Positions 1 to 48,867 of a DNA stretch of 48,867 nucleotides are shown here, in pieces. The notes under the pieces are model-generated. The model did no database searches, had not been told where the DNA came from, and worked only from the letters and a program-made list of their open reading frames with translations. A program made the position numbers and the translations under genes. Source of the stretch: Candidatus Micrarchaeota archaeon (GTDB taxonomy: Archaea > Micrarchaeota > Micrarchaeia > Anstonellales > Bilamarchaeaceae); NCBI GenBank assembly GCA_030613375.1, contig JAUWMC010000003.1, positions 1-48,867 on the forward strand, in the 5' to 3' direction. The first letter of the stretch is position 1. Every line of letters starts with the position of its first letter.

Positions 1-150
1 TGTCCTCAATTTCTCGAGGTTATCCCCGTCTATAGGGTAGATTGACTACGGGTTACTCAGCAGTCTGCCACCCCAGGAAGTCCTAGGGTTAGACTTGCAT
101 GGCTTAGTCGAACTCCGATAGCAGTACCCTCCAGCAGGATCAACTGGAGT
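1..150 (-). rRNA. rrs: 16S rRNA, 5' end (gene continues beyond window start)
   Basis: Reverse complement reads ACTCCAGTTGATCCTGCTGGAGGGTACTGCTATCGG...CTAAGCCATGCAAGTC...GAGTAAC...GGGATAACCTCGAGAAA, matching the archaeal 16S 5' domain (consensus ATTCCGGTTGATCCTGCCGGA...CTAAGCCATGC). Confidence 0.96.
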
Positions 151-330
151 TTGTTTTACATCCTAAACTTGTAGAGTACATTTCTTCTTAAGGAATCATG
201 CGAGGTTATTTGTAATTCGCATGTACTATCTTTTCTCTTGGCTCTTGAAGCATGAGTCGAACATGCGAGATGCATGCTCCTACCTAGTTGAAAAACAACA
301 TCGCGCATATTTCGGCGCAGAATAGGTGAA
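151..330 (-). other. rRNA precursor 5' leader with hairpins
   Basis: Non-coding region between the promoter and mature 16S. Contains the inverted repeat CATGCGA...TCGCATG (~197-223) and AGCATG...CATGCT (~249-278). Confidence 0.6.
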
Positions 331-350
331 CGCTATATTAGAAGGCTTCT

Positions 351-370
351 CTTTATAAAGGTTACTTCGC
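351..370 (-). promoter_or_regulatory. BRE/TATA promoter of rRNA transcript
   Basis: Minus strand GCGAAGTAAC-CTTTATAAAG: purine-rich BRE followed by a TTTATAAA box about 200 nt upstream of mature 16S. Confidence 0.6.
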
Positions 371-501
371 ACCGACGTGAATTTCTTAACTTTTCTCTCG
401 GGAGATTACTTTAAAAATCCTTGGTGGACAGTAATATCCTTAATTTACAATATTTAGTGACATTCAGATAAAAATTTGAGAATGTCCAAAAAAGTGAGCA
501 A

Positions 502-3500
502 ATGAAGTGGCGCAGAGTAACCGATATTCGGCCGGTTGGAAAACCAAATAATACACAGCCTTTAGCTGCAACTAGGATTAGAAGGGCAAAACTGAAAGCG
601 AAAAGATTTTTTTCAGGAGTTCTTGCTGCAGGAATTATTACTGCTGCCTTCGGTGCATCGGCGCAAGATATAAATACTACTAAGTCTACAAATTATAATA
701 GTGGTGAAGAAATGGCGAGGCGTGTTGTCAAATCTCAGGATAAAATCAATGAAAGAATAGATTCACTTATCAAAAATGCACAAGTGGAACTCAATGGGCT
801 TGGGCTCGCTACTGAGGAGAATTTATACCTGATTTCTAATCTTGGAAAATGCCTGAAAATAATGAACAAAGATAGCCACAGCCCAAGGGATGAGAAATTC
901 ATTGAAAGGCTCATGAACAAAGAGGAAATCCTAAAGGACACGCACGGGGAAGAATCTTATGATTATGTGATGGAAAAGCTGAGGGAACTGGTAAAGCCAT
1001 CTGTTGATGTTGATTCAGTTGAAAAAGAGTATGGAGTAGTTGGAGTAATGGCAGAAGTCCTCAGCAAGTATGAAAAAAGTGGTGGAAAGCCTGTATTTGA
1101 AAGTGGAACGCTGAATGATTCTGAGTATGGATTTTTGAGGGCATTGCTTGCGCAGGGAGTTCCTGCGGAAGAATATGCGCGGGGTGCGGCAGCAAAGCCT
1201 GCAGACCTTTCTGCTGTTCCGATGAAAGAGCTTGAGGGTCCGCCCAGCACCAAGAAAACAACAAATTACCCCTCTTTTATAGAGAAAATGGAGCTCATCA
1301 AACTGATTTCTGATTATAAGGAGAATCCAAATGACTGGGCACTCCAGAAGATGGTTTACAGAATTAATTACCTGAGAGATGAGAAATCAAAACTTGAGCA
1401 TGGGCAGGCAGATGCAGAGATTGCAGAGCTGAACAAGTGGATTGCAAGCCTTGGGATAGAAACCAAAGGAAAAAATGATGTGCAGAAAGCGCTCTTTGGA
1501 ATTGCAATGGTGCGCAACGGGATGGCAATGATCCATAATATGTACAACTCCGTGGCTCCGAATGACAAAACACTTACCAAGTACCTTACTGCAGTTTCGA
1601 AAAACAAGAACCTGTTTAATATTTACAAGAAATATCTTTCTGCTTTGGATGCAACTTCCGCAAACCTTTTTGAGGGAATCAAAACAAGAGATTCTGTATA
1701 TATCAATAAAGTGCAGAACAGGATTGATTCAAGATTAGGGCTTGCTGAAGTAAAGAGAGCACAGGCTCAGTGGTTTACTGATTATTTTCCAATGGTTTCC
1801 CCGCAGATGGAAGATATGAAAATGAGCCAGCTGGAAGCACAGATGTATGACAAAAGTTCAAACATGAGCCCGATTGCAGCACTTGCATTTTACAAGTATC
1901 TTGAAACGGTTTACAACAGCGGGCTGGATAGTATGGAAGAAAAAAGGCTTGTTGTGAGTACCGTTTCGAAACTTAATGCTGTAAGCCCGACACTTATTCC
2001 CAGATATTTCCAGGCAATACAAAACCTTGCGGAGATTTGCGAAGGGGATGCAGATGTGTTCAGAGATGCAATGACCGTTATTTCCACAAGAATAGACATG
2101 GAAACCAATCCCATTACTTCGAGGCTTTCACCTGCTTCACTTTTCCCTGAGGGGATGAATGTAAGAAGGGTTGTTACTAGGCTGGATAATGCACTTCAGG
2201 AGATTGCAAAAATAGAGAAGAGTGCGCTGAGCCAGTATGAAAGAATGGAGCTCATGGATGATAAAGTGTATATACACCGGGCTCCTCCGCACTCAATCGA
2301 ACAGAAGCCTCCGGGGTATGCCCCGCGACTCCTTACTCCCCTGGACAGAGGGAGGAGGTTTATCCCTCCATACTTTATGCCACATAGGATTCCGTTTCCC
2401 TCAACTGGCACTCCATATACTGCAGGTGGATTGAAAACTTCTCCTATGAGCTATGGGGGAGGGTTGACCATGCCGCAGTTCAGGCAGCTTTCAGTTCCTA
2501 CCTGGGCAACAGCGGTCGGGCAGGCATTTAAGAATTATGTTGAGCCGCAGCATCCGTTGGTTCCGATTAATGAGTATCTTCCAGGAGTGAATATTTCCTC
2601 ACTTAGCCATACAAGACTAATGATGGAGATAAACAAAGCATTTATCCCAACGGATATGCCACAATATGGAGGGCCGCTTATAGGGGGTGGAGGCTTTGCT
2701 GGAGTTGCGGGCAAAGAAAAGACGGTGGAAACTGAAGAAGGCCCTGAAAAGGAATGGGATGTTGGGGCTGCCACTGCAGGTGCGCTTATCACTCCTACGG
2801 GAGGCGTACTGTGGGGAGGAGGAATGGAAGAAGATCAGCGTGTGTTTGGAGGAATTGGAGCGCTTGCGGTACCGATTGGAAAGCTTCCGATTGCAAGCGG
2901 GGGAATGAGCGATGAGGAAAAGGTTTCAGGAATAGACAGCGCGCTTGCGGGGTATGAACAATCTCTTGCTGCGGATGATGAGAGCAAGGAACTTCTCATT
3001 AATACTATTGCAACCCACTGGAACCCAACAAACCCAAGCCAGAGCCTTGCTGTTGTGAACATGATTGAGAATGTAGAAGGAAAGCAGGTAATGACCGCTA
3101 GATACTACTACATACAAAAAGACGGGACAATTTTTGAGATTAAAGGAGGAAAAAATGATTTTGTTGATGCATTGAACTATGTTGCAGGTTTCGGGAACCA
3201 GGCATTTGATACTCCTACTACCTATGCGTGGAACGTTGAGCCTACAATAGATAGAGGGGGGGGTGCGATTGCATTTGACATTGAAAAAACAGCTTGGCTT
3301 GGGCATGTGCAGGCAGTTCCGTTCATAAAAGAAAAGGGAGCGGACCAGCCGCTTCTTTTGCAGTGGACTCCTGCGGAAGCAACAACTGTGAAGAAAATGG
3401 ATGCGGCCGGGAAAGTAAAGTCAACAGATATTCATGTTATTGCACTGCCCGGAAAAATGCTTACGATACAGAGGCCAGGAGAAGAAGGGAAGACATTTGA

Positions 3501-5307
3501 AGATAAGTACGTAATTCAGGATGTGGATTACACAATGAGAAGGGTAAAGGAAAAGAGTGCCTGGCAGCTTGATATGGGTGTGGGCCTTGGGGAATCTCAT
3601 ACTGGTGAAACCTCCGAACGAGAAGCTGAGGAAACAATGTTCGGAAAGGGAGGGTTCTTCATAAAAAGCCAAAGTAGAGAAACCAAGTTTGACCGCAGGG
3701 GAGGAGGATTGTTCTATGAAGCAGGCTCTTCAAATATGGAAGCTATGGCACTGATGAGCGAATCAGAATCTGTGCAGCAATATATACACAGCCTGCATAG
3801 GATTGGCGGTACGCTTTACGGTGCAAAGCACAGCGAAAAGAAAGATGGGCTTGTGATGGGGGGATTGATCCATGTGGTTGAACAACTCCAGAAAACAAGC
3901 GAGCAGGAAGGGCAAGCAGGGGAGATGGGACACAACCAGGTATTCTGGAGAACGGTTGGATTTTTGAAGAGCCTTGAAAGCGGAAGCGGTGCAAGGTTGG
4001 ACGTAAGCAGAATTTCCGGACTTGACCAGATGATGGCGGATTATGAAGAGCTACGCAGAGACGTTGGAAACAACCCAATGCAAGCTGGAGAACTTACATC
4101 CGATTTCTACGAGAAATATGAACAATCAATAGAGAAGGTATGGAACTACTACAACCTGGGAATCCAAGTAAACAATGACTGGTCACTTGACGTGGTGCTT
4201 GTTACTATTGAGGAAAAGGAAAAATGGTGGGAGCAAGACCTCAACATGGTGCAGGGAAGAACTCTTGTAGATTGGGAAAGCGGATTTTGGAGAGCATACG
4301 CATCCGTTCCCATATGGGGACCATACGGAACCCAAGGAGGTGAAGCAAAGGGCATTGTAGGCACTGGAGTAGGGCAAGAACTATTCAATGGTTTCTGGTT
4401 CCAAAGGGCTGCAGTTGATGCTGGAGTCTTGCTTGTAAAAACAGTTGTGAGCGAAACTGTTGAGGCAGAAGGAGAAAAATGGGCATGGAAAGATCCTGGT
4501 ATGTTTGTGGAGGGAGCTGTGCGAGTTTTCTCAAATATTCTTGAGGATGCAAATGATTACAGAAGGCTCATGACTGAGTACAATGAATACGTGAGCCAGA
4601 TAAGGAGAGGAAACTTCTCAGGGATTCCTCCAGAAATACGGAACACGATTTGCGATGCGCTAGATACTGATGTTATTCCTGAACAGCTTGTAGATGAAAT
4701 ACGTGCCGGGGAGAACCACATAATAATGGAAAGTGTTCAGAAAGCTGCTGTGGAAGATGAACTTTGGAGCGAATGGTTCTACGACAGGAAATCCACAATA
4801 CAGGAAGACTTTGATGGGCATGTGAGATGGTACCTAGGTACAAGTGGATATTTCTATGCGGACAAAACAAGGTGGGACATAGCTACCTTTGTAGAACATG
4901 TAAGCGGATTCAAGATATATGCAGCGGTTACCAAAACAGAAGGGGAGATGATGACTGTGGAGGGTCCGGTACAGAAGGAAGAACTCGGGGCTTACACTGG
5001 TGCGGAGTTTGAGACTAAAGACTGGAGACTTGGGGTGATGGGAAACATTACGGATAATGTGGACCTCGGAGCAGCAGTTTCCCTTGAGTACAAATTCGGT
5101 CCAGAGGAATACGGATACTTCAGGGTAGGACTGTATGGATTTGTGCACAGCGAAACAATTCCGCAATACACTGCGCCCATGTATACGCCAAGTATACGCA
5201 CTGCGATACCTGAGTTCGGAGCAGGGATGTACTTCCAAATTGGAGAAGGATCATACATGCCTTATCCAATGAGCACGCCTACGGGAGAAACCCCAATAGG
5301 CCCATAG
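502..5307 (+). CDS. Giant secreted/surface hypothetical protein; helical N-half, Pro-rich linker, beta-strand-rich (beta-barrel-like) C-half
   Basis: 1601-aa ORF with a basic N-region, hydrophobic h-region (FFSGVLAAGIITAAFG) and ASA-Q cleavage-like motif. The C-half has many Gly/aromatic strands with alternating polarity. Confidence 0.85.
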   Translation: MKWRRVTDIRPVGKPNNTQPLAATRIRRAKLKAKRFFSGVLAAGIITAAFGASAQDINTTKSTNYNSGEEMARRVVKSQDKINERIDSLIKNAQVELNGLGLATEENLYLISNLGKCLKIMNKDSHSPRDEKFIERLMNKEEILKDTHGEESYDYVMEKLRELVKPSVDVDSVEKEYGVVGVMAEVLSKYEKSGGKPVFESGTLNDSEYGFLRALLAQGVPAEEYARGAAAKPADLSAVPMKELEGPPSTKKTTNYPSFIEKMELIKLISDYKENPNDWALQKMVYRINYLRDEKSKLEHGQADAEIAELNKWIASLGIETKGKNDVQKALFGIAMVRNGMAMIHNMYNSVAPNDKTLTKYLTAVSKNKNLFNIYKKYLSALDATSANLFEGIKTRDSVYINKVQNRIDSRLGLAEVKRAQAQWFTDYFPMVSPQMEDMKMSQLEAQMYDKSSNMSPIAALAFYKYLETVYNSGLDSMEEKRLVVSTVSKLNAVSPTLIPRYFQAIQNLAEICEGDADVFRDAMTVISTRIDMETNPITSRLSPASLFPEGMNVRRVVTRLDNALQEIAKIEKSALSQYERMELMDDKVYIHRAPPHSIEQKPPGYAPRLLTPLDRGRRFIPPYFMPHRIPFPSTGTPYTAGGLKTSPMSYGGGLTMPQFRQLSVPTWATAVGQAFKNYVEPQHPLVPINEYLPGVNISSLSHTRLMMEINKAFIPTDMPQYGGPLIGGGGFAGVAGKEKTVETEEGPEKEWDVGAATAGALITPTGGVLWGGGMEEDQRVFGGIGALAVPIGKLPIASGGMSDEEKVSGIDSALAGYEQSLAADDESKELLINTIATHWNPTNPSQSLAVVNMIENVEGKQVMTARYYYIQKDGTIFEIKGGKNDFVDALNYVAGFGNQAFDTPTTYAWNVEPTIDRGGGAIAFDIEKTAWLGHVQAVPFIKEKGADQPLLLQWTPAEATTVKKMDAAGKVKSTDIHVIALPGKMLTIQRPGEEGKTFEDKYVIQDVDYTMRRVKEKSAWQLDMGVGLGESHTGETSEREAEETMFGKGGFFIKSQSRETKFDRRGGGLFYEAGSSNMEAMALMSESESVQQYIHSLHRIGGTLYGAKHSEKKDGLVMGGLIHVVEQLQKTSEQEGQAGEMGHNQVFWRTVGFLKSLESGSGARLDVSRISGLDQMMADYEELRRDVGNNPMQAGELTSDFYEKYEQSIEKVWNYYNLGIQVNNDWSLDVVLVTIEEKEKWWEQDLNMVQGRTLVDWESGFWRAYASVPIWGPYGTQGGEAKGIVGTGVGQELFNGFWFQRAAVDAGVLLVKTVVSETVEAEGEKWAWKDPGMFVEGAVRVFSNILEDANDYRRLMTEYNEYVSQIRRGNFSGIPPEIRNTICDALDTDVIPEQLVDEIRAGENHIIMESVQKAAVEDELWSEWFYDRKSTIQEDFDGHVRWYLGTSGYFYADKTRWDIATFVEHVSGFKIYAAVTKTEGEMMTVEGPVQKEELGAYTGAEFETKDWRLGVMGNITDNVDLGAAVSLEYKFGPEEYGYFRVGLYGFVHSETIPQYTAPMYTPSIRTAIPEFGAGMYFQIGEGSYMPYPMSTPTGETPIGP

Positions 5308-5354
5308 GAAAAACATTAAAAATGAGCATGTGATGATATGCTGAGGTTGAGATT

Positions 5355-5744
5355 ATGAAGCTCGAATATGTTGAATTTTATGCAGGGGATGTAAGAAGAA
5401 ATAGTCCTAAGGCTCCGGAATCATTCAAAACAAATATTTCCATTACTGAAGCCCAGGCAAAGGGAGATACGCTGAATTTGACCTTTGATTATACTGTAGG
5501 GTATGCACCAGGTAATAGTGGGTTGCACTTAACCGGAAAGGCTGCGTTTATTGGAAAGGATGCAGAAAATGCCCGGAAAGAGTGGGTAAAGAGCAAGACC
5601 ATTACGGGTGCATCCGGAGAATATATAGTAAATACTATTTACTATCACTCTTCTTTGCAGGCAATCCAGATTGCAAGGCTTTTTGGGCTTACTGCACCCG
5701 TGGTTTTCCCGCAGATGAAATTTGCAGGCAAAAAGAAAAAGTAG
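5355..5744 (+). CDS. Conserved archaeal hypothetical protein, possible SecB-like fold
   Basis: 129 aa with GAGG SD upstream. Four predicted beta-strands, then a helix and a C-terminal (L/T)xxPxxxP pattern (GLTAPVVFP) reminiscent of SecB-like proteins; fold is inference. Confidence 0.6.
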   Translation: MKLEYVEFYAGDVRRNSPKAPESFKTNISITEAQAKGDTLNLTFDYTVGYAPGNSGLHLTGKAAFIGKDAENARKEWVKSKTITGASGEYIVNTIYYHSSLQAIQIARLFGLTAPVVFPQMKFAGKKKK

Positions 5745-5826
5745 ACAAAATCCTTCACTAATCATGCAAAAATGCAGGCTTCTTTGGTTCAGAAGGATTA
5801 TTTAAGTTTTTCTGATATATGGGGTT

Positions 5827-6408
5827 ATGGAGGATAGGCTTGCAACTGTGATCATAGTTCTTTTTGTAGCATCATTGCTAATAGTGGCAGGCATGGGATT
5901 CTACGAGGAAGATGTGCAGATTGATGATGCTACTGATTATGTACTTGAGGATTTGGTGGGGAAATATCCGAATGCGGATGTTGCTGAATTAATGGATTGG
6001 GAAACGCTCCAAAATGAAGAGGGGGAGGATTATTTGAGGATTCGCGCCCGGGTTACTGAGGGGATTTATACTCCATGTCCTGTAAGGGTACATTATTTCT
6101 ACTATTATCCAGTACAGAACTTTGTAACAGACCCTCCTGAGTATATTACTACATCTTCATGCACCGTATGCGAAGGACAAGGATGCGTAATCGGGTTTGA
6201 GGAGGAAGCGATAATTGCTTCCCATATGAATTCAGGAACCCAGAGTGTACACAATTATGTAATGACTTATGATGATGTGGTTCCTGTAGTTTACAGGGAT
6301 GATGCAGGCTGGAAAGTGAAGTGGGATTCCCCTTCTGCCAGGTTTGGATACTTTGTTGAGATTGCAAGAAATGGGGAAATAACCAAAGTAGATACTGTAT
6401 ATTACTGA
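5827..6408 (+). CDS. N-terminally membrane-anchored acidic extracellular protein with 4 Cys
   Basis: N-terminal TM helix (LATVIIVLFVASLLIVAGMGF), then an acidic domain with CP..C..C..C; AT-rich box about 30 nt upstream. Confidence 0.7.
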   Translation: MEDRLATVIIVLFVASLLIVAGMGFYEEDVQIDDATDYVLEDLVGKYPNADVAELMDWETLQNEEGEDYLRIRARVTEGIYTPCPVRVHYFYYYPVQNFVTDPPEYITTSSCTVCEGQGCVIGFEEEAIIASHMNSGTQSVHNYVMTYDDVVPVVYRDDAGWKVKWDSPSARFGYFVEIARNGEITKVDTVYY

Positions 6409-8168
6409 ATCGAGTCTTTTGAAGAATAATAGTATTCGTTCTTTTCCCTTTGTTCTCTGTCTAGTACGCTGTGTGGCTTGTTTATTCTTGGTCTTTTGGA
6501 ATCCTTATCCCTTCTCATAGTTATTCCGGCCATTTTCAGGAAAGAGTTCATCCCTTCCATCTTGCTTAATGGAGTAGATGCGTGGCCGTGCACAGAGCTT
6601 TCCCCTTCGAATACCATTAATCTATGCGCAATTGAATCTACAAATACCACATCGTGATCTACAACGAATGCGCATTTTTCAGTTTCTGCAATAGTTCTGC
6701 GAAGTAAATCTGAGAATCTCAATCTTTGCTCCACATCCAAAAATGCGGTGGGCTCATCAAATAGATAAATATCCGCTTTTTGGGAAAGTGCCTGTGCAAT
6801 TGAAACCCTTTGAAGCTCTCCACCTGAAAGCTGGTCCAGATCCTTTTCCATGAGTTTCATTAAGCCGAGTTCTCTTTTTGCGTTTTCTGCGATTTGTTTG
6901 TTTATGTTGCTTCCCAAAAATAATTGGAATACTGTAACATCTTTTTGGGGCTTTATGTACTGGGGTTTATAGGAAACCTTGAATTTCGCGGGCTCGCCTT
7001 CATCTGGTTTTTCTACACCTGCAAGCATCTTTACAAAAATGGATTTTCCTAAAGCGTTTTTTCCTACAATTCCTACTATTTCTCCTTGTCGGATGTCTCC
7101 TTTATCCGAAGAGAATTTGAAGCCTGTGAATGATTTTTTCATTGGGGAATATGAGAACCTTGTTTGGGTGTGGGTTTCTCTTTCACTGTACTGGCTAAAG
7201 GCAATTTCCCTGTCGCGGAATCGTATGTTTTCCTCCCTGAGGAAACCTGCAAGATATTCGTTTATTCCTGCTCTTGTGCTTTTTACCCCTGAAGAGACAC
7301 CATATGCGTTTTCTTCCCCATAGAAGATGTAAACATAATCACTCATGTAGTCTAAAATTGCGAGATCGTGCTCAACAACCACCATTTTTCTTCCTTCTGC
7401 AAAGTCTTTCAGGATTAATGAGGTGCGAAGCCTTTCTTCAATATCCAAATAATTACAGGGCTCATCCAGATAATAGATGTCTGCATCTTTTAGGTAAGAA
7501 GCTGCAATGGAAACTCTCTGGAGCTCTCCTCCTGAAAGCTGGGGGATTTTCCTTTTGAGTATTTTTTTAAGGTTGAATTTTTCCACTGTATCTGCATATG
7601 CATTTCTTTCATCCATTTTCTTGAGAAGCTTTTCTACTGTTCCCTTGAATGCATCCCTAAGTTTGTCCACCATCTGGGGTTTATAAGAAACTTCCAGGGT
7701 GGATTCGGTTTCTGATTCAAAATATCTTCTTGTTGCAATAGGAAGGCGCTCAAGGATTTGAGCATCTGTGAATTTTTTGGCATGGTCTCCAAAATTGGGT
7801 TTGATTTTTTTGGAGAGGAGATTGAGTGCAGTGGTTTTTCCGATTCCATTCCTTCCAACTATCCCACAAAGGCCTTCAGTTGGAAGCGGAAGGTTGTAAA
7901 GTCTAAATGAGTTTACTCCATATTGGTAAAGTGGGTCTCCGGATTCCCCTGCGAGATTAATGATTGTAATTGCATCCATAGGGCATTTTTTTACGCAAAG
8001 CCCACATCCTATACAGAGAAACTCGTTTATCTTTGGAAACTGGGTGTCTTCTTCAGTTACGATACACTCTTCGCCCATTCTATTCACTGGACATACCTTC
8101 TCACATTGGTAACCGCATTTTTTGCGGGTGCATAAATCCCTGTCTAGGATTGCAATTCTTGGGCTCAT
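6402..8168 (-). CDS. rli1: Ribosome recycling ATPase ABCE1/Rli1
   Basis: N-terminal FeS domain (CTRKKCGYQCEKVCP, CIGCGLCVKKCP) and two ABC domains (GRNGIGKT, LSGGELQR twice, GKNALGKS). Start placed at ATG 8168; GTG 8177 is an alternative. Confidence 0.96.
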   Translation of the reverse strand: MSPRIAILDRDLCTRKKCGYQCEKVCPVNRMGEECIVTEEDTQFPKINEFLCIGCGLCVKKCPMDAITIINLAGESGDPLYQYGVNSFRLYNLPLPTEGLCGIVGRNGIGKTTALNLLSKKIKPNFGDHAKKFTDAQILERLPIATRRYFESETESTLEVSYKPQMVDKLRDAFKGTVEKLLKKMDERNAYADTVEKFNLKKILKRKIPQLSGGELQRVSIAASYLKDADIYYLDEPCNYLDIEERLRTSLILKDFAEGRKMVVVEHDLAILDYMSDYVYIFYGEENAYGVSSGVKSTRAGINEYLAGFLREENIRFRDREIAFSQYSERETHTQTRFSYSPMKKSFTGFKFSSDKGDIRQGEIVGIVGKNALGKSIFVKMLAGVEKPDEGEPAKFKVSYKPQYIKPQKDVTVFQLFLGSNINKQIAENAKRELGLMKLMEKDLDQLSGGELQRVSIAQALSQKADIYLFDEPTAFLDVEQRLRFSDLLRRTIAETEKCAFVVDHDVVFVDSIAHRLMVFEGESSVHGHASTPLSKMEGMNSFLKMAGITMRRDKDSKRPRINKPHSVLDREQREKNEYYYSSKDSIQ

Positions 8169-8265
8169 TCTAATCACGAGATTAGTATAGTTGACTTTGG
8201 GATATGTTAAAAAGCTTATCCGTAGAGTTTCACTTCAAGTGCACTAAGTGGGAAAGGTGAAGACT

Positions 8266-8601
8266 ATGACAGAAGAAACAGCTGAAAAAACTGAAACAGC
8301 AATTGAAAAACCAGAAGCAACTACAGAAAAAAAAGACGAAAACACTGTTTTCGTTGGAAAGAAAGGCGTGATGGGCTATGTACTTGCAGTAGTTACCCAG
8401 TTCAACAATGGAGCTGATTCAGTGGTACTAAAAGCAAGGGGAAAGCTTATCTCCAGAGCAGTGGATGTTGCGGAAATCGTGAGGAACCGTTTCCTCATGG
8501 ACGTGCAGGTCAAAGACATCCTCATAAAGACCGAAGAACTTGCTTCTGAAGACGGAAGCATGAGTAAAGTATCCGCAATCGAGATTAGCCTTACAAAATA
8601 G
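8266..8601 (+). CDS. albA: DNA/RNA-binding protein Alba
   Basis: [30 protein letters not shown] and SKVSAIEI motifs; GGTGA SD before ATG 8266; acidic N-terminal extension. Confidence 0.95.
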
Positions 8602-8692
8602 ATCGGGGGTTTCTAACCCTCTTCTATCTTCTTTTCCAGTTTCCGCTAACATTAATAATGACTATTAATCAATATGAGCAAAAGTGGTATTT

Positions 8693-9982
8693 ATGATGAG
8701 GACAGATTATGTTGATTCTGCAAAAAAGAAAGTTGGGGAAGAAGTTACCGTTTCCGGATGGGTGCACGAAATTCGGGACATTGGAAAGCTTATCTTCATT
8801 CAACTTAGGGATAAAACAGGGATTATGCAGATTATTGCAAAAAAGGGCGTAGTTTCCGATGAAGTTCTCGAGAATATGAAGAGGAATAAAGAAGATGTTA
8901 TTTCTATTACTGGAAAAGTTGTGGAGAACAAAGTTGCACCAGGAGGGGTAGAATTAGTTCCTTCGGAAGTTAAAGTGCTTAGCCTTGTTGAGAAAAAACT
9001 TCCTATAGATCCTACTGGGGTTGTGGAATCAGATTTGGATACACGATTGAACTTTAGATATCTGGATTTGAGGAAGCCTACTGTTTCTGCAATCTTCAAG
9101 GTTAAAGCTGCAATTATTGGAGAGTTCAGGAGAAAAACTGTTGAGATGGGATTTCAGGAAGTGCACCCTACGCATATTGTAGCTGCAGCTACGGAAGGGG
9201 GAACAGAAGTATTCCCTGTACAGTATTTTGAGCAGAAAGCATTTCTGGCACAGTCTCCTCAATTGTACAAGCAGCTCGCGGTTGTTGGGGGAATAGACAA
9301 GGTTATGATTACTTCCCCAGTTTGGAGGGCGGAAAAGCATCACACAACTACTCATTTGAACGAAGTAATCCAAATGGATATAGAGATGGGCTTTGCGGAT
9401 GATAATGATGCAATGGACGTACTTTCGGAAGTTACCCTTTCGATTTTGAAGAAAGCTGCGGAAATGAAGGAGGAACTTGAGCTCCTTAAAGCGGAAGTAA
9501 AAGTTCCGGATAAGGTTCCGAGATATACTTATACTGAAATTGTAGATAAATTGAACTCTGAGGGTGAATCCCTAGAGTGGGGAGATGATTTCTCCAAAGA
9601 GCAGGAAAAAAAAATCTACGGGATTCTTGAAGAGGAATTGTTTATCATAAATGACTGGCCTACAATGAGCCGCGCATTCTACTCTATGCCACGGGAAGAT
9701 AAACCTGAAGTTTGCAAGGCATTTGATTTGCTTTACAAAGGGCTTGAGATTTCGAGTGGTGCTCAGCGTATCCACATTCCAGAATTGCTTGAGGAGCAAC
9801 TTAGAAAGCGTGATTTGGACCCTGCAAAATTCCAGTTCTATGTAGATGCATTTAGGGTTGGTGCACCTCCGCACGCAGGGTGGAGCATCGGGCTTGAGAG
9901 GATTACTATGAAGGCTACGGATATGCCCAATATTAGGGAATGTATGATGTTCCCAAGGGACCGGACAAGGGTTCATCCGTAG
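8693..9982 (+). CDS. aspS: Aspartyl-tRNA synthetase, archaeal, likely non-discriminating (Asp/Asn)
   Basis: OB-fold GWVHEIRD, QSPQLYKQ, WRAE and GAPPHAGWSIGLER. His in WVHE and Pro in APGG are the residues associated with ND-AspRS. Confidence 0.95.
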   Translation: MMRTDYVDSAKKKVGEEVTVSGWVHEIRDIGKLIFIQLRDKTGIMQIIAKKGVVSDEVLENMKRNKEDVISITGKVVENKVAPGGVELVPSEVKVLSLVEKKLPIDPTGVVESDLDTRLNFRYLDLRKPTVSAIFKVKAAIIGEFRRKTVEMGFQEVHPTHIVAAATEGGTEVFPVQYFEQKAFLAQSPQLYKQLAVVGGIDKVMITSPVWRAEKHHTTTHLNEVIQMDIEMGFADDNDAMDVLSEVTLSILKKAAEMKEELELLKAEVKVPDKVPRYTYTEIVDKLNSEGESLEWGDDFSKEQEKKIYGILEEELFIINDWPTMSRAFYSMPREDKPEVCKAFDLLYKGLEISSGAQRIHIPELLEEQLRKRDLDPAKFQFYVDAFRVGAPPHAGWSIGLERITMKATDMPNIRECMMFPRDRTRVHP

Positions 9983-10023
9983 GACTGTGGGCTTTAAAAT
10001 AGTTTTGTGGGTAAAATAAAACT

Positions 10024-10551
10024 ATGAAAAACAAAAAGGGCAGTGTTATCCCTAGTGCTCCAAGTGCAAAAACTCCTACTATTTCCAAGTTAGAGGATAA
10101 ATCAAGGAATGGGGGGCCAGACAAAATTCAAAAGCAGATTAAGGTACTTATTATAGATGATTTTCCTCAGATTTCAAGGGCTGTTCTCAGGAACCTGAAA
10201 AGGGTGGGAGTAAAACAGGAGGATGTGGTTTTGGCCAAGGACGGCAAGGAAGGCTTAGATCGAATCGCGACCGAGGAATTCGACCTCATTATAACGGATA
10301 ATCAAATGCCAAACATGAGTGGGGAGGTTATGGTACTTCGCCTTAGTGATGAAGGTAAAACGGAAATTGTGGACAAAATTGTCCTTCAGACTGGAGAACC
10401 ATTCAGCATCATGCAAGAAACAAAAACCACCTTAAGTGGAAGGGTGCTGGACAAAAACGGGGCAGGGGAGCAACTCACAGAAATAGCCAAACTCCTAATG
10501 GATGGAGGGACAATCAAAGGCTGGGTACCCAAAGAACCTAAAACAGAATGA
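10024..10551 (+). CDS. Stand-alone response regulator receiver (CheY-like) protein
   Basis: KVLIIDD, DGKEG, DLIITDNQMPNMSG (phospho-Asp), LQTG and LDK conserved; about 38-aa disordered N-terminus. Confidence 0.85.
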   Translation: MKNKKGSVIPSAPSAKTPTISKLEDKSRNGGPDKIQKQIKVLIIDDFPQISRAVLRNLKRVGVKQEDVVLAKDGKEGLDRIATEEFDLIITDNQMPNMSGEVMVLRLSDEGKTEIVDKIVLQTGEPFSIMQETKTTLSGRVLDKNGAGEQLTEIAKLLMDGGTIKGWVPKEPKTE

Positions 10552-11677
10552 GGATAGTTGGCACAATAATTGAGCCCATCAAAATTGTTCTTTCTACATT
10601 CAATCTTATGCATAAATACCCTAGGGCGGTTGCTACGAAAAAGAGCATCAAACCTGGAAGCGAATCTATAAGAAATATGATTAATATTAGGTAAATTGCA
10701 AGCATTGTATTCATGATGCTGAAATTGATTTTGGAGATTTCCCCTATTTTTGGCCTGAAGATATAGACGAGAATACAAGCAAAGGCGATTCCAATTATGA
10801 ATACGGAAAGGTAGGGAATGAGTGCATCTTGTATTGGAGTTATAGAGGAAGCTTCTGCAATTGCACCTATTCTTGCTTTGCCTAATGTAGATGCGGTAGA
10901 GAAAGCAAATACTGATTCACTTACTCCAATTGAAGCGATCGTTGCAAGGTATGCAACCCCTGCAAAGGGGACTATTATTGAGGCAAATGCTGCTACTTGT
11001 GCGGGAGAGCTTATTCCTGGAAGTAGGTCTGCAATCCATCCTAAGAATACTCCCAGCGCTGCAAATTTTAGTATGGAAAGGTCTATTCTTTTTGGGAGTT
11101 TTTGCTCAGGAAGCTTTGCGTTTGAGTAGGTGAAAATTGCGGCCATTGCAAACATTCCGGTAAATAGTGGGAGGAATGGATCCGGGAGGCCTAAGGAAAA
11201 TGCCTGCTTTCCGATTACCCCTGCAAGTATAAAGATTAGGAGAGCACCTAAGGGATTTTTGCTTCTTAGAACCAAAATTGCGGAAGCGATAATGAGGATG
11301 TGGAAAAGGTATGGCTGGATTGCCGGGAAAACTATTGGGTAGAGTGCCTGAGAGACTGGGAATAGGGTGATGCAGATTAATACTGCAAATATTGCGGAAA
11401 CCACCATTACTGTGAGGGCTTCGAGGCCTTTTCCTTTCATGGCCATTCTGTGGCCAGGGAGCACGGAAAGAACTACGGTTGAGTCCGGAATTCCTAGGAA
11501 AATTGAGGGAATGTATGCAATTATGGAATGGACTGCAAACATCGCAATTATTGCAAATGGAAGGTCAGGGGATAAGATATTCAAAGAAAGAAGAACTGAT
11601 GTAAGAGTATTGGGGTGCAGCCCCGGAATTAGTCCTGTGAGCAATCCAAGGAAAAGGGCGAGAATTATCAGAATCAT
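10538..11677 (-). CDS. TctA/DUF112-family tripartite tricarboxylate transporter-like membrane protein
   Basis: GLIPGLHPN, IPSIFLGIPD and SVLPGHRM..KGKG motifs, internal repeat LLPGISS, about 11 TM helices. Confidence 0.85.
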   Translation of the reverse strand: MILIILALFLGLLTGLIPGLHPNTLTSVLLSLNILSPDLPFAIIAMFAVHSIIAYIPSIFLGIPDSTVVLSVLPGHRMAMKGKGLEALTVMVVSAIFAVLICITLFPVSQALYPIVFPAIQPYLFHILIIASAILVLRSKNPLGALLIFILAGVIGKQAFSLGLPDPFLPLFTGMFAMAAIFTYSNAKLPEQKLPKRIDLSILKFAALGVFLGWIADLLPGISSPAQVAAFASIIVPFAGVAYLATIASIGVSESVFAFSTASTLGKARIGAIAEASSITPIQDALIPYLSVFIIGIAFACILVYIFRPKIGEISKINFSIMNTMLAIYLILIIFLIDSLPGLMLFFVATALGYLCIRLNVERTILMGSIIVPTILILF

Positions 11678-11740
11678 TCCTGCACCAGTAGGGGAATGGA
11701 CTGAATGCTTTAAATTTGGAGCAGTGAAAATTAAAACAGA

Positions 11741-12634
11741 ATGGAAAGCAAGAGGGTTGTGCTCAGGGTCAAGCCCGGAGAGTATGTTTCAAGGCGGAAG
11801 CCTGCTCAGGTTAAGCCATTCAGCAAGCTGTTCACCGAAATAGAACGGTGGCTCGGATTTGGGTTCTTTGTCGTGGTGTTGGGATATCTTTTCCTTGTTC
11901 CCGTCCTTTATCCAATTGCAGGGGAGATGGATCTCGGGCTCATCAAGGCACTTCCGTTCTATGAGATGGTGTTCCTGGGGGCTCTTATCTATATCGAGAT
12001 AGTTACGAAAAATGAGCAATTCGTAAGGAGAATTCGGGCGAGGCAGCTGGCAGGGCTTCCCCTGATGGTGTGCGCAGGGATGACATTTGTGTACATCAAA
12101 ACATTTGAGATTGACATTTTCTCCACAGAAACCCTGCTGGCGGCAGCCCTCCCTGCCTTCCAGGCAGTTGTGCTGTTTGCAAAGTTCAAATTAAGCGGGC
12201 TGGGGGTGACTTCGGATACATTGCGGATGCCCATCGTGCTCTCGGTTTTTGCGTGGATTGCGGCAATTCTGGCAACGTATGGCACAACTATGGATGCCAA
12301 TGGCCTGAGGCTATTTGGTGCCGCGCTCCTTATGGGCATAGGGCTGTCTGCAATAGTATTCTCTGCCAACGTTATGAGAAGGTGGAATCTGGAAAAAAGG
12401 GTTTTCAGGCATTTCCTTGTGCCATACTACGATAAGTGGAAGAGGCACGGAATAGTGAATCTTATGGTTTTCTGGAGCGCTGCTGCCATCCTCCTGCTCT
12501 TTTTTCTGTCCAGCTTCGCGATCGTTTACATTGGGGAAAATAGCGGGCTTGTGCATGGGACAATTGTGCAATTGGTCGCCCTTTATGCCATAATGTTCCC
12601 TGCTGCGTTATTTTCATTCCCAGGGCCTAAATAG
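11741..12634 (+). CDS. Multi-pass membrane hypothetical protein
   Basis: 297 aa, about 8 hydrophobic helices, basic N-terminal 35 aa; TTTAAA 32 nt upstream of ATG. Confidence 0.7.
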   Translation: MESKRVVLRVKPGEYVSRRKPAQVKPFSKLFTEIERWLGFGFFVVVLGYLFLVPVLYPIAGEMDLGLIKALPFYEMVFLGALIYIEIVTKNEQFVRRIRARQLAGLPLMVCAGMTFVYIKTFEIDIFSTETLLAAALPAFQAVVLFAKFKLSGLGVTSDTLRMPIVLSVFAWIAAILATYGTTMDANGLRLFGAALLMGIGLSAIVFSANVMRRWNLEKRVFRHFLVPYYDKWKRHGIVNLMVFWSAAAILLLFFLSSFAIVYIGENSGLVHGTIVQLVALYAIMFPAALFSFPGPK

Positions 12635-12725
12635 AAGAAAAATATATTATGAAAAAGAAGGCTTTTAATCCTGATTGAAACTGGGTTTTTTAATTTATAT
12701 CGTGAAGAGGGTGAAGGTGTGATGG

Positions 12726-13790
12726 ATGAGAGCTGTGCTGGCCCTGAAGGATGGAACTGTTCTTCATGGCGCTGGTTTTGGCGCTGAGGGGGAAAGAACC
12801 GGGGAGCTTGTTTTCAATACTTCTATGACTGGGTACCAAGAGACGCTTACAGACCCGAGCTATGGGGGGCAAATCCTGCTTATGACTTATCCTTTGATTG
12901 GAAACTATGGAGTGAATAAAGAGGATAATGAAAGCGATAGGATTCATGCACCGGGGTTTGTAGTGCGGGAATTGAGCCCGGATTTCCAGCACCGCTCTGC
13001 AGAGGGCTCTGTGGACTCTTTTTTGAAGAAGAATGGGGTTCCTGGGATTTGTGGGGTGGATACGCGGTTCCTGGTTCGGAGAATACGGAGTAAGGGGGTT
13101 ATGCCTGCAATTATTGCTACTTCTACGGGTAAGATTGATGTTGAGAAACTTCTTTCTAAACTTGAGGGGTTTGATTATTCTGCAACTGATTATGTGGCTG
13201 AAGCAGGGGTAAATGAACCTAAAATATTCGGAAACGGAAATCCAAAGAAGGTTGCTTTGCTGGATTTCGGAGTGAAGATGGGAATTGTGCGGGAGCTTGT
13301 GAAGCGTGGGTGTGAAGTGCACGTACTTCCTGCATATTCAAGTACAGAGGATGTGAAGGCACTTGAGCCGGATGGAATAATGCTCTCTAATGGGCCCGGG
13401 GACCCTGCAGTGGTTACAGGGATACATAAAACCGTGAAAGAGCTTGCGGGGTTTAAGCCGATGTTTGGAGTTTGTTTGGGGCATCAGGTGCTTGCGCACG
13501 CGTTTGGAGGAAACACTTTCAAATTGAAATTTGGGCACAGGGGGTCAAATCATCCTGTTCTGGATTTGGAGAGGAACCGAGTGGCGATTACTACGCAGAA
13601 CCATGGGTTTGCAGTGGATAAGATTCCTAAAGGATTTGAGCTTACGCATACGCACCTGAATGATGGGAGCATAGAGGGGATGCGGAATAAAGAATTGGAA
13701 ATATTTTCTGTGCAGTACCATCCTGAGGCTTCTCCCGGGCCCCATGATTCCGGGTACCTTTTCGATGAGTTCGTGGGGCTGATGGAGTGA
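12726..13790 (+). CDS. carA: Carbamoyl-phosphate synthase small subunit
   Basis: GELVFNTSMTGYQE.LTDPSY, SNGPGDP, GVCLGHQ (catalytic Cys) and QYHPEA. Confidence 0.97.
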   Translation: MRAVLALKDGTVLHGAGFGAEGERTGELVFNTSMTGYQETLTDPSYGGQILLMTYPLIGNYGVNKEDNESDRIHAPGFVVRELSPDFQHRSAEGSVDSFLKKNGVPGICGVDTRFLVRRIRSKGVMPAIIATSTGKIDVEKLLSKLEGFDYSATDYVAEAGVNEPKIFGNGNPKKVALLDFGVKMGIVRELVKRGCEVHVLPAYSSTEDVKALEPDGIMLSNGPGDPAVVTGIHKTVKELAGFKPMFGVCLGHQVLAHAFGGNTFKLKFGHRGSNHPVLDLERNRVAITTQNHGFAVDKIPKGFELTHTHLNDGSIEGMRNKELEIFSVQYHPEASPGPHDSGYLFDEFVGLME

Positions 13791-16700
13791 AGAAGGTGCT
13801 GGTTATCGGGAGCGGCCCCATAGTTATTGGACAGAGTGCCGAGTTTGATTATTCTGGTGCGCAGGCATGTAGGGCACTTAGGGAAGAGGGGAAGGAGGTT
13901 GTGCTGGTTAATTCGAATCCTGCTACCATTCAAACAGATTATGAGATGGCGGATAGGGTGTATATTGAACCCCTTACCTGTGAAGTGCTGGAGAAGATTA
14001 TTGAAAGGGAGGAACCGGATGCGCTGCTTGCAACTGTGGGCGGGCAGACCGGGCTTAATTTATCCATGGAATTGTGCAAGAAGGGAATTCTGGAGAAGCA
14101 TAATATTGCGTTTTTGGGAACGGATGCGAAATCAATAGAAATGGCAGAGTCTCGCGAAGAATTCAACATGCTTATGGAAAAGATTGGAATTCCGATAATG
14201 CCTGGGAAAGTAGTGAAGGAGTTTGAGAGTGCTAAAGGGTTTGTGGAATCGATTGGGTATCCTGTTATTATCCGCCCTTCTTTTACGCTTGGGGGAACCG
14301 GAGGGGGAACTGCGTTTAATGAAAAAGAGCTTGGGGAATTTGTGGAGTCTGCAACCCGCCTTAGCGCAACCGGGGAAGCGCTTGTGGAAAAGAGCGCTTT
14401 GGGCTGGGGGGAATTTGAATATGAAGTTGTTAGGGATGCGGATGGGAATGCAGTAATTATCTGCAATATGGAGAATATTGACCCTATGGGAGTGCATACG
14501 GGGGAGAGCATTGTGGTTGCGCCTTCGCAAACTTTGAGTGATGTGGACCACCAGGTTTTGCGTAATGCTGCACTGAAGATTGTGCATGCTGTGGGGATTG
14601 AGGGCGGATGCAATGTGCAATTTTCAATGAACCAGGAAACCGGGGAATTTTTTGTGATTGAGATTAATCCTCGGCTTTCCAGGTCTTCTGCACTTGCTTC
14701 AAAAGCTACGGGGTATCCGATTGCGCGAGTTGCAACCAAGATTGCTTTGGGAAAAAGGCTGCATGAGATAAAAAATGCAATTACCGGGACTTCTGCGGCA
14801 TTTGAGCCTGCACTTGATTATGTCATTACTAAAATTCCTAGATGGCCGTTTGATAAGTTTCCCCAGACTTCGCGCGTGATTGGGACGCAAATGAAAAGTA
14901 CTGGGGAAGTAATGGGGATTGGGAGGACTTTTCCTGAGTCTTTGAATAAAGCGATACGGAGTTTGGAGATAAAAATTCCAAAAGAAATTGAGCCTGGGGA
15001 GCATTTGTATCCACCTACGGATTTGAGGCTGTTTGCGCTATTGGAGGCATTTCGGAGGGGGAGCAGTGTTGCGGAACTGCACGAGAAAACAAAAATAAAC
15101 GAGTGGTTCCTGAACCGGATGGGGGAAATGGTAGAGCTGGAGGGGAAAATTAAGGAGGGGCTGGGGAAGAAAGTTCTATTGGAAGCGAAGCGTGCGGGTT
15201 TTTCTGATGAGCAGATTGGTGCGCTTAGCGGGAAAAGTGAATTGGAAGTGCGGAAGCTGAGGAAAGGATTTGGAATAGTGGCTAAATATAAAACCGTGGA
15301 TTCATGCGCTGGGGAGTTTGAGGCGATTACCCCATACTATTATTCTACGTATGAAGATGAGAATGAAGCTGGGGAGATGGAGGGGAAAAAGATTATTGTA
15401 ATTGGATCTGGGCCAATACGGATTGGGCAGGGGATTGAATTTGATTATTGCTGCTCGCATGCTGCTTTTGCAATTAGGGAAATGGGGTACAAGAGCATTA
15501 TGATTAACAATAATCCGGAAACGGTAAGCACGGATTTTGATTCCAGTGATCGTTTGTATTTTGAGCCGCTTACTTTTGAGGACGTAATGAATATTGTTGA
15601 AAACGAGAATCCTGAAGGAGTAATTGTGCAGCTTGGGGGCCAGACCAGCATAAAGCTCGCAGGAAAGCTTGCAGAAGCAGGGGTTAGAATACTGGGGACT
15701 TCTGTGGATGGGATAGACCTTGCAGAGGATAGGGAGAGGTTTAGCAAGCTTATGGATAAATTGGGGATTCCCCAGCCTGAAAATGGAATTGCGCTTAATG
15801 ATGTTGAGGCATTCCATGTTGCTTCCAGGATTGGGTATCCTGTGGTTGTAAGACCAAGTTATGTGATTGCTGGGAGAGGGATGGAAATTGTACGGGATGA
15901 TGTTGAGCTTCGCAAATATATTGATGAAGCAGTGGAGTTGAGCGGGGAAAAGCCGGTACTTATAGATAGATATTTGGACAATGCAATTGAGTGCGAAGTG
16001 GATGCGGTTAGTGATGGGAAGAAGATTTTCATAAGCGGGGTTATGGAGCATATTGAGCCTGCGGGGGTGCATTCCGGGGATGCAAATATAGTGATTCCTT
16101 CTTTGAGGCTGAGTGATGAGGAAGAGGGGACGATTATTGAATATACTAAAAAGATTGCAAAGGCTTTGGGAATAGTTGGGCTAATTAATATCCAGTATGT
16201 TGTGAAGAAGGGGACCGTGTACATACTGGAAGCTAATCCTCGCGCGAGCAGAACCGTTCCGTTTGTGAGCAAGGCTATTGGGGTGCCGCTTGCAAAGCTT
16301 GCGGTGAAGGCAATGGTTGGGGAGACGCTCCCTGAGATTAAACCTGTGCAGAATCATTATGCGGTAAAGAGCATTGTGTTTCCATTTTTGAAATTGATTG
16401 GAACTGACATAAAATTAGGTCCGGAAATGAGGAGCACCGGGGAAACCATGGGGATTGGGAAGAGCTTTGAGATGGCTTATTACAAAGCACTTCTTGCTGC
16501 AGGAATTGATGTGGATAAAGGGAAACGTGCTGCGTTCCTGAGCTTCAGGGATGATGACCATCCTTATGTGCATGAACTTGCTCCAGTGCTCAAGAAGCTC
16601 GGGTTCAAGATTTATGGAACTCTTGGGACTGTGGGGCCCATTGAGAATGCGATTGCTATTTCCAAAATTGGGAGAGGGTATCCCAGTGTAGTGGACATGA

Positions 16701-16909
16701 TTGAGTCCGGGAGGGTTAATTTAGTGATAAATACTCCTCGGAGGGGCGGGAGTGCCCATACGGACGGGTTCAAAATGAGGAAGGCGAGTATTCAGCAGGG
16801 GATTCCCTGCATTACGAACATAAATACTGCATTTGAGCTTCTGAAGGCTTTGGACACTCTTGATAAGAAAGAGTTGGATGTGCGGACCGTGGAAGAGTAC
16901 GCGGAATGA
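13787..16909 (+). CDS. carB: Carbamoyl-phosphate synthase large subunit
   Basis: GSGPIVIGQSAEFDYSG, two ATP-grasp domains (EINPRLSRSS, EANPRASRT) and a C-terminal MGS-like domain; GTGA overlap with carA. Confidence 0.97.
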   Translation: MKKVLVIGSGPIVIGQSAEFDYSGAQACRALREEGKEVVLVNSNPATIQTDYEMADRVYIEPLTCEVLEKIIEREEPDALLATVGGQTGLNLSMELCKKGILEKHNIAFLGTDAKSIEMAESREEFNMLMEKIGIPIMPGKVVKEFESAKGFVESIGYPVIIRPSFTLGGTGGGTAFNEKELGEFVESATRLSATGEALVEKSALGWGEFEYEVVRDADGNAVIICNMENIDPMGVHTGESIVVAPSQTLSDVDHQVLRNAALKIVHAVGIEGGCNVQFSMNQETGEFFVIEINPRLSRSSALASKATGYPIARVATKIALGKRLHEIKNAITGTSAAFEPALDYVITKIPRWPFDKFPQTSRVIGTQMKSTGEVMGIGRTFPESLNKAIRSLEIKIPKEIEPGEHLYPPTDLRLFALLEAFRRGSSVAELHEKTKINEWFLNRMGEMVELEGKIKEGLGKKVLLEAKRAGFSDEQIGALSGKSELEVRKLRKGFGIVAKYKTVDSCAGEFEAITPYYYSTYEDENEAGEMEGKKIIVIGSGPIRIGQGIEFDYCCSHAAFAIREMGYKSIMINNNPETVSTDFDSSDRLYFEPLTFEDVMNIVENENPEGVIVQLGGQTSIKLAGKLAEAGVRILGTSVDGIDLAEDRERFSKLMDKLGIPQPENGIALNDVEAFHVASRIGYPVVVRPSYVIAGRGMEIVRDDVELRKYIDEAVELSGEKPVLIDRYLDNAIECEVDAVSDGKKIFISGVMEHIEPAGVHSGDANIVIPSLRLSDEEEGTIIEYTKKIAKALGIVGLINIQYVVKKGTVYILEANPRASRTVPFVSKAIGVPLAKLAVKAMVGETLPEIKPVQNHYAVKSIVFPFLKLIGTDIKLGPEMRSTGETMGIGKSFEMAYYKALLAAGIDVDKGKRAAFLSFRDDDHPYVHELAPVLKKLGFKIYGTLGTVGPIENAIAISKIGRGYPSVVDMIESGRVNLVINTPRRGGSAHTDGFKMRKASIQQGIPCITNINTAFELLKALDTLDKKELDVRTVEEYAE

Positions 16910-16952
16910 GGTTTTTTTAATTTATGTGTAGAATAGAGATGAAGGTGGGAAT

Positions 16953-17876
16953 ATGGACTTGAAAGGAAGACACTTTTTGACCCTCTTAGACTACAGCAAA
17001 GAGGAAGTGGAATATCTGTTGGACGTTGCTTTGAAGATGAAAAAGGGTGAGCTTGTGAAGAAATTGCCGGACAAAACCCTGGCGATGCTTTTCCAGAAAT
17101 CATCTACACGCACCAGGATGAGCTTTGAGGCTGGAATGACTCGTTTAGGAGGGCATGGGATGTTCCTGGACATCAAGAACACTCAATTGGGCCGTGGTGA
17201 AAGCATTGAAGATACCGGAAAGACCATGAGTCGTTATGTAGAAGGGATTATGGCCAGGTTGAATGACCATAAGGACATTGAGGGGATCGCAGCTAATGCA
17301 ACTGTTCCTGTGATTAATGCGCTTACGGATATGTACCATCCTTGTCAAACGATGGCGGATATGCTTACTGTACTTGAGAAGAAAGGGAAAGTAGGTGGAT
17401 TAAAGATTGTGTATGTAGGAGATTGCGGATTCAACATGTTCCACTCAACCATGATTGGGTTCTCTAAATTAGGTGCGAATGTTGTTGGATTATGTCCGGA
17501 TAAACCGGAGTATATGCCTAAGCCTGAGATGCTTGAGAAAGTAAGGGCCCAGGCAAAAGGAACTGTTTCTATTTCGCATGATCCTGTGGACGCAGTGAGG
17601 GATGCGGATGTTGTTTATACTGATGTATGGATAAGCATGGGGCAGGATGAAGAGAAAGCAAAAAGGCTTGCGGACTTTGAAGGGTTCCAGGTGAATTCTA
17701 AATTGATGGGGCACGCAAAGCCTGATGCGATCTTTATGCACTGTTTGCCTGCGCACCGCGGAGTAGAAGTTGCTGCTGAAGTAATTGACAGCCCTTGTTC
17801 AGTTGTGTTTGATGAAGCTGAAAATAGATTGTGGGCACAAAATGCGATTCTAGTTGAACTGATGGGCGGAGAATAG
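16953..17876 (+). CDS. argF: Ornithine carbamoyltransferase
   Basis: SSTRT, HPCQ, DVWISMG and FMHCLP motifs (SMG loop is OTC-type, not ATCase). Confidence 0.95.
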   Translation: MDLKGRHFLTLLDYSKEEVEYLLDVALKMKKGELVKKLPDKTLAMLFQKSSTRTRMSFEAGMTRLGGHGMFLDIKNTQLGRGESIEDTGKTMSRYVEGIMARLNDHKDIEGIAANATVPVINALTDMYHPCQTMADMLTVLEKKGKVGGLKIVYVGDCGFNMFHSTMIGFSKLGANVVGLCPDKPEYMPKPEMLEKVRAQAKGTVSISHDPVDAVRDADVVYTDVWISMGQDEEKAKRLADFEGFQVNSKLMGHAKPDAIFMHCLPAHRGVEVAAEVIDSPCSVVFDEAENRLWAQNAILVELMGGE

Positions 17877-17924
17877 ACTCCCCATCCTCTTTCTTTTTAT
17901 TTATTCTCCTATAAAGTGCTTTTC

Positions 17925-19733
17925 ATGATACTCAACGCAAAGCACCAGATTGCAAGCCTTATTTCCAAAGCGACTGATGAGGATGAAAGCGTATGCTTTA
18001 CTACTCTCGAAATTGCTGAAGAGGGAAAGGGGGATGTTGCAAGTAAGATTGGGTTTATTCTGGCAAAGAAGATGAAGATGAGCCCTGCACAGGCTGCGGG
18101 AGAAATTGTAGAGAAGCTCAAACCACATGAGTGGGTGAAAAGCGTTGAGGTTTCTGGTCCATACATAAACTTCTTTTTAAGCGATGAGTTTTACGCTGAA
18201 GCTGTGCGGAGAATCCTGGAGATGGAAAGAGAATATGGATCCGGGAACTCCGGAAGGAGGGTTATTGTAGAGTCTCCTGCTGTGAATCCAAATAAGCCCT
18301 GGCATATTGGACACCTAAGGAATGCGTTGCTTGGAGATTCTGTTGCAAATCTTTTGCAGTTTTCCGGGGATGATGTACAGAGGATGGATTATATTGATGA
18401 TTTGGGTTTGCAGGTTGCTCAGAGTTTGTGGGGCTACCTAAACATGGATAAAAAAATTGAGGGAAAAACTGATCACTGGATTGGGCATGAGTACGTAAAG
18501 GTTGCGGGGATGGTGGAAAAAGATGAAGTTGTAAAAAAATCTATTGAGGGGATTTTGAAGGAGATGGAAAATGGAGGAAATGAAACTGCGGAGAAAGCCC
18601 GGTGGCTTGCAGAAGAATGCGTAAAGGCTCAGTATGAAACCGCATTCAATTATGGAAATCATGAGAATGTGCTTATTTGTGAAAGTGACATTATGCGGGA
18701 AATTTTTGAGGAGGGGATTGAGAAATTGAAGAAAAGTGGGGCAGTTACGCACGAAACCAGTGGAAAGAGCAAAGGATGTTGGGTAGTAAAACTCGGAGGA
18801 AAGATGAGGGGGATGACTGACCCGGATAAGATACTTATACGAAGTAATGGAACTGTTACGTATACTGGAAAGGATATGATTTTTCATTTGTGGAAATTTG
18901 GGAAATTGGAGGGAGATTTCAAATACTCTAAATTCATGGACCAGCCTACAGATGGGGTTGCATACATTACTTCCAAAAAGGGAGTAAAGAAGGATTTTGG
19001 GAAAGCAGATCTGATCGTGAATGTAATTGGAGTGGAGCAGAAGTACCCGCAGGAAGTAATCAAACATGTATTGGGTGTGCTTGAGTACAATAAGGAAGCG
19101 GAGAATTTCGTGCATTTGGCTTATGAGCATGCATGGCTTCCAGAAGTGAAGTTCTCCGGAAGGAAAGGGACTTGGATAGGGCATACAGCAGATGAGCTTG
19201 CAATAGAGGGAAAAAAGAGGGCTTTGGAAAAGGTGAAGAGCGAGCTTCCGGAAGAGGAAAAGGAAATTATTGCTGAAGAAGTTGCGATTGGAGCGATAAG
19301 ATATGCGTTCCTGAAGATTGCCCCTGAGAAGAAATTGGTGTTTAAATGGGATGAAGTTTTGAGTTTGGAAGGCGACTCTGGACCGTATTTGCAATATGCA
19401 TGCGTGCGTGCAAGGAGGATTATGGAAAAGGCGGGGTATGAAGCTGCAGTAAAATCGTATGAATTTAATGCTGAAGAGAAACGGCTGATAAAGGAGCTGG
19501 CGAGGTTCCCGGAGATTGTTGGAAATGCTACAAAAAAGATGAGGCCACACATGGTTTCAGATTACCTTTACTCTCTCTCTAATGTGTTTAGCAAGTTCTA
19601 CACAAACAATCCTGTGATTAAAGCAGAAAATGAAAAGGAGAGGAAGATGAGGCTCGCGATGGTTTCCGCATTTAACAATGTGCTTTCAATTGGATTAGGA
19701 ATTCTTGGGGTCCCTATACCGAATAAAATGTAG
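17925..19733 (+). CDS. argS: Arginyl-tRNA synthetase
   Basis: NPNKPWHIGHLRNA (HIGH), KFSGRKG, GPYLQYA and a DALR anticodon-binding domain. Confidence 0.96.
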   Translation: MILNAKHQIASLISKATDEDESVCFTTLEIAEEGKGDVASKIGFILAKKMKMSPAQAAGEIVEKLKPHEWVKSVEVSGPYINFFLSDEFYAEAVRRILEMEREYGSGNSGRRVIVESPAVNPNKPWHIGHLRNALLGDSVANLLQFSGDDVQRMDYIDDLGLQVAQSLWGYLNMDKKIEGKTDHWIGHEYVKVAGMVEKDEVVKKSIEGILKEMENGGNETAEKARWLAEECVKAQYETAFNYGNHENVLICESDIMREIFEEGIEKLKKSGAVTHETSGKSKGCWVVKLGGKMRGMTDPDKILIRSNGTVTYTGKDMIFHLWKFGKLEGDFKYSKFMDQPTDGVAYITSKKGVKKDFGKADLIVNVIGVEQKYPQEVIKHVLGVLEYNKEAENFVHLAYEHAWLPEVKFSGRKGTWIGHTADELAIEGKKRALEKVKSELPEEEKEIIAEEVAIGAIRYAFLKIAPEKKLVFKWDEVLSLEGDSGPYLQYACVRARRIMEKAGYEAAVKSYEFNAEEKRLIKELARFPEIVGNATKKMRPHMVSDYLYSLSNVFSKFYTNNPVIKAENEKERKMRLAMVSAFNNVLSIGLGILGVPIPNKM

Positions 19734-20474
19734 CTAAGACTTGACGTATTTGAGAGCCTCTTCAAAGTCCATTTTGAATCCGTGCTTGGAGAAATACTTT
19801 ACGATGTTGTACACATCTCTTTCCAGGTATCTTTCTGAATTGGGATGGGAGAGAATTACGCCCTGTCCGAAATCAATAAGGTAAGGCTTGGGGCCAACTA
19901 GAATGTTGTATTCACTTATATCTGCGTGAACCAAGCCCGCACGGTACAGTTTGCGGATGTCTAAAAGAATGCTTTTGAGTTGTGAAATGGATTCCGGACC
20001 CAGAATGTTCAACTGGGTATAAGGGAGCCCATCTTCACCCAAAAATTCCATAATTAAAATATTTTTTACTTGGAGAAGGGGTTTCGGAGCATGCACTTTG
20101 GCTTTGGCGCAAATTTCCAGGTTTTTGTATTCTTTTTGTGCAAAAGCAGATACTAAATCCCTTTCCGTGTGACGGAACTTTTTGAAGCGCCGATCACCTT
20201 CGATGTATTCCTTGCGGCGCATGAACTTGGTTGTTTCAATTTTGTAGATTTTTACTGCAATAGGTGAACCTGAAGGAGTAGTTGCGCGGAATACGTTTGC
20301 TTCTTTCCCTGTGGAAATAGGATTGTCTACTGTTTGAAGTATCCCTTTTCCCATAAGTTTAGAAAGTGCAAGCAAAGTAGAGCGGTCGAAAACTTCACTC
20401 TCTACCTTGAATCGTTCCTTAAGTAAAAAGTCGTCTTTTGAAGGCCTTTTTCTTTTTGAAACCTTCCTAGCCAT
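19734..20474 (-). CDS. rio1: Serine/threonine kinase Rio1
   Basis: STGKEANVF, AVKIY, LVHADISEYN and IDFGQ. Confidence 0.95.
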   Translation of the reverse strand: MARKVSKRKRPSKDDFLLKERFKVESEVFDRSTLLALSKLMGKGILQTVDNPISTGKEANVFRATTPSGSPIAVKIYKIETTKFMRRKEYIEGDRRFKKFRHTERDLVSAFAQKEYKNLEICAKAKVHAPKPLLQVKNILIMEFLGEDGLPYTQLNILGPESISQLKSILLDIRKLYRAGLVHADISEYNILVGPKPYLIDFGQGVILSHPNSERYLERDVYNIVKYFSKHGFKMDFEEALKYVKS

Positions 20475-20840
20475 CTATCCTACCTTTAAGTAGCCCTTGT
20501 CTTGGAGCCATCTCTTCTCATTGGGGTGGTATCTCCAAACGACATCTCCTTTCTTATCTCCTTGGATTTCCCATGGCCGAATAGAAACTGCATCTCCTTC
20601 CCTAACCCAAATCCTTCTCTTGAGTTTTCCGGGAATTCTGCCCATTCTCTCTTTTCCATCGTTGCACATGACAGTCATGCGGCCTCCTCCCATAATTCCT
20701 GTTACTATTCCAAGCATTGCTCCATCACGCGGAAGTTTTACACGCATTATTGGCTGAACTGTTCCTGGTGCCGGCTTCCTCTTGGGTTTCTTTTTAATTC
20801 CCCTAAAGCCTGGTTTTTTCTTCTTTCTTCCTGCTGCCAT
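20475..20840 (-). CDS. eif1a: Translation initiation factor aIF-1A
   Basis: GRIPGKLKRRIWVREGD..PW....KGDVVWRY; ATG at 20840 overlaps the aIF2beta stop (TAATG); basic N-terminal tail. Confidence 0.94.
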   Translation of the reverse strand: MAAGRKKKKPGFRGIKKKPKRKPAPGTVQPIMRVKLPRDGAMLGIVTGIMGGGRMTVMCNDGKERMGRIPGKLKRRIWVREGDAVSIRPWEIQGDKKGDVVWRYHPNEKRWLQDKGYLKVG

Positions 20841-21241
20841 TATTTCACCGCCGACCTGGCTCCGCAAGCTTCACAAACCAATACCTTGGATCTATGGCCT
20901 GTATCCTCTATATGAGTATCCGGCTTTCCACATTGCTCGCAAATCACGTACGTTTTAACGTACTCAGTAAACTTCTTGTTCAGAAGATCTCTGTTGAGCT
21001 TCCTGTGCAAAATAAGCCTGTCTCCTTCAGGAGTTGCAGGAACTGCAAATTCCTTTGAAAAGTATTTGAGTATGTGCTCAGGTGTTCTCCTTATTTTTTG
21101 GAGGATCTGGGAAAAATTGCGAATTATTGTTTTGTTTCCTTCTACAAAAACCTCAAGTGTGGGAATTTCGAAACGCTCTCCTGTACCTATGTCTTCAGGC
21201 AGCTCTTTGTGTGCTTTATCTAAAAGGTCATCATAATCCAT
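20840..21241 (-). CDS. eif2b: Translation initiation factor aIF-2 beta subunit
   Basis: YDDLLDKA..ERFEIP, GNKTIIRNF and a C-terminal zinc ribbon CEQCGKPDT...CEACGA. Confidence 0.95.
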   Translation of the reverse strand: MDYDDLLDKAHKELPEDIGTGERFEIPTLEVFVEGNKTIIRNFSQILQKIRRTPEHILKYFSKEFAVPATPEGDRLILHRKLNRDLLNKKFTEYVKTYVICEQCGKPDTHIEDTGHRSKVLVCEACGARSAVK

Positions 21242-21293
21242 CAATTCACCGTTTAATTTGAGATGTTATGGGTGAGGAAACTTTAAAAACTGA

Positions 21294-22559
21294 CTATTCA
21301 GTCCCCTCCTGCCAACTTGACAGGTATCTTATCTGTTCCTCTGTTAAAACATCAAATTTTACTCCCATTGCTTCAAGCTGTAATTTGGAGATTTCGATGT
21401 CTACCTCAGCCGGGAGATCAACTACCTTTGCTCCCAGTTTTCCCTTATTTTTCACTAGATACTCACATGCAAGTGCCTGGCCTGCAAAAGAAGTTGCCAT
21501 TACTTCAGAAGGGTGGCCTTCTGCTGCACTGAGGTTTACAAGTCTTCCTCCTGCACAGAGATACAATCTCTTTCCATTTAGAATAAATTCCTCCAGGAAA
21601 GGCCTCATCTCTCTTTCTGCAGATGCATTTTCTCGTAGGGAAGTAACATCAATTTCACAATCAAAATGACCAGAATTTGCCATGATTGCATCATTCTTCA
21701 TCATTTTCATGTGTTCCAATGAGATGACGTGCTTGTTTCCTGTAACTGTGATGAAGATATCTCCTAGTTTTGCAGCATCATTCATTTGCATTACTCTATG
21801 TCCATCGTAGAATGCCTGGAGGGCCCTAAATGGTTTAACTTCGGTTACAATTACATTTGCACCCATTGCTTTTGCCCTTAGCGCTACACCTTTTCCGCAA
21901 TCTCCATAACCTACTACAACCAGTGTTCTTCCTGCAAGGAGAACATTTGTTGCACGAAGAATCCCATCTAAAGTAGATTGGCCTGTTCCATAATAGTTGT
22001 CCAGAAGATGTTTGGTGTCATTGTCGTTTACTGCAACCACTGGATATTTTAGTGCATTATCTTTGGCCATTGCATCAAGCCGGATTATTCCTGTTGTTGT
22101 TTCTTCACAACCTCCAATCATGGAATCCAACAATTCAGGTTTTTCTGTGTGGATTAGCTTTAGGAGGTCTCCCCCATCATCGATTGTGATTTGTGGTTTT
22201 TGTTTCAATACTTCATTTAAGTATCTATAATAATCATCGGTTGTTTCTCCCTTGTATCCATAAACCGAAAATCCGTCTGCAACCAGGGCTGCAGCAACAT
22301 CATCCTGGGTAGAAAGAGGGTTGCATCCTGCAATTGTAACTTTTGCCCCTCCTGCCCTGAGTGTGTAAAGAAGGATTGCGGTCTCTTTAGTTACATGAAG
22401 TGCTAATCCTATTGTGATTCCCTCAAATGGTTTTTCCTTTTCAAACCTCTCTATAATTGACTTTAGGCTTGTCATATGATTTTTTGCCCACTCGATATTC
22501 TTTTTCCCCTGCTCTGCAAGGGACATGTCTTTAACTTCATAATTCTCTCCTGTATCCAT
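21294..22559 (-). CDS. ahcY: Adenosylhomocysteinase
   Basis: LHVTKET, CNPLSTQDD, DDGGD, EETTTG, GYGDCGKG, NSGHFD and GRLVNL..AEGHP. Confidence 0.96.
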   Translation of the reverse strand: MDTGENYEVKDMSLAEQGKKNIEWAKNHMTSLKSIIERFEKEKPFEGITIGLALHVTKETAILLYTLRAGGAKVTIAGCNPLSTQDDVAAALVADGFSVYGYKGETTDDYYRYLNEVLKQKPQITIDDGGDLLKLIHTEKPELLDSMIGGCEETTTGIIRLDAMAKDNALKYPVVAVNDNDTKHLLDNYYGTGQSTLDGILRATNVLLAGRTLVVVGYGDCGKGVALRAKAMGANVIVTEVKPFRALQAFYDGHRVMQMNDAAKLGDIFITVTGNKHVISLEHMKMMKNDAIMANSGHFDCEIDVTSLRENASAEREMRPFLEEFILNGKRLYLCAGGRLVNLSAAEGHPSEVMATSFAGQALACEYLVKNKGKLGAKVVDLPAEVDIEISKLQLEAMGVKFDVLTEEQIRYLSSWQEGTE

Positions 22560-22635
22560 AGAAACACCAGAATTCGTATTGAGTATACTTCAAAATGATT
22601 ATATAGGCTTCTCCCCTGGATAGGCAAACATTTTA

Positions 22636-22675
22636 ATTATCAACTATTTGATAGTATTATCAAAAGGTTGATAAT
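22636..22675 (+). promoter_or_regulatory. Two tandem palindromic operators ATTATCAA-N4-TTGAT(A)(G/A)T between TATA and the HTH-MNT start
   Basis: ATTATCAActatTTGATAGT (22636-22655) and the perfect ATTATCAAaaggTTGATAAT (22656-22675) abut ATG 22676. Confidence 0.8.
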
Positions 22676-23203
22676 ATGGCGCACACCCTACTCTCCCGAA
22701 AAGGCAGTGGAAAGCTACTCTCAGTACTTATAAAATACCCAAAACGGAGATTCAGCATAAATGAACTTTCAAAGGAAGCAAATGTCCCGTTTGGAAGCGT
22801 GTGGAACATATTGCAGGAATGGGAGCGATTCAGGGTAATTAACATGGAAAAAATTGGCAACACTAAAGCAGTTTCCCTGGGCTCAGGGCCCCACCTGGAA
22901 ACTGCCAAAATGCTTCTGGAGCTGGAAAAGAGCCCGCAGAGAGCAAGCTTGGGAGCAATTGCAAAAGAATTGAAGAAGAGGGGGGTGGGGCGAGCCTTTC
23001 TCTTTGGAAGTGTTGCGCAGGGAAAAGAAAAACCGGTTAGTGATATTGACATTGCACTAATCTCCCCAAAAGGATTTGATTCTGCAAAAGAAGCAATTGA
23101 GCTGGAAGGCCTATTGGCAGTAAAGGTGATGTTTGTGGAATTCAGGAAAGAGAAGGAATTACTGGAATTCCTGAAAGGAAAAAAACATGAGGTATTGGTT
23201 TAG
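22676..23203 (+). CDS. HTH-fused minimal nucleotidyltransferase (MNT antitoxin)
   Basis: N-terminal wHTH (FSINELSKEANVPFGSVWNIL) and C-terminal FLFGSVAQG....SDIDI (GS-x10-DxD). Confidence 0.88.
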   Translation: MAHTLLSRKGSGKLLSVLIKYPKRRFSINELSKEANVPFGSVWNILQEWERFRVINMEKIGNTKAVSLGSGPHLETAKMLLELEKSPQRASLGAIAKELKKRGVGRAFLFGSVAQGKEKPVSDIDIALISPKGFDSAKEAIELEGLLAVKVMFVEFRKEKELLEFLKGKKHEVLV

Positions 23204-23578
23204 ATGGACATTCCGGAAAAAGCAATTGGGGAAGCCGAATCCTGGCTGGATGGTGCAGCCCATGCATTTGAAGCAGGGGATTCCAATGTGGCCTGTGCCA
23301 TGGCAATACACTCAATAATACGGGCAAATGATGCATTGTGCCTCAAATTTCTCAATAGAAAGGCCACCCGGCATGATGATGCGCACATAATGTTCAACCG
23401 AATCCTTAGCCAGGGGAAACTCCCTGCAGAAGAGAAGGAGCATGCGTTTGCTGTGGCCCGGGCAATGCAAAACAAAAGCGGGGCAGATTACGGCAAAATG
23501 GAATTCAGCCAGGGACAGGCAAAAAATACTGTAATTGATGCAGGGAAATTTTTGGAAATGGCAAAAAGCCATTTGTGA
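23204..23578 (+). CDS. HEPN domain protein (MNT partner)
   Basis: AESWLDGA..F..G..N.AC..A..S....DAL, conserved H (TRHDD) and NKSGADY motif; starts immediately after the MNT stop. Confidence 0.85.
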   Translation: MDIPEKAIGEAESWLDGAAHAFEAGDSNVACAMAIHSIIRANDALCLKFLNRKATRHDDAHIMFNRILSQGKLPAEEKEHAFAVARAMQNKSGADYGKMEFSQGQAKNTVIDAGKFLEMAKSHL

Positions 23579-23580
23579 AA

Positions 23581-24303
23581 TTACTTCTTATACTGGAGAA
23601 GCTTGCCTTTTTTCCACATCATATTAAACATGTGAAGGAAAGCCTGTGCCATATCCTTGTTGGTTATCCTGATTATGGTGGGTTCTTCCCCAAACACCAG
23701 CACTGCATTGTCTCCACATGCTTCAAGGGTTACCGGACCCAGTCCTTCTTCAGTCAGTTTTACTTCTGTAAGCGGGATTTTTGAAGCACTCTTTCCATAT
23801 TGCTCATCTGAAGGGCCATACATGATTCGCATCTTTATTCCTTTTCTCCAGCGTTTTTCGCGGTGGTACTTGAGATAACTGCCAGCAAGAACATCCACAT
23901 TTTTGGAGGACTGGATTACGTTTATTGTTTTTCCGGATTCGACATCGCCCTCCATTATTGTCTTCAGGCCTTCCCCTCCATAGAGGATTGTGACTGGAGA
24001 CTGCTCAACATCCCTTTTGATTTGCTCAAGATCTTCAACCAGTTCTTCAGTTCTTTTTGCAACCCTCCCAAAAAATGCCTTGGGGGAAGTGGGAATGTAG
24101 TGCTTTCTTTTTCCCGTGTACCCAATCCCAGTCGCGCCTTTTTTTACAAGCTTTTCAAGTACATCCAATAGGTTTGCACGGTGGAGTGAAGTTTTGCGTT
24201 CCAGTGTTTTCAGGTTGGTGCCCCCTGTTTCAAGGAGGGCAAGGTAAACCTTTGCTTCATTTTGGGAGAACCCGAACTCCCTTAATTTGTTGCCTATGTC
24301 CAT
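23581..24303 (-). CDS. TrmB-family transcriptional regulator
   Basis: LREFGFSQNEAKVYLALL..G, L..L..KG wHTH, GGEGLK linker and a PLD-like C-terminal domain (RWRKGIKMRIM). Confidence 0.88.
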   Translation of the reverse strand: MDIGNKLREFGFSQNEAKVYLALLETGGTNLKTLERKTSLHRANLLDVLEKLVKKGATGIGYTGKRKHYIPTSPKAFFGRVAKRTEELVEDLEQIKRDVEQSPVTILYGGEGLKTIMEGDVESGKTINVIQSSKNVDVLAGSYLKYHREKRWRKGIKMRIMYGPSDEQYGKSASKIPLTEVKLTEEGLGPVTLEACGDNAVLVFGEEPTIIRITNKDMAQAFLHMFNMMWKKGKLLQYKK

Positions 24304-24333
24304 ACCTTTAGTTAATAGAGAAAAGAATTAAAA

Positions 24334-24352
24334 AGTAGTAGTCTTTGCTACT
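24334..24352. promoter_or_regulatory. Imperfect palindrome between divergent TATA boxes (candidate TrmB operator)
   Basis: AGTAGTA-gtctt-TGCTACT (6 of 7 complementary) between the trmB and 24389 promoters. Confidence 0.45.
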
Positions 24353-24388
24353 AATCATCTATATTAAAGTGGATGATTGTAAACAATT

Positions 24389-24970
24389 ATGGGAGTAAGA
24401 GCAATTTGCACTAGAATGAAAGAAAAAAGGTTGGAGAAGAGAATCCAGAAGCGGGACAAATTATGGGGGCAGGCAAAAGATAAACTTGAAAAGAGGTGGC
24501 TCTCAAATCATCGAAGACCACCCACTTCTCAGTTAAATCTGGGTTTAGATCTGCCACACAGAATACAGCTGGAAGAACTTTTCGAAGGATATAAACCTGA
24601 TTGCTGCCCCTACTCTGTCCCACGGAGTATAAAGGACATTGTGGAGAAGGAAGTGGTCCATGGATATTCATATACAAAATCCGGCATGCACGGATGGTTA
24701 ATCAAATATCTGTGGGGACTTGGAATACCGATTTGGCTGGGGAGTTTGCTTGTACCTGGATTTCTAATGGCTAGCAAATCCGTTAGCGGACTGATAGCCG
24801 CGCCCATTATGGGAGTTAGCTGGCTAGCAACTAGTTACATATTGCTGCAAATTGACAATAAAATAGAAAAGAACGCGATAAAGGCATTCAGTTCTTGGTT
24901 CTCCAACGCTGATTCCAACAATTCTTTTATATCCTCGCATCCAAAGGATAGCCATGAGCATTCTCATTAA
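24389..24970 (+). CDS. Hypothetical protein with two C-terminal TM helices
   Basis: 193-aa ORF, basic N-terminus, hydrophobic hairpin at about aa 103-155; divergent from trmB. Confidence 0.6.
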   Translation: MGVRAICTRMKEKRLEKRIQKRDKLWGQAKDKLEKRWLSNHRRPPTSQLNLGLDLPHRIQLEELFEGYKPDCCPYSVPRSIKDIVEKEVVHGYSYTKSGMHGWLIKYLWGLGIPIWLGSLLVPGFLMASKSVSGLIAAPIMGVSWLATSYILLQIDNKIEKNAIKAFSSWFSNADSNNSFISSHPKDSHEHSH

Positions 24971-26243
24971 GGGAGCAAGAATCATTACGCAGAACGCAAA
25001 CCGGGAGATGCTAAAGGGAGACATACTTATTGAGGGAAACAAGATTGCAGCAATAGGCAAAGAGCTTCCTAAGGAAGAAGTGGAAGAAGTGCTGGAGGGA
25101 AAGGGAAAACTGGTATTTCCTGGATTGGTTAATACGCATACGCATGTTGCGATGGGATTGTTGCGTGGATATGGAGAAGGCTTGCCTTTGCACAGATGGT
25201 TAGAGGAGAAAATCTGGCCTGCGGAAAAAAAGATGACTTCTGAGGATGTTTACTGGGGAACAATGTTGGGAACAATTGAGATGATTAAAAGCGGAACCAC
25301 CTGCTTCAATGAGATGTATATGTTCGGGATAAAACACATGGCAGATGCAGTTATTGAAACCGGGATGCGCGCTGTGCTTGGGAAAGGAGTTTATGATACT
25401 CCTAAAGGGAGGGATAAGGAAAGCGAGATGAAGGAGCTTAAGCATAAAGTGGAGGAAGTAAATGGAATGAATTCCAGAGTACAGGTTGCGGTTGCTGCGC
25501 ATTCTGTGTATACTTGCTCTGAGGAGCTCCTGAAGGATGCTAAGGCTTTTGCAAATGAAGAAGGGTTACAGTTTCATATGCACGTAAGCGAAACCCGGGA
25601 AGAAGTATTCAATTTGCTTAAGGAGAAAAAGATGCGGCCGGTAGAGTATTTGGATTCAATTGGGCTTGTGGATGAAAAATCTGTGTTTGCACATCTTGGG
25701 TGGGTAACCAAAAGAGAAATTTCGCTTGTTGGAAAGGCTGGGGCTACTGTTGCCAACTGCCCTGTAAGTAATCTGAAGCTGGCTACTGGGGGAATATGCC
25801 CGGTTGCCGAGTTCTTTGATGCTGGGGCGAATGTTACGCTTGCTACGGACGGGGCTGCGAGCAACAATTCTTTGGACATGTTTGAGACTATGAAGTTTTC
25901 ACATTTGCTGCAAACTCACAAATACTGGGACCCACAGAAAGTGGATATGGACAGGCTCTGGGATGCTGCTACAATTAATGGGGCAAAGGGAATGGGGATT
26001 AATGCAGGAAGCATAGAAAAAGGAAAGCTTGCGGATTTTGTTTTTGTGGATGCGAAAGCCGTAAACCTTGCACCTTTGCACAGTGACTGGCGCTCGATTA
26101 TTTATTCTATTAATCCGGGGAACGTAACGGATGTAATAGTAGATGGAAAATTTGTTTTGAAAGAGGGAAAGATTACACTTGTGGATGAAGAGAAAGTACT
26201 TGAAAAGGCCACGGAAGTGGCACATGATTTGGTGAATAGATAA
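24954..26243 (+). CDS. mtaD: Amidohydrolase, MTA/SAH deaminase (MtaD/DadD-like)
   Basis: PGLVNTHTH, WLEEKIWP.E, SGTTCFNEMY, HMHVSET, SNLKLA and ATDGAASNN.LDMF. Confidence 0.85.
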   Translation: MSILIKGARIITQNANREMLKGDILIEGNKIAAIGKELPKEEVEEVLEGKGKLVFPGLVNTHTHVAMGLLRGYGEGLPLHRWLEEKIWPAEKKMTSEDVYWGTMLGTIEMIKSGTTCFNEMYMFGIKHMADAVIETGMRAVLGKGVYDTPKGRDKESEMKELKHKVEEVNGMNSRVQVAVAAHSVYTCSEELLKDAKAFANEEGLQFHMHVSETREEVFNLLKEKKMRPVEYLDSIGLVDEKSVFAHLGWVTKREISLVGKAGATVANCPVSNLKLATGGICPVAEFFDAGANVTLATDGAASNNSLDMFETMKFSHLLQTHKYWDPQKVDMDRLWDAATINGAKGMGINAGSIEKGKLADFVFVDAKAVNLAPLHSDWRSIIYSINPGNVTDVIVDGKFVLKEGKITLVDEEKVLEKATEVAHDLVNR

Positions 26244-26887
26244 TGCACGAACACGTAACCTGGGAAATGATTGAGAGGTGGGTTTCTACTAAGAGGGAGG
26301 GAGAGCACCACGCGGAAAAACTCGGGGATTTGATTATTGAAGTGGATAATGGTTTGATTGGGCTGAAGCAGCCCAAAACCGGTTTGCTTCAGATTATAAA
26401 TCCTAAAGATTTCGGGATTGAAAAGCTTAGTGAGGATGCAGAACTGATTGCACACAAGAAGGATGAAGGACATTATCTTGTTTATGTATTGAATCCGGAT
26501 TCGGATAAGCTTGTGCTGCTCGAAATTATTTTGGAGAAGGCTGCATTTGGAGTTTATTCCAAGGATTTTGAGCTTGGGGAGAAGCTTTCAAAAAAGAACT
26601 ATATGGTTATTGATTCTGAAACTCTTGTGATTTGCACACACAAGGTAATTTTTGTGGTGCGTGGAGGAACGCATATTGGAATTACTTTAGATGCTGCGGG
26701 AGTAAAGGGAATAAAGAATCCTGTTTTTGGGATTGGGAAAAGTGAGAAACATGTATGGCTTGCAGTTATGGAAAAGGGTGCGGAGGAAGCTGTTCTTGTT
26801 TGTTTAACTGATTCTGATTTGGGGTATGCTGTAAGAAGAAAAGAGAATAACGAATTGAAGAATAAGGAATTGATGGAAGAGGATTAG
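26243..26887 (+). CDS. Hypothetical protein
   Basis: 214-aa ORF coupled to the mtaD stop (TAATG), GGTGA SD, codon usage like its neighbours. Confidence 0.7.
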   Translation: MHEHVTWEMIERWVSTKREGEHHAEKLGDLIIEVDNGLIGLKQPKTGLLQIINPKDFGIEKLSEDAELIAHKKDEGHYLVYVLNPDSDKLVLLEIILEKAAFGVYSKDFELGEKLSKKNYMVIDSETLVICTHKVIFVVRGGTHIGITLDAAGVKGIKNPVFGIGKSEKHVWLAVMEKGAEEAVLVCLTDSDLGYAVRRKENNELKNKELMEED

Positions 26888-27398
26888 GCCCTTCTTATTG
26901 GCCTTTTAGAGATTAGTTTTTGGTTTGGTTTTTTAGGTGGGTTCCTTAGGCACCTTGGAGCGAATGAGGTTTTCTTGGGAGCTTTCTGTTTTTCCAGTTG
27001 CTCTATCCTCTGCTCTAGTTTTTTGGTTTCTGAGCAGGAATGGACTGCTGCTCCTGCTGCAGCAAGAGTTAGAATCATTGCGCCTAGTACTGCATACCTG
27101 ATGGGAATCCAGAAAAAGAATTTTGTGTTTCTTTCAATTTCCATGGGGAGCTGATCCTTCTGGTGCTTAAGGTGGTGCTGAAGCACCGGGCGTGCATTCC
27201 CGTTCTGTGAAAGGGGGAGGATTCATCTGGATAAAAAGATCTGAAAAGTCCGAGCAGCTGCTTTTGCTGCCTTGCTAGTTTGTTGATTTTTATCTTTTCT
27301 TCTGGAACAGGAGGTGGAGTAGACGGCAGCATTCCCACAAACGGGGCTGGCTTTGGAGTTCCCAGTGGATGAGTTAGTTCAGAATCATCAGTGCCCAT
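26884..27398 (-). pseudogene. Hypothetical single-TM protein, apparently split by a frameshift (or two small overlapping ORFs)
   Basis: ORF from ATG 27398 (TTTAAA 31 nt upstream) and ORF 26884-27186 (TM plus coiled coil) join if one C is added in the CCCCCTTT run near 27210-27217. Confidence 0.4.
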
Positions 27399-27485
27399 TG
27401 GTCTAAATTAGTGATTATAAGGGTTTAAAAGTGTTATAGAAAAATAAAAAGAAAATAAAAAAAGGAAATAAGAAAGGAGTTAGAA

Positions 27486-27809
27486 TTATCCGAATAGGTT
27501 TGCGAGGCCTTCAGCTGCCTGTTCTTCCTTCTTTTCTTCGGAAACTTCTTCTTCCTCTTCCTTTGCCTCAGCTGCTGGTGCTCCGCCTGCTGCGGGTGCC
27601 GCTGCTGGTGCTGCTGCAGCTGTTGCAACATTCTTGAGGAGATCTTCGAAGTCTACTCCCTTCACTGCTTCAGAAAGAACCTTTGCTTTAGCGTCATCTG
27701 CTTCTGCTCCGGCGGCTTTCATAACAGCTAATATTCCTTCCTGGGAAACATCTTTCCCAGCGCCATGCAAAAGAAGCACGGCATGCAAATATGGATCTAC
27801 TTTCGCCAT
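27486..27809 (-). CDS. rpl12: 50S ribosomal stalk protein P1 (aL12)
   Basis: YLHAVLLLH.AGK, Ala-rich hinge, acidic tail and GLANLFG C-terminus; ATG 27815 is an alternative start. Confidence 0.95.
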   Translation of the reverse strand: MAKVDPYLHAVLLLHGAGKDVSQEGILAVMKAAGAEADDAKAKVLSEAVKGVDFEDLLKNVATAAAAPAAAPAAGGAPAAEAKEEEEEVSEEKKEEQAAEGLANLFG

Positions 27810-27814
27810 TTTCA

Positions 27815-29074
27815 TCACTCTTTTTTGGCTTCGGATTTCTCTTCAGCCTTTTTTTCTTTCTTTTCCTCAGCAGAAGCATCTGAAGATTTCTCTTTCTTTT
27901 CCTTTGGCTTTGGTTTTGCCTTGGGCTTCTTTTCCGCCTTTGGTTCCTCCTCCATCTTTTCAGGTTTCGGCTCCTCCTTGGGTTTCTCCTTAGGTTTCTC
28001 CTTAGGTTTTTCCTTCTTGGGGGCTTCTTCCTTCTTTTCAGGCTTTGGTTCTTCCTTAGGTTTTTCTTCAGCTTTAGGTTTTTCCTTAGCTTCGGGTTTG
28101 GGCTCTTCGGCTTTTGGTTCTTCAGCCTTCTTTTCAGGTTTCAGTTCCTCTTTAGGTTCTTCTTCCTTTTCTTCAGGCTTTGGTTCCTTGGGATTCTGAG
28201 CCTCTTCTGCACCAAGTGCAGACTCCGGTACTTTATCAGACAGAGCCATTCCAGTCCTGAGGGACTGGGTAAGAAGCTGCTCTATCGCTTGTGGAGAGTA
28301 AATGTCCCCGTTTATCGCAGTGTTCACTCCCTGGGTAAATGCCTGGGTGAGCAAGAACGTAATGTTCTGCTCGGTAGGCACATCCGCATTCACTGAAATG
28401 TTGAATGCGGCCTGCAGAGAGTCTGTGAACTCAGGTACAAGGGTCTCCGCGGAGATGTTCAGCAAATCAGGCGTATAGATATATTCTCCATCATATGCAA
28501 GGAGAACATCTACATTTACCTTGAACGGCTTGAAACCTAAAGTTCCAAGGGCCTTTGCCTTGTCTGGAGTAATCTCCTCTCCGGCTTTAACTACGGTTGA
28601 GTCCTTTACGACCGAAATCTTTGGGCCACGAATTTGTACTTTAATTCCTGCTGATTTCAATTCTGAAAGCGCGGGCCCGGGCGGAAGCTCGGTTTCCCCT
28701 GCAGGAACTATAATATCTATAGGCGCAATCTGCCCAGACTTTGCAATAACGTCCATGGTGTTCTCCCTGAAGAACTTGTTCAGTTCGTATGGAGAAAGTT
28801 CCGTAAGCACTACTGCTGCAGGCTGCTCAAAGAGGTCAATAAGCTCCTTGGGCTTTCCTGCACCTTCAAGTGCTCGGGTCATTACTGCAGACTTTGCAAC
28901 CTTGATTTTTGTTCCCTTTTCCCTGAGCTTCTTCCTTACGTTCTGGAGAAGTCTGTCCGGAAGATTTCTCAAATCAATGATTACCATGTTCTTAGATGCT
29001 GAGAACTCCTTTGTGAATTCCACTACTTGAGCCTTCTTTCTTGCGATTTCCGGCCTATCTTTCTTTTCTTCCAT
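27815..29074 (-). CDS. rpl10: 50S ribosomal protein uL10 (P0) with long E/K/P tail
   Basis: LQNVRKKLR, IKVAKS, APIDIIVPAGET.LPPGP.LSEL and three stalk-binding helical repeats; GAGGTG SD before ATG 29074. Confidence 0.95.
   Translation of the reverse strand: MEEKKDRPEIARKKAQVVEFTKEFSASKNMVIIDLRNLPDRLLQNVRKKLREKGTKIKVAKSAVMTRALEGAGKPKELIDLFEQPAAVVLTELSPYELNKFFRENTMDVIAKSGQIAPIDIIVPAGETELPPGPALSELKSAGIKVQIRGPKISVVKDSTVVKAGEEITPDKAKALGTLGFKPFKVNVDVLLAYDGEYIYTPDLLNISAETLVPEFTDSLQAAFNISVNADVPTEQNITFLLTQAFTQGVNTAINGDIYSPQAIEQLLTQSLRTGMALSDKVPESALGAEEAQNPKEPKPEEKEEEPKEELKPEKKAEEPKAEEPKPEAKEKPKAEEKPKEEPKPEKKEEAPKKEKPKEKPKEKPKEEPKPEKMEEEPKAEKKPKAKPKPKEKKEKSSDASAEEKKEKKAEEKSEAKKE
27820..28195 (-). repeat. 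Low-complexity coding repeat (KPKE/EEPK units) in the uL10 tail
   Basis: Tandem 12-bp units (TTAGGTTTCTCC-like) and duplicated PKEEPKPEK blocks. Confidence 0.8.
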
Positions 29075-29084
29075 AGTTCCCACC

Positions 29085-29720
29085 TCACATCACCTGGACC
29101 GCCTTGCCCATTGTGAGCTTTACATAAGCGGACTTTATGCTTGACGCACCAGTCTTATTCTTTATTGCATCATACACCGCTTCGACGTTTTCTACAAGCT
29201 TACTGGACTCCATTGCTTCAGAGCCAACCAGTGCCTGCGCAACCGGCATATACTTCCCTTTTGAAGTAAGGCGGATTGAACGTTTTGCAGCGTTGATTGC
29301 GTTTGCAGGATTTCCAACTATTGGTTTGGGCATCTTTCCCCTTACCGCTAGGAACTGACCAAAGTTCTTTGCAATTTGACCAAGAAGGTTAGGCTGAGTA
29401 AGGAATACAGATTCCTGCACAAGTATCTTGAGCTTGGGCTGGTCCTTCTTATATTCCAAAAACTGATCCACTGAAAGAACTGAGTCCGCACCTGCTTTTT
29501 TTGAGGCGGTTCCGACTTCACCATCAGCGATTACTACCACCTTGGGTTCCTTGTCCCCCTTTCCATTTGGAAGGGCAACATCGAGGTTCAGCCTGTTTTC
29601 CGGCTTCGAGAAATCAATACCCCTAAAGTTGAATATAATTTCAACTGACTGGGTAAATTTCCTGCTTCCTTTTTCCTTTAGCATCTCTTCGATGCCTGCA
29701 ACTAATTTCTTTTTATCCAT
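29085..29720 (-). CDS. rpl1: 50S ribosomal protein uL1
   Basis: RKFTQSVE..FNFRGID..KPENR, RGKMPKP and YVKLTMG. Confidence 0.96.
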   Translation of the reverse strand: MDKKKLVAGIEEMLKEKGSRKFTQSVEIIFNFRGIDFSKPENRLNLDVALPNGKGDKEPKVVVIADGEVGTASKKAGADSVLSVDQFLEYKKDQPKLKILVQESVFLTQPNLLGQIAKNFGQFLAVRGKMPKPIVGNPANAINAAKRSIRLTSKGKYMPVAQALVGSEAMESSKLVENVEAVYDAIKNKTGASSIKSAYVKLTMGKAVQVM

Positions 29721-29979
29721 TCAATCCCTCCTGCTACCAGCAGTACATGTGGGCAGAAATTGACTGTGTTATCCTAGTTGTATTATAGAAATATTTTTAA
29801 ACTTCCCTATTCTGCTTTTTAGGAGCCAAGAGATCTTATTGTGTTTATTAATGTTTATAACGGAGGTATTTATGGAAGACTGCGGGTTCAGCGATTGGAA
29901 GGAGGTCCTTAAGGAACCTTTAAAAACTCATATATAATAAAATAATGCCTACACGTCCGAATTTTGGGCAAGTGAGTAT

Positions 29980-30672
29980 ATGGTGAGCTTAGATAACGCG
30001 ATAATTGCTTCCTACAAAAAAGAAGGAAAGCATTTCGAACTTTATGTAGACCCGAAGAACACTTACCTTTACTTGGACGGAGGAAAAAAGGATCTCAAAA
30101 ATATACTTGTGGTGGAAGAGGTTTACGAGAACGCAAAAAAAGCGGAACGGGCGAAGAACGCGGACATCCAGAAAGCGTTCGGAACCACGGACATTATGGA
30201 GATCCTGGAAATTACCCTGAAAAAAGGAGATGTGCAACTTACCACCGAACAAAGAAAGAAGAAGGTGGGAGATAAGCGCAAGAAAATCATAGATATGATT
30301 TGCAGGGAAGCAATAGATGTGCGCACGAAGGCACCAATACCCCCGATACGCATTGAAAATGCGATGGAGGAGGTAAGGTTCCACGTGGATCCCTTCAGGG
30401 ACCCAAAAGAGCAGATGGATGATCTTCTCAAAAAGCTGAGGCCGTTGATTCCGATTAAGTTCGAAAAAATTCAGATCGCGGTGAAGATTCCTCCAGAATA
30501 TTCACATCGTGCTTATGGCACTTTGAAACTGTATGGAATAAAAAAAGAGCAATGGCTCAAGGATGGATACCTTATAGTTGCGGTTGAGATTCCTGCAGGA
30601 ATGCAGGGAGAATTCCTTGACAAAATGAACAAGCTGACGGCCGGACAGGTCGAGACAAAAAAAATTGAATAG
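29980..30672 (+). CDS. sdo1: Ribosome maturation factor SBDS/Sdo1
   Basis: G.HFELYVDP, FGTTD, KGDVQLTTEQR and PP.RIENAM. Confidence 0.95.
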   Translation: MVSLDNAIIASYKKEGKHFELYVDPKNTYLYLDGGKKDLKNILVVEEVYENAKKAERAKNADIQKAFGTTDIMEILEITLKKGDVQLTTEQRKKKVGDKRKKIIDMICREAIDVRTKAPIPPIRIENAMEEVRFHVDPFRDPKEQMDDLLKKLRPLIPIKFEKIQIAVKIPPEYSHRAYGTLKLYGIKKEQWLKDGYLIVAVEIPAGMQGEFLDKMNKLTAGQVETKKIE

Positions 30673-30680
30673 GTGATTGA

Positions 30681-31562
30681 TTGGAAAAGATTGTGATACC
30701 CGGAGAGATTATCTGGGAACAGGAAATGAGAGTTCCAAACACCGTAGTGGTGGATGGGAAAACTTATGCAACCGTTCTAGGAATGGTGCGGGAAGATAGG
30801 TTTATCCCCCTGGAACTTGTATACAGACCCAAGCCAGGGGACAATTTGGTTGGAGTAGTGACGGACGTTAGGCATTCGGGATATTCCGTAGACATTAATC
30901 TTCCTCACGGAGGCTTTATCAGCTCTAAATTTACTAGAGTAAGCTTCAAGCAGGGAGACCTTATCTTTGGGCGGATTAAATTCGCTGATGAGGTTGGAAA
31001 CGTAGATATTACGGATGCGAAGAGACTTCCTGCAGGAAAACTTGTAGATGTTCCAGCTTCTAAAGTACCGAGGATTATCGGGAAGAAAAGCAGTATGCTT
31101 AACGTAGTCCGGGATGGAACCGGTTGCTCTATTTTCGTAGGGAACAACGGCTATATCTGGATTGGAGGAAAAGGAAACCTTCAGCTTGCGCTCAAAACTC
31201 TTGATTTTATCATTGAGAATGCGCACAAACACGGGCTTACGGACAAGGTGGCTGAATATCTGAATGAACAGGGTGGAAACGTAACGGTTCCTCCAAGGGA
31301 AGAAGCTGCTCCAGCAGCACCTGCTCCTACTGAGGAAAGGGCTCCTGAGCCTGCAGAGGTAAGCGGATTAGGTGCGCCTGTAGAAGAGACTCCAGACCCG
31401 GCAAAAGAGCCGATTACTGAAGACCCTGCACAGGTTTCTGAAGGAGAGCCTGTAGTTGAGCCTCCTAGGGCTGAAGCGCCTGAAGAAAGTGATAATCCCC
31501 TGATGAAGGGTGGATCCGGAATTCCGGAAAAGAAAGACAAAATTGATGTTGATGAGATGTGA
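30681..31562 (+). CDS. rrp4: Exosome cap subunit Rrp4 with acidic Pro-rich C-terminal extension
   Basis: IVIPGE, Y.P..GD..VG.V, S1 domain and KH motif KVPRIIGKK.SM...VGNNG.IW; TTG start with GGTGA SD. Confidence 0.92.
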   Translation: MEKIVIPGEIIWEQEMRVPNTVVVDGKTYATVLGMVREDRFIPLELVYRPKPGDNLVGVVTDVRHSGYSVDINLPHGGFISSKFTRVSFKQGDLIFGRIKFADEVGNVDITDAKRLPAGKLVDVPASKVPRIIGKKSSMLNVVRDGTGCSIFVGNNGYIWIGGKGNLQLALKTLDFIIENAHKHGLTDKVAEYLNEQGGNVTVPPREEAAPAAPAPTEERAPEPAEVSGLGAPVEETPDPAKEPITEDPAQVSEGEPVVEPPRAEAPEESDNPLMKGGSGIPEKKDKIDVDEM

Positions 31563-31566
31563 TAGA

Positions 31567-32301
31567 ATGGAAAAGCCAGAATTAATTAAAGATGGAAAAA
31601 GGCTTGATGGAAGAGGCCCCAAGGACCTGAGGTCCGTAAGAATTGAAGCGGGCGTGCTTAAGGAAGCACAAGGCTCTGCACTAGTAGAGTGGGGCGGAAA
31701 CAAGGTTATTGCAGGTGTGTATGGACCTAGAGAATGCATTCCCAAACATGGAGCTGACCCTTACAAGGCAAAGCTCAAGGTAAGGTACATGATGACACCT
31801 TTCTGCTCAAAGGGAGAGCACTCAAGAAGCGGACCTAATAGAAGGAGTATTGAAATCTCCAAGGTAATGAGGGAAGCATTTGAGCCGGTTGTAATGACCA
31901 AAAATTTCCCAAGGAGTCAGATCGAAGTGTATGTTGAAGTAATACAGGCAGAAGGAGGAACAAGAGTTGCTTCGCTTACTGCAGCTGCAGTTGCGCTTGC
32001 TGATGCAGGAATTCCTATGACTGACATGGTTTCTGCAATTGCTGTAGGAAAACTAGATGGTCAGCTTGTAGTGGACCTGGGCAAGGACGAAGACAATTAT
32101 GGAGAGTCTGATGTGCCTATGGCAATTACCCACAGGGACAAGCAAATTGTGCTTCTGCAGATGGACGGCCTTCTTACTAGGGAAGAACTTGCCCAGAGCC
32201 TTGATGATGGGATTGAGGGTGCAGACAAGGTGTATGAGCTGCAGGCTGAAGCGCTCAAGAAATCCTATGAAAAAGAAGAGCGGGGGAAGCTGAATCTTTG
32301 A
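31567..32301 (+). CDS. rrp41: Exosome exonuclease Rrp41
   Basis: RLDGR, GSA..EWG.NK..AGVYGPRE, RRSIEISK, QAEGGTR, and EDNYGESD.P. Confidence 0.95.
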   Translation: MEKPELIKDGKRLDGRGPKDLRSVRIEAGVLKEAQGSALVEWGGNKVIAGVYGPRECIPKHGADPYKAKLKVRYMMTPFCSKGEHSRSGPNRRSIEISKVMREAFEPVVMTKNFPRSQIEVYVEVIQAEGGTRVASLTAAAVALADAGIPMTDMVSAIAVGKLDGQLVVDLGKDEDNYGESDVPMAITHRDKQIVLLQMDGLLTREELAQSLDDGIEGADKVYELQAEALKKSYEKEERGKLNL

Positions 32302-32311
32302 GGTGATTTTT

Positions 32312-33100
32312 ATGGGAGAAGAAACAAAAACCAAAATTCTTCGTGAAGTAAGGAAAGATTTCCTTCAGGAATTGCTTGCAAAAGGCAAGAGGTTCGATGA
32401 GAGGGAGTTGAATGAGTGGAGGCCTGTAAATGTGGATAAGGGAGTACTCCCGAACGCAGAAGGGTCTGCACTTGGAGAGATTGGAGGTACTAAGGTACTT
32501 GCAGCAGTAAAGTTTGATGTGATGACTCCGTTCTCCGATAGGCCGGAAGAGGGAGTGTTCATGACCGGGGCAGAATTCGTTCCGTTCGCATCCCCCGAGT
32601 TTGAGGCTGGGCCCCCAAGGGAAAACGCAATTGAGTTTGCGCGTGTAGTTGACAGGGGAATCAGGAGTTCGGAAGTAATCAATGTGAAAAATTTCTTCAT
32701 TGAAGAAGGGAAAGTACTCGGATTGTTCCTGGACCTTTGGGTATTGGACAATACAGGAAATCTTATGGATACCGGTGCACTTGCAGCTTGCGCTGCACTT
32801 CTTGATGCAAAAGTTCCGAAGATTGAAGATGGAAAGCTTATCCGGGAAGAAAGTTCCGGTGGGCTGAACATGAAGTACAAGCCTCTTAATACGAGCTTCA
32901 TAAAAGTAGGAAACAAATTCCTGATGGACCCATCCAAGGATGAGGAATATGCAAGGGACCTTCGATTTACAATTGGAAGCGTGGAAGGATTGATTACAAG
33001 CATACAGAAATCCGGGGATTCTGGGTTAAGCAAGGATGATGTAATGAACCTTGTAGACATTGCATTTGAAAAATCAGATGAACTGAGGAAATACCTATAG
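32312..33100 (+). CDS. rrp42: Exosome subunit Rrp42
   Basis: GKRFDER, AEGSA, P.FEAGPP.E.AIE.ARVVDRGIR and GNL.D. Confidence 0.95.
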   Translation: MGEETKTKILREVRKDFLQELLAKGKRFDERELNEWRPVNVDKGVLPNAEGSALGEIGGTKVLAAVKFDVMTPFSDRPEEGVFMTGAEFVPFASPEFEAGPPRENAIEFARVVDRGIRSSEVINVKNFFIEEGKVLGLFLDLWVLDNTGNLMDTGALAACAALLDAKVPKIEDGKLIREESSGGLNMKYKPLNTSFIKVGNKFLMDPSKDEEYARDLRFTIGSVEGLITSIQKSGDSGLSKDDVMNLVDIAFEKSDELRKYL

Positions 33101-33106
33101 GTGGTT

Positions 33107-33346
33107 ATGATGAAGTGTCCAAGATATGGAAGAAGGATTAGGAAACTTGTAGGAGCTGCAACAAAGAAGAAAAATGCATTTTATGAGTGTCCTAAATGCA
33201 GAAAGAAATCCGTAAAAAGGATTTCCTATGCACTCTGGAAGTGCAACTCTTGCAACGCAAAGATTGCAGGCGGAGCATACAGCCTGAGCACCCCTGGTGG
33301 AGAAACCGCAAGGAGGATGCTCGCAAAGGAAGAAACAGGTGAATAG
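33107..33346 (+). CDS. rpl37ae: 50S ribosomal protein eL43 (L37Ae)
   Basis: RYG..IRK, CPKC..CNSC zinc ribbon and AGGAY; canonical position after rrp42. Confidence 0.93.
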   Translation: MMKCPRYGRRIRKLVGAATKKKNAFYECPKCRKKSVKRISYALWKCNSCNAKIAGGAYSLSTPGGETARRMLAKEETGE

Positions 33347-33484
33347 ATGGGAGAATATAGAGAATGGGAAACCGGAAACAAGGTAATAATTTCCAGCCTG
33401 AAGACTTTTGAGTTCCCCTCCACGGGAGCAAAGGTTTTGTTCAAGGCAAGGCCCCCTATTGCGAAAGAGATGGGAACGGATTAG
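33347..33484 (+). CDS. rpoP: RNA polymerase subunit Rpo12 (RpoP), Cys-less variant; absent from the supplied ORF track
   Basis: 45-aa ORF MGEYREWETGNKVIISSLKTFEFPSTGAKVLFKARPPIAKEMGTD with AGGTGA SD, in the canonical rpl37ae-rpoP slot. It keeps Y..(C)..(C)G, P..G.K(I/V)LFK.RP and a basic tail. Confidence 0.82.
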   Translation: MGEYREWETGNKVIISSLKTFEFPSTGAKVLFKARPPIAKEMGTD

Positions 33485-33491
33485 GAAATTT

Positions 33492-33722
33492 ATGGAATGT
33501 GTGGGAAAACTAAGGTTTTCTTTTCCAAGTGCAAAGAAGGCACTTGAGGCGAAGAAGGCTTTAGGAAAGGGGGGTCCCAAAACCGAGCGTTCAAAAGTGA
33601 ATGTTTCGGTTAAGGGAAAACAATTGGTTGTGGAAATTTCTGCAACCGATACGGTAGCACTTCGGGCTGCGATGAATACGTACCTGAGGCACATGAAGGT
33701 TATTGAAGAATTAGGTGTTTAA
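33492..33722 (+). CDS. pcc1: KEOPS complex subunit Pcc1
   Basis: F.S...A.....AL, RS.V and I.A.D..ALRAA.N.YLR; canonical position before pfdB. Confidence 0.88.
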   Translation: MECVGKLRFSFPSAKKALEAKKALGKGGPKTERSKVNVSVKGKQLVVEISATDTVALRAAMNTYLRHMKVIEELGV

Positions 33723-33723
33723 G

Positions 33724-34077
33724 ATGGCGGAAAAAGAAGATATTCAGAAGGAAATTGTAAGGCTGCAGAATTTTGAAAGGCAAATGCAGGCAGTGCTTAT
33801 GCAGAGGCAGCAGGTTCAGATTCAGCTCGGGGAAATCGGGCTTGCGCTGGAAGAGCTTGAAAAGGCAAAGGATAAGGAAGATGTTTACAAAACGATTGGA
33901 AACATCATGATAAAGACTACTGCTAAGGATGCAAAAACAGACCTTGAAGAAAAGAAGATACTCATGGCGAGCAGAATGAAGACGCTTGAAGGGCAGGAGG
34001 AGAAACTCCGCGCTGAACTTGTAAGGCTTCAGAAAAAGCTTCAGGAAGAAATGGGTTCTTCTGATGAAGAAGCTTAA
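33724..34077 (+). CDS. pfdB: Prefoldin beta subunit
   Basis: Coiled coil - ALEEL...VYK.IG.IMIK hairpin - coiled coil. Confidence 0.93.
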   Translation: MAEKEDIQKEIVRLQNFERQMQAVLMQRQQVQIQLGEIGLALEELEKAKDKEDVYKTIGNIMIKTTAKDAKTDLEEKKILMASRMKTLEGQEEKLRAELVRLQKKLQEEMGSSDEEA

Positions 34078-35017
34078 GGAAGAGTTTAACTCTTTTCTTG
34101 AAAAATACAAAGATTCAAAACTGGTCATAACTAGCCATTCAAATTTTGATTTGGATGCGCTTTGCAGCTGCATTGCGATAAAGAGCGTTTTGCCCAATGC
34201 GGTGATGGCGCTTCCCGACAAGATGGATGCACCAGCGAAAGCTTTTGCAGATTCTCTTGGGCTCAGGCTGGAAGAGCTTGGAAAGCTCAATAAGGAAGAG
34301 TATGAAGGATTGGTGGTTGTGGATTGTGCTACTTCTGTTCTTCTTGGAGAAGGAAAAGATTGGGAGATTAAATTGATTGTAGACCATCACCATAAATCCG
34401 AAAACCCTCTTTCTGCGGAAACATTTCTTCAGGATGAGGATGCTCCATCTACTGCGGAAATGTTTGGGGAGATTCTTCCTGAGGTTTCTGCGGATGTTGC
34501 ATTCGTGCTTGGGGTTGCAATTATTTCGGATACTGCGCGGTTTAAGTCCGCACGGGCGCATACTTTTGAGGTTCTTGCAAAGATGATTGAGAAATCAGGG
34601 AAAAAGTATCCTGAGTTTTTGGTAAATGCGGAGCCTGAAGTGGATTTGGAGAATAAATTGAATGTGCTGGAAGCGTTCAAGAACATGAGGATTCAGATGC
34701 ATGGAGGATATGTAGTAGTTACAGCCGTGGTGCCTGCGCATGAGTCTTTAGTTTCTTCTTCGCTTTCGGAATTGGCGGATATTGCATTTGTAGCGAAATG
34801 GAAAAACGAAGTTTCGGAAAGCAGGGTTTCCTCGCGTGCAAGGAAACACGTTCCAATCATGCTTAATGATGTAATGAAAGAGGCTGCGGAAGAGCTTGGA
34901 GGGGGAGGGGGAGGCCATCCTAAAGCGGCTGGATGCTCCTCAAAAGCAAGACCGGGCGAAACTCTTGATAAATGTATTGAAGTATTAATTAGAAAAATAG
35001 ATGAGGTGAAAAAATGA
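34064..35017 (+). CDS. DHH-family phosphoesterase
   Basis: H.N.D.DA..S, VVD, IVDHH, SDT..F and DHHA1 GGGGHPKAAG. Confidence 0.92.
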   Translation: MKKLKEEFNSFLEKYKDSKLVITSHSNFDLDALCSCIAIKSVLPNAVMALPDKMDAPAKAFADSLGLRLEELGKLNKEEYEGLVVVDCATSVLLGEGKDWEIKLIVDHHHKSENPLSAETFLQDEDAPSTAEMFGEILPEVSADVAFVLGVAIISDTARFKSARAHTFEVLAKMIEKSGKKYPEFLVNAEPEVDLENKLNVLEAFKNMRIQMHGGYVVVTAVVPAHESLVSSSLSELADIAFVAKWKNEVSESRVSSRARKHVPIMLNDVMKEAAEELGGGGGGHPKAAGCSSKARPGETLDKCIEVLIRKIDEVKK

Positions 35018-36012
35018 AGCAAGTTCTTGTGGGTGGACAGTACGGAGATGAAGGAAAGGGTAAGATTTCTTCTTACATCGCGATTAAGGATTCGCCTGAG
35101 ATTGTGGCCCGCGGAGGAGTTGGGCCAAATGCAGGGCATAAGGTTCTCTATGAGGGAAAATGGTATTCACTTAGGATGCTTCCCTCAGGGTTTGTAAATC
35201 AGAATTCTCAGGTTATGATTGGTGCAGGAGTATCCGTAGATCCAGAAGTGTTCATGAAAGAAATTGAGATGACTAATACTGAGGGGAGAGTATTTGTAGA
35301 TAAACGATGCACACTGATTACTTCTAAACACAAAGAAGAGGATGCTGCAGCTGCACTAAGCAAAAAGATTGGAACTACAAAAACCGGTTGCGGGCCATCA
35401 GTAACTTCTCGTGCACGCAGGGATGCAATCCTTATGCAGGATGTACCTGAGATGCAGAAGTATGTGGTAGATGTTGCAGATGCGGTACAGAAGGCAAAGG
35501 ATGTGTTCGTTGAGGGCTCTCAAGGTTTCATGCTTTCTTGTTTATATGGAACTTATCCGTTTGTAACTTCAAAGGATGTTTCGGCTTCTACAATGGCTGC
35601 GGATGTTGGGCTTGGACCTACAAAAATCGACCAGGTAATTATGGTTATTAAGGCTTATACTACCCGTGTGGGAAATGGTCCATTCCCTGAAGAGATGGAA
35701 GTTGAGGATGCGATTAAGCTGAACTTCCAGGAATATGGAACTGTTACGGGAAGACCAAGGAGAACCTCTCCTGAATTGCACTGGGACGACCTGAACTTTG
35801 CAGCAAATGTGAATGGAGCGACCCAGATTGCTGTTACGAAAGTGGATATCCGCTTCCCTGGAAACGAAGGGAAAACCAAGTTTGAGGACCTTAGTGTGGA
35901 ATCTCGCATGTTCATAGATCAGATTGAGGCAAAATTAGGAATTCCTGTTACACTTATCGGAACTGGCCCTGATTCAAAGCACATCATTGACCGCAGGGAC
36001 AAGATGCTCTAG
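35014..36012 (+). CDS. purA: Adenylosuccinate synthetase (short archaeal type)
   Basis: GGQYGDEGKGK, GPNAGH, EGSQG, GTYPFVTS and EYGTVTGRPRR. Confidence 0.96.
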   Translation: MKQVLVGGQYGDEGKGKISSYIAIKDSPEIVARGGVGPNAGHKVLYEGKWYSLRMLPSGFVNQNSQVMIGAGVSVDPEVFMKEIEMTNTEGRVFVDKRCTLITSKHKEEDAAAALSKKIGTTKTGCGPSVTSRARRDAILMQDVPEMQKYVVDVADAVQKAKDVFVEGSQGFMLSCLYGTYPFVTSKDVSASTMAADVGLGPTKIDQVIMVIKAYTTRVGNGPFPEEMEVEDAIKLNFQEYGTVTGRPRRTSPELHWDDLNFAANVNGATQIAVTKVDIRFPGNEGKTKFEDLSVESRMFIDQIEAKLGIPVTLIGTGPDSKHIIDRRDKML

Positions 36013-36018
36013 AATAGG

Positions 36019-36040
36019 TTTAAATAGTATAGCGTACTAT
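36019..36040 (+). promoter_or_regulatory. TATA box plus palindromic operator of the relBE-like pair
   Basis: TTTAAA at 36019 (30 nt before ATG) followed by ATAGTA-tagcg-TACTAT; an extra TACTAT half-site lies at 36045-36050. Confidence 0.65.
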
Positions 36041-36048
36041 AGACTACT

Positions 36049-36270
36049 ATGGCAAATACTTCCATTCAAGTTTCGGAAAAACTTTTGGAAAAACTCAAAA
36101 AAAGGAAACTTTACGAGCGGGAAACATACGAGGAGGTAATTGAAGACCTTCTTGCAGATGTTTCTGAGCTTTCTGAAGAAACTAAAAGGTCCCTGGCAAG
36201 AGCAGAAAAAGATGTAAAAGCAGGTCGAGTGCACAACCTTGACTCAATCAAAAAGGAGTTCGGACTCTGA
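36049..36270 (+). CDS. Antitoxin (RHH-like N-terminus) of a RelE-type TA pair
   Basis: TSIQVS...L.KL..RK....ETYEEVI..L, then LSEET...L..A..D.K.GR....D.IKKE; TGATG coupling to the toxin. Confidence 0.85.
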   Translation: MANTSIQVSEKLLEKLKKRKLYERETYEEVIEDLLADVSELSEETKRSLARAEKDVKAGRVHNLDSIKKEFGL

Positions 36271-36530
36271 TGTATTCTGTGGGCTTTTCTGAAGAAGCTA
36301 AGAAGATTTTCTCTAAAATGAATAAAGAAGACCAGACACGGATAGTTTCGGCTTTAGAACGGAGCCGCATACGGCCCGAGCATTTCCTAAAAAGGCTTGT
36401 TGGACACCCATATCACAGCCTGAGGGTGGGGGACCAAAGGCTCATAATCAATGTAAAAGTCGAGGAGGATACATTACTAGTAATGACAATCGAGCATCGC
36501 AAAAAGTCCTACAAACGATTACCAAAATGA
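36270..36530 (+). CDS. relE: RelE/ParE-family toxin
   Basis: Y.V.FS..A.K...K, KRL.G, LRVGD.R.I and I.HRK..Y. Confidence 0.88.
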   Translation: MYSVGFSEEAKKIFSKMNKEDQTRIVSALERSRIRPEHFLKRLVGHPYHSLRVGDQRLIINVKVEEDTLLVMTIEHRKKSYKRLPK

Positions 36531-36572
36531 AGAAGGGTTTTTATTTTCTTTTCTTCTTTAATTTCCAACCAT

Positions 36573-36657
36573 GCCGAGATGGCAGAACCCGGTTAATGCG
36601 CCAGACTTGAGATCTGGTGTCCTTCGGGACATGGGAGTTCAAATCTCTCTCTCGGCG
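36573..36657 (+). tRNA. tRNA-Ser(UGA), CCA not encoded
   Basis: Acceptor GCCGAGA/TCTCGGC, anticodon arm CCAGA-CT-TGA-GA-TCTGG, long variable arm TGTCC-TTCG-GGACA, T-loop TTCAAAT, G discriminator. Confidence 0.95.
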
Positions 36658-36748
36658 AAATTTTTTTCTGCTGGTGTACTCAGGTAGTAAAAATTTCTGT
36701 AAAAACATAACCCGCGTTAAGCTACTCCTCTGTTTACGCTACTTCTTT

Positions 36749-37111
36749 CTAAGATGAATTTGCCAGGCTGGCACTCATCTCCTGCAATTCACTATTTATT
36801 GGAATATTGAATATTCCTTCAAGAATTAAATTGATGAGTATCCATTTGAGGATCATGAAGATAATCAGGTATGCAACCAGGATAATTACCCACTTTGCCC
36901 ACCCTGGAAGATGTTCGTACGCAGGATAGTGGTTCAGGAGCTTCACCTCAACGTAGTTCTTTACATTGATAAAGCGGATAAGGAAGATGATTTCGAAGAA
37001 CATGAACAAGGTAAGGGAGATAAACCCTTCAAAATAGAAAAAGGATATGATTGCTGAGAGCAGGATAAAGCGAATGATATTGCCTTTGCTGAAATTAAAG
37101 AACTGTTTCAT
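36749..37111 (-). CDS. Small membrane hypothetical protein
   Basis: About 120 aa with three hydrophobic segments. Confidence 0.65.
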   Translation of the reverse strand: MKQFFNFSKGNIIRFILLSAIISFFYFEGFISLTLFMFFEIIFLIRFINVKNYVEVKLLNHYPAYEHLPGWAKWVIILVAYLIIFMILKWILINLILEGIFNIPINSELQEMSASLANSS

Positions 37112-37185
37112 AGGTACCAAATATCAAAGAACAAATAAAAGGATGTTTGAGGATGTTCGCTTATCCGAGGAATCGTGCGAAGATC

Positions 37186-38673
37186 CTAAGGGCAATAATC
37201 TACTGAAGGTGGGAGCTTAATGCCTTGCTCTTTGTAACGATCGCAATCTTTAAGGTATTCCAGCTTGGTCTTTCTGGAGGACTCAGTTGGGCGCCCCCAA
37301 TAATTAGTTTTGAATTCCTCGGGCCATTCCTCCCCCGGCATCCACAGGCCATACCTGGTTCCATCATATTTGAGGTACCACTCCGCAAACAACGGAATCA
37401 TTGGCCTTAGGGCCATGTCATCGTCAAACGTGTTGACCAGTCTGTAATATCTAATCTGCCTCTCTGAAAGTGCGGAGAAAGACCTTGCCTTTTTGCATTT
37501 TTCCGCACTCATATCTGGTATCCTGCTGCAGGCACGGGCAAATTTATCCGGGCTCACATGATGCCATCCATCATTTTGTGCAATAAGATCCGTTTCCTGG
37601 GCCAGTTCCATTTTTTTGAGGAGCTCGTGCTCCTGGTACTGCTTAATGCCAAAGTATATGCCAAGCCCAAGAATCGCTCCTGCTGTCAATATTGCTGCTG
37701 CCTTAAATATGCGCTTTAACCTGAATTTCCAGACTTTTTTAACTGACTCTTTATCATAAACTCCTTTTCCAGTATTTATGATTACTGCAGTATGACTGGG
37801 AAGAAGCCCATATTCTTTGGCCCCCACAAAAGCAACTGCGGAAGAGGGTTCTACATTCAATCCAATCCCAGTAAGGTAATTGTATTCTTCAGCTATCCTG
37901 GATTCATTATCGACTGTTTTTAGTTCAACGTACTCAGTGCCAAGGAGTTTGGAGACAAGGGATTTGAATTTTGAATACCCATTAACGAGTTTGTCGGCTA
38001 TGCTCTTTCCTGGTTTTGGATCGAAATCTTTCCTCCTAGTAAGAATATTATTCTTGATTGTTGTCCCAACAACTTTAGGTGCATCATCTCCCCAAAGCTT
38101 CTGTGCTGCGAATGCAAGCTCCACAAGAAGTTCACCTTCTCCTACGGGGCAGAAAATAAAATCTGGCTTAACGCCTTCTTCATGTATCTCTCTCACTATT
38201 GTTCCATATCCATTTACGAGGCTATAATCCTCAACACCTACGATATTAGAACTCCGCCCTAAATATCCAGTAACATCCTTTGCAATCAGCCTCATTCTGT
38301 CCATGGTGATTAGCTCGCTGAGATCCATCTCTACTACAGTTGAGCAGGTTTTGAGTGTTTCAATTGTTTTTGGATTGCTTCCCTTGGGAACAATATTTAC
38401 AACGTGGATTTTCTTTCCGGTTTTCCGCTCTTCCTCCTTTGCCATCCTTCCAAGGCTGTATCCTGAGTTTCCTGAGGTAATGTGCACAAAAACGAGTTCT
38501 TTTTTGCTGCTGTAATGCTCAAGAAGGGCAGCACACCTTCTGTCCTTAAAAGTTCCGAATGGATTTTTGCTCTCGTCTTTTACGAAAACCTTCGCTCCAT
38601 TGTATCTTCCGCAAAGCTCTATGCTCTTGAATAGGGGGGTCCTTCCTGCGCCCCTCGAAGAAACACCTTTCAT
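37186..38673 (-). CDS. Fold-type II PLP enzyme (threonine/cysteine synthase-like) fused to a TM helix and a Cys-containing C-terminal domain
   Basis: KDESKNPFGTFKDR (Schiff-base Lys), TSGNSG, PVGEG, EPSSA and INTG, then TM AAAILTAGAILGLGIYFGI. Confidence 0.85.
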   Translation of the reverse strand: MKGVSSRGAGRTPLFKSIELCGRYNGAKVFVKDESKNPFGTFKDRRCAALLEHYSSKKELVFVHITSGNSGYSLGRMAKEEERKTGKKIHVVNIVPKGSNPKTIETLKTCSTVVEMDLSELITMDRMRLIAKDVTGYLGRSSNIVGVEDYSLVNGYGTIVREIHEEGVKPDFIFCPVGEGELLVELAFAAQKLWGDDAPKVVGTTIKNNILTRRKDFDPKPGKSIADKLVNGYSKFKSLVSKLLGTEYVELKTVDNESRIAEEYNYLTGIGLNVEPSSAVAFVGAKEYGLLPSHTAVIINTGKGVYDKESVKKVWKFRLKRIFKAAAILTAGAILGLGIYFGIKQYQEHELLKKMELAQETDLIAQNDGWHHVSPDKFARACSRIPDMSAEKCKKARSFSALSERQIRYYRLVNTFDDDMALRPMIPLFAEWYLKYDGTRYGLWMPGEEWPEEFKTNYWGRPTESSRKTKLEYLKDCDRYKEQGIKLPPSVDYCP

Positions 38674-38817
38674 TGTTATATATAATATATAATAGTGTTT
38701 AAAAATGTAGTGGTGTGGAACGATGGACCCATTGTGGAACGGGACTATAATTATCTAGGAGTTTAATTATAAAAAGTGTGTCTGTGTGGGTTCTTAGAAC
38801 CCAAATTGGAGGTTTAG

Positions 38818-40776
38818 ATGGATATGACAGAAATAAAATTTCCTGGTGGATTGCGGATAGCACTTTCAAAGGATAAGACAAAAACGCTCCTTGCAAGGGA
38901 GATGTTTCTCTATTCGGAAAAGGTGGAAGAGGAAGATATGTGGGGCTTCTTCGAACAGATGTCCAAATCTAGGGTGCCATTCCTAGGGTTCCTGGACTTT
39001 TCTGGAATACTTTCGCTCAATACATTCAAGCTAATTGTAAAACGGAACAACAATACTGTGAGCTTCTATACAGAAGAGAAGAAACACCTTGAGGGCCAGT
39101 CTGCACTGGCATTTCCGTTCAGGCTGGGGGAGAAAACGCGAGTAGAAGTCAGGCATGGGTCCAGCCACCCATTCACAAAATTCTATATGATGGGGGGAGG
39201 GAAATACGATTTCCTGGATTTCATGCTCAAGGAGGACATAGAAGAGCTTGAGCTGAACATAAGTAAAGTATTAGGCAGGTTCGTTGCAGCAGGGGCTGCA
39301 ATAGATAAGAAGGGCAAAAAGAGGGCCGTGACCGTATTCGGGCCCCACAAATTCTTCAGGATAAACCTGGAGGAAAAGCCATCTGTATACATTGAGGTTT
39401 TGGATCCGCTGCCCAAGAAAAAGCAGACAACCTCCAATTTCCCAGTATTTGAAGATGCTGGGCAGACACTGGGCGTGGACAACTATGACCCGATGCAGCA
39501 CACGTTGGTAGTGGGGACTTCTGGATCTGGAAAGAGCAAGGCCCTCTATGTCCTTCTCAAAGCAATAGAGCACAAATATGGGAATGATGCAAGGATAGTC
39601 ATTGTAGATCCACATGGAGAGTTCTGCAGGATGTTTCCGCATAATAAGAGGGTAGATTTTGTAAAGAACTATATCGAGCCTTTGGATGTGGGCAGGCAGA
39701 AATCGCCCATGATGACACAGCTTGTTGCACAACTTCTTTCTTCATCCGTAGGGGATGAGAACAAGTACTCTGAAAGAGTGCTGTTTTATGCTGTGCATCT
39801 ATTGAGTTCACTAGACAAGCTGGAGCTGGGAAACATAAGTTCGCTTCTTACTGAACCCACTAAGCGGGCAGAATATTTGAGCACATGCGAAAATGACGAG
39901 GTAAAGAGGTTCTTTGATGAGGAGTATAATGATATTTACATACACCACTTCAATAGTGCGGTGCTCCCGATACTGAACTTCATAGGGGAATATGAGCTGT
40001 ATATGGGAAAGGAAAAGAAGCTTGAGCGGCTATATGATATGGTGCGCAAGAACAAGATTACTGTGCTTTCTTTTGACCCGAAATTCTTTGGGAGAAAGAT
40101 GATTAAGTTCCTTTCAGGGGCGATAATAAACCAGATGTACCTTCTTGCGATTACGGGAAAGTTCATGGACAAGAAAACAATCCTTGTGATGGATGAGTTT
40201 CCCCGGATTGAAACAAAAGTAGCAAAGGATATTCTTTCGGAAACAAGAAAGTTCAACATGTTTGCATACTTCTCATGCCAGTATATGGGGCAGCTTAGCA
40301 AGGAAATTTTGGATTCAATGGTTTCGAATACAAGGAACATCATTGCGTTCAAGCTGAACAGGCAGGATGCTACTCTTCTGAGCTCGGTGATGGAGATTAA
40401 GCTGGAGGAGTACTTCAAGAAGAGGAGGGCGCAGACCGAGCTTGAGGAATCCAAAAAAGAGATGTTTATACGGCTTAACCAAAGAGAATGCATTGCAAGG
40501 CTATATGATGGGAAGAATTACCTTATTCCCATGAAGCTCAAGGTGGTGGATGCGCATAAATGGGGCTTCAATGAAAGCATGGAGATAGATTCAAAAATCG
40601 AGCCAGAAGAACCTCCAGAAAGCGGGGAGGATGGATCAAGTGATGGGAACGGCGGGAGCCCCCCATTTGGGGAACAAAATGGGCTGCCGGAGCCAATGAT
40701 AGACAGTAAGGAGCTGGACAAGAAAGCAGGGGGAGGGCTTCCAGATAAGCTCACACGAGGGCAGATACTAATCTAA
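38818..40776 (+). CDS. HerA/FtsK-superfamily ATPase (DUF87, VirD4/TrwB-like)
   Basis: Walker A GTSGSGKS, IVDPHGE, Walker B LVMDEF, LSETRKF (Arg finger), CQYMGQL and IIAFKL..QDA; GGAGG SD. Confidence 0.88.
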   Translation: MDMTEIKFPGGLRIALSKDKTKTLLAREMFLYSEKVEEEDMWGFFEQMSKSRVPFLGFLDFSGILSLNTFKLIVKRNNNTVSFYTEEKKHLEGQSALAFPFRLGEKTRVEVRHGSSHPFTKFYMMGGGKYDFLDFMLKEDIEELELNISKVLGRFVAAGAAIDKKGKKRAVTVFGPHKFFRINLEEKPSVYIEVLDPLPKKKQTTSNFPVFEDAGQTLGVDNYDPMQHTLVVGTSGSGKSKALYVLLKAIEHKYGNDARIVIVDPHGEFCRMFPHNKRVDFVKNYIEPLDVGRQKSPMMTQLVAQLLSSSVGDENKYSERVLFYAVHLLSSLDKLELGNISSLLTEPTKRAEYLSTCENDEVKRFFDEEYNDIYIHHFNSAVLPILNFIGEYELYMGKEKKLERLYDMVRKNKITVLSFDPKFFGRKMIKFLSGAIINQMYLLAITGKFMDKKTILVMDEFPRIETKVAKDILSETRKFNMFAYFSCQYMGQLSKEILDSMVSNTRNIIAFKLNRQDATLLSSVMEIKLEEYFKKRRAQTELEESKKEMFIRLNQRECIARLYDGKNYLIPMKLKVVDAHKWGFNESMEIDSKIEPEEPPESGEDGSSDGNGGSPPFGEQNGLPEPMIDSKELDKKAGGGLPDKLTRGQILI

Positions 40777-42363
40777 TGCACCAATATTGTAAATGTCCCA
40801 TTTGAGGGACTTGGTTTTTTCCAGTTCGGAATGCATCTGTTCAAGCAGGGAAGACTTTATTGCCCGATACTTTTCGGGAGGGAGAGGAGCATTTCCTATT
40901 GAGTTAGTAGAGTTTTTCACGTTGAAACAAAACATGGAATCCCTCACGTTCTCGCAATTGTGCAGGAAGTAGCCTCCAGAGCAATTGCTGGAATTGTCAG
41001 CCTCTAAGCATCGGTTCATTTTCTTGGAATAGTTAATTTTCAGGCAAAAGGAGGAATGAAAGCCTGCGCGGCACCCAAATACATCAGAGGAATGCCTTAT
41101 CCAGGTGCAGACTCCGGACTTCTTTGAGAATATGGCAGGGAGTACAAGGTAGCAATCCGAAGAATTGAGAGTGGTAGTGCAATCAAGCATGTTTGTGCTG
41201 TTAGTACTGTAATCAAAGGGCATGTAAGCAATCCTTCCGATTATCTCTCCGACATTCTTTAGTGTGCGGGATTCTGCCTCATCTTCTGTGAATTTCATTC
41301 TTTCCTTGATGATTTCCCACTCGTCCTTGCGAATCAAGCGATGTTCAGGGATGCGCCCCAGGTTGCAGTAGTCCACACGCACAATTTTCCTGTCTGTAAA
41401 AGCGGATTTAGAGTTTCTGCGGTTCCAGAGATTTCTACTGAGCCATTCAGAATATTTGCCTATTTCGTACAAAGGCTTTCCAAAAAGGATTGAAGTAGTT
41501 TCAGAGAACTCCTTTTCGATTGTCTCCTTGTTGGCAGAGGGCTCTTTGAATTTATGGTCCTTTAGCGTCTGCTTTAGCTCTTCGTGCTCCTTTGGGTATT
41601 CTTTTGCACCCTCCACAATGTCCATCAGGGAGTTGAGTCGTTTTTTAGAAACAAGTTCCTCCCGAATTTCCTCGAGCAGCTTCTTTTTGAGCTCTAGGTA
41701 TTTTTCCTTGGTAAGCTCTAGGTTCCCAATCGCGTACTTTTTCGCATATGAATTAAACGTAAAGAAGGTTTCACGGCAGCCATCGCAATTATAGGTGAAG
41801 TATCCGTCCGAGCAGCTTCTGGAATTCCAAATTTCAAAGCACCTGTTGCAGTCATAGGTTTCGTAGATCTTGATGCACTGCCTGCTTACGCCCGCCCCAT
41901 TTGAGCCAAAGCAATACTCTCCCTCTGGAGAAAGACAGAGGTGCGCTATGTATTTTGCATCCACAAGCTGAGTGGAGTTGTAAACATATGAGCTGTCTAT
42001 TATGTTTGAGGCCTTTTCCACAAATTGGGAATTGCCAAGCACTATATTCCCAGTGTAGTAAAATCTATCCTGGAGAGCTTCCACTATGCTGTCGATGTCT
42101 TTTACCTCATTTATATTGAGAGGCTCAAACTTCTTCCCGAAGTCCAGCTCATCCAATCCCATGAATTTTCCTTTTTTGCAGTAAGAATCAATCCCAAAGT
42201 ACACATCCTTGCCGGAAATTGAGGACGTTTCTTTTCTTGAGGCCTCCACCCCTGAAAGAAGCCAGGGTTCATAGTCCTGCATATCTCCTATTTCCTGCCC
42301 AAAGAGCACTTTGCATGTTGATTTCCATGCTTTATTCAGGGCTTCATATGTTTGGGAATTCAT
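40768..42363 (-). CDS. Cys-rich repeat (beta-solenoid-like) protein, two-domain, paralog 4
   Basis: 531 aa from ATG 42363 (GGTGA SD, ATGA overlap); two homologous ~260-aa domains ending F.FN....IGN..L....Y...K..L. Confidence 0.85.
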   Translation of the reverse strand: MNSQTYEALNKAWKSTCKVLFGQEIGDMQDYEPWLLSGVEASRKETSSISGKDVYFGIDSYCKKGKFMGLDELDFGKKFEPLNINEVKDIDSIVEALQDRFYYTGNIVLGNSQFVEKASNIIDSSYVYNSTQLVDAKYIAHLCLSPEGEYCFGSNGAGVSRQCIKIYETYDCNRCFEIWNSRSCSDGYFTYNCDGCRETFFTFNSYAKKYAIGNLELTKEKYLELKKKLLEEIREELVSKKRLNSLMDIVEGAKEYPKEHEELKQTLKDHKFKEPSANKETIEKEFSETTSILFGKPLYEIGKYSEWLSRNLWNRRNSKSAFTDRKIVRVDYCNLGRIPEHRLIRKDEWEIIKERMKFTEDEAESRTLKNVGEIIGRIAYMPFDYSTNSTNMLDCTTTLNSSDCYLVLPAIFSKKSGVCTWIRHSSDVFGCRAGFHSSFCLKINYSKKMNRCLEADNSSNCSGGYFLHNCENVRDSMFCFNVKNSTNSIGNAPLPPEKYRAIKSSLLEQMHSELEKTKSLKWDIYNIGALD

Positions 42364-43142
42364 TTTTTCACCTTTGCACAGCAGATATTGTAGATGTCCC
42401 ACTTGAGAGATTTGGTTTTCTCAAGCTCTTCTGAAATTTGTTCCAGGAGGGACGACTTAATCCGCTTATACTCATCTGGTAAGTATTGTACATTGCCGAT
42501 TGCATGCTTCAGATTCTTTGCGTTAAAGCAGAACATGGAGTCCCTCACGTTTTCGCAATTGTGGCAAAAGAAGAGATCACTGGAATTCGAACATGCATCA
42601 ATCTCAAAACAACGGTTTACTGAAACAGAATTGTAAGCATGGATGCAGAACGCGGATTTGGTTATGCTGCGGCAACCGAACATGTTTTGGCAATATAGTG
42701 CATAGTATGAATACGCAACATTTTTCACATCCAAGAATACGTCTTCAGAATAGTAGATATTCCGGCCAGCACCAGCACCGCTGCTCTTTTCAATATTCTC
42801 GTATGTCGAATACCTAAAATTGCCACAGTAAAAAGCAACGGGCTTAACGAACTTTGTCAGAATGTCTTTTACGGTAGCGTTTTTTATGTCGTCCGGGCTA
42901 AACGAAGAAACACTGGCATCATCCATCTCATCCAGAGAGATTATTCTTGATGGATTAAATTTTTTGTTGAGATATATCATTGGGGGTGGGACCCAGACTT
43001 CTTTGCTGCTAAATGCAGATTTTACCATGTATGGGCGCGGGATCCTTTTCCCAATCCACTGCCCGTATTCATCTATTCCGTGAAGTTCCGTGCCGAGCAG
43101 GAGTTTTGTAGTTTCACTAAATGACTTTTCCAATTCTTCCAT
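42360..43142 (-). CDS. Cys-rich repeat protein, C-type domain only, paralog 3
   Basis: EKSFSETTKLLLG..L..I.EY..W, RCFEID.C.NSSD.FFCHNCENVRDSMFCFN.KN...IGN and KSLKWDIYNI. Confidence 0.85.
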   Translation of the reverse strand: MEELEKSFSETTKLLLGTELHGIDEYGQWIGKRIPRPYMVKSAFSSKEVWVPPPMIYLNKKFNPSRIISLDEMDDASVSSFSPDDIKNATVKDILTKFVKPVAFYCGNFRYSTYENIEKSSGAGAGRNIYYSEDVFLDVKNVAYSYYALYCQNMFGCRSITKSAFCIHAYNSVSVNRCFEIDACSNSSDLFFCHNCENVRDSMFCFNAKNLKHAIGNVQYLPDEYKRIKSSLLEQISEELEKTKSLKWDIYNICCAKVKK

Positions 43143-43144
43143 GC

Positions 43145-43915
43145 TCACCACCCCTCCATAAAATCAATAATAGAAAAACCTAATCGCTTTTCTTTTTTTA
43201 TCTGCTCGGCCATCTCCCCAACCAGCTTGGCCTTAAGCTGAACGTATTCATCTTTTCCGAGCTGCACATTTCCAATAAGATGGCGCTTTGTCCGCAAATT
43301 GAAAGTGAATAAGCAATCTGTGCAATTCATGAGGTTGTATGAAAAGTAGCAGTCTGAAGAACCTATACAGGTACAGCATTCGAAACAGCGCCTCAATTTG
43401 TTGTTATAGAAACACCTGACGATATGAGTTGATTGCCCGCTCGAGGTAGAGCCAAATGTATCCTCATTTTCGCGCATCAGGTATGAATACGCGACGTTCT
43501 TGCTGCGCACAATAAATGAGGAATTCAGAATGTCTGTACTATCAACAATCGCGTCTGAATGCTCTACATTGCGTGAGTTTCCAAGTGCTTTGTTCCCGCT
43601 GTAAACAAATCTCTCTTTTAGAGTTTCTACTATCGAATCCATGTCCTTTATCTTGTTTATGTCAAAGGGCTGGGAAGCGGACTTGGAGGTGACATCTTGT
43701 TCTTCTCCATAATCAAAGAATTTTGCTTCTTTTTGGTACTGTTCTGAAGCCACCCAGAGTTTTTTACCTGAGAATGAGGAGACTACTGTTTGCCCTATGG
43801 CTGCTCCATTCAGATAAGGCTCATATTCTGCTAATTCGCCCATCTCCTGCCCGAAAAGAATCTTTGTGGTGGAGTTCCAGGATTTGTTTAGGGATTCGTA
43901 AGTCGCTGAATTCAT
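43145..43915 (-). CDS. Cys-rich repeat protein, N-type domain only, paralog 2
   Basis: LNKSWNSTTKILFGQEMGEL.EY, P.DINKIKDMDS, Y.GNK.LGNS and FTFNLR....IGN; GAGGTGA SD, ATGA overlap. Confidence 0.85.
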   Translation of the reverse strand: MNSATYESLNKSWNSTTKILFGQEMGELAEYEPYLNGAAIGQTVVSSFSGKKLWVASEQYQKEAKFFDYGEEQDVTSKSASQPFDINKIKDMDSIVETLKERFVYSGNKALGNSRNVEHSDAIVDSTDILNSSFIVRSKNVAYSYLMRENEDTFGSTSSGQSTHIVRCFYNNKLRRCFECCTCIGSSDCYFSYNLMNCTDCLFTFNLRTKRHLIGNVQLGKDEYVQLKAKLVGEMAEQIKKEKRLGFSIIDFMEGW

Positions 43916-45510
43916 GCCTTCACCTCAGAACATCCAATATTGTAAATATTCATCTCAAGGACATTGTTCTTGAGTATCCTGTCTCCGAGCTGCTCGAGCA
44001 GGGAATCCTTAATTGATTTGTATTTTGCAGGGGGAAGAGGGAAATTGCCTATTGCATACCTCAAGCCCTTTACGTTGCAGCAGAACATGCAGTCTGCAAG
44101 TGCTTCAGAATTGTGGCAGAAATAGGAATCCGAGCATTTTGTGGAATTGTCCACCTCAAAACAACGGGTAAGATATGTGGAGTTGTAGCAATTGATGCAG
44201 AATTTGGAAGAGAGTATCTTGAAGCAACCATAGGTATATTCTGATTCCAAGGACATGGAGCAGTAGCCTGCATGCTGACCATATGTAGAATCATAAGTTT
44301 TGTATGCGTTGGAAGCATGATAGATAACTGGACAATCCTTCACATTTTCCCTTTTTCCAGAAGTAAATTCAGCAGTGAAAAAAGCTATCTTATGTAGATT
44401 ATCACAAAGAGAGTTGAATGAATAGATGTCCTCTTCAGCCAACTTTTCATTTCCGAGTTCTAGAGCTTCATTTTCTGAAACTCTCCTTTCCTCAGGAGCA
44501 AGTGTGATATTAGTTCTCCCTCCGGTTTCAGGGAATAATGCTTTGCATCCAAAGGGACTTTTCTTTTCTTTCACCTTTAATGTGTAATTGGAAAGCCAGT
44601 CCCCATACTCATCTATTTTTGCCGGCTCCTTCCGAAACAAAAGCTTGAATGTTGAGGAGAACCCTTTCTCTATTTCATTCATGTTTATCGTTTCATCGGG
44701 TTCAAGGTGGGAAAGGTCTTTTTTCTGGAGTATGGGCTTATTTCTTGTTATATCAAAAATATTGGGCAAACTCCTGTTGGTTTCAAGATAACCCGTTATT
44801 TCTCCAAGAAGTTTCTGCTTGAGTAAAAGATACTTGTCTTTTGGAAGGCATAAATTCCCTATGCAATTGCGCTTGTTCCTCTGATTAAAGCAAAATAGGA
44901 GGTCATGGCACCCTGCACAGTTAAAAGAAAAGTAAATGTCACTGCTGTCAATTGCCCAATGGCTTTCGAATATTCTGGATGCCTTAAATACTGCAGTACT
45001 GCGAATGACAAAATCTGATTTTCCAAGATATGTACAGCCAAAAGAATACTTGCATTCTCTCCCCATAAAAGAACGATACGTGTGTGATGAATACTGAAGG
45101 TTTGCAGAATCAAGAATTTTCTGGCAATTTGTGATGGAATCTGACTGTTTGACCTCAGAGGAATTTCCCAAAACTTTGTTTCCAGTATATGTCCATCTCT
45201 CAGAAATTGCATCAGCAAGAGAATCAATATCTTTTATTTCGTTTATGTTGAGGGGCTCAGTTTCTTTGACTTCTTCTCCCTGAGAGATAACATGTGCACT
45301 GGAACAGTAGTGGTCATCTGAAAGGACTACGTTTTCCCCGGAAACACAGGATTTTCTTATGCCGAATGGATGATAGTAATCATTGAGCCAGTCAGTGTAT
45401 TCTTTGAGTTCCCCGATTTCACGCCCTAGGATTATCTTGCAGGTACTTTTCCAGCTCTTGTCCAGTGTGGTGGATAATCCTGAAGGAGATTCATTACTAA
45501 CCACACGCAT
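43912..45510 (-). CDS. Cys-rich repeat protein, two-domain, paralog 1
   Basis: 532 aa with about 25 Cys; LDKSWKSTCKIILG, PLNINEIKDIDS and YTGNKVLGNS; the second domain ends IGN.PL...KY..IK.SLLEQ..IYNIG. Confidence 0.85.
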   Translation of the reverse strand: MRVVSNESPSGLSTTLDKSWKSTCKIILGREIGELKEYTDWLNDYYHPFGIRKSCVSGENVVLSDDHYCSSAHVISQGEEVKETEPLNINEIKDIDSLADAISERWTYTGNKVLGNSSEVKQSDSITNCQKILDSANLQYSSHTYRSFMGRECKYSFGCTYLGKSDFVIRSTAVFKASRIFESHWAIDSSDIYFSFNCAGCHDLLFCFNQRNKRNCIGNLCLPKDKYLLLKQKLLGEITGYLETNRSLPNIFDITRNKPILQKKDLSHLEPDETINMNEIEKGFSSTFKLLFRKEPAKIDEYGDWLSNYTLKVKEKKSPFGCKALFPETGGRTNITLAPEERRVSENEALELGNEKLAEEDIYSFNSLCDNLHKIAFFTAEFTSGKRENVKDCPVIYHASNAYKTYDSTYGQHAGYCSMSLESEYTYGCFKILSSKFCINCYNSTYLTRCFEVDNSTKCSDSYFCHNSEALADCMFCCNVKGLRYAIGNFPLPPAKYKSIKDSLLEQLGDRILKNNVLEMNIYNIGCSEVKA

Positions 45511-45514
45511 ACAC

Positions 45515-45562
45515 TAATTATAATATATGTTATAGATATAATTAATCCCGCTCTGGAGCGGG
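45515..45562 (-). promoter_or_regulatory. Promoter of the Cys-rich operon: GC palindrome next to AT-rich TATA region
   Basis: Perfect CCCGCTC-tg-GAGCGGG (45547-45562) immediately upstream (minus sense) of TAATTATAT, about 30 nt before ATG 45510; a second inverted repeat TAATTATA...TATAATTA spans 45515-45544. Confidence 0.6.
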
Positions 45563-45564
45563 TT

Positions 45565-46293
45565 TCAAAGCTTTCTTATTACATTCCAAAAAACAGGAAG
45601 GAGCTTTGCCTCTGCTTTCCTTAGGTGCTCTGCAAGAGTAGATGGGGACAAATCCAGCTTTTCCGCAAGCTCTTCAATGGAGATTTTCTTGGGAACTTCA
45701 TAATAGCCATAATCACAAGCAAGCTGGAAAACCTCCAGTTGTTTGGAAGTAAGAAGTTCCTTGGCAGACTGCAGGTCAAAAAAGCCGCTCGTGCGGAAAA
45801 CATTCAGGGAAGGGGAATCCTCCTTTTTCAGATATCTTTTCTTCTTAAGCTTTACATCTGCATAATCTTTATCTTCTGATAATCGCTTAATCAGCTCGCT
45901 CATTTCCTTGTGAGATGGGGCAAGGAGAATTTCAGAGTCCACTCCATCTTTGGTTACCGGAGATTCAAGCATCTTTACATTGGTTTGATGGAGGATTCTG
46001 TAGGTCATGGCTTCGTAGCTGGAAGTTACTACAAGGAGTGCGCTATTAGAAGAGTGGGTGATAATTTCCACATTCTTTACAAGAGGGTGTTTCCTTATGC
46101 GCTCTATGTCCTTCTTTGGGTCAGGAGAATTAAGCTGTATTGTATTGGTTATGTTATCCCCGTGGACCTGAGAGAGTGTGGAAACTAAAGTTGCATCAGG
46201 ATTCCTGTCCGTGATGTCGCAAAACCAGCAAAGGTGATTTATGTCCAATTCAAAGAGCACAGGCTTCTTTTTGTTCTTCTCTTTTTCTATCAC
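45565..46293 (-). CDS. Bacterio-opsin-activator-type (HTH_10) transcriptional regulator
   Basis: C-terminal LTSKQLEVF.LA...GYYEVPKKIS.EELA..L.LS.ST..EHLRKAE.K and N-terminal H.CW; start placed at GTG 46293. Confidence 0.9.
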   Translation of the reverse strand: MIEKEKNKKKPVLFELDINHLCWFCDITDRNPDATLVSTLSQVHGDNITNTIQLNSPDPKKDIERIRKHPLVKNVEIITHSSNSALLVVTSSYEAMTYRILHQTNVKMLESPVTKDGVDSEILLAPSHKEMSELIKRLSEDKDYADVKLKKKRYLKKEDSPSLNVFRTSGFFDLQSAKELLTSKQLEVFQLACDYGYYEVPKKISIEELAEKLDLSPSTLAEHLRKAEAKLLPVFWNVIRKL

Positions 46294-46327
46294 GAGAAGA
46301 ATAAAGAAAGGAAAAAAATAAAAGGGG

Positions 46328-46885
46328 CTATTTGTGGTGCCCCGCATATTTTGCTGCAAACCCGATCATCAGTTGGGAAAGCCCGCTGAAGAGCAAGTCG
46401 ATTCCAAAGAGCAGGCCGATTACCCAAATAGCATCCGAGGGCCAGCCTCCAAGAATCAATGCACCGAGCAACAGGGAGAGCAAACCATCAAAGGTGAGCC
46501 ATTCCCAGTAAACATCCGGCTTAATCTTGAATGCAAGCGCAATCTTGAACATTCCTCCAATTAGGAGGGCGAGCCCAAGCAGAAGGGTAAGCGTAATCTC
46601 GCCCTGGAGCGGATAAACAAGGAACAGCAAACCCACAACAAGGTAGAGGAGCCCTGCAAGGAAAGTAAATAGAAACCCTCCCCATCTCCTCGCCTGGAAG
46701 GCAAGGACAACCTGAGTAAGACCTGCTACGAGCAGGACGATTCCAAAGAGGATCTCAACTGCGAACGTGCCTGCAACCGGGAACATAATTACTGCAAACC
46801 CGAAAAGGAGGAGCAGCATACCGAGTGCAAAGAACCACGCCCACTTCATGTGGAGTTCTTCGGCCAGTGCTTTAGTTTTAGCCAT
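46328..46885 (-). CDS. HdeD/DUF308-family membrane protein
   Basis: W.WF.ALG.LL...G, repeated P..G and W.W...G.LS..LG..I...WP..A.W.IGL..GIDL.F.G; GGTGA SD before ATG 46885. Confidence 0.88.
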   Translation of the reverse strand: MAKTKALAEELHMKWAWFFALGMLLLLFGFAVIMFPVAGTFAVEILFGIVLLVAGLTQVVLAFQARRWGGFLFTFLAGLLYLVVGLLFLVYPLQGEITLTLLLGLALLIGGMFKIALAFKIKPDVYWEWLTFDGLLSLLLGALILGGWPSDAIWVIGLLFGIDLLFSGLSQLMIGFAAKYAGHHK

Positions 46886-47027
46886 TTTCTTCACCTGATG
46901 GAGAATCCAGCTAAATAATATAAATGTTAGTGGAGAGGAGTTTAGTGCGACTAGTAGGCGGTGACCAAACAATACACGACCCAAAGTAGTAGTTGCCCAT
47001 ATTCTAGACTTTTTTATCTGAATTTTC

Positions 47028-47471
47028 CTACTTTGAGCTCACCCATGCAAGTATTCCCAGGGAGATTGTTGCGAAAGCCATGGGGATTATAGCAAAGAGC
47101 CCTTGCTTGCCGAATATTCCAAACATCACGTGAAGGAGGGGATTGCTGCTTATTGCAAATAGCATGAAGGAGATTACTGCGAGCAGTATTCCAAGGGTGA
47201 AGCGGCTTCTTAGCTCCAGGTAATCCTTGAGGTAAATGAACACCAGGTATGCGGAAATCAGGAGCATTATGGAGGAGATAGAGCTCATAATGTAGAGGGA
47301 GCTTTGCTTGACTGCTTCGAGCTCGCGCCTGCTTTCCAGGCCCTTGAATGGGGCAAGTGCATCTGCAACAAAGAATATTCCTATGCAGAGCACTACTGCA
47401 AGCAGCGTAAAGCCCGCTGCCTTAAAACTGTAATTATTTTTTTCTTTTTTTGCTTCCTTTTCTTTTGCCAT
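47028..47471 (-). CDS. Four-TM membrane protein encoded downstream of the wHTH regulator
   Basis: Y..Y...RSRFTLG.L motif, four hydrophobic helices; GGTGA SD inside the regulator's 3' end. Confidence 0.75.
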   Translation of the reverse strand: MAKEKEAKKEKNNYSFKAAGFTLLAVVLCIGIFFVADALAPFKGLESRRELEAVKQSSLYIMSSISSIMLLISAYLVFIYLKDYLELRSRFTLGILLAVISFMLFAISSNPLLHVMFGIFGKQGLFAIIPMAFATISLGILAWVSSK

Positions 47472-47751
47472 TTTTTTCACCTTTCAGGAGTTCCTTGAGG
47501 AACTCGTTCTCTTCCCATTCCGGGCTTATGAAGAATACCTGGCCATAGCCGGTCTTGGGAGTATATATTATGTCATTTTCAATGAGGAGCTCAACATGCC
47601 CCTGGATGGTTTTGTAGTCCAAACTTAGCTCCATGGCAAGCTTCCTTGTGTTCATTGGCTTGCTGTTGAGCACGTTTAGTATGCGTATTCTTGTGGGGCC
47701 TCCCCTGGATGCGTTCAAAAGCCAGTAGAGGACCCTAGTCCTGGAATCCAT
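47434..47751 (-). CDS. ArsR-like winged-helix regulator
   Basis: L.WL...SRGG.TR.RI...L...P.N...LA..L.LDYKTI..H...L.....I......YG..FF; TTTAAA 30 nt upstream. Confidence 0.88.
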   Translation of the reverse strand: MDSRTRVLYWLLNASRGGPTRIRILNVLNSKPMNTRKLAMELSLDYKTIQGHVELLIENDIIYTPKTGYGQVFFISPEWEENEFLKELLKGEKNGKRKGSKKRKK

Positions 47752-47881
47752 CCAAAGAGGTTAGACCGGGTAGAGTTTAAAAAAGTAGGGAATATTCCGG
47801 CGTAATTTGGGGTTTATTTGGATAAAAAATCGGAAAAATCCTTTATAAAAAGCCTGCTTTTTCCATAGCAGGTGATACCAT

Positions 47882-48445
47882 ATGAATGGAAAACTAGCAG
47901 CATCCGTTCTTGCAATTTTCTGCCTGTTTGGCATGACTTTTGCAGGATTCGGAATGGATAAAGGAATGGAAGGGGAGCGCGAAGAGCTTCCCCTGGAAAT
48001 AAGGGCCAATTTCATGCAGGCAATGCATGAAGGAAATTATGATAAGGCCATGGAGCTCCATGAGGAGTACGGGATTGGTGGAAAAAAGATGGAGCACGCA
48101 ACCCCTGAGATGTTTGAGCTGAGGGGAGAAATCTTCTCTGCACAGATTGCAGGAGACTGGCTTGAGGCAGTAACGCTTCAGGATAAGATCATGGAACTTG
48201 TAAGAGCGACTGTGCAGGCTCACTTCCAAGAAAGGAATGAGGAATGCAAAGCCTTTATGGAAAATGAAGAAGTTCAGGAGCTCATGAAGGAAGCGCACGA
48301 GGCAATGGAATCAGGAGACATTGGGAAGGCAAAGGAAATCCGCGAACAGCTCAAGGAGATCGTGCCTGAAGAGTGTGCAAAACCAGGAATGAGGCTGCAC
48401 AAAAGGGGAAGGGGAATGCAAATGCAGCCCTCTATTGTGGAGTAA
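47882..48445 (+). CDS. Secreted Met/Glu/His-rich helical-repeat protein
   Basis: Signal peptide (LAASVLAIFCLFGMTFA), three A...G(N/D)...A..(L/I) helical hairpins; TTTATAAA promoter and GGTGA SD. Confidence 0.8.
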   Translation: MNGKLAASVLAIFCLFGMTFAGFGMDKGMEGEREELPLEIRANFMQAMHEGNYDKAMELHEEYGIGGKKMEHATPEMFELRGEIFSAQIAGDWLEAVTLQDKIMELVRATVQAHFQERNEECKAFMENEEVQELMKEAHEAMESGDIGKAKEIREQLKEIVPEECAKPGMRLHKRGRGMQMQPSIVE

Positions 48446-48510
48446 TCCACAATTCCCTTTTTTCTTTTATTTTTCAGGATTAGAAAAAGAAAAAATAAAG
48501 AAAGAAAAAT
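48446..48510. terminator. Bidirectional T-rich/A-rich terminator region
   Basis: T-tract after the 48445 stop and a complementary A-tract after the convergent 48511 stop. Confidence 0.5.
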
Positions 48511-48756
48511 CTATTTCTTCTCAAACCTATTGTAGAGCCAGGCAAATGCATAGCATCCAATGAAACCATCTATGAATCCGTAAATAAGGCCGAGAATGCT
48601 GCCTACGAACCCTTCAGTATATCCAAGATAAAGAGTTCCTAGCCCATTAATAAGTCCTGTTGCGAGTCCGGTCAGTCCGAGCAAAGCCATGGAAAATACG
48701 GCAATGCCCCAGATTAACCCTCCTGCAATACCAAACGCTTTTGGGTTTAAAGCCAT
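48511..48756 (-). CDS. Small two-TM membrane protein (family often labelled holin-like)
   Basis: L..KAFG.A.G.IWG, LY.GY....GS..G...GF.DG.IG...FAWLYN pattern; holin function is unproven. Confidence 0.75.
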   Translation of the reverse strand: MALNPKAFGIAGGLIWGIAVFSMALLGLTGLATGLINGLGTLYLGYTEGFVGSILGLIYGFIDGFIGCYAFAWLYNRFEKK

Positions 48757-48867
48757 ACGATCGCCAAGTGCATAAATAATTCAAGATTTTTTATTTTTAG
48801 GCTGGTGGTTTTGAAACTTTAGAATCATTAAAAACAGGGGAACCAATCGGGTAAAACCAACACGTAT

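Follow-up and report, generated by a model that had tools for sequence, protein, structure and literature searches.

Membrane beta-barrels are regarded as a hallmark of the outer membranes of bacteria and of organelles (mitochondria); to our knowledge, no archaeal one has been characterised. Tom40 and VDAC form barrels of 19 strands, and autotransporter barrels have 12. In the SlpA/OmpM tethers, an extended helical portion at the N-terminus precedes a C-terminal barrel of very large size. In the outer-membrane proteins that depend on Omp85/BAM, the last strand ends in an aromatic residue. For the Micrarchaeota, a second membrane was once described for ARMAN cells (PMC4243693); in the only cultivated Micrarchaeon, this structure was later interpreted as an S-layer (bioRxiv 10.1101/2021.04.28.441871). 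According to the same preprint, homologues of SLP_Mh occurred in 38/49 genomes. Full-text searches of the literature found no paper that mentions both Micrarchaeota and beta-barrels, and a single one that combines DPANN, AlphaFold and porin; it does no more than mention a possible distant archaeal relative of PopA (PMC12228718).

The window analysed here is the whole stretch of 48,867 nucleotides of contig JAUWMC010000003.1 from a Candidatus Micrarchaeota archaeon. The gene of a giant protein and the regions of this protein are as follows.

502..5307, + strand: gene of the giant protein (P0001), an ORF of 1601 aa for which relatives were found
502..666, + strand: signal-peptide-like N-terminus, aa 1-55 (hydrophobicity, N-termini of relatives)
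667..1281, + strand: variable N-terminal region, aa 56-260 (21% mean pairwise identity)
1282..2271, + strand: conserved helix-prone region, aa 261-590 (38% identity, 3% Gly, 3% Pro, propensity)
2272..2691, + strand: conserved Pro-rich segment, aa 591-730 (composition, identity)
2692..3768, + strand: beta-rich middle region, aa 731-1089 (9 strands, hairpins rich in Gly, one small alpha/beta unit)
3769..5307, + strand: predicted barrel domain of 19-20 strands, aa 1090-1601 (AlphaFold2, Foldseek, strand faces)

Judged from its relatives, the giant ORF is a real gene and not a chance reading frame. It has been kept in evolution, with 19 relatives at 37-89% identity in the first homologue search and 50 matches at E<=1e-3 among 1.84 billion representative proteins. 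The named relatives were all from Micrarchaeota. Among the sampled genomes, the gene was present in 18/61 of one Micrarchaeota family and in 0/164 of other families. Within the genus of the present genome, 4/7 sampled genomes carried it, the present one among them. Its absence from 43/61 genomes of its own family makes the spread patchy, which shows that the giant protein does not serve as the general porin of an envelope with two membranes. Furthermore, the protein matched no Pfam family at E<=1, the NCBIfam search gave only chance-level matches, and the sequence search of the PDB returned no match of note.

The N-terminus has a long basic n-region, a 17-residue h-region at aa 36-52 (hydrophobicity KD19 of 1.72 at aa 36) and then ASA-Q. 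The relatives share this layout, which ends in AMAQ or ASAQ; the database entries of some of them start at the Met of AMAQ, which suggests mis-called starts. A Sec-type signal made of the h-region and ASA-Q had been proposed in the initial annotation; it was indeed present and conserved in relatives, and SecY was found in the genome. The signal peptide would be cleaved from the giant protein. Export by the Tat route was also considered, as several relatives carry RR/KR-F-F ahead of the h-region, but it was rejected because TatC was not found in the genome.

The mean pairwise identities of the regions were obtained from an alignment of 16 full-length relatives. The value for aa 56-260 was 21%, compared with 38-49% elsewhere in the giant protein. 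Gly and Pro together made up 6% of aa 261-590. For the helical region that had been proposed to reach about aa 590, a Chou-Fasman-type score served as a weak test, with the helices and strands of the models as its calibration; by this score, aa 1-600 were helix-like, and strand-like almost nowhere. The hydrophobic-moment periodicity over the N-terminal half was too noisy to assign secondary structure, and a language-model look-alike search with aa 56-600 gave no usable match. The Pro-rich linker that had been placed at about aa 590-730 was borne out, with 15.7% Pro and 10.7% Gly in aa 591-730 and a mean identity of 45%. In the model of aa 581-1601, the pLDDT of this segment was mostly low.

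The C-terminal domain was modelled with AlphaFold2. For aa 1090-1601, the model built from 51 sequences (22-89% identity) had a mean pLDDT of 84.4 and a pTM of 0.71, with 258 residues at 90 or above, and all five models were at pLDDT 73-84. The domain was predicted as a large up-and-down beta structure with 19-20 long strands. The longer model of aa 581-1601, from an alignment of 19 sequences, had a pLDDT of 62.3 and a pTM of 0.52, and two of its five models were at 42-44. When aa 1090-1601 were compared with the PDB using Foldseek, 25 matches were obtained at E<=1e-3, and those listed were all membrane beta-barrels. They included Tom40 (9j99_I, 6ucv_I, 6ucu_A and 7cp9_I; TM-score normalised to the target of 0.39-0.44), OmpU (6ehb; 0.42 to the target), MOMP (5ldt), LptD, OccAB4 and OpdK. 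The Foldseek probabilities were mostly 0.9-1.00, the lowest among the matches listed being 0.38. The TM-scores were 0.19-0.44 to the target and 0.24-0.32 to the query, with an rmsd of 13-20 A; with values below 0.5, the domain matches a class of folds and no particular barrel. The membrane-barrel class was also returned for the model of aa 581-1601, and porin-like and SusC-like entries were matched in a viral fold library. A soluble beta-sandwich, a propeller or an S-layer fold would have spoken for another structure; among the Foldseek matches listed, none of these folds appeared.

The faces of the strands were examined across the family. Four alternate hydrophobic positions with at most 3% charged residues were found in 18/19 strands, and five such positions in 14/19. 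The controls gave a mean of 6.6/19 for random windows (maximum 12 in 500 draws), 8/14 for the upstream strands and 2/7 for helices. This alternating pattern is also compatible with the buried face of a sheet. The opposite face contained 19% Gly and 24% charged residues, as in the lumens of porins. Moreover, the hydrophobic stretches, with positions read by eye, were in register across the hairpin turns, and many conserved aromatic residues were present in the strands of the domain. The two helical inserts (aa 1173-1209 and 1346-1438, about 130 aa together) were 27-35% charged, which suggests that they cannot be the hydrophobic core of the barrel. The last strand, aa 1571-1580, is followed by a Pro-rich tail of 21 aa, and the protein ends in Pro; P1570, E1571 and G1573 were invariant at this strand. 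The barrel reading of aa 1090-1601 is supported as a prediction of the fold class; the barrel may be closed and may carry an outward-facing hydrophobic belt.

The initial annotation had assigned the C-terminal 850 aa or so to one very large barrel with 25-35 strands and two helical insertions, and every strand motif that it quoted was present in the translation of the ORF at 502-5307. The AlphaFold2 models agreed with the strand count, giving about 36 strands at aa 728-1580 together with the two inserts. As for the extent of the barrel, the proposal was supported for about 510 aa (1090-1601) but not for aa 730-1090, where the confidence was low. The middle region, aa 731-1089, was the best conserved part of the giant protein (49% mean identity). 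Its pLDDT was mostly low in the model of aa 581-1601, and several of its strands had charge on both faces; aa 730-1090 more likely form one or more separate soluble domains.

Compared with known systems, the barrel domain resembles Tom40/VDAC, OmpU, MOMP and LptD in its predicted fold class, its top Foldseek matches and its 19-20 strands. Like the single-chain barrels of 16-26 strands, it has long strands in which hydrophobic residues alternate with Gly or polar residues. However, it has no sequence relation to Tom40, porins or LptD, and the TM-scores did not exceed 0.44. For Tom40/VDAC in particular, no Pfam match was obtained, and the best TM-score to the target (0.44, 7cp9_I; rmsd 13-17 A) was below 0.5. 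The domain also differs from these proteins in belonging to an archaeal host without an Omp85/Sam50 relative, and in that the predicted barrel ends a protein of 1601 aa and bears two helical inserts. The giant protein shares with type Va autotransporters a signal, a variable N-terminal part and a conserved C-terminal predicted barrel, but it has about 20 strands instead of 12 and no PF03797 match. A helix-prone part before a large predicted barrel is found in SlpA/OmpM as well (Deinococcus SDBC, PDB 8agd), and 8agd_A matched the model of aa 581-1601 with an E of 6.7e-4, a probability of 0.92 and a TM-score of 0.18-0.19. In contrast to SlpA/OmpM, the giant protein has no SLH domain, and neither peptidoglycan nor an outer membrane is known from its organism. 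Like SLP_Mh of Ca. Micrarchaeum harzensis (PF05123), it would be a large secreted envelope protein of Micrarchaeota; it differs in the lack of PF05123, in its predicted fold and in its occurrence, 18/61 genomes versus the reported 38/49 (10.1101/2021.04.28.441871). The signal-like N-terminus of the Sec type is shared with Omp85/BAM-dependent proteins, from which the giant protein is set apart by the absence of an insertase from the genome, by its non-aromatic C-terminus and by its belonging to no known outer-membrane protein family; PF09694 and PF06178 were not found in the genome.

Directly downstream of the giant gene, on the same strand, lies the gene of a small partner protein.

5355..5744, + strand: partner protein of about 130 aa (129 aa; conservation, linkage)
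5748..5813, + strand: inverted repeat and T-run 3' of the partner gene (read from sequence)

The gap between the two genes was 47 nt; it contains a ribosome-binding site of the GAGG type but lacks a T-run, and the inverted repeat and T-run at 5748..5813 likely end a two-gene transcript. The partner gene occupied this place in 17/18 carriers of the giant gene. Across four loci, the partner protein showed 33-46% identity, and it has no signal peptide. Copies scoring at least 112 bits were exclusively beside the giant gene, and paralogues of the partner family were present in 60/61 genomes. A polymorphic toxin with its immunity protein was considered for the pair and rejected, given the conserved C-terminus and variable N-terminus of the giant protein and the partner paralogues in 60/61 genomes. 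In a language-model look-alike search, the partner was placed with a DUF1149 cluster at 0.90. DUF1149 is assigned to the SecB-like superfamily in PMC6201924. The partner is similar to SecB-like chaperones and DUF1149 in its size, in having no signal peptide and in that its gene adjoins that of an exported client. It is dissimilar in having no HMM or profile match: with the SecB (PF02556) and DUF1149 (PF06619) HMMs, no match was obtained in the genome at a limit as lenient as E<=10, and a Pfam search on five partner members together with PDB profile searches gave only chance-level matches (E>=0.13).

The explanation that we prefer, to which we would give slightly less than an even chance, is that the giant protein serves one Micrarchaeota family as an accessory component of the envelope, with a C-terminal membrane barrel of about 20 strands and a dedicated helper. 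The protein would be exported via Sec, and its last 510 aa or so would form a single-chain barrel of the membrane type, one face being outward and hydrophobic and the other polar and Gly-rich. The two charged helical inserts may cap or plug one mouth of the barrel, which, embedded in a membrane, would be the conserved part that anchors the protein or forms a channel. The variable N-terminal part of about 200 aa would protrude from it together with the helix-prone region and the Pro-rich segment, a layout as in the barrel-anchored surface proteins of bacteria (autotransporters and the stalk and barrel of the SlpA/OmpM type). The small cytoplasmic partner would be the dedicated helper and would most likely act as a holdase, maintaining the precursor in an export-competent state. 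Counting against this explanation are the TM-scores below 0.5, the absence of an Omp85/BamA-type insertase from the genome, the lack of a match to outer-membrane families or to PDB sequences, the S-layer in place of a second membrane in the cultivated Micrarchaeon (10.1101/2021.04.28.441871), the patchy occurrence of the gene, the non-aromatic end of the protein and, for the helper, the lack of any sequence link to SecB or DUF1149. The insertion into a lipid membrane, the identity of this membrane, any channel activity and the role of the partner are inferred, and the giant protein may also act as a pore or translocon and in host contact, perhaps with a stalk across a periplasm, as the initial annotation had proposed.

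Rather doubtful is the alternative that the giant protein acts at the cell surface in soluble form or as a lattice, for instance as an adhesin or as part of a different kind of S-layer; its beta-rich C-terminus would lie outside any membrane, with the hydrophobic strand faces buried against other domains or neighbouring subunits. The alternating hydrophobic face would suit any sheet buried on one side, the TM-scores to real barrels stayed below 0.5, and no insertase was detected: a search for Omp85/BamA (PF01103) in the genome, whose completeness is 93.84%, gave 0 matches, and the control search matched in seven diderm bacteria. Micrarchaeota are known to have an S-layer (10.1101/2021.04.28.441871). 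S_layer_N (PF05123) had no match in the giant protein or in the genome, and a weak match was seen in 1/18 carriers of the giant gene versus 10/43 non-carriers, with just one match in these counts above the cut-off; the cell would therefore need another wall protein. However, the Foldseek matches listed were membrane barrels throughout, the inserts carry too much charge to occupy a hydrophobic lumen, and the non-hydrophobic face is composed like a porin lumen. In addition, 32 genomes of the family had neither the giant gene nor an S_layer_N match; together with the 18/61 carriers, this indicates that the giant protein is not the general wall protein of the family. A complementary distribution of the giant gene and S_layer_N was rejected for the same 32 genomes, the overlap of 1/18 being a weak signal.

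An extension of the preferred membrane-barrel explanation, which we regard as unlikely, is that an archaeal barrel of about 20 strands assembles without Omp85 in an undescribed outer lipid layer or in the host membrane and acts as the anchor or conduit of the contact between symbiont and host. The variable N-terminal part would set the partner specificity, and the cytoplasmic holdase would guide export. With a conserved, exported and predicted barrel in the absence of Omp85, the question of a second lipid layer in DPANN archaea becomes testable on a domain of about 510 aa, and so does the question of how lipid-dependent symbionts connect to their hosts. The giant protein may also be a case in which a barrel enters a membrane unaided by any assembly machine.

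Quite unlikely is a lipid-handling protein whose hydrophobic beta surface binds or traps host lipids without forming a pore, comparable to the PopA superfamily and LptD. In many DPANN archaea, lipid synthesis is missing and lipids must come from hosts, which counts for this explanation. LptD was repeatedly among the Foldseek matches of both models, and the pentameric PopA of Bdellovibrio was matched (9ga1_A and 9gf0_E; probability 0.92, TM-score to the target of 0.28). PopA is described as lipid-trapping in PMC12228718, which also mentions a possible distant archaeal relative. Nevertheless, the PopA and LptD matches were no better than those of plain porins and Tom40, and neither protein is related to the giant protein in sequence. 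Both are themselves membrane-embedded barrels, so that this alternative concerns the function more than the location. Finally, it is very improbable that the barrel is an AlphaFold2 artefact of a protein rich in Gly/aromatic beta-hairpins, for which the poor model of aa 581-1601, the shallow alignments (19 and 51 sequences) and the modest TM-scores would speak, since the domain model was confident in all five versions, the strand pattern was kept over the 51 sequences at 22-89% identity, and two models and two libraries gave one fold class.

A viral origin of the giant protein was rejected, as the viral fold library gave tail-fibre matches of low probability besides the porin-like entries. As for its location, the giant gene is flanked by the 16S rRNA gene on one side and by housekeeping genes on the other, and a mobile island at the locus was rejected for this genus on account of these neighbours. 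The same location accounts for contigs that stop just upstream of the giant gene. A larger conserved operon was also rejected, as the upstream genes varied from locus to locus; when the upstream proteins were compared between the loci of the giant gene, a single related pair was obtained, with 24% identity.

The giant gene was an uninterrupted ORF at window 502–5307 (+), and its 1601-aa translation contained all the strand motifs quoted in the initial annotation. The N-terminus of the protein carried a long basic n-region, then a 17-residue hydrophobic stretch, where the Kyte–Doolittle score of the whole protein peaks (1.72 at aa 36), and then ASA-Q. This layout was kept in the relatives, where the stretch ended in AMAQ or ASAQ, in agreement with the signal claimed earlier. 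Several database entries begin at that Met, an indication that their starts were mis-called. In several relatives, RR or KR and two Phe/Leu residues stood right before the hydrophobic stretch, a twin-arginine-like arrangement (aa 30–36 in the giant protein). The proposed segmentation was also backed by composition: Gly and Pro were 3% each in aa 261–590, Pro rose to 15.7% in aa 591–730, and the C-terminal 870 aa contained 9–13% Gly and 8–13% aromatics.

A word-indexed search returned 18 relatives with 37–89% identity, all "hypothetical", and the names Micrarchaeota or Bilamarchaeaceae stood on 2 of the 18. Furthermore, of 1.84 billion representatives, only 50 matched at E ≤ 1e-3, and 43 of these at ≤ 1e-30, when scored with a profile built from alignment A5 (9 sequences; C-terminal ~1000 aa). 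Ten of the matching clusters were looked up, and the five that were named were all Micrarchaeota; the loci from species-representative genomes were all in Micrarchaeota MAGs (7/7). In the phylum sample, the giant gene was found in 11 of 201 genomes, all within the window's own family (10/36 besides the window's genome, compared with 0/164 for 24 other families). The denser family sample gave 18 of 61 genomes and 11 of 23 genera; the distribution was patchy inside genera, and 3 of the 6 other genomes of the window's genus had the gene. Most family MAGs are 70–97% complete, so incompleteness cannot account for the 43 absences, and the giant gene is accessory. The giant protein matched no Pfam family at E ≤ 1, gave chance-level matches only in NCBIfam, and had no match in PDB by sequence or by profile. 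Conservation was uneven along its length, as listed below for 16 full-length relatives, with the N-terminally short P0010, P0014 and P0019 omitted.

Mean pairwise identity by region of the giant protein
aa 56–260, 21%
aa 261–590, 38%
aa 591–730, 45%
aa 731–1089, 49%
aa 1090–1601, 44%

The C-terminal part was modelled twice with AlphaFold2. Model 1 (aa 581–1601, 19 sequences) was mediocre, with a pLDDT of 62.3 and a pTM of 0.52, and was most confident in the last 250 residues. It contained about 36 strands, many of 10–17 residues, a small alpha/beta unit and both helical insertions noted in the initial annotation. Foldseek against PDB gave 63 matches at E ≤ 1e-3, predominantly bacterial outer-membrane barrels (LptD, the FimD usher, BtuB and other TonB-dependent transporters, SprA, OmpU and Deinococcus SDBC 8agd), with query-normalised TM of just 0.07–0.19. 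In a viral library, the high-probability matches were porin-like and SusC-like entries only. Model 2 covered aa 1090–1601 only and used a deeper alignment (A6, 51 sequences gathered in both relative searches); it reached a mean pLDDT of 84.4 and a pTM of 0.71, with 258 residues at 90 or above and the five models at 73–84. It comprised 19 long strands and one 3-residue strand in the order 4 + 8 + 8, with a helical hairpin (aa 1173–1209) after strands 1–4 and a four-helix insert (aa 1346–1438) between the two eight-strand blocks. Counting 20 strands, strand parity would place both inserts on one side of the sheet. With model 2 as query, Foldseek yielded 25 matches at E ≤ 1e-3; all the matches listed were membrane-embedded beta-barrels, which argues against a non-membrane surface protein, a reading we consider unlikely.

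Matches of model 2
Tom40 (mitochondrial TOM complex), TM to target 0.39–0.44
OmpU, TM to target 0.42
Campylobacter MOMP
LptD
OccAB4 and OpdK
FadL
Maltoporin
PopA

Match probabilities were mostly 0.9–1.00 (the lowest was 0.38 among the matches listed). The TM values were all below 0.5 and the rmsd was 13–20 Å, so the matches support the fold class and not kinship to any single barrel. Residues ~1090–1601 are predicted to form a large up-and-down, putatively closed barrel as a fold class.

As a stand-in for a view of the surface, both faces of every modelled strand were scored across the family. A segment was counted if four alternate positions were at least 70% hydrophobic (Gly as half) and at most 3% charged.

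Segments with a charge-free hydrophobic face
Barrel strands, 18/19 with four positions and 14/19 with five
Random windows of matched lengths, mean 6.6/19 and maximum 12 (500 draws)
Strands of aa 728–1050, 8/14 with four positions
Helices, 2/7 with four positions

The opposite face of the barrel strands was on average 24% charged and 19% Gly. According to a reading of strand positions, the hydrophobic stretches kept matching distances to the turns of the hairpins, and the hairpin aa 1470–1504 reached about 9 residues past them on both strands. The alternation is the pattern of porin strands; a sheet buried on one side would show the same. On the hydrophobic belt looked for in the initial annotation, the strand scores show a hydrophobic face on nearly every strand. 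The helical inserts, the sole candidates to fill a 20-strand lumen, were 27–35% charged across the family, which makes a hydrophobic core unlikely and suggests that the hydrophobic face points outward. Several strands in aa 958–1050 were charged on both faces, and this region had low confidence in model 1. The claim of a barrel over the C-terminal ~850 aa is therefore narrowed to aa ~1090–1601, as a predicted fold class.

The surroundings of the giant gene were as follows.

Features of the window and of related loci
Window 1–150 (−), 5′ end of an archaeal 16S rRNA gene (Rfam RF01959), divergently upstream of the giant gene
Window 5355–5744 (+), partner ORF (129 aa)
Window 5827–6408 (+), ORF of 193 aa without a Pfam match, N-terminally a hydrophobic helix, and not conserved at the corresponding place of other loci
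Window 36573–36657 (+), tRNA gene, the sole other Rfam match in the window
L001 1–409 (−) and L003 1–747 (−), 5′ end of the 16S rRNA gene in two congeneric loci
L001 693–1064 (+), from a close relative, 123-aa ORF located in the spacer that separates the 16S and giant genes

The 16S arrangement thus occurred in three genomes of the genus in all, and the adjoining 16S rRNA gene explains the contig breaks right upstream of the giant gene (window, L001–L003). The 123-aa ORF of L001 had a signal-like stretch followed by Gly-Cys-Cys, resembling a lipoprotein signal, without a Pfam match or a counterpart in the window's shorter spacer. Further window neighbours were housekeeping genes (ABCE1, Alba, AspRS, CarA and CarB); the genes upstream in other genera were different and mostly of unknown kind.

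Between the giant gene and the partner ORF lay 47 nt that contained a GAGG-type ribosome-binding site and lacked a T-run; an inverted repeat and a T-run came after the partner ORF. The partner was 33–46% identical across four loci, and its family occurred in 60 of the 61 genomes of the family sample with 1–3 copies each (e.g., G000:C72:11084–11431 (−)). In these 61 genomes, every copy scoring at least 112 bits (16 full and one truncated, in genome G088) immediately followed a giant gene in the same orientation, so the giant gene owns a dedicated partner paralogue. An adjacent partner accompanied the giant gene in 17 of 18 genomes; G208 alone had none, and its giant match was weak and partial. 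The partner had no signal peptide and no in-frame start upstream, and its 67 relatives were all hypothetical, with no Pfam domain in any. A language-model search found look-alikes in archaeal hypothetical clusters (0.94–0.95) and a DUF1149 cluster (0.90). Look-alike clusters occurred in Methanobacteriota, Thermoplasmatota and Microcaldota; the family may be widespread among archaea, with no role assigned to it. DUF1149 is described as belonging to the SecB-like superfamily (PMC6201924). No meaningful match came from the HMMs of SecB and DUF1149, from scans with Pfam or from profile searches of PDB. From its position, its location and the single DUF1149 lead, the partner would be an export holdase.

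The genome (1.156 Mb, 93.84% complete) was searched for envelope families. SecY (PF00344) was present, and no matches were found to TatC (PF00902), S_layer_N (PF05123), the porins Gcw_chp (PF09694) and KdgM (PF06178), or Omp85 (PF01103), for which a control search was positive in seven diderm bacteria. An inner and an outer membrane appear in the first descriptions of ARMAN-type Micrarchaeota (review PMC4243693). The outer layer of cultivated Ca. Micrarchaeum harzensis was shown to be an S-layer built from a protein of the PF05123 type, homologues of which were reported for 38 of 49 genomes (10.1101/2021.04.28.441871). In the family sample, weak S_layer_N matches occurred in 11 of 61 genomes, one above the cut-off. 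One genome had both S_layer_N and the giant gene and 32 had neither, so no conclusion follows from the sparse overlap.

At a chance just short of even, the giant protein is a membrane-embedded barrel anchor or channel. The dedicated partner would keep the precursor export-competent; the precursor would cross the membrane via Sec and lose its signal peptide. The C-terminal ~510 aa would then fold as a barrel of about 20 strands with its non-polar face in a lipid layer, and the two charged inserts might cap or plug one mouth. The remaining mature chain would extend from the barrel: first the variable N-terminal ~200 aa, then the helix-prone region, the Pro-rich segment and the beta-rich middle. 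With an accessory gene, a variable end distal to the barrel and no assembly machine, the protein is unlikely to be a general porin; surface display or contact is favoured. Like the barrels of autotransporters or of SlpA/OmpM-type tethers, the barrel might serve as an anchor; alternatively, it might insert into the membrane of a partner cell. A lipid-handling role is improbable, and a prediction artefact still more so.

To our knowledge, membrane beta-barrels are not established in archaea, and the family would be a predicted barrel in that domain of life. The family, whose fold class is known, is itself new, unannotated and without a sequence link to any barrel family. In the main texts searched, no paper combined "Micrarchaeota" with "beta-barrel", and the family may be listed in supplementary tables. 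By title and abstract, no paper that brought together archaea, DPANN, beta-barrel and outer membrane dealt with such a protein; the one paper linking DPANN, AlphaFold and porin mentions, in a supplementary table, only an archaeal protein that may be distantly related to PopA.

Other loci of the giant gene carried further genes.

L004 5395–6790 (+), in one MAG, gene for an AbiEii toxin (PF08843, E 1e-28) with a weak AbiEi-like gene beside it, located two genes upstream of the giant gene
L005 13256–19951 (−), another giant ORF (2231 aa or more) in a Bilamarchaeum MAG, with no Pfam match, convergent to the giant and partner pair
L014 2507–4366 (+), in genome G205, 619-aa ORF with prefoldin (PF02996, E 1e-15), SRP54_N and SRP54 GTPase domains

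By its domains, the last product is an FtsY-type SRP receptor joined to prefoldin, a fusion that looks unusual.
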